The notes below the pieces were generated by a model, which had not been told where the DNA came from, did no database searches, and was given only the letters and a program-made list of their open reading frames with translations. DNA of 35,263 nt, taken from the NCBI GenBank assembly GCA_032718475.1, contig JAUCBJ010000526.1, positions 1 through 35,263 on the forward strand. Direction: 5' to 3'. A program made the position numbers and the translations under genes. This document shows positions 1-35,263 of the stretch, piece by piece; position 1 is the stretch's first letter, and every line of letters starts with the position of its first letter. Origin of the DNA: Nemertoderma westbladi. Taxonomy: Eukaryota; Animalia; Xenacoelomorpha.

Positions 1-330
1 GCATCTACTACGGCATAGGCTATATCTTTTGCAGAGTCACAGAGTAGTCTGAAGTTCCCAGTCTGCCGCTAGAGGGCGAAATGTCTCAAAGTGAAAACCA
101 TATGGTAGCCATGAATTGGTTACTAGGCAATAATACTGCATTTTGCAACGTTGAGCCTATTGCTAACCAAACGAAAACTGCCCTGGTTCATGCAGGGATC
201 GAACCCATGACATACGGGAGATGTGAATTCAACGCAACCACTACACCAAGATGGAACAGTAACCTTTGAATTTGTTCGTTGACGTTCGAATTTGTAAGAC
301 TCTCATTTAAGACCTGACACAGACTATGCC
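1..330. mobile_element. Partial non-autonomous repeat related to the Helentron-like element at 17823-18339
   Basis: Shares (ctg[a/c]agttc)..ccagtctgccgctagagggc and the following atgtct..aaa with 18079-18103 and 18206-18235; ggcataggct near the window start is a 9/10 inverted match to agactatgcc at 321-330. Confidence 0.5.
187..257 (-). other. tRNA-derived (SINE head-like) Pol III promoter sequence
   Basis: Minus strand reads gttccatc-TTGGTGTAGTGG (A box)...GGGTTCGATCCC (B box, 195-206) with tRNA-like spacing; stems are poorly paired, so not a functional tRNA. Confidence 0.6.
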
Positions 331-2233
331 TCACTGAGGCATAGACTATGACTCACTGAGGCACTGAGGCATAGACTATGCCTCACTGAGGCATAGACTA
401 TGCCTCACTGAGGCATAGACTATGACTCACTGAGACATAGACTATGACTCACTGAGGCACTGAGGCATAGACTATGCCTCACTGAGGCCTAGACTATGAC
501 TCACTGAGGCCTAGACTATGACTCACTGAGGCATAGACTATGCCTCACTGAGGCATAGACTATGACTCACTGAGGCATAGACTATGCCTCACTGAGGCAC
601 TGAGGCATAGACTATGCCTCACTGAGGCATAGACTATGCCTCACTGAGGCATAGACTATGACTCACTGAGGCATAGACTATGCCTCACTGAGGCATAGAC
701 TATGCCTCACTGAGGCATAGACTATGACTCACTGAGGCATAGACTATGCCTCACTGAGGCACTGAGGCATAGACTATGACTCACTGAGGCATAGACTATG
801 ACTCACTGAGGTACTGAGGCATAGACTATGCCTCACTGAGGCATAGACTATGACTCACTGAGGTACTGAGGCATAGACTATGCCTCACTGAGGCATAGAC
901 TATGACTCACTGAAGGCATAGACTATGCCTCACTGAGGCATAGACTATGCCTCACTGAGGCATAGACTATGACTCACTGAGGCATAGACTATGCTTCACT
1001 GAGGCATAGACTATGCCTCACTGAGGCATAGACTATGACTCACTGAGGCACTGAGGCATAGACTATACCTCACTGAGGCATAGACTATGCCTCACTGAGG
1101 CATAGACTATGACTCACTGAGGCATAGACTATGCCTCACTGAGGCATAGACTATGACTCACTGAGGCATAGACTATGCCTCACTGAGGCACTGAGGCATA
1201 GACTATGACTCACTGAGGCATAGACTATGCCTCACTGAGGCACTGAGGCATAGACTATGCCTCACTGAGGCATAGACTATGACTCACTGAGGGATAGACT
1301 ATGCCTCACTGAGGCACTGAGGCATAGACTATGCCTCACTGAGGCATAGTCTATGCCTCAGTAAGGCATAGACTATGACTCACTGAGGCATAGACTATGA
1401 CTCACTGAGGCATAGACTATGCCTCACTGCGGCACTGAGGCATAGACTATGCCTCACCGAGGCATAGACTATGCCTCACTGAGGCACTGAGTCATAGACT
1501 ATGACTCACTGAGGCATAGACTATGCCTCACTGAGGCATAGGCTATGCCTTACTGAGGCACTGAGGCATAGACTATGATTCACTGAGGCATAGACTATGC
1601 CTCACTGAGGCACTGAGGCATAGACTATGACTCACTGAGGCATAGACTATGCCTCACTGAGGCATAGACTATGACTCACTGAGGCATAGACTATGACTCA
1701 CTGAGGTACTGAGGCATAGACTATGCCTCACTGAGGCATAGACTATGACTCACTGAGGTACTGAGGCATAGACTATGCCTCACTGAGGCATAGACTATGA
1801 CTCACTGAGGTACTGAGGCATAGACTATGCCTCACTGAGGCATAGACTATGACTCACTGAGGCATAGACTATGCCTCACTGAGGCATAGACTATGACTCA
1901 CTGAGGCATAGACTATGCCTCACTGAGGCATAGACTATGACTCACTGAGGCATAGACTATGCTTCACTGAGGCATAGACTATGCCTCACTGAGGCATAGA
2001 CTATGACTCACTGAGGCACTGAGGCATAGACTATACCTCACTGAGGCATAGACTATGCCTCACTGAGGCATAGACTATGACTCACTGAGGCATAGACTAT
2101 GCCTCACTGAGGCATAGACTATGACTCACTGAGGCATAGACTATGCCTCACTGAGGCATAGACTATGACTCACTGAGGCATAGACTATGCCTCACTGAGG
2201 CACAGAGGCATAGACTATGCCTCACTGCGGCAT
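321..2233. repeat. 22-bp palindromic satellite, about 1.9 kb
   Basis: Unit tgaggcatag-a-ctatgcctca-c (10-bp inverted arms); frequent ctatgactca variant and sporadic 8-bp ctgaggca/ctgaggta insertions. Confidence 0.98.
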
Positions 2234-2509
2234 CTGCGAGGAATGAGCATCCGTTTGTCGCGCGTTTATGTTAACCTGTTGTTTCTTTGTTGTATCGGTG
2301 GACTTTCTTCTATCCATATTATATGGTAGACCAGCAGGCAGCATTGAATTGTTGTGGTTAAGAGGTTGGGCGTTGTTTGGTATAATATTGTTTGAGTTAG
2401 GAGGTTGGGCGTTTTGGGTTAGTTATTTACAATTATTATTTAACCATCCACCTAATAGTGTCATTAAACAGATTTTTCACCAACTACGTGGCTCGCCCCA
2501 CACCTGAAA

Positions 2510-2775
2510 CATTGGAATTAAATTCGCTTCCATTGGAACTAAATTCGCTTGCATTGGAACTAAGTTCGCCTCCATTGGAACTAAATTCACCTCCATTGGA
2601 ACTAAATTCGTTTCTATTGGAACTAAATTCGCATGCATTGGAACTAAATTCGTTTTCATTTTTCTCTAGTTATTGGAACTAAGTTCGCCTAAATTGGAAC
2701 TAAATTCGCCAAAATTGGAACTAAATTCGTTTCCATTGGAACTAAATTCGCATTAGGCTTAAATTGGAACTAAGT
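2510..2775. repeat. 21-bp minisatellite, about 12 copies
   Basis: Core attggaactaa(a/g)ttcg recurs every 21 bp with variable 5-nt linkers; two irregular gaps. Confidence 0.95.
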
Positions 2776-3321
2776 ACGGGGAATCGTTATTTGCTTCATT
2801 TCGATATAAAGACGGCATTGGCAAATTTTTGGCAGAACTTGAAAGTTACAATCCAAACTCTACATTTTTATCTCAAAATAATATATTTAACAATTTGGAG
2901 GCTTGTATTATTTTCAGGCAAAAGTAATATAGATAAGCAGTGATGTACCAGAAAGGATAATAGATAGGCTTTACTTTAAGTGTAAAATGGATCCCCATAA
3001 ACTAGTTTGAAGAATACAGCAACTGTACCTTTACAGTCGAGTATTATACTGATATTATCGATTTTTTCAACATGCAATATTAGATATGCACCCAAATCCA
3101 CCAGAGGCAACTTATGTCGTTAATATAGTTGAAGGACCAGGCCACCTTTCCTCTTTTATAAATCATATTACTTCTCCGTATTGTAAGTGTAGATCACCTT
3201 GCAAAGTTAGAGTTAGAGTTTGAGTCAAAGTTAGTATACACTTCTTGTTTCGGGCAAACAATCAATAATCAATCACCAACAATCAATCAAAGAAAGGGGG
3301 AGTAAATATCGATCGAAATAC

Positions 3322-3700
3322 CTGCTCATCCCAGTATCCATCCGTAGTCACCGGACAGCTGCGGTTTATTCCCGTAGAACAGTAGAATTCCTGCAGCTTC
3401 CGACCCAATTCTACAACGAATTCGCCTCACACTTTCATGTGGCAGAGAACGTAATCCGGTGCGATACACGTCTGTCCGACTTTCAACAATTTCCCCCAGG
3501 CAATCCCAGGATCTGGCTGTCCGGGCCGCAGCTAAACCCAAATCGCAATCCTCGTCAGTTCGTCCAGTCGTCGACGTAAGTCGGACTCTTCCCACCGCAC
3601 TCCAATGTGGGTGGCCTGAGTGAGGCATCAGGAACTTGGCAGTGGCCCGCATTTCGATCCGACCGACTGCCATATTCCCAGTGTAGTAAATAAAATCTTA
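3322..3700 (-). pseudogene. Aldehyde dehydrogenase family 3 (ALDH3-like) pseudo-exon
   Basis: Minus-strand frames piece together YTGNMAVGRIEMRATAKFLMP / TLECGGKSPTYVDD / DEDCDLGLAAAR / IAWGKLLKVGQTCIAPDYVLCHMKV*GEFVVELGRKLQEFY / FYGNKPQLSGDYGWI, matching the ALDH3 LELGGKSP and GQTC catalytic motifs; several frameshifts and stops; splice donor CAG|GTATTT at 3322/3321. Confidence 0.9.
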
Positions 3701-3924
3701 CTGACAAGCAAGCAATTCCGTAGTATTTATTCCTCAGTTAACCGCATCTTGATGCCACTCGGCTGCTCGTGTCCAGATACATCGGACTGTCGGAAGCTGT
3801 TTAGATGAAGAAGTTGTTTAGATGGCTTTGCCAACGACCAACGACCTGAAGACGGTACCGGTAACTCTGCAGCTCTGTACCACTGTAACAGTTAACAGTA
3901 CCGGTACCGTACTGTAATCCTGTA

Positions 3925-3937
3925 GTCTCCTAGCAAC
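3925..3937. promoter_or_regulatory. RFX X-box-like motif
   Basis: gtctcctagcaac resembles the RFX palindrome; no target gene assigned. Confidence 0.3.
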
Positions 3938-4009
3938 CAGCTGATGCCAAGCCTAATAATTTTTGGGTAGATTAATTTAATATAACTGTAAAACAGTTAC
4001 ACAGATGCA

Positions 4010-4225
4010 GCACGAAGACCCCACACAAATTCAACTTGGAAAATTTCTAAACTCTTGCCAGACTCAATATGTACCAAGTTTGGATATATTTTATCGAGAT
4101 TTGGCTGAGTTATTAACGTTTAAAATTGGACACAACAGAACAACAGATCGACAGAACAACAGACACACCGATTGAGTTAGTGGTACCTGTATGCTAAGCT
4201 CGCTTACTTTCGTCGCTCGCCCCAC
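4010..4225 (-). mobile_element. Decayed Helentron/DINE-like repeat fragment
   Basis: Minus strand has gcgagc..gcgagc, then tctgtt-type microsatellite, then aataact...aaacttggtaca, an arrangement resembling 17905-18020. Confidence 0.35.
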
Positions 4226-4697
4226 ATAAGCATCGTATTATACGAATAAAGATGGCCATTATAAAAACCTTTGCATCTGAATTTTATATATGTTGTAGAG
4301 TTTGTCGAGCTTGTTCGAATGAGCTATCGATGGTCACAATTGGCGCACTGGTTCAAAAGTTTTGTCCACTCAAAGTTTTTAATATATTGTTTTCACTTTT
4401 CGTGGCCGGGACCATGTACGTTACCTACAAACTAAGTGTTCTTTGTAAATCAATATTGTTATAATTTATTATTATAACAAGTCAATATTTGTACAAAACG
4501 CCTACATTAATATATGTATGTATGTAGTAGTAAGTGGAGCGGGTTGTGAATACTGGCGGTAAGATAATTTCTAAAGCAAATTGTAAGTAATTGTAATTGT
4601 GAGTGGAACAAAATTCGTACTGTAGGAACAAAATGTTGCATCTTTTTGCATTGCAGATTGCACGGCAGAGCTGTTTATAATTTATTTATTATTACAG

Positions 4698-4727
4698 GCA
4701 AATGATGGACAATGTGGAGCCATTAAT
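4698..4727 (+). CDS. Possible 30-nt micro-exon (ANDGQCGAIN), perhaps of FReD gene 1
   Basis: ttattacag acceptor and gtaagt donor; phase-0 open frame compatible with the acceptor at 5659. Confidence 0.35.
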
Positions 4728-5134
4728 GTAAGTGTATTATTTATATTAAATTATTATTATTATTTTTTATCCACAGAATTGAATCGCAAACTTTCAACAT
4801 TAAACTCAGATTCACCTGTAATGATTGGATTGGAAGGATAAAGTAGTGAACAATGTAAACAATGTACAATCAATAATATTATTCTTCCCAATAAATATGA
4901 TCTGAACAAAAGGCTTATTTTCTTATCGTTACAAAGATTTTTATATAAAGCAGACATCACTACTTTTCCTACCCCACATAAAGGCGGCACAGTTTCATTT
5001 TCAAATTTGTAACTCTTTCTCATTTGACCTCATGTGCGGCACACCGACGCCTTTCATTTGTAACTAAAGATGTAATATTATGGTTTTGTTCAGAGATGGA
5101 AAAAACGAGAAAGCGCGTCACCGGAGGTTGAACC

Positions 5135-5180
5135 AGTGCTATACGTACGTTTCAGCCTATAAGGCCTCATCAGTAGCGCT
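5135..5180 (-). ncRNA. Minimal type I hammerhead ribozyme
   Basis: Minus strand: agcgcta CTGATGA g gcct tat aggc t GAAA cgtacg TA tagcact; stem I 6/7 paired, stem II 5 bp, palindromic stem III, GUA cleavage triplet. Confidence 0.85.
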
Positions 5181-5391
5181 AACCAGTTCAGCCACTTGTC
5201 CCTGACATTCACTAAACCACCTAATCCACTTCTAATGAACTACTGCTTCTTCTTTCCTCCTGTTTCACTCTAACATAGTTGAGGCAGGTAGGTCCGCAGT
5301 TAGAGATAGGATATGCAACTTAAGACTGCCTGTTCAATAGAAGTGGGTTAGGTGGCACAGTGAATGTCAGAGACAAGAGGGTGAACTGGTT

Positions 5392-5437
5392 AGAGCTACT
5401 GATGAGGCCTGATAGGCTGAAACGTACGTATAGCGCT
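5392..5437 (+). ncRNA. Minimal type I hammerhead ribozyme
   Basis: agagcta CTGATGA(5399-5405) g gcct gat aggc t GAAA(5419-5422) cgtacg TA tagcgct; predicted cleavage after A5430. Confidence 0.85.
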
Positions 5438-5759
5438 GGTTCAACCCCCGGTGACGCGCTTTCTCATTTTTTCCATTTCTGAACAAAACCATAATATTAC
5501 ATCTTTAATTACAGTTGCATTAACAGCTCAACTCCAATTTATTTATTTGTAACATAATTATTTGCTAAATTTAATTTGATGCGATTTCATGGATGTTCTA
5601 AATGTGACTTTTAAGTTGAGTTAAATTTATTAAAATTTATAAAACTATTTTCTAACAGGTTACAGAGTTGGAAGAACAGAATATTCCAGAGATTAAAACT
5701 AAAATAGTTTCTAATAAATAGATAAATAATCTCAAGTTACGCAATAATTATAGTTTTAG

Positions 5760-6521
5760 GATAATGACCAAGAAGAAGTAGCTCTGGCTGCCGCCCAAAC
5801 CGGCCAAAATATGTTAAACAAAAGAAAAGGCAATCCGGATCATGTTCAGGGCTGGGAGAAGATTCAACAAAGAGTTGATGGATTTGTTGACTTCTATCGA
5901 AACTGGGATGAATATGTTGAAGGATTTGGCGACCCGAATACCAATTTTTGGTTGGGGTTGGAGACGATCCACAAGCTGAGTTACGGCGGGGTGAAGTTGA
6001 GGGTCGATTTATGGTTCACTGGAAGGGGGTTTAAATATACCAATAATGAGGATCCCATTAATGCCAAGCAGTGGAAGAATTACAACAACGAACACAAATA
6101 CGCGGAATACAAGAACTTCAATATCGGATCAGCTGCAACTAATTACACCCTACATATATCCGGTTACCATGGTACTGCTGGTGACGCATTGGAGTTGATC
6201 AACAGGCATCCATTCTCTACCAAGGACCGCGATAATGATTGGTGGGACTCCGGCAACTGCGCCGTAGATAATACTGGGTCGTGGTGGTACAAGGAGTGCG
6301 CGTACAGTAACTTGAACGGAGAATATGGGATGGAATATGATATGAATATGAATATAATACGGAATAAAGGACCATATTGGTTTCATTTTACTGGAAGGAA
6401 TCCGGCTTCTCGAGTTGAAATGAAGATCCTTTGGAATGAAGTCCTTTTTCAGGCTCGTACTAACGCCGGTCGTGGAACCCACTCCAGGAAGGCAGTCCTC
6501 GTCGAACCCTTCCTTCGTTAG
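5760..6521 (+). CDS. Fibrinogen-related domain protein (FReD/ficolin/angiopoietin-like), copy 1
   Basis: IQQRVDGFVDFYRNWDEYVEGFG, FWLGLETIH, FSTKDRDND, C..GSWWY..C..SNLNG and EMKI motifs; frame is open from a ttttag acceptor at 5760. The coiled-coil-like segment from acceptor 5659 is out of frame and has a stop, so functionality is uncertain. Confidence 0.85.
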   Translation, partial: DNDQEEVALAAAQTGQNMLNKRKGNPDHVQGWEKIQQRVDGFVDFYRNWDEYVEGFGDPNTNFWLGLETIHKLSYGGVKLRVDLWFTGRGFKYTNNEDPINAKQWKNYNNEHKYAEYKNFNIGSAATNYTLHISGYHGTAGDALELINRHPFSTKDRDNDWWDSGNCAVDNTGSWWYKECAYSNLNGEYGMEYDMNMNIIRNKGPYWFHFTGRNPASRVEMKILWNEVLFQARTNAGRGTHSRKAVLVEPFLR

Positions 6522-7432
6522 TCGTTCGAGCCTTTCGCGTGTCCGTCCCACCCTTTCCTCACCCCGAAGGGATCGGCCAGGAACCAGTACGGCTTGGCTA
6601 TGGGTCTGTCGTCAGTTCCCGTCGCAAATCCCTGACACAAGCAGCAGACTTTCCGATGTCCTTTTCAGGCTCGTAATAACTGCTGTTGGCCAGGGACCGC
6701 TAAGGGCACTCCTTGCCCTTTATACCTAGCGGGTTACCAAATCCACCTCTACAGACAGCAGGAAGTTGGCTAGGCCTGCTTAACTTTTCCTCCCACCCCT
6801 GGCCCTTAAATACATGAAATGAGTCCCGTACCCCGTAAGTCGCCCCAATATTCGCCCATAAATCGCCCCCAGTCCATTGAGTGTGCCCAAAACCTATGTT
6901 CCCGCACCCAGTAGTGATATCGGAATAATCATTTTAAATAAATCCAAAAAATATTCAACTCGCGTTAGGAAAAGTTGAAATACCGCGAACACAATGAGTT
7001 ATAGAAGAGATACTGTACCTTGGTCTACAGTTTGTATATGATTCATTAAACACAACTGCTATATGTTACCACTTTATATGTTATGATTATTGGTTTATGT
7101 TTGGTTAATATTTACAATATATTAATAAATTATAGTTGCAATAACTTAACTTTATTTACTTAACTTGCTGTTCGACCAGGAGGGGCCGGTTGCATATAAA
7201 TCAACCTTAGCTAAGGTGCACCTTAACTCATAAGTGTTGCCTTAAATACTTCAACTCCCATATCAGTTGTTGTCTGCCTAATATTACCTAATATCTCTTA
7301 TAGAAACATTTTGAGAACGTCGGAGGAGTTCCGAGAGCAAAATTTACACTTATCAAAATCAGCTGATATAATTAAACTAATCAATTGGTAATTAAAATTC
7401 TTTATTACCTAATAATATACAAATAAATCCTA

Positions 7433-8152
7433 TTATATTTTAACGCCTCTGTTTGAATATCGCCAGTTATTGGGTTTCTGGAACGGTTCCTGTGCCAAAG
7501 CGAGGGAGCGAAGAGGAGTCCTAAATAAACCGGAATCAGGAGCTGTCATACAAACCCGGATATATTCCGAGCGATCAGTCGCCCTGACTACGGGGTTCGG
7601 GTAGACTCGGGGGAAGCGGGAGTGGGGTCGGAATGATTCCGAGGTGGCGGCCCGGAATACAGGAGGTATATCAAGCGATATCCCCGCGGTAGTATCCGGG
7701 GTTACAGACGAGTCTCGGTTGAAATTCCTCCGGTAAACCGACGTGTAGGGCCGGGTACCTCGCCCAGCTGTGTCACTCACCCACTCGATGTGGTTCGCAG
7801 ACAGATGCTGCCGCTTATCTCCGTAGGATTTAAACTTTCCAAACTTCTCGTCGAAATAAACCCCGTAGTCGCGCGTCTGGTGTCGGTTGTCGTGGAAAGA
7901 AAAAGGGTTTCCAGTTTTATATTTTCGCCTCGATTTGTTTAGGAAATCCGGCGGTATTCTGTAGGTAGAAGCGTCATATCTTTGCGAAAGTTCTAGAACA
8001 TTATTGTTGCCAGAGTGTCGGTAGATATCTGTCATCATTTCCCCTGCAGTCGTGTTCTCTCGGATTGCCAATGGTGGCGCCTCGTTTCTATGGTAATACC
8101 ACGTGTGGTCTATTGGTAACCATGGCGACCAAGGTTGGCTAGCTTTCGGCAT
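7433..8152 (-). CDS. TEX36: HDNR-domain protein, testis-expressed protein 36-like
   Basis: Intact 239-aa ORF with NPFSFHDNRH, SVYRRNF, RFPRVY and C-terminal TPLRSLALAQEPF..PNNWRYS; a 5'UTR splice acceptor (ttattacag) lies about 27 nt upstream of the ATG. Confidence 0.8.
   Translation of the reverse strand: MPKASQPWSPWLPIDHTWYYHRNEAPPLAIRENTTAGEMMTDIYRHSGNNNVLELSQRYDASTYRIPPDFLNKSRRKYKTGNPFSFHDNRHQTRDYGVYFDEKFGKFKSYGDKRQHLSANHIEWVSDTAGRGTRPYTSVYRRNFNRDSSVTPDTTAGISLDIPPVFRAATSESFRPHSRFPRVYPNPVVRATDRSEYIRVCMTAPDSGLFRTPLRSLALAQEPFQKPNNWRYSNRGVKI
8116..8129. promoter_or_regulatory. RFX X-box-like motif inside the TEX36-like CDS
   Basis: gtaaccatggcgac is close to the RFX palindrome GTTRCCATGGYAAC. 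Confidence 0.4.
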
Positions 8153-8455
8153 ACTCAGAGAAAATAGTTCGTCGAATTACTGTAATAATGAAGAAACATT
8201 TTATTTCATTCTACATCTAACACTAGCAAATTTATATAAAGATTTATATAAATATTCCCACTCGAGGTAAGAGCCGTACATAAAAATATACAACATAAAA
8301 AAACCGGTTTTTAATAACGATAATTTTGATTAAATTTGAAAATAATTACAAAAAATAAACAAATCCACAAACATGCTAATATTAATACAACCAACCCGAG
8401 AATAAGTCGGCCGTTAATTAGATTGGCATTAACGGTGTATTGATTACCCCTCCGT

Positions 8456-8468
8456 GTTGCCAAGCAAT
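8456..8468. promoter_or_regulatory. RFX X-box-like motif upstream of the TEX36-like gene
   Basis: gttgccaagcaat about 300 bp upstream of the ATG. Confidence 0.35.
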
Positions 8469-8571
8469 AATTCTCTCAAGGTAGTAGATGTTGCCATTCG
8501 CTACTCCATTGCGGTACATTATTTGATTGGAGTTGCATTTAGTGTAGGATAAACAACCATATTATACATTT

Positions 8572-8637
8572 GGGGGGGGGGGTAAATTAGCGCCAACGTC
8601 TCCGTACTGTAGGGGGGGGGGGGGGGGGGGGGGGGGG
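8572..8637. repeat. Poly-G tracts (G11 and G26)
   Basis: Direct reading; similar tracts at about 22146-22157 and 22300-22318. Confidence 0.9.
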
Positions 8638-8747
8638 TTATAAAGCACACGCTACCCAATAGCGACACGTATTGATATTGACACGTATTTTAGTGACACG
8701 TATTGAAATTAATATTACTCTATTACGTGAATTATATCAAATTTTGT

Positions 8748-9247
8748 TGTAATGGACAATTATTAATCTAATATTAGTGTTGAACTTTGGTGAGAGGGAA
8801 AATCAAAGTAAGAGAGTTCTAGCATTATTCATTCAATAATTGCAGTACTGTATGACTGTGTGGGACTGGTGGAACTACAGTCCAGCAGTCTGACAGTGTC
8901 AGACACACATAAAATACCGGACTACTGAAATACGAAAAATCTATCTATCTGTCTGTTGAAATATAATTATATTATTATAATATTATAATCGAAGCTGTTT
9001 GTAAGATTCAGTATTAAACTGTTAATAAAAACTATTACAATTATTGGTGACCCAGACGACGGACTGTCGGAGCAATTCCAATATTCGCGAAGCCCAACCA
9101 AACCAAATCATGCCTGTAGACTTACACAACCTCAACAAGAGCACCCTGGAGAACATCCTACAAATCCTGCATGACGGCGATCCAAACTTCACTGGAATGC
9201 CAGGAACAAAAGCCGATATTATTGACGCGCTGAAAGCGGAAAACTAA
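8748..9247 (+). mobile_element. Truncated LTR retrotransposon: 5' LTR, PBS and gag start
   Basis: LTR 8748-9039 bounded by tgtaat...attaca with AATAAA at 9024; tggtgacccagacg at 9045-9058 matches the tRNA-Trp PBS (TGGTGACCCCGACG) 13/14; a short ORF MPVDLHNL... follows. Confidence 0.7.
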
Positions 9248-9323
9248 ATTTAACTTCATACGACTTCATAGATATTGTAAACGAGTTGAATTAATAAAAA
9301 ATTATAATAATATTTCCTAACAG

Positions 9324-9903
9324 GTTACAAAGCTGAAAGAACAGAATTCAGAGTTGAAAGAAAATATTAATGGGTTGAGTGACCAAGTAAACAATATAAA
9401 TACAAACCGAATTAACCAAGTCGATGTAAATACAAACCTATCTGTCCAAGTCTATGTAAATAATGAGCTTAAAGAACAATGTTAGTTTTTTAACCAAAAT
9501 CTTGTTTGGAGGGGAGATAAAGATTCAACAAAGAGTTAATGGATCTGTTGACTTTTACCGCACCTTGAACGAATACGTTAATGGATTTGGCGACCCGAAT
9601 ACCAACTTTTGGTTGGGGTTGGAGACGATCCACAAGCTGAGTGAAGGCGGGGTGAAGTTGAGAGTCGATTTGTGGTTCACTGGTGAGGGATATAAAGGTG
9701 ATGGCGATAATATATGGGAGTCGGTGGATTACAACAACGAACACGAATATGCGGAATACATCAACTTCTCTATCGGATCAGCTGCAACTAATTGTCGCCT
9801 ACATTTATCCGGTTACCATGGTACTGCTGGTGACTCATTGGAGTATCACAACGAGTCTCCATTCTCTACCAAGGACCGCGAGAATGATGCTTATGGGACG
9901 CCA
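9324..9903 (+). pseudogene. FReD paralogue, copy 2, frameshifted and truncated
   Basis: Same ctaacag|GTTACA acceptor as copy 1; coiled-coil-like VTKLKEQNSELKEN.., +1 frameshift near 9470, then FBG motifs closely similar to copy 1 ending at FSTKDRENDAY where an antisense LINE begins. Confidence 0.85.
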
Positions 9904-11120
9904 TCAAATATTCAAATATAATTTTTTTCAAATAATGCCCAATAATGGGCGCACAATAAATAACAAAATTTGTACATGCACATTGGCAAATTTAATATAT
10001 AATTAAATGAAACTCAAAATAGCCAGATCGTAGCTGAAGCTAGTATATGAACAGGCTACTTTGATATGCCCAAGTCCAAGAAATATTAAACTTTTTTTCA
10101 TTACTTGTGAGGTCTTAAATACGGACAGTTTTAAGAGATAAAGAGATAACAGTACAGGGTGTGGCGGGCGGGCCAGGGGGGTGGGAAGAGGAGGGCGTAG
10201 GAGCATGAGATCAAGGTACAAGGGAAAGGGGAAACGAGAGATTGAAAAAAAGAAAACGACTCAAATTGTACGATAATTGTTGTTTAGGTAAACAAAATTT
10301 CAGAGTTACTAAAAGAACTATGACAAAATTCAGAAATAAAATAGAAATAAAACGAATGAAAAATATGCTCATGTTAAATTTTCAAATATATATTTTTTTA
10401 ATTTAGATCGAAATATTGACTTGGATGGGATAGCCCGGATAGAATTTGACAATGAGTTCCATTGAGCAGGTCCTTCATATTTAATTGATCGCTAGGCCAC
10501 CAAAAGCCTTACTTTCGGGACAAAAAAAAGTATTATGATTATTACGAGCTGACCTGGTTCCATATGAGTAAATATTGGATACAGGCTGAAATAAATGTTC
10601 TAGTGATTGAGGACTTTTTTTAATGGAAACAGTATACATAAAAGTTAACAACTGAAAGTAATATAATTAAATAATAAATTAATATAATTTGTCAATTGGA
10701 AGGATCGTAAGCTTTTTGTACAATGGACCTGCGGAGATTCTGTAGTGACTAAAAGTTATAGCCTGCAACAATTTGTTCACTTTTATCTTAAGCGGTCTAA
10801 TAATAGATGGGCAAGCATTTCCCCAGATTAAAAGCCCGTACGAGATGTATGGGTTTATTAAAGAGAAGTACAACGAACGAAGTATATATTCTGGGAAAAT
10901 ATGACGAAGTTTAAAAAATATCCCAATTGATTTGGAGATTTTGGCCAAAACATATTCGACATGAACTTTCCATGATAGTTTACTGTCTATATATATTCAT
11001 AAATACTTGCAATAAATACAATTTTTAATTTCCTTGTCACAGAGTTTTTATACTCAACTGTCTGACTGTGTACTGAATTACTGTATTTGTTGGTTGGCCC
11101 TCGGTTATTTTAATAACCTT
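9904..11120 (-). mobile_element. 5'-truncated CR1-group (L2/Crack-like) LINE
   Basis: IDSKLSWKVHVEY..KISKSIGIFFKLRH..LYFSLINPYISYGLLIWG RT C-terminus, long 3'UTR and a (tatttgaa)2 tail at the left end. Confidence 0.8.
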
Positions 11121-11124
11121 TGTT

Positions 11125-11440
11125 CATGAGTATAAAGAGGAAATACAGAAACGAGTTTAATGCCGAAACTACGACAGTACGAATGAGTTTAACGCGGAAA
11201 CTACGAGCGAGTTTATGCGGATACTACAAGCGAGTTTACGCGGGAATTACGAACGAGTTTACTCAGAAAGTACGAACGAGTTTGCGCAGATACTACGAAT
11301 GAGTATACGCGGATACTGCGAACGAGTTTACGTGGATACTGTGAACGAGTTTACGCGGATACTGAGAACGAGTTTACGCGTATGCTACGTACTAGTTTAC
11401 GCAGATACTACGAGCGAGTATATGTGGAAACTACAAGCAG
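11125..11440. repeat. Degenerate 23-bp tandem repeat, about 12-13 copies
   Basis: Consensus cgagtttacgcggatactacgaa; ends about 30 bp before the ORF1 ATG of LINE copy A. Confidence 0.9.
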
Positions 11441-11468
11441 TGACCTTCCCTTTATGCTGAGAGGAATT

Positions 11469-13308
11469 ATGCCTACTTGCTTTGACTGTAAAGCAAGCTT
11501 TACGAAGCGTGATGCCAACAGTCTATGTACTAAATGTCGAAATAGACGCCTTTCAACTTCAACCCCGCATCACTCCCAACCTAACTCTGCCAGTATCAAA
11601 TTTGGGCCCACACCGGAGACGCGACGGATGTCTACCAGTTCGGTTTACAATGCCCACAATGGATCCGAAATCGCCAGTGATCTAGATGACCCCTATGGCG
11701 ATGAGCGATGTTTTCAGGAAGTTGATGCGTCTGCCCCGCCTTGGGCTCGTAGTATGCTCAAGTCTCAACTTAGAATGGAGAAAGAAATTGCCAATGTGAA
11801 CGCACAGGTGGCTTGTCTAAGTAACAGGATGGTGGTTATTGAGGAGGAGAATAAGATAGCGAGGGTGGAAGTCAGGTCTTTAAAGGCAAACAATGAACAG
11901 CTTTCAAAGAGATTGGAGGATGTGGAACAGGAGAATCTCGATCTTCAAAAAACATGCGCCAACCAGCAACGGTTTTTGTGAATCAGTTGATAGGAATCAG
12001 CACGCACGGAACATTGTGTTTGTTGGAGTATCTGAAGATGAAGCAATTGAAGGAGTTGAGAAAGACGAGGAAAAGATAGGAAAATCCTTGATAAGATTGG
12101 CATCAATCCGGATTTCAGCTTCACACAGCTGCGTTTGGGTGAAAAGATTGCTACAGGTAGTACACCCAGGGCCCTGCTTGTTTGTCTGGGTCAGGCAGCT
12201 CCCAGTCCTAAAGTTATTCTTGAGGCTTCTAGGAAGTTGAAAGAGACTCCCAACTTAGAGTCAGTCTACATAAAGGCAGATCAGCACCCGGGTGTAAGAA
12301 TGGAGATAAACAGGTTTCGAGCTGTTGCACGAGATGCCAACCAACGTCTGGAGAATGTTGGTCAGGAAATTGTTTTTGATCCTAAGGAACGAGCAGTTAA
12401 CGAAATGGGGTTGTTATTGATTCGTATAAGCCAAATTTTTAACTGATTTTAGCGGTATATCACATAAATTATCTTTTATTACATGGAATATTGGCAGTGC
12501 TCGCACCAAATTAGCAGATCCAGACATTATAGCATTTTTCCAAGATTTTGATGTGATTTGTCTGCAGGAAGTTAAAACTTCCTTCATAGGTACCTTACCC
12601 GGTTTCAGAACTGTAAGTAATATTTCCAACAAGAAAGCCCACTGCGGTGGTGTTGCAGTATTTTTTAGAAACAATATATTTGATTCTGTTGTATGTATTG
12701 AATTGAAACATGATTTTGTGTATTTTAAATTCGAATTTTGTATGTATTTTAACTTTTTCTGCGTTTATATTGCACCACAAGGCTCAAGCTATGAAAATCC
12801 TGAGATATGGGCCGACATGCCATGATAATGCTGTATCCAGGTTGCACAATGATATCTCCTGGGAATCATGAAGGACTGTCTGCTCTGGTATCCCACGATC
12901 TGTACCGCAGTATTTGCACTGGGATTACATCCTCAAATGTGGGGATTCCAACTTATTATGGACCAAGATAGACTGGATGGGCAATATCTGTAATGATTCC
13001 CCAAACGGTGGAACCATGCCTTCAGATGACGAGTTCACCAACAAGCACTTCGAGATGCTTCTCTGCCCTAAATCCTCCATCCATACAGCCGATCCAATTA
13101 TAGACACCTGTGGTTTGTCTAATGTGGACATCCTTGACCAGCTGATAAGTGGACCAGAAGTGACGGAGGTATTGAATAACCTTAAAGCAAATAAGGCCCC
13201 TGGGCCAGACCTTCTCCCTTCTTACCACCCCTTCTTTTCAAACTCCTCACCCCAGGCTGGATTTTAAGCTTGGTTACATTGTTTAATATTATTTTTTTTA
13301 CAAACTCC
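11469..13308 (+). mobile_element. LINE copy A (older, degenerate), 5' part: ORF1, APE start and linker
   Basis: MPTCFDC..CTKC, coiled coil, RNIVFVGV and VYIKADQHP ORF1 pieces (frameshifted); ITWNIG..DVICLQE endonuclease; internal deletion; LWTKIDW..KAPGPD..WILSLVTLFNIIFFTNS. Confidence 0.9.
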
Positions 13309-13430
13309 CTGTATCAATCTCCCTGTTCTGACATTGGACCTACCTCCATACCTACCCACCTACAGAGTATTAATTCTGTAGTTGGATAGCCTAAGCCAAT
13401 ACATAATCTGATAATTAATAAAAAAAAAAA

Positions 13431-14364
13431 ATGCCGAGATGCATTGATTGCTGTAATGTATTTTCAAAGTTATCTTGCAACAGTTTATGTTCTAAATGTA
13501 AAGATGCGCGATTGGCAGCACCCCCATCTACTCCAAATCCTCAAACCATGCCGACCTTTGGTATCGATACTTCTACACCGGTCCCAGCCGATCTAACCAC
13601 GAGTACCGGTACCAGCTGCTCAACTAGCACTGTTACTACCGGTAGTCGTTCTCTATCGGATGACGACGCAACACCGGCGTGGGCTATTAAAATCTTGGAT
13701 TCAACCACGAGATTGGAATCCCAACTCCAGTCAGTCCAAACTCAAATGGCCACTCTAAATAACCGGGGTAGAAGCGGAGAATAAGCAACTACGAAAAGAA
13801 CTCGGGGACGTCAGGGTGACCAACATCGGTTTGGAAACCCGGATGAATAAGCTCGAGGAGGAGAATGGATCCCTAAGGCACTGTTGTACGAACCAACAAC
13901 GATTCTCCGAGTCCATCGATAAGAGCATGCGCGCCCGCAACGTAATAGCTCTTGGCGTTCCGGAGAATGAACCATTGGGGGATGCAGAAGATGATCTGGC
14001 AAAAGTTGACCTTATATTCAAGTGCATTAGAAAAGATCGCATCGAGAAGTCGTTTCGGCGTATTGGTGCCTTCAACGTTGCACGGCCAAGGCCAATAATA
14101 ATAACACTTGGTGCGTCTGCACCAGACCGCAAGGAAATCCTCACCAACTCGAAGTTACTTAAGGATATCCCAAGCTGCGAGAAGGTTTATATAAAGCCTG
14201 ACATCCATCCCGCGGTTCGCATGGAATACAAGCGACTCCGTGAAGTTGAGGCGAAGGAGAAGGAAAAAGGGGACAATGCTGGGCGCAACGTCTGTTATGA
14301 TTTCAAAACTCGATCAGTTCTTATTGACGGACAACCAATAGACTCATTTAATCCGGTTTTTTAA
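13431..14364 (+). CDS. LINE ORF1 (C4 zinc finger, coiled coil, RRM-like domain); one frameshift near 13765
   Basis: ORFs 13431-13784 and 13816-14364 are together colinear with copy A ORF1 (PxWA, NQQRF.ES.D, RNV...GV.E, VYIK.D.HP.VRME). Confidence 0.85.
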
Positions 14365-17300
14365 ACTCGCACCGCAAGAACACTTTTACTGAGCTAGGAA
14401 TTTTATCATGGAATATCGGCGGTATCCACGAGAAATATAAACTGTCCACCGTCGAAAATCTCTTTACCAAATACGATATGGTTTTTATCCAGGAGATAAA
14501 ACTGTCATATAATTTCAAGGTTGCCGGTTTCGAGGTATACCGCAGTGTTTTAGGCGGCGATAGCCATCGAGGCGGAACTGCAATACTATTACGCCATAAA
14601 TTTGTATCACCCGGGGTAAAAACCTTTAGGGAGAAGGAGATATGTGGAATCCAACTGCCAGATTTCCCATCCACGATGTTTATATCTGTATATGATCCAC
14701 CTTGCTCATCTCCCTATGCAACCGCAACGACCCTGGCTAAACTGCAATTGATGATAATTAATAGCCCTCCGTGGATGTCTTTCATCATAGCCGGAGATCC
14801 AAACGCAAGGATGGGGGACCTATCCTCGTTTTCCGATCATTTAATCTCATACAGAACACCGCATGATACCCTGTGTAATAGCTACGGAAAGAACTTGTTA
14901 CATTTGTGCAAATCATCAAATCTTGTAAATCTAAGTTATTCGAGTATAGCTGGAAAGCGACACGGCGGGGAACTAACTTTCAGGCGAAAATCAGGTTTTA
15001 TATCAGAGCCTGATCGTTGTCTTGTTAGCAGGGAGATCGTATCAGCGATTACAAAATTCGATGTAATCTTAGATCATTTACCCTCAGATCATGCTCCGTT
15101 GGAAATCTTTATCAAGCTGGTGAATGAAACAAGTACGATTATACTAGAGAAGAGCTCCGACATGTTGGGTTGTTATAACCACATATTATGCAGCGGTAAT
15201 GGCGTCAGGAAATGTAGAAAAGGTATCAAAGCCAACACCCTATGTAAAGAGGGCTTTATAGAAATGTTAGGACCACCAACTCTTGCCGAACAATCCACCT
15301 CAGGGAACAACCCACACATAGACACTCTGATAGAAAGTTTCACCGAGCAAATTTACAAAACTGCCAAATCAAATAAATGTAAAACCCCAATCCTGGCTAA
15401 CAGCACAAACAGACAGTCCTCAGTAGTCCGCCAGTGGACCGAGTTGGCTATTCCTGGCAATGAGGCATCCCTGTGGCATCGAATTGGATGGAAAGGGGAG
15501 CTTACAGAGGGATCGGACATATCCGTCACACCATCTGACACTGAGTTCAAATCACATTTTGAGTCCCTTGGATATACGAATGCGGGAGAGATACAGACCA
15601 ACCTTACTGAAGATTCGCCTTACATCCCAATCTTAGACGATTCGATAACGATAGAAGAGCTCACTTCGGAAATAGACTCCCTCGATGATCGAAAAGCAGC
15701 CAGACCTGATGGAGTCGGATCTGCCGTTTTAAAGTTTCTCTCATATCAGTGGATTTTATTATTATTACATATATTTAATGTTATTTTTAGCAGCGGAACT
15801 TTCCCCACAATGTGGTGTTTTAGTAAACTCGTAGCGATATTTAAGCGAGGATCACGTTCAGCATGTACTAACTACCGAGGTATACGAGTTATAAACACTT
15901 TATTAAAGGTGTTTGACGGAATTTTAGCGAAGCGTCTAATAAAATGGGCGAAACCTTACTGCGAACAAGCAGGGGCACAACGCTCTCGTTCTTGTATTGA
16001 ACATATACTAACACTAAGACTATTAATAGATTATACCTTTTTTATGAAGGAAAAACTATTCCTAGTATTTATCGACCTTAGCTCTGCTTATGATAATGTC
16101 TCCAGATCAAAATTGTTTTCCGTGCTGAAACGCATGGGGTGTGGTAGAATTATGCTTCGTATTTTGATTGCTATGTATTCTAGAACATCTAGTTTTCTGG
16201 GAGATAGTGTCATTCGGTCAGATACGGGTGTTCTACAAGGGTCCCCGAGCAGCTGCTTTCTTTTCGCCATATTTTTGAACCCCCTTATAGCCCTACTACG
16301 GCGCTGTCTACCAGACAGTTTTTTCAAGTGGCTCCACATCCTCATTTTGATGGACGATTCAGTAATCATTGCAACAACACGGGAACGAGCTATTGAAAAA
16401 CTGAAAATTCTGTTGGGTTATTGTGCTGAGTATGGTATGATAATAAATATTAAAAAAACAAAATTTATGGCTGTTGGAAGGTGTACTTTATCGGACAGGA
16501 CGGATATCTGTATTATATCACCGGACAATGAGACATTAATCGTTAAAAATTGTGACTGTTATGTGTACCTGGGGGCTCCCATAACACAGGACGGTAAGTT
16601 GGAAACCGTGTATAATATTCATTTGACCGAAAAATCTAAGCAAATAACCAAATTCTATGGTTTCCTTGATAAACACAACTTTATGCCAGTATGGTTGAAA
16701 TTATATGTATTTAGAGCCACAATAATTTCCAGTTTGTTTTACAGCTGCGAAACCTGGCTTGGGAGTCAGCCTATTGAGATATACTCAAAATATTGCAAGA
16801 TGTTGTGCAGTACAATAGGGGTTCGTCCAAACACAGTGCGTGAAACACTATTCACTGAAACTGGCGAACCAAATCCGAAATCTCTAGTCGAGCACAAACA
16901 GCGAAAATTCCTGATAGGAATTCTAGCTAAACCAGATTTACATGAACCTCTAATTATGGTGCTTGATATGTGCAGGCAGTCCGGGACTAGAATGGCCAAG
17001 ACGATAGACAAGATCGTTGCAGACGACCGGAATCCTTTGCAAGCCGGGCGTACGACTATAAAAACCACAATCGCAAGCGCAACTTCCACGCGAATGTCAA
17101 TATATCGTGAGGTGAACCCGAACCTAGACAAACCGTCAGTCTACAGCTCAGGGTCCATTGTAGATGAGAAATTGAGAATCAGCTGGTCCCGCTTTCGCTT
17201 GACGTCCACAAACCTGGCCGTAGAGCGTGGACGATGGAGCCGTACCGACCGAAACTCGCGAATTTGTGCTTGCGGGGATACCCAGACCGAGCTACACATT

Positions 17301-17441
17301 CTGAAAGATTGTCCTCTTCTAAAGAACGATCGGGATTCCCTTCACCCATTCCGCATAACGTCTCTCAATGACTTGCAAAACCCTCACACAATAGGCTTAG
17401 TACACCGCGCACTATGTGTGCTCGAAGGCCATATTGGCTAA
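14352..17441 (+). CDS. LINE ORF2: APE endonuclease, reverse transcriptase and C-terminal Cys/His motif
   Basis: Open from 14352 (SWNIGG at 14406, first ATG only at 14478); QE, GDPNAR and SDHAP APE motifs; NYRGI, FIDLSSAYD, GVLQG, LMDD and YLG RT motifs; RICACG..HILKDC. Confidence 0.95.
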   Translation, partial: SGFLNSHRKNTFTELGILSWNIGGIHEKYKLSTVENLFTKYDMVFIQEIKLSYNFKVAGFEVYRSVLGGDSHRGGTAILLRHKFVSPGVKTFREKEICGIQLPDFPSTMFISVYDPPCSSPYATATTLAKLQLMIINSPPWMSFIIAGDPNARMGDLSSFSDHLISYRTPHDTLCNSYGKNLLHLCKSSNLVNLSYSSIAGKRHGGELTFRRKSGFISEPDRCLVSREIVSAITKFDVILDHLPSDHAPLEIFIKLVNETSTIILEKSSDMLGCYNHILCSGNGVRKCRKGIKANTLCKEGFIEMLGPPTLAEQSTSGNNPHIDTLIESFTEQIYKTAKSNKCKTPILANSTNRQSSVVRQWTELAIPGNEASLWHRIGWKGELTEGSDISVTPSDTEFKSHFESLGYTNAGEIQTNLTEDSPYIPILDDSITIEELTSEIDSLDDRKAARPDGVGSAVLKFLSYQWILLLLHIFNVIFSSGTFPTMWCFSKLVAIFKRGSRSACTNYRGIRVINTLLKVFDGILAKRLIKWAKPYCEQAGAQRSRSCIEHILTLRLLIDYTFFMKEKLFLVFIDLSSAYDNVSRSKLFSVLKRMGCGRIMLRILIAMYSRTSSFLGDSVIRSDTGVLQGSPSSCFLFAIFLNPLIALLRRCLPDSFFKWLHILILMDDSVIIATTRERAIEKLKILLGYCAEYGMIINIKKTKFMAVGRCTLSDRTDICIISPDNETLIVKNCDCYVYLGAPITQDGKLETVYNIHLTEKSKQITKFYGFLDKHNFMPVWLKLYVFRATIISSLFYSCETWLGSQPIEIYSKYCKMLCSTIGVRPNTVRETLFTETGEPNPKSLVEHKQRKFLIGILAKPDLHEPLIMVLDMCRQSGTRMAKTIDKIVADDRNPLQAGRTTIKTTIASATSTRMSIYREVNPNLDKPSVYSSGSIVDEKLRISWSRFRLTSTNLAVERGRWSRTDRNSRICACGDTQTELHILKDCPLLKNDRDSLHPFRITSLNDLQNPHTIGLVHRALCVLEGHIG

Positions 17442-17822
17442 TATTAATAAGCCAATAAGGTTCTCATATTTATTTATTTAGTTGTATCCATGTATATTTA
17501 GTTATTTAATTATTTATTCTAATCAATGTATCGTACTGTAATGTCTGTTTAACGTTAATTATTGAACCATTCGGTAGTGAATTGCAAATTGTTCAGTGGC
17601 TCGCCGAACTTCGTGGCCCGCCCAACATTGCTTTGCTCATTGTTTTTGAAACGATTAATATTACTGTAACGCTCTGTTTGTATATATTTCATACCTATCT
17701 GTAAATTTCGCGTATATAGTGTAGTACATGTAGACAATCTATTTAAAATCTTGATATCCATTTGAAATTGTATATATTTATATTTATATCTATATATATG
17801 TCAGAAAGTTATTTATTCTAAT

Positions 17823-18339
17823 TTGGCTGTGGGGCGAGCCACGAAGTTGGCGGAGCCTTAGCGAATTGACACTGTTAGGGGGTGGGTCAATTTATGCAAA
17901 TAGTTGTCGTCGTCGTTGTCGTCGTCGTCGTCGTTGTCGTCGTCGTCGTCGTTACGATTTTGACATGCTAATAACTTTGTCGGATTTAAAGCTGCCAAGT
18001 TGAAAATTTGTAGGTATCAATATGAGCAAAAGTTGAGATTTTTGAGAGACTTTCAGACACCATCAGTGCAATGGTCTCCCGCTAGAGGGCCACATGTCTA
18101 AACATTAAATGCCCTCCCATTTCTTTGCTTTTAATCCGTTTAAGCTGAAACTTGGCAGATATGTATTAGACCATTAGCTGTGACTTTCAAAGGAGGCGAA
18201 TCCATCTGCAGTTCTCCAGTCTGCCGCTAGAGGGCCAACGTGACTATTTGCATAAATTGACCTACCCCCTAACAGTGTCAATTCGCTAAGGCTCTGCCAA
18301 CTTCGTGCTGCGCGAAGTCCCCACTTCGTGTACTATTAG
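17823..18339 (+). mobile_element. Helentron/DINE-like non-autonomous element in the LINE 3'UTR
   Basis: 65-bp subterminal inverted repeats (17840-17904 and 18243-18307, 63/65), (GTC)n microsatellite at 17906-17950, 3' hairpin cgaagt-cccc-acttcg, flanked by tattctaat repeats; a related decayed end lies at about 17598-17645. Confidence 0.65.
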
Positions 18340-18510
18340 TATTCTAATACTACAATGTATTGTATGTATGTTAATTTAAGATAGATCAATGCGGTGGACA
18401 GTGTATATATTAACCAGACAATGTAACGGTACCTTCATATATTTTGTGTTCTTGCGGTGCGTCTTTATATGTTGTTACATATACAATGTCAATAAATATC
18501 TAATCTAATC

Positions 18511-18985
18511 TATCCCCTTGAGTGGAGCTACAGTCGGTTAGTAGCAGTACAAGAGAGGTGCTAAGAACCTATGCTCGAACTACAGGGGTGTAAGTGTTCT
18601 CAACACAGTGTTTAAGTTGAATGATAGCATATTATGTAATCGTCTGCGTAAGTGGCAAACCCCCAGTTGTGAGTAGGCCGGTGCCGCACCAGGGAGAGGT
18701 TGTGAGGAGCAGATTTTTACACTCAGACTCTTGATAGACTACGTGATGTGTAAGAAGAAAACCCTCTATATCGTTTTTGTTGATTTTAAAACAGCATATG
18801 ACCGTGTCCCTCGTCTTAAACTCTTCACTCTACTGAAAGAGCGTGGCTGCAGTGGTCAGATGCTTTGTGCCCTTTTTGCTATATATTCCTGTACTGTTGG
18901 GATCATTGGAACAAATTTCATTAAGTCCATTATCGGAGTCCTTCAAGGTTCTACTAGTTCCTGCTTTCTTTTCACCATATTCCTA
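18511..18985 (+). mobile_element. LINE copy A, continuation of RT
   Basis: YPLEWSYSRLVAV, NYRGVSV, QIFTLRLLIDY, FVDFKTAYD and GVLQGSTSSCFLF are colinear with copy B ORF2; contains a stop and a frameshift. Confidence 0.9.
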
Positions 18986-19029
18986 TACTTTTTACTTCTA
19001 AAACAAAACAATCAAAACATATTAACACA

Positions 19030-19148
19030 TATTAACTATTAAATATTAACTATTAAGTATTAACTATTAAGTATTAACTATTAAGTATTAACTATTAAGT
19101 ATTAACTATTAAGTATTAATTATTAAGTATCAACTATTAAGTATTAAC
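19030..19148. repeat. 14-bp tandem repeat (tattaactattaag), about 8 copies
   Basis: Direct reading. Confidence 0.95.
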
Positions 19149-20660
19149 AAGAAAAACGGGAATGAACCTAAAAATCCCCAAAACGGGAATAATCAAGCGT
19201 TTCACTTTTGCCAAGTAAGTGTTGTAAACGAAACGGCGGCCATCGTAATTCAATCTGAAATAACTTTCAGAGTTAATTTTAAGACCTGCATATTGTGGCT
19301 TCAATTTATAATATCCGATGCCCATTAACCCTTTAATAATACTAGATTCTTGGGATTCAACTAACTTCCTCAGGCGGTTTATGGTATCGTCAATGGGTAG
19401 GCCAGGGCTAAAGTCTTTGATGGTTCTATTCAAACTTTTAATTGGCTGATTATATAGCATAAGCCTATCTCGCCATTTTAGAAGTGAAATATTACAGTTC
19501 TTACCAATCACAGGAAAGATAGAATCAACTAGATAGTCCAAAATTCGAGAATCTATACCCTCAGATGTGTACTTCCCAACAACGTCAAACGTATGCGTTA
19601 ACATGTCATCACTTAGAGCCAGGGCACTTACATCCTTCTTTATCTCAGCAATTGTATGTTTTGGAAGACCAATCTCACAAGCGCGAGTATAAATGTTGTC
19701 TAGAATATGCTCTAGTCCCCGGAGATGCTTTGCCTTTGGAAACAAATGCTCAAAAGCGTTAGAAATCGCTTGTTCTCCATCAGTCATGTAATATTGGAGA
19801 TCGGTTTGAAGGATAGTGTCAGCAAGCGGTTGCAACACAAATCCCAGCATGTCCCTTGAAGGGATGAGTCCACCTGGGCCCAAAACTGCAGGGTCTCCTT
19901 CAAAAATTGTTAGCCTGTAACACGTGAAGAAACCCCAACAACAACAACAATATTTGATATGGTAAACACTGTGTCAGCACCGAGTGGAAATGAATGTGGA
20001 GTAGATGTATATATAACAGCCGCTTGAAGTTGTGAATCAGTATAAAGTTGGTACAGAAATTCCCGGTGGCTATATAGAAAATCACGAATGAATTCGTCAC
20101 CAGGGTTCTGCGACGCTTTCATTAAGAATATGTTTATATACGGGTCTAGTTGTTCTTTCATTCGATATTTGTAATTCGAAATGTGTTTATTGGTAATATG
20201 GGACTCAAGACCACCTTCTAAAATAATAGTAGAGTCTCTCTGAACATTGAGCTCAGTGGCAAGAACAGATGGTTTAGTGTGTTTGACTACAGGGTCTGTA
20301 ATGGTCTGCTCCACGCACCCTAGAGCTTCATCATTTAACACATGACGTACCCTCTTTTGTGGAATTAGCTCAATAACAGAAGATGAGTCTTCTTCGTGGC
20401 TGCTTTTCTCATAGACGAGTAACATACGGTCTGCATGTTTTCCTGGAACCGTTACAAAAGTCTTGTATATACCTTCAACACCTGTGCGATATATGTGGCG
20501 AAAAATGTCATGTGTGTCATATTTAATAGTTGGCCCCTTCCTATAGTACCGAAACTCTATTTCTTTTGGGTCATGATCTGTTACGAATGCAAATGGACAT
20601 TCATTGGTTTGCAAGGGATATGTATATGTTTTTACACGATCCCAATTAGATAGTAACAAT
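19137..20660 (-). pseudogene. MULE/Mutator-like transposase, degenerate
   Basis: Two out-of-frame ORFs: LGADTVF (first D), YMTDGEQAISNAF..FPKAKHLRGLEH (second D; CxxH lost its Cys), NQPIKSLNRTIK (catalytic E replaced by K). No TIRs seen. Confidence 0.7.
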
Positions 20661-21055
20661 CGCGCAAGTTCTTTAGTCTTAAATGGTTTGCGTAAATCTT
20701 TGAGAGATATGTAGCGTATTCGTCACTACCTGTTGGGTTATTCCCATAGTCAAGCAATAAATCCTCACCGCTATTCGACATAATATAGTAACTGTATATC
20801 AATATATAATTAGTTAATTAATAAACACAAATGTTGTTATATTTATGATTATACTCAATATTTATTACAATTAAGCATTGGTTTCCAAATTCAATATATA
20901 TTATTATTATTTATGATCAGGTACCGGTACCAGTAAGGCAGAAATAAAACCAATCCCACAATCCTCATTAGTAAAAAGATAGCAGTATATTTTTATTTTA
21001 AATTTCCCGCCACCACATATATGTCAGCACAGATATCATAATATTCTATTATCAT

Positions 21056-21873
21056 ATGCACACGAACCGTAAAGCCAGACCAAGACATATAGAGAAACTA
21101 CTGCGTAAGAGCCAAAACGGATTTCGACCAAGTAGATCAACAATAGCTCAGATACTTGCACTACGGAGAAGTGAAGGAGTTGAAGGAATTAAGTCAAAGA
21201 ATCTCCCCGCTATCATGACTTTTGTGGACTTCAAGAAGGCATTCGACTCCATCCATAGAGGTAAAATGCTTGAAATCCTAAGAGCTTATGGAATACCAGA
21301 AGTAATTGTTGCTGGCATTGGATTGTTATATTGTGACACAGAAGCGCAGGTACTCTCACCAGATGGTGAAACTGAGTTTTTCTCAATCCTGGCTGGCGTA
21401 CTGCAAGGTGACACATTAGCACCATTACTATTTGTAATTGTGCTGGATTACGCAATGAGGACGGCCACAAAGGGTGAAGACCTGGGATTCACACTTCAAG
21501 AATGCAGAAATAGTAGATATCCGGCAGCTACAGTCACAGACACCGACTTTGCGGATGACATCGCCCTGCTCTCTAATACCCTGGCAGATGCACAGCTTCT
21601 ACTAAATAAAGTGGAGATTAAGATTCAGATGCAGATTAAGATTCAGTGGGCACTGCTGGCGAAGTAAAGACGAGGTCATACCAGATCTACTTTTCTGGCA
21701 ACCAACTCATGGAAAGCGTAGTCGTGGACGACCGGCCATAACATATATAGATCAACTTGAAAGCGATACTGAACTTAGGAGAAACGAAATTGCGACAACT
21801 ATGAAGAATCGGGAAGCCTGGAAGGATCTCATTTCCACTGTCCGAGTTCGCTCGACCTAGTAGTAGTAGTAGT
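21056..21873 (+). mobile_element. RTE-clade LINE, 5'-truncated with internal deletion
   Basis: QNGFRPSRST, FVDFKKAFDSIHR, GVLQGDTLAP, DFADDIALLS; then GHCWR..RSRGRP..YIDQL..REAW C-terminus and a (tag)n tail at about 21858-21872. Confidence 0.9.
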
Positions 21874-21944
21874 TGTCGTCAGTCAGCCAATCGGAAAGTT
21901 TAGGTAGTTCGTTATTTATAAGATTTATTTATTTGAATGCGTGG

Positions 21945-22290
21945 GGAGTAAAGTATGTCATCTGCGAACAGACTTATAAGGGAGGGATGTTACCTTAGGG
22001 AGATCGTTGATAAACACTAAGAAGATGAGTGGAGACAGGACCTGAACTTTGGGAGAGATCGCAGTTTATGGGTAAGAGAAAAGGTCTAGAGATGATGTAA
22101 GAAACGACTGAATTCTGTTTGAGAGGAAACTGGATAGCAGTTGAAGGGGGGGGGGGGCTCTCACACCGTATGATTCAAGATTGGCTATTAAAGTCTTGTG
22201 GTCTATAGTGTCAAAGGCGGCTTTTTGGAGATCTATTAATACAGCGCAACTGGATTGGTGAGAATTTCAGCGCTTCTATTTTTCTAATCG
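21945..22290 (-). mobile_element. CR1-group LINE RT fragment
   Basis: Minus strand gives AVLIDLQKAAFDTIDHKTLIANLESYGVR, SFLSNRIQ, INDLP and SLFADD with indels. Confidence 0.8.
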
Positions 22291-22365
22291 ATTTTATAGA
22301 GGGGTGGGGGGGGGGGGGGTTATATTGATTATTCATAAATATAGTGTTTTAATTCTCTTTTTTAG

Positions 22366-22428
22366 GTACAGATTCCACCTCAACAATGACCTCAACAATG
22401 ACCTCAACAACCACTGATGTTTCTACAA
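22366..22428 (+). CDS. Ser/Thr-rich (mucin-like) micro-exon A1
   Basis: tttttag acceptor and gtgagt donor, 63 nt, phase 1-1, TDSTSTMTSTMTSTTTDVST. Confidence 0.75.
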
Positions 22429-22671
22429 GTGAGTAACTTGTCTAATAATTGTATCCTTTAGCAGCTTTGATTTTTATAATTATATATAAATGACATTATC
22501 GGTGCGGTGTGGTAACATGATACTAATAGAAAAACACTATAATACGGAATTCAGCTACAAGAGGTTATAAAAGCAGACTGTTGTTTCGCCCAATAGTTAT
22601 ATTTTATAAAATTAATGATTAGTTCAATTTAAAATTAAATAATTTTAATTAATATTTGTTTATTTTAAAAG

Positions 22672-22713
22672 CTACTATGCCGGATACTACAACAACCCAT
22701 CAAGATGAAACAA
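22672..22713 (+). CDS. Thr-rich micro-exon B1
   Basis: ttttaaaag acceptor and gtgagt donor, 42 nt, phase 1-1, TMPDTTTTHQDET. Confidence 0.65.
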
Positions 22714-23055
22714 GTGAGTCTCTTGATAAGTTCGACAATTTCTTTGTATTCTTTCATTCTAATGTCATTCTTTCTATGTCTGCCCTTCAGTGCATTGGAA
22801 ACTTACGACATATTTTCTGCTGGAGTCTCATCCATTGCGATTTGAAACAAGCGGACTCCCCAAAATCTATTATTGATTATTGCAGGCAACAGAAAAGTAT
22901 TTACCGACCAGAAAAACTCTGTAGTGAAAATTTCCTATAGGAATTAAATTACAAAATGTTTGAAAAGAGTAATCTCTCCATTACAGGAAATTTGATTCCT
23001 ATTTCCCAACCCTATTTAAGAGATACATCTGCCTGATTGTAATATAACATTCGTT

Positions 23056-23400
23056 TTATGGCAGTATTACGCCCTTGCTGATCAGAAGATTCAGCATCCT
23101 TCTGCAACTCACGGCCATCTGCTGTCTAACGTTAGGACGCGAGACCTCAACGGGTGGCCAAATAACCTCTGTGAAGGGGACAATCCATCCTTGGAGTTTG
23201 AGAAGTCCTGAGAAAAAGTTTTCACTGGAAATATTGCAACCTGATTTTTGTAGCAAAAATTTTATATTCTTAATATTGACCGCAATGTGGTCATGTCCTT
23301 TGGCATGGTAATGAGATTGAGGTGTCCAAGTGACTCCATACATAGAGAGAAAATGGCATGTTTCTTCGGCTGCCAATTGATGCCCTTTATCCTTTCTAAT
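23056..23400 (-). mobile_element. Gypsy-like integrase remnant (partly duplicated at 24172-24415)
   Basis: FLSMYGVTWTPQSHYHAKG..NIKNIKFLLQK..GLL and SPSQRLFGHPLRS resemble the integrase core region following the second Asp. Confidence 0.55.
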
Positions 23401-23499
23401 AACATTGTTGACTCGGTTAAGATTCGATTATAAATATTATTGTAGAGATTCACAAATATCATGTTTATATTTTTATATATATTTTTTATATTTTTTTAG

Positions 23500-23550
23500 G
23501 TACAGATTCCACCTCAACAATGACCTCAACAACCACTGATTTTTCTACAA
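23500..23550 (+). CDS. Ser/Thr-rich micro-exon A2
   Basis: Copy of A1 lacking one 12-nt repeat; 51 nt; splice sites intact. Confidence 0.75.
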
Positions 23551-23787
23551 GTGAGTAACTTGTCTAATAATTGTATCCTTTAGCAGCTTTGATTTTTATA
23601 ATTATATATAAATGACATTATCGGTGTGGTAACATGATACTAATAGAAAAACACTATAATACGGAATTCAGCTACCAGAGGTTATAAAAGCAGACTGTTG
23701 TTTCGCCCAATAGTTATATTTTATAAAATTAATGATTAATTCAATTTAAAATTAAATAATTTTCATTAATATTGTTTATTTTAAAAG

Positions 23788-23829
23788 CTACTATGCCGGA
23801 TACTACAACAACTTTTCAAGATGAAACAA
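23788..23829 (+). CDS. Thr-rich micro-exon B2
   Basis: Copy of B1 (TMPDTTTTFQDET); 42 nt; splice sites intact. Confidence 0.65.
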
Positions 23830-24894
23830 GTGAGTCTCTTGATAAGTTCGACAATTTCTTTGTATTCTTTCATTCTAATGTCATTCTTTCTATGTCTGCC
23901 CTTCAGTGCATTGGAAACTTACGACATAATTTCTGCTGGAGTCTCATCCATTGCGATTTGAAACAAGCGGACTCCCCAAAATCTATTATTGATTATTGCA
24001 GGCAACAGAAAAGTATTTACCGACCAGAAAAACTCTGTAGTGAAAATTTCCTATAGGAATTAAATTACAAAATGTTTGAAAAGAGTAATCTCTCCATTAC
24101 AGGAAATTTGATTCCTATTTCCCAACCCTATTTAAGAGATACAGCTGACTGATTGTAATATAACATTCGTTTTATGGCAGTATTACGCCGTTGCTGATCA
24201 GAAGATTCAGCATCCTTCTGCCACTCACGGGCATCTGCTGTCTATCGTTAGGACGCGAGACCTCAACGGGTGGCCAAATAACCTCTGTGAAGGGGACAAT
24301 CCATCCTTGGAGTTTGAGAAGTCCTGAGAAAAAGTTTTCACTGGAAATATTGCAACCTGATTTTTGTAGCAAAAATTTTATATTCTTAATATTGACCGCA
24401 ATGTGGTCATGTCCCTTTCAAGTTGATCTATATGTATATATGTTATGGCTGGTCGTTGCATTTCATTTCATTACTGATATGAGTGAACCAAAATATGAAT
24501 ACTGGAGGAGGGGCATACAGTAGATGTGTTGTGTATCCTTATTGTAAGTCCTAACTAAGATTATTTATATATGGATTTCCTGGCCCGGGTTATCATTTCC
24601 GATGTTAATTATAATGATTGAGGGACTATCATTATTTCTGTCAGTCAAAAACAATAATAATAACATAGTACACCAGCGACCAGAGATTTTTGCTTCTTGG
24701 GAATTTCCTCATCTATTTCCGATGTCCGTTTTAACGTTTTAAAGAATGTTGATCGTTCTGCCTAACAATCAATAAAGAGGCACACCGCCGCCCAATGGAA
24801 GATTTTATTATGGGGTCTTTCTTGTAATGGTGATTTAATTCCAGTTTTCATGTTTCATCAGTTTTAGTACGGGAACCTTATAAGAATGCTGACA

Positions 24895-25700
24895 ACATAT
24901 TTAGACTCAGCTTAGTATTTCACATCATAATATCCATACTTCTATTACCTCCTATATTTGAAAATATTAAAGATAAACTTTAACTTTATTGTAAACATAT
25001 GAATAGTATGTATCTACAATACTACTGTATCTTGCTGTACCTAGATTTTTAACGAAGTGTCATTTTGCTGCAAATTTATGAGCTATGCGATTTTGAATAT
25101 TCGAGTTGACATATTACTGAACATACAATGCAGTGTATAAGAAGGAAAATGGCCGAATCAGTTAATTAAATTAATCATTTGTGAAAATAAAATTGACTGC
25201 ACATTTTCAATATGTTCATTGTTCATAGTAACTTTAGCTCCCAACATACTGTACTGTGGTTTTTAGTGTATAAGGAGCATCAGTGATTAGCCAATGTTCA
25301 TGTTGATTTTGTCATTATTGCACTGATTCTTGAGTGCGCGGAAACTTCAGAAAAATTATGAAAACATTTTGAACTCAGCTTACTACTGTATTTCACATCA
25401 GAAACAATGTCCTTCCTATTAATTTACAACATGTAAAAAAAAACTTTATAGAATTCACTGATTCAAAGAACTACTGTACAATATCTAAGGTATATTTCCT
25501 GAACCTAGCTTTTCTGATGATGTTGTCTTTTGGCTGCAAATTCATAGGCAATTCTATACAATTTAACATACAAATTGCTGCAATCTCGAATAAAGGATTT
25601 GGCCTATACAATGCAGTGTAAAAGAAGTAAAATGGCTGCATCGTTCAGTAAATTAATCATATATTAAATATTCATATGGCTGCATTTTTATCTATATCAT
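24895..25700. repeat. Old diverged tandem duplication, period about 470-480 bp
   Basis: actcagctta..tatttcacatca, atacaatgcagtgta..agaag.aaaatggc and aaattaatcat occur twice in the same order. Confidence 0.75.
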
Positions 25701-26251
25701 CTTTGTAGGTGCGGTATACAAATGGCTTCGATTACTGGATAATTACTTGAGAGCTTACCAGTATACAGATGGTTGCAATACCAACGTAGTAGTTTTACCG
25801 ATAATATATATTTTTTGACCTTTTGCATACTCATGAGACTTGTTTCATTGGATTCATATCAGCAAGATTTCATTCACTCGGACTGTACGAGTTTAGCGGC
25901 GGTTACATCGAACCAAAAGATTCGCTATTTTATGATGATAAATTGTGGGGGGTACTTCAGGGACTTTGCTTAGGAGATAGAGAGAAACGGCCTGTGTTTG
26001 GTGACCTTAACGCAAGAGTTTATCATCCGAAAAATTCGCATGGCCAAGAAGTGGACCGGGTCTGTGACGACGCCGATTTCATTATCGTCAATAAGGTCCC
26101 TCCTGCTACAAGTGACCTTACTTTCCGAAGAAAAGAAAGGTGGATTAGTCAGATAGACCTGTGTTTAGCAAGTAAGTCGGTAAACAAAGATATTGAATTA
26201 AAGGTAAATCAAGATTTAACAAAACCTTCGGATCATGCGCCTTTGGAGATA

Positions 26252-28121
26252 CAGTCGGGGTCTCAAAGTGCATCTGTTCTTTGAGATTTTCTCAAAGAAC
26301 TAAAAGTGTCTCAAATTTCCAAAAGTGGTCCAAGAAAATGACAAAGTGTCCTCAAAGATTTCAAAGTAGTACTGTCAGTCATTTCATACAGTTCTGCCTG
26401 AAGCTGGCTATGGTATGGGGTATATTGACTTTGACTATAGGGTAAAATATAAGTAATAAAAACCTCTATAAATGTTTATTCAATTATTTATTAATTTATT
26501 AATATTGATTATTGCAGTAATAAATATTTGTTACTGCAGTAATAAATATTTATTACTGCAGTAATAAATATTTGTTACTGCCGCAGTAATAAATATTTGT
26601 TACTGCCGCAGTAATAATATTTGTTACTGCAGTAACTAATATTCAATACAGCAGTATTTTTTGTAGGTATTTTTATTGTTTCATAGAGGATTTTATTAAT
26701 TTATATTTTGACTCTTTAGAGACGCCATAATTGCGGGCTATCGGAATGTGTTGGTGTTTGTGTCATAGACAGTTTGTCTGTTGCCCTATCTATATTAATG
26801 TATAGTGCTAAAACTGTACTATTTAAATTTGTTTAGCCCATGTGAACGCCGAATACCTTTACCAATGCATTTCAATGGTCAACCAGCCATACTTTGTCGC
26901 ACTGTAAATTGTGTTATACAAAGTAAAGAATAACGATAGGGGCAGGAATAAAGATAAACGATTCAAGCGCACTAATTGGCTGTTCCCATAGATGTTTTAG
27001 GCATTGTTGGTGCGCAATGCATATGGTCAGAGCGACCGCCCAGTCTGCCAAAATCGATTATGTAATCAAATGGTACCACAAGCCAAGCAAAGCATGTGAC
27101 AGTTCTTTCCGGCTCTGCACCTATTTGTTTGAAGGTCGCCGTCCGTGGGTCGATACTCGCTAGCTGTGATTGATAGCTTAAACTGGGTGCCGCTTTGCCA
27201 GAATGCGGTACACATCAATTGAATATCAGGTAAACATTTAAAATATGCTCAAATATAAACGCCAGCGGCAGGGGATATTTTAATATCTCTATTAAGTTAA
27301 AAACAACACAAGAGTGTAGCCGTTCTATCGTACTTGAAAGTCGAAAGCCTTTCTTAGTTTTTAAGAAGGAATTCTCGCGCTCTCGTCACCATAGTTATCA
27401 TATTAATTAATCAGTTAAGGTAGTACGGTTTGACCTGAGGTGAGTAATGAAATGAATAACAAATGTTATTACAAGCTTTCTCCCAACAGGGCTTCTTTAG
27501 GTCATTATAATGAAACTGCATATACACAGAGATACTACAGTGCAGTTTCTCTTATATTAATTGTTAATCTTATATTGTATTATGTTATTAAAATAATCAA
27601 TCTTGTCAAGCATTAATCTTGTTTCACTAATTATGTTTCATGTATTATTTTAATGAATGTTTTTTAGAAAGACTTTAGGGTGCCGTAAATTAAATTTGTA
27701 CTTGCGACCTAAAACCCATCCCGTAATGACCTCAGGAACCTCAATTTTATAAATTAATGGGAATATAGCTTCTATGCAACAACTGGCCAGCACACAAGTA
27801 TCACTTTGTTGCCCGCATAATATTGTTCCCCGAGAATGCCTCTGCCTCTCAGTTAACTTACCACGAGCTGTCAATCAGGAATACCTCAGAGTTTATTTTC
27901 TCAAAGAATTAAAAGTGCCGCAAACTACCTCAAAGTGACATTTCTCAAAGATTTAAAAGAATTCAAAGTGCCTAAAAGCAGGAAATCACTTTGAGATTCC
28001 CAACTAAAAGTGTCTACAAGAATTCAAAGCGGCCGTTGGGAGTAATGTAATGACTTTTAGACACTTTTAGAAAAACTTTGAGAAAATCTCAAATAACAGA
28101 TGCACTTTGAGACCCCGACTG
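26252..28121. mobile_element. Tc1/mariner-type non-autonomous element, 1870 bp
   Basis: 46-bp TIRs cagtcggggtctcaaagtgcatctgtt(c/a)tttgagattttctcaaag (45/46), TA duplication at 26250-26251 and 28122-28123, no transposase ORF. Confidence 0.9.
26513..26635. repeat. 22-bp palindromic tandem repeat, about 5 copies
   Basis: Unit cagtaataaat-attt(g/a)ttactg; lies between weak inverted repeats at about 26438-26475 and 26680-26716. Confidence 0.85.
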
Positions 28122-28193
28122 TATTACTGACAACTTCGGGGAATGGAAACTGGAATGGGCTTCTACAGCATTCCCTGCGAATGGGTTCCTCAT

Positions 28194-29227
28194 TAGGGTA
28201 GGTCAATTTTAACTTTTTTTGGATATCTAGATTTTCTCATTGATAAAAAGTGGCCTTGGGTCCTAAAACTTTGTAAAAACGCAATTTTAACTCCTAAAAA
28301 TCATGTTTGACCCCTGCACTGGACGTCGTCCAGTTCCCACCCTAGCCACTAGTGAGTCATATTCCCAATTATTGTGATGATCAACTTCTAGTATTCCAAC
28401 CGCATTGATATTATGCTCATTAGAACCGCAATGACCGATTTAGTTGGTGTAGACACCTTCAAAACAAGCATAGAGCGAGTAGTTTTTGAGATATTGTGAA
28501 GTCCGGTACAAGTCAACATTAGCGCCTTGATGCGGTATTGACAAATACACTAAAAATTATAATTCTAATTTTCTCAAGGCAACCACAATTCCCACATAAC
28601 TGCAATGATCAATTTAGGGGATGTTGACACTCTAAAAATATTAATTGAGTGATTGGTTTTCGAGTTATTGTACAAAATGTCAAGGTTAGGTCCACCAATT
28701 AATGACCTTATATTAAGCTGACTCAGTCCACACGTTTTGTACAATAACGCGAGAACTTATCACTGAACTCATATTATTAGAGTTTCAACATCCCCTAAAT
28801 TGATCACTGCAGTTATGTGTAAATTGTGGATGCCTTGAGATAATTAGAAGTATCATTTTTAGTGTATTTGTCAATACCGCATCAAGGCGCTTATGTTGAC
28901 TTGTACCGGACTTCACATATTCTGCAATATCTCAAAAACTACTCGCTCTATGCTTGTTTTGAAGGTGTCTACACCAACTAAATCGGTCATTGCGGTTCTA
29001 ATGAGCATAATATCAATGCGGTAGGAATACTAGAAGTTGATCATCACAATAATTGGGAAAATGACTCACTAACGGCTAGGGCGGGAACTGGACGACGTCC
29101 AGTGCAGGGGTCAAACATGATTTTTAGGAGTTAAAATTTCGTTTCTACAAAGTTTTAGGACCCAAGGCCACTTTTTATCAATGAGAAAATCTAGATATCC
29201 AAAAAAAGTAAAAATTGACCTACCCTA
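28194..29227. mobile_element. hAT-type foldback MITE, 1034 bp
   Basis: tagggtaggtcaatttt...aaaattgacctacccta termini, 8-bp TSD ttcctcat (28186-28193 and 29228-29235), inverted arms of about 490 bp around a spacer of about 50 bp. Confidence 0.92.
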
Positions 29228-30610
29228 TTCCTCATTCTATGATGAGTACAATCGCAATACCACGGAAACCAATTATAGTTCAAAGACTGTGAGGGTACCT
29301 CTACAACAAGGGATAGACAGATCGAAATTTATAGAGGCTTTGGAGCATGATCAAAGAGCAAACAGTTGCGTTCATGGAAACATAGATGTCAACGAGGCAG
29401 TCTATACTTTGGGAAAAATTTTTCAAGACGCAGTTAACTCTTCTAAGATGAGGTCTGGTGTTACCTTAACCAATCATTGTAGTGAAAATAACCGATGGGA
29501 AAACTTGTTGCTAACGAAGGATTTGTTGGTGCTAGAGAGATTCTAGCGCCCTACGTGGGTTGTTTAGCGGATTCACAGGCACATTACCACACTGTTACAC
29601 ACAGACACACGCTCACACAAAGCAAAGGGCTGAAGGGTCTTAACATCGACGACGATTAGGCTTAACTGATCTGTATAGGCCTAATGCGTAATGCGGACGG
29701 ACAGCACCAATAAGGTTACGCGGGGGAGACACTCACACTCAGTGCGTTGAATGCCGGAGTTTGGGCCAGTTAATGGCAGTAACCAGCTGGCAAATATGAT
29801 ACCGACCTGAAGTATTGCGGCGTTGCAGTGGCTTTCTCCAGTCAGCCAGTAGCGGCAGTCTGCTACTCTAGTACTCTGTAATCTAACTGAGGGATAACAT
29901 CGAGGAAAACCCTTCTTCTGATGGTTGAACCAGTTCAGCAGTTAGTTTATTGTATAACAATCAAAGCAATAATAATAACAATATCAAACAGAATAGTAGA
30001 ATAACCAACGTGAGTGCGAATGAGAGCTGGCGTGTAAGCGTAAATGTACCGGTAGTGTAGTGTAGTGTAGTGTTGTAGTGCTGAAAAGTATGGCCTATTA
30101 GCAACCCAACGTGGGGTATGTAAAATAATACCGAGTCTGATAATTATGATTTAAATTGCACTATATATACATTCGGTAAAAAGCAGTATTGCCATACCTC
30201 GCTAGGTGGCGTAATATAAAGGAAATTAACAAGGCCAACAATGTAAACAAATTTGGTATACAGTATAAGGGATACGGGCATTTATACCGCTCCCAGTTGT
30301 TATTTAGGCTATAATGCACTCGGACTAATAAATATTTCCCTAAATAATAACTCAAGAAAAAATGCACGCTCTATATGTTTGTTCAACCATCATAATATAT
30401 ATATATATATAATAGAGACATAGTCATGACGTACATCAGTTAGAAGAAAAAATATAAACTTATATACATTTCCAAAAAATATGTGGTATATAACTAATAC
30501 AAATCTACTATCTATCAACTTCTCGATTCACTAACAATTTTACGTTAGTACTTATACTTTCCATCGATTTATAGATATAAGAGTTCAAATTATCTTTACA
30601 GACGTACGTA

Positions 30611-30700
30611 TACTAAGATCGTACATACTAAGATCGTACATACTAAGATCGTACATACTAAGATCGTACATACTAAGATCGTAAATACTAAGATCGTACA
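30611..30700. repeat. 15-bp tandem repeat (tactaagatcgtaca) x6
   Basis: Direct reading. Confidence 0.95.
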
Positions 30701-31440
30701 TACCAAACCAGACACTACTAGCACAGCAATATATCAATATAGTAAACTTTTTAGGAGAATCAACCAGGGGTAATTCCTACTGAAGCCCCTTTTGTTTACC
30801 ACCGCTAATGAAGTGAATTCAATTTTCGGGCAATCGTTACTTAGTTACTTGAAATACGTATAACATCTGTTCTTAATTGCGATTTAAATTAATCTCCTAA
30901 ACATATCTTAATAAATTATTATGCATTAAAATAAATCAGCACATTACCAATAATCAATATAGAGATAGATAGCTGGGGATATTCCAAAAAATGAAAAATT
31001 ATATCCACAGAAAAAAAAACACGACATAATGCGTCACGATACTTAGAAATGCCATCAGACCACAATTACAAACACATTGTGTACAACAATAAAATAAAGA
31101 GTCATTGATCTTTTACTAAACACGTTTATATCAGTAGAACTCTCTGAACTAAATATACTTCATATTCTCTCACAACATATAAAAGTCATGCAGTAAAGGG
31201 TTAGATGATAAAAATTATCACAAATATGGCCTCGCTATTACAAAAAGTTTCTTATGCGAGACATCCTAGCTAATTACTCAATATAAATAGACTTAGATTC
31301 AAAGAGAAATTCCTCATCTACATAAAACAAACGATACTGACGCAATCTTTATTAACCTCAATACCTGAAGAACAATCAATGTTCACCAAAGTAACCCAAG
31401 AGATATTCCAAACAAATAAACCTGTGTGTGATTTGACATG

Positions 31441-31842
31441 GCGAGGGAACAACTAGACGTCCCGTACGTGTCGAGGGAACAACCAGACGTCGCGTGGGAA
31501 CAACCAGACATCCCGTACGTATCGAGGGAACAACCAGACATCGCGTGGGAACAACCAGACATCGCGTGGGAACAACCAGACATCCCGTACTTATCGAGGG
31601 AACAACCAGACATCCCGTACGTATCGAGGGAACAACCAGACATCGCGTGGGAACAACCAGACATCGCGTGGGAACAACCAGACATCCCGTACGTATCGAG
31701 GGAACAACCAGACATCGCGTGGGAACAACCAGACATCCCGTACGTATCGAGGGAACAACCAGACATCCCGTACGTATCGAGGGAACAACCAGACGTCGCG
31801 TGGGAACAACCAGACATCACGAATGAGGCGAGGGAACAACCA
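31441..31842. repeat. Minisatellite of interspersed 30-bp and 21-bp units
   Basis: 16 gggaacaa(c)cagac-type cores followed by either atcccgtacgtatcga or atcgcgt. Confidence 0.95.
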
Positions 31843-32819
31843 CATTACGAATGTGGCGAGAAATTAAATTAAATCCCATTATTACCATTGTTGGTACAAG
31901 TTTCTTCTCCAGATCTCAGATTATATTCAATATCTGGAACTTAAAATCTTTGGGGTTAGCATAGTTAGTATTCGCCGCTTTTAAGGGTTCAGCCGGATCA
32001 CATTATGCGTCCCCGATTAAACCAATAAAAGTCCCTAAACCGGCATTCGCTACAGTAAACATTCGGAGATAGAAGTATGTTATCGACCTGAAGTTATAAT
32101 GGGTGATATCGTTCTGTTAAAGAGTAATTTATAATATGGTTTTTGCTCATCAGAACATTAATCTGTAACATCCCCTTTTTACCGCAGGAAAATATATATC
32201 CGTTCAAATAATGATAGAAAATAAATATATATTAATGTTCTGTAGAGCGTTAGATAGATTTCAGTAATAATCCATACATACAGATCTGGGCTCACCCTGT
32301 TGCAGTTAATTTTCAATTAGGGCCTATTTTTTTTAATTTTCTTAATGTATATATATTTAATTTGTACTCATTCTTTTAAGAGCCTATACTTATAGACTCG
32401 TTTCAACTAAAAAACACCGATCTAATCGTCGACTATGGTAATTACCGCTCCCATGCTCATATATTCCTCTCTCATTCAATTCACATAAATTAACAATGTA
32501 AATCACGTTTCATATATATACACGAATTAAGATTCATTCATCCAGTTTACAAAACAAACTACAAAAATGATAGTAATTCCCGCTCCCATATCTATTCAGC
32601 GTCAACTCCTATTAAATAAACAATAGATATAACATCGCAGAAAAAATCTATAATACATTTTAAATTATTTTCATTTCCTGTGAAGAAAATAAGTAAATAA
32701 ATGGTTAAAAAAATATACAAATTATGTTGGCGATAAATGCCAGGTTATCTGTCCTGAAAATTAAGGAAATATATAATCATATATACATTATTGATCTCGT
32801 AAGCTGAAAGATTTTAAAT

Positions 32820-35263
32820 ATAATATCATTTAATAGGGTGTTGGAGAACCTGGGGTGGACATTGCTGACCATAATTCCCCGTCTGCTCTCTAGGTATTTC
32901 CAACAAACACAGGCGTTGAATCGATCGGGTCAGTACTTTCCCTTCACATCTACTGATCTTACGAGGCTATCTGTGCTACGGTACACACGGGTGACTCTGC
33001 CAGTCAGCCAGTATTTACGTGGGTAACCCTCGTCTACAATAAGGACGTAGTCATCTTCTGCTACATTACGGCTATCACTGAACCACTTAGTTCTTAATGT
33101 TTTAGAAGGTATGTACTGTTCTATAAAGTATCTACGAAATGAATCAGCTAATTTCTGAGTCAAATGCCATTGCTGTTTATGATAATCGTCTGCTTCTTTG
33201 ATGATTGATACTGGTACCATTACAGCTGGCCTTTGCATCAGAAAATGAGCTGGTGTTAGTACACCCATGGAATGAGGATCTGAACTTATTGGAGTAAGTG
33301 GTCTACTGTTAGTTATACATTCTACTTCCATCAATAGAGTTCGTAAAACTTCTTCAGACACATAAACTTTCGCTGGTAAAACACTCAATAAGGCGGTTTT
33401 TGTGCTACGTATAAGTCGTTCGTAAGCACCTCCATACCAGGGACTCTCAGGCGGGTTATGATCAAATTCTACTTTGTTTACTTGTAAACAATGATCAACT
33501 TGAGTTTGATTCCAATCAGTTATAGATTTCTTCAGCAACTTCGACGCTCCAATGAAGTTAGTTCCTTGGTCGGATCGTAACCCTTTGCTTGTCCCAAATC
33601 GCCCAAAAAACCGTCTCATTGCTAGAATGAATGAATTGGTACTAAGGTTGCTCAGGAGATCCAAACATATTGCACGAAAGGTTAAGCAAGTCCAAATCAA
33701 CCCCCACCGTTTTGTGGTAATGCGACCACGTGTGACTAGCATTGGTCCAAATACATCAACGCCTGTATAAGTGAAGGCTGGCTCATAGCAACTTAAACGA
33801 TTCTTTGGTAAATCAGCTTCTCATTGGGTGAGTGGTTTACTGAAACGTTTTCTACACATAATGCATCCTTTGAGAATAAAATTTAGAGCCTTTCTAGGCT
33901 GGACTAAGAAATATTTACGTCGCAGTTGACTAAGGATGTGTTCTCTACCTATATGAAATAGGTTGTAATGAATATCCTGTATCAGCATCCGTTGTATTCT
34001 AGGGTCACGGATGATGATAGGAAATATCGCAGCGGCCGAAAGTGGTGCATGAGATAGTCTGCCTCCAACACATAGCAGACCATCTAGGTAAATGGTTGTC
34101 AATCTATCATTGAGTTTCATGCTTGGGTTCGTCTTTAGTAAATCGTAATCTTGGGGTTGTTGAGAACGTTGTACTGTAGCTAAAACTTCTCTCTCTGTCA
34201 CAGAAACTTCCCCCACAGTAACACGACCACAAAAGTACTGACATTTGTCATTTATGTGCCACATCCACAACCGTTTTAAGTATGTAACAGCCCAGCAAAA
34301 ATGTTCCCATGAGGAGTAATGATCCAAAGCCCTCTCCAAAAATGGTGAAAGATGGTTTCTGTCAGAATTATCTTTAGCTGATTCAGTAACTTGTACCTTT
34401 TCTGTTACTGTAATTAATTTTGATTTACTTGGTTTACCTTTCTTTCTAATTTCCGCTCCCGTGGCTCCCTTGCGTAGATCCTCAGTTGTTAGCTGTCGTG
34501 GCCATTTACTTTGTGGTAAGTGCAAAAATGATGGGCCTTTAAACCATTCAATTGTTGAGTTCAACTCTTTGGCGGAGGCACCCCTCGAAGCTATATCTGC
34601 CGGGTTAATCTCTCCTGGACAATATCTCCACTGATGGAACTTTGAAGTGTTCAAAATCTTCTCTCTTCGATTAGAAACAAAGATAGAGAATTGACATTTA
34701 GTATTTGATAAGTATTCCAACACCAGAAGCGCATCAGTGTGGTAAAATACTGTTAGATCAAAGTCTAAATACTCTAAGACATTATTGGCAACATCTGCCG
34801 CATATACTGCAGCTTGTAACTCAGCACGAGGCATCTTATCCTTGAGATATTTCGAAATTACCTTTGATTTACTTGTCATAAGAGTAACTTCCACATCGAC
34901 CTCTATTGTCGTTTCCTTTCGGAGATATGCTACAACTCCTAAACCCAAAGAACTGGCATCACTAAAGACGTGTAGTTGGTAAGGCTCATTTAGAGAAGCA
35001 TCCAAAAAATATGGTCTAGGAATTGTAATATTCTCCAATGATGGTAGCTCTTTTTCCCACTTCCACCAGTCTTTCAAAATGTGTGGGGGTAATGGGTCAT
35101 CCCAACCATAGTCTTCCTCCCACATGCGGCCCACTAAGTTACGTGCTACCAATGCCACTGGACTGACGAATCCAAGCGGATCAAAATTAGAGCTAAGTAT
35201 ACTTAAACACACTCTCTTACTTCGTTTTTCATCATTTCCGTCATTTTCATCATTTTCATCGGT
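32820..35263 (-). mobile_element. BEL/Pao LTR retrotransposon pol (RNase H/Peptidase_A17 region and integrase), runs off the window
   Basis: FDPLGFVSPV, LHVFSDAS, PRAELQAA, NPADIASRG, HHCC (H..H..CIMC), GVDVFGP, SDQGTNF, PWYGGAYERLIRS, NSRPL; one in-frame TGA at 33821-33823 and a frameshift near 32940. Confidence 0.95.

Follow-up and report, generated by a model that had tools for sequence, protein, structure and literature searches.

How does a LINE make its endonuclease and reverse transcriptase when the reading frame that encodes them (ORF2) is out of phase with the frame that precedes it (ORF1)? The question is raised by an element within a 35,263-nucleotide stretch of DNA from Nemertoderma westbladi, which we refer to as the window. 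For LINEs generally, the mode of ORF2 translation is described as an open question in two papers (PMC3894237, PMC5009743). An earlier note on this DNA had proposed that the element's own 3' UTR pairs with the RNA just downstream of a slippery site and thereby stimulates -1 frameshifting, so that the enzyme would come only from transcripts whose 3' end is intact, possibly with delivery of that end to the nascent protein. Judging from the sequence, we consider it probable that -1 frameshifting occurs and that its stimulator is a long-range duplex involving the element's 3' end.

A full-length LINE inserted into a related LINE

The element (Table 1) has no LTRs and its copies share a 3' end at different sites, which identifies it as a non-LTR retrotransposon; with an AP endonuclease and a reverse transcriptase both in ORF2, it belongs to the LINE class. 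Its 3' terminus lies at 18512-18514, where the contigs of two samples diverge into unlike flanks; the sample contigs include several flanks past this point, as well as one empty site. The tetranucleotide TATC is present at either end of the element (13312-13315 and 18511-18514). We place the 5' start, with some uncertainty, at position 13316; contigs from other samples start at 13406-13424. The window copy has an ORF1 frame that is broken near 13758, a point at which contigs of three samples have 8 extra bases. It also carries a MITE that is missing from the contigs of samples X1 and X3, in which 17827 is joined to 18329. ORF1 has no Pfam family at E 0.01 and no convincing PDB match, and ORF2 scores against Exo_endo_phos (1.6e-10) and RVT_1 (2.3e-26).

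The two-ORF layout with APE and RT resembles that of RTEX (RTE-X) and Proto2 elements. Three segments of the window family (NYRGI, Q-x-G and LF.(C)F.D) look RTEX-like by eye, and the C-terminal LxVETGRW...C..H motif of ORF2 is one that we take to be RTEX-like. However, the catalytic motif of the reverse transcriptase is LMDD, whereas it is YADD or FADD in all nine RTEX references and in the Proto2 references compared. Membership in Proto2 was dropped, as the reference motifs YADD and QFGFK are unmatched by eye (supplement 23 of PMC10294476).

The older host LINE has a -1 layout like that of the inserted element. Neither its own 3' end nor a pairing partner for its junction was found within the window.

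Table 1. Features of the inserted LINE and its host (coordinates are positions in the window)
Feature	Coordinates	Strand	Remarks
Host LINE (older)	about 11460-13315 and 18511-19000		interrupted by the window LINE
Host LINE junction	12433..12442	+	A_AAU_UUU then UAA
Full-length APE-RT LINE	13316..18514	+	sits inside RT region of related LINE
ORF1	13431..14364	+	start rich in Cys, middle resembling a coiled coil, basic C-terminal part that is conserved
ORF2	14352..17441	+	1029 open codons in the -1 frame; encodes AP endonuclease and reverse transcriptase, then a C-terminal Cys/His motif
Slippery heptamer G_GUU_UUU	14355..14361	+	in phase with ORF1; stop UAA (14362-14364) adjoins
Helix 1, 5' arm (16 bp)	14368..14383	+	starts 6 nt past heptamer
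Helix 1, 3' arm	18446..18461	+	GC-rich island, 30 nt upstream of AATAAA
Nested helix 2, 5' arm	14435..14451	+	11 exact pairs (14441-14451), one mismatch, 5 A-U pairs
Nested helix 2, 3' arm	18392..18408	+	partner of 14435-14451
High-copy MITE with terminal inverted repeats, 501 nt	17828..18328	.	insertion in LINE 3' UTR
AATAAA and (ATCTA)n-type microsatellite tail	18491..18514	+	3' terminus of LINE

The junction between ORF1 and ORF2

We regard it as highly probable that -1 frameshifting takes place at the junction. The heptamer GGTTTTT is present where it had been reported, followed by the 6-nt spacer TAAACT, whose TAA is the ORF1 stop. According to PMC3542737, GGU is a tolerated XXX in heptamers of the form X_XXY_YYZ.

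The search for relatives yielded 68 metagenome loci, only eight of which contain the junction (L002, L005, L006, L010, L011, L018, L043 and L044). Among the five loci from the prokaryote collection, one (L069) is in the family of the window LINE and is without a junction; no relatives were found in the viral contigs scanned. The -1 arrangement claimed in the earlier note proved to be conserved across junctions, with ORF2 in the -1 frame and a slippery-type heptamer before the ORF1 stop in 8/9 under a relaxed definition (5/9 under a strict one), compared to 149/4985 in-phase background sites (3%) and 7/4985, respectively. Five distinct heptamer sequences occur in the eight heptamer-bearing junctions, and in 8/9 junctions the heptamer directly adjoins the stop. 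In the families in which we find pairing (see below), the first Met of ORF2 is residue 43, 90 or 156, so that there is mostly no AUG before the endonuclease. In the window ORF2, for example, residue 43 is downstream of the first endonuclease motif (residue 19). The exception is L043, with a Met immediately ahead of this motif.

A local hairpin was rejected as the frameshift stimulator because none of the nine junctions has a fold that beats shuffled sequences (z -0.5 to +1.8).

Long-range pairing with the 3' UTR

The central claim of the earlier note, that the 16-mer following the spacer is the exact reverse complement of a segment near the 3' end, was borne out when rechecked from the letters. 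In 13400-18520, every other exact inverted match is shorter, save the terminal repeats of the inserted MITE. The chance expectation for a 16-mer is 4.8e-6 when the 30 nt past the heptamer are compared with the 3' UTR, and 0.003 between any two positions of the element. The 3' arm is indeed a GC-rich island (62% GC, versus 37% for the UTR), and it does lie about 50 nt from the element's end, given that the contigs of two samples diverge at 18512-18514. The arms are 4.06 kb apart in the window copy, but the native distance is about 3.56 kb, because 501 nt of the 3' UTR are the inserted MITE. Both arms are unchanged in contigs from other samples, with zero differences over the arms; sample X4 has no cover at the element's 3' end.

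A nested second helix had been overlooked; its 11-pair match was reached by 74 of 20000 shuffles. Formation of the long-range helix is predicted by folding, in that the whole-element minimum free energy (MFE) fold retains it in the window element and in L010. In L011, it is displaced by other folds.

Pairing in relatives

Pairing was tested in the families with a complete 3' UTR (n=5); L006, L018 and the host LINE lack a 3' end of their own and were excluded. The original proposal had asked whether, among relatives, the segment past the heptamer and a 3' UTR segment co-vary as complements, and 4/5 testable families do have a complementary 3' UTR segment, spelled differently and at a matching distance from the heptamer. 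In these families (that of the window, L010, L011 and L043/L051), the helix begins 5-7 nt past the heptamer. They fall on three separate branches, and ORF2 of the window is only about 32% identical to ORF2 of L010 and of L011.

The helix in L010 consists of 13 exact bp (1133-1145 with 4312-4324; chance expectation 7e-5), and its 3' island is also present in the sister L008, within a 25-nt invariant block. In L043 and L044, 13 exact bp can form with the 3' UTR of L051, L052 and L060; for L043/L051 the chance expectation is 2e-4, with the arms on different decayed contigs that have just 79-81% identity across about 360 nt. L011 has an imperfect helix of 3+7+4 bp, plus a 9-bp helix. The 3' arms are 16-87 nt upstream of AATAAA, and none is more than about 100 nt away from the tail.

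Compared to shuffled UTRs, the duplexes of the four pairing families have z-scores of -8.2, -7.6, -5.4 and -3.8, while 142 non-cognate pairs of junctions and UTRs have a mean of -0.09 (sd 1.26). A z-score of -3.8 or lower occurs in 5/142 non-cognate pairs, four of which come from relatives with a common GGGU(R)AG core. The -3.8 belongs to L011 and does not beat two of its own non-cognate pairs (-4.6 and -3.9). Among 91 sliding positions compared, the one starting 4 nt past the heptamer ranked 1/91 in all four pairing families.

The fifth testable family, L005, has no pairing (z -0.2 and -0.7; rank 31/91), and in it an AUG overlaps the ORF1 stop as UGAUG. No pairing was found for L002 within 113 nt of UTR, which ends ahead of any AATAAA. 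Seven 3' UTRs without a known junction (L003, L007, L012, L013, L021, L025 and L036) fall outside the pairing test; by eye, those of L003 and L021 have no obvious GC island. A 14-nt match between the L018 junction and L037 was rejected as due to chance: it sits in the flanking DNA, on the 5' side of a truncated L037 copy. It shows that such lengths can occur by chance in 241 kb.

Proposed mechanism

Because a complementary tail is kept with different letters in three distant relatives, the LINE likely relies on an intact tail to turn on enzyme synthesis. We propose that the LINE RNA folds back, such that a GC-rich stretch of the 3' UTR would pair 5-7 nt past the slippery site near the ORF1 stop. 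The duplex would stall ribosomes, a fraction of which would slip back one base, and in an intact copy the slipped ribosomes would yield an ORF1-endonuclease-RT fusion about 1,340 residues long. As the 3' arm of helix 1 is untranslated, it could re-pair behind each passing ribosome. It is important to consider that the ribosome has to unwind a plain duplex, and that plain helices are possibly weak stimulators. On the basis of geometry and precedent, it is likely that the duplex acts as the stimulator. Stimulators begin 5-9 nt past the heptamer (PMC3542737), long-range frameshift stimulators are on record (PMC5009743), and an annealed plain oligonucleotide is able to induce frameshifting (PMC1616946).

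Alternative explanations

The main alternative, which we consider unlikely, is that the fold-back places the 3' end and poly(A)-binding protein near the ORF1 stop, and so shields an apparent 3' UTR of 3.5 kb from nonsense-mediated decay. Frameshifting would then need just the heptamer and the stop, although this explanation is compatible with a stimulator. In PMC2689704, engineered fold-backs located 28-50 nt past a premature stop and paired poly(A)-proximally suppress decay, and both the heptamer adjoining the stop and the proximity of the 3' arms to AATAAA agree with such a role. However, the engineered effect acted tens of nucleotides past the stop and faded gradually (PMC2689704), and therefore a shield does not require the 5-7 nt offset found in all four families. 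Moreover, L005 likewise has a long stretch past its ORF1 stop, yet is without pairing.

We view with greater doubt the possibility that the helix serves as a signal in packaging or replication, in which a closed RNA loop brings newly made ORF1/ORF2 protein to the 3' end of its own RNA, where target-primed reverse transcription begins, and leaves the frame unaffected. The constant position of the 3' arm near the tail fits this idea, as does nested helix 2, which makes the structure larger than a stimulator requires, and the second helix of L011 spans the ORF2 stop. However, the 5' arm invariably begins at stimulator distance and, because ORF2 protein is completed near the 3' end already, a tether to the junction would add little.

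It is very improbable that ORF2 is reached by termination and reinitiation in the manner of SART1, with the helix detaining either the ribosome that has just terminated or 3'-end factors close to a non-AUG start. SART1 has a UAAUG overlap and a downstream RNA structure (PMC3894237), and L005 has the comparable UGAUG. Yet L005, the sole family with this overlap, is without pairing, in the pairing families an AUG is mostly missing ahead of the endonuclease, and reinitiation would not preserve five different in-phase heptamers. A chance match, or accidental inverted copying in a single insertion, is largely refuted and hardly credible: matches of 13-14 nt do arise by chance in pooled loci, but both arms are unchanged across samples and three further families have the pairing in different letters, with the low expectations and first ranks given above.

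Comparison with known systems

Kilobase-range frameshift stimulators are known from plant RNA viruses. In barley yellow dwarf virus, a -1 shift gives access to the polymerase, and the shift site pairs with a partner close to the 3' end, about 4 kb further downstream (PMC5009743). A kilobase-distant 3' partner of a -1 site is the likeness that the LINE has to this virus, red clover necrotic mosaic virus and pea enation mosaic virus RNA2. However, in barley yellow dwarf virus a distal apical loop joins the internal loop (6 nt) of a stem-loop at the shift site, whereas the LINE has a bare duplex of 13-16 bp; a local bulged stem-loop of the viral type was found in 0/9 junctions, and 0/4 3' islands have a local fold better than shuffles. 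The LINE also differs in being a chromosomal retrotransposon, whose reverse transcription is nuclear, and therefore the viral "traffic control" logic is not directly transferable to it.

Among retrotransposons, the Dictyostelium elements TRE5-A and TRE3-A are APE-RT non-LTR elements that are said to require a -1 frameshift for ORF2 (PMC5911963). They differ in host group and targeting, and the available text mentions neither slippery-site anatomy nor 3'-end pairing. SART1 is a LINE whose ORF2 translation relies on RNA structure past the ORF1 stop (PMC3894237); it differs in using AUG reinitiation with a downstream structure, and no long-range partner is mentioned in the available text. L005 resembles SART1 and the window element does not. 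In antisense-induced frameshifting, a plain downstream duplex can drive the shift, and spacing sets its direction and level (PMC1616946). That duplex involved an artificial 2'-O-methyl oligonucleotide supplied in trans, mainly at a +1 site, while the LINE would use natural RNA in cis.

Significance

In the literature searched, we found no description of long-range pairing or a 3'-end frameshift stimulator in LINEs; most subscription papers and Repbase Reports were outside this search. The window family offers an exact, testable answer to how ORF2 is translated, consisting of a slippery site and a 13-16 bp partner in the 3' UTR. A natural fold-back that counters nonsense-mediated decay would likewise be of interest. 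If frameshift stimulation is correct, a bare-duplex stimulator in a chromosomal element of an animal genome would broaden the definition of a stimulator. We lean slightly towards a wider generalization, in which widespread LMDD-type LINEs would make a -1 fusion stimulated solely by bare duplex pairing to the 3' end 3-4 kb off, serving as a full-length check, and lineages that regained an AUG, such as L005, would have dropped the pairing. More tentatively, transcripts that have lost their 3' end might yield no enzyme, and this quality check may also promote cis copying. Tying enzyme synthesis to an intact 3' end would offer these LINEs a means of quality control and of cis-preference.

Pairing within the window element

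The inserted LINE (Table) carries AP endonuclease and RT domains in ORF2, as identified by domain search over 1029 open codons. ORF2 lies in the -1 frame relative to ORF1, whose stop codon directly follows a slippery heptamer; its first Met is residue 43, beyond the first endonuclease motif (residue 19). The coordinates in the earlier note proved correct: GGTTTTT is followed by TAAACT and a 16-mer, and the 16-mer is, as had been claimed, the exact reverse complement of a 3'UTR segment (helix 1). The chance expectation is 4.8e-6 when the 1,061-nt 3'UTR is compared with the 30 nt that follow the heptamer, and 0.003 for a 16-nt match between any two places in the element. Nested within is helix 2, exact over the tabulated arms and extended by five A-U pairs; 11 nt were reached in 74 of 20,000 shuffles, and the predicted whole-element fold retains 15 of its 16 pairs.

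Contigs of this family from public sequencing runs place its 3' end at 18512-18514, with several different flanks beyond. Other copies lack the MITE, without which the native arm-to-arm distance is ~3.56 kb, and have 8 extra bases near 13758, where ORF1 of the window copy is broken. Among covering contigs, the 5' arm of helix 1 is identical in X1, X3 and X4, and the 3' arm in X1, X2 and X3.

The element is inserted in the RT region of an older relative, the host element (RTs 53% identical). At the junction of the host element, A_AAU_UUU is followed by UAA; directly upstream of its ORF1 lies a 23-nt tandem array. Fibrinogen-domain genes in the vicinity hint that the DNA comes from an animal.

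Features of the window (forward-strand positions)
Feature	Position	Remarks
Window LINE	~13316-18514	
Slippery heptamer	14355-14361	
ORF2	14352-17441	
Helix 1 arms	14368-14383, 18446-18461	
Helix 2 arms	14441-14451, 18392-18402	
MITE, high-copy, 501 nt, long terminal inverted repeats	17828-18328	similar pieces at 48-89 and 2480-2502
Host element	~11460-13315, 18511-19000	
23-nt tandem array	11169-11467	
Satellite, 22-nt unit largely its own reverse complement	318-2233	
Fibrinogen C-domain genes or fragments, two in tandem	5760-6521, 9460-9921	Pfam PF00147
HDNR-domain ORF	7433-8176 (-)	
MULE transposase remnant	19137-20722 (-)	
Distant RT fragment	21002-21667	
Endonuclease fragment, third LINE family member	25805-26284	
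DUF5641 ORF	32930-33820 (-)	

Relatives and their junctions

A protein search returned 25 matches, including 20 relatives at 33-40% identity, and searching with their alignment gave 68 metagenome and 5 prokaryote-bin loci (L numbers). The catalytic RT motif is LMDD, not YADD, in 21/21 aligned proteins (alignment A1; window ORF2 residues about 670-676). Proto2 and RTEX reference rows have YADD/FADD (PMC10294476, supplement 23), and judged from this motif, compared with those rows only, the LMDD family may be an unclassified clade.

We considered nine ORF1/ORF2 junctions, from eight loci (L043/L044 counted as one) and two elements in the window. X_XXY_YYZ stands directly before the ORF1 stop at eight of them under a relaxed rule and five under a strict one. 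The corresponding counts among 4985 in-phase sites taken from five ORF2s are 149 and 7. The eight junctions comprise five different heptamers. The exception, L006, has U_UUU_UCC one codon upstream, a shift site reported in Podospora (PMC5009743). At all junctions examined, the start of the endonuclease lies in the -1 frame.

Pairing across families

For five families a full 3'UTR was available, either from the family itself or from a sister. The expectation that the two segments would covary as complements held for four, in which differently lettered junctions (window, L010, L011, L043/L044) have a 3'UTR partner, and failed for L005. L010 has 13 exact pairs (14 counting G-U), its 3' island being kept in sister L008 within a 25-nt invariant block, one of several. 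The L043/L044 junction forms 13 exact pairs with the 3'UTR of L051/L052/L060; junction and 3'UTR come from different contigs, all decayed, which are 79-81% identical in overlap and sisters in the tree. L011 has 3+7+4 pairs and a further 9 covering its ORF2 stop codon (4595-4603), so that a ribosome completing ORF2 would open this second helix.

Duplex z, computed from 60 dinucleotide shuffles of each UTR (25 in the case of the window), is -8.2, -7.6, -5.4 and -3.8 in the pairing families and -0.2/-0.7 in L005. For 142 non-cognate pairs the mean is -0.09, with z <= -3.8 in five, four of which are among relatives with a common GGGU(R)AG core. When a 22-nt query was slid across 900 nt around the junction (for the window element, against the last 300 nt of UTR only), that starting 4 nt behind the heptamer ranked 1/91 in all four, and 31/91 in L005. 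The helix starts 6 nt behind the heptamer in the window, 6-7 in L010, 5-6 in L043, and 3 or 7 in L011. Arm sequences differ among the window, L010/L011 and L043, on three tree branches; L010 and L011 are not fully independent, because the two are 43% identical in ORF2 and have a core in common. A 14-nt match in flanking DNA was set aside as chance.

L002 has no partner within its own incomplete UTR; its junction pairs with UTRs of L008, L010 and L069. The 3'UTR island of L069 (L069 2618-2628), which belongs to another family than L002 but is exactly complementary to the L002 junction over 11 nt, lies 7 nt before a conserved GTCAATAAA, and predicts the sequence of the missing L069 junction. The L069 contig, from a bacterial bin, is probably host contamination. 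Most loci end in (T)GTCAATAAA and varying microsatellite tails (ATCT, AATAC, ACT, ATAC). The GC island seems missing in some of the seven 3'UTRs that come without a junction.

In L005, a UGAUG stop-start overlap puts an AUG at the ORF1 stop, right where the endonuclease begins, and P0011, a neighbour in the tree, starts at the same place. L005 327-360 has two slippery-like sites, U_UUU_UCC and then an A run before the stop. Perhaps this lineage, represented by one locus, switched from frameshifting to reinitiation and lost the pairing.

Possible function

The complementarity is real, conserved, covarying, long-range and at frameshift-stimulator distance; its stimulator role is putative. That the pairing is real and selected we hold with little reservation, and from the sequences a -1 frameshift at the junction is likely.

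Known long-distance stimulators are those of barley yellow dwarf virus and its kin (PMC5009743). No local structure was found at the LINE junctions, which favours the distal helix; however, the viral architecture, which has a local-structure part, is not reproduced either. In whole-element minimum free energy folds the helix persists for the window and L010 and is lost for L011, whereas folds begun 60 nt upstream of the heptamer retain it in all three. Among LINEs, -1 frameshifting is described for TRE5-A/TRE3-A (PMC5911963) and translational coupling for SART1 (PMC3894237); in the accessible, largely open literature, PMC1965478 and PMC11203168 included, we found no LINE with junction-to-3'-end pairing.

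The strongest competing explanation is that the pairing forms a natural fold-back protecting the RNA from nonsense-mediated decay. Fold-back is reported to counter decay (PMC2689704), but this leaves the fixed helix offset unexplained; the two roles may coexist. On balance we favour, with some reserve, the long-range duplex as a frameshift stimulator. Most ribosomes would terminate on reaching the ORF1 stop codon. While the heptamer occupied the decoding sites of a ribosome, the duplex would lie at its mRNA entry, within the 5-9 nt spacing range of -1 stimulators; GGU and GUU are permitted XXX triplets (PMC3542737), and a plain duplex can suffice (PMC1616946). Slippage by some ribosomes would yield an ORF1-EN-RT fusion of ~1,340 residues, counted from coordinates. 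If slippage depends on the duplex, enzyme synthesis would need the RNA's last 100 nt.
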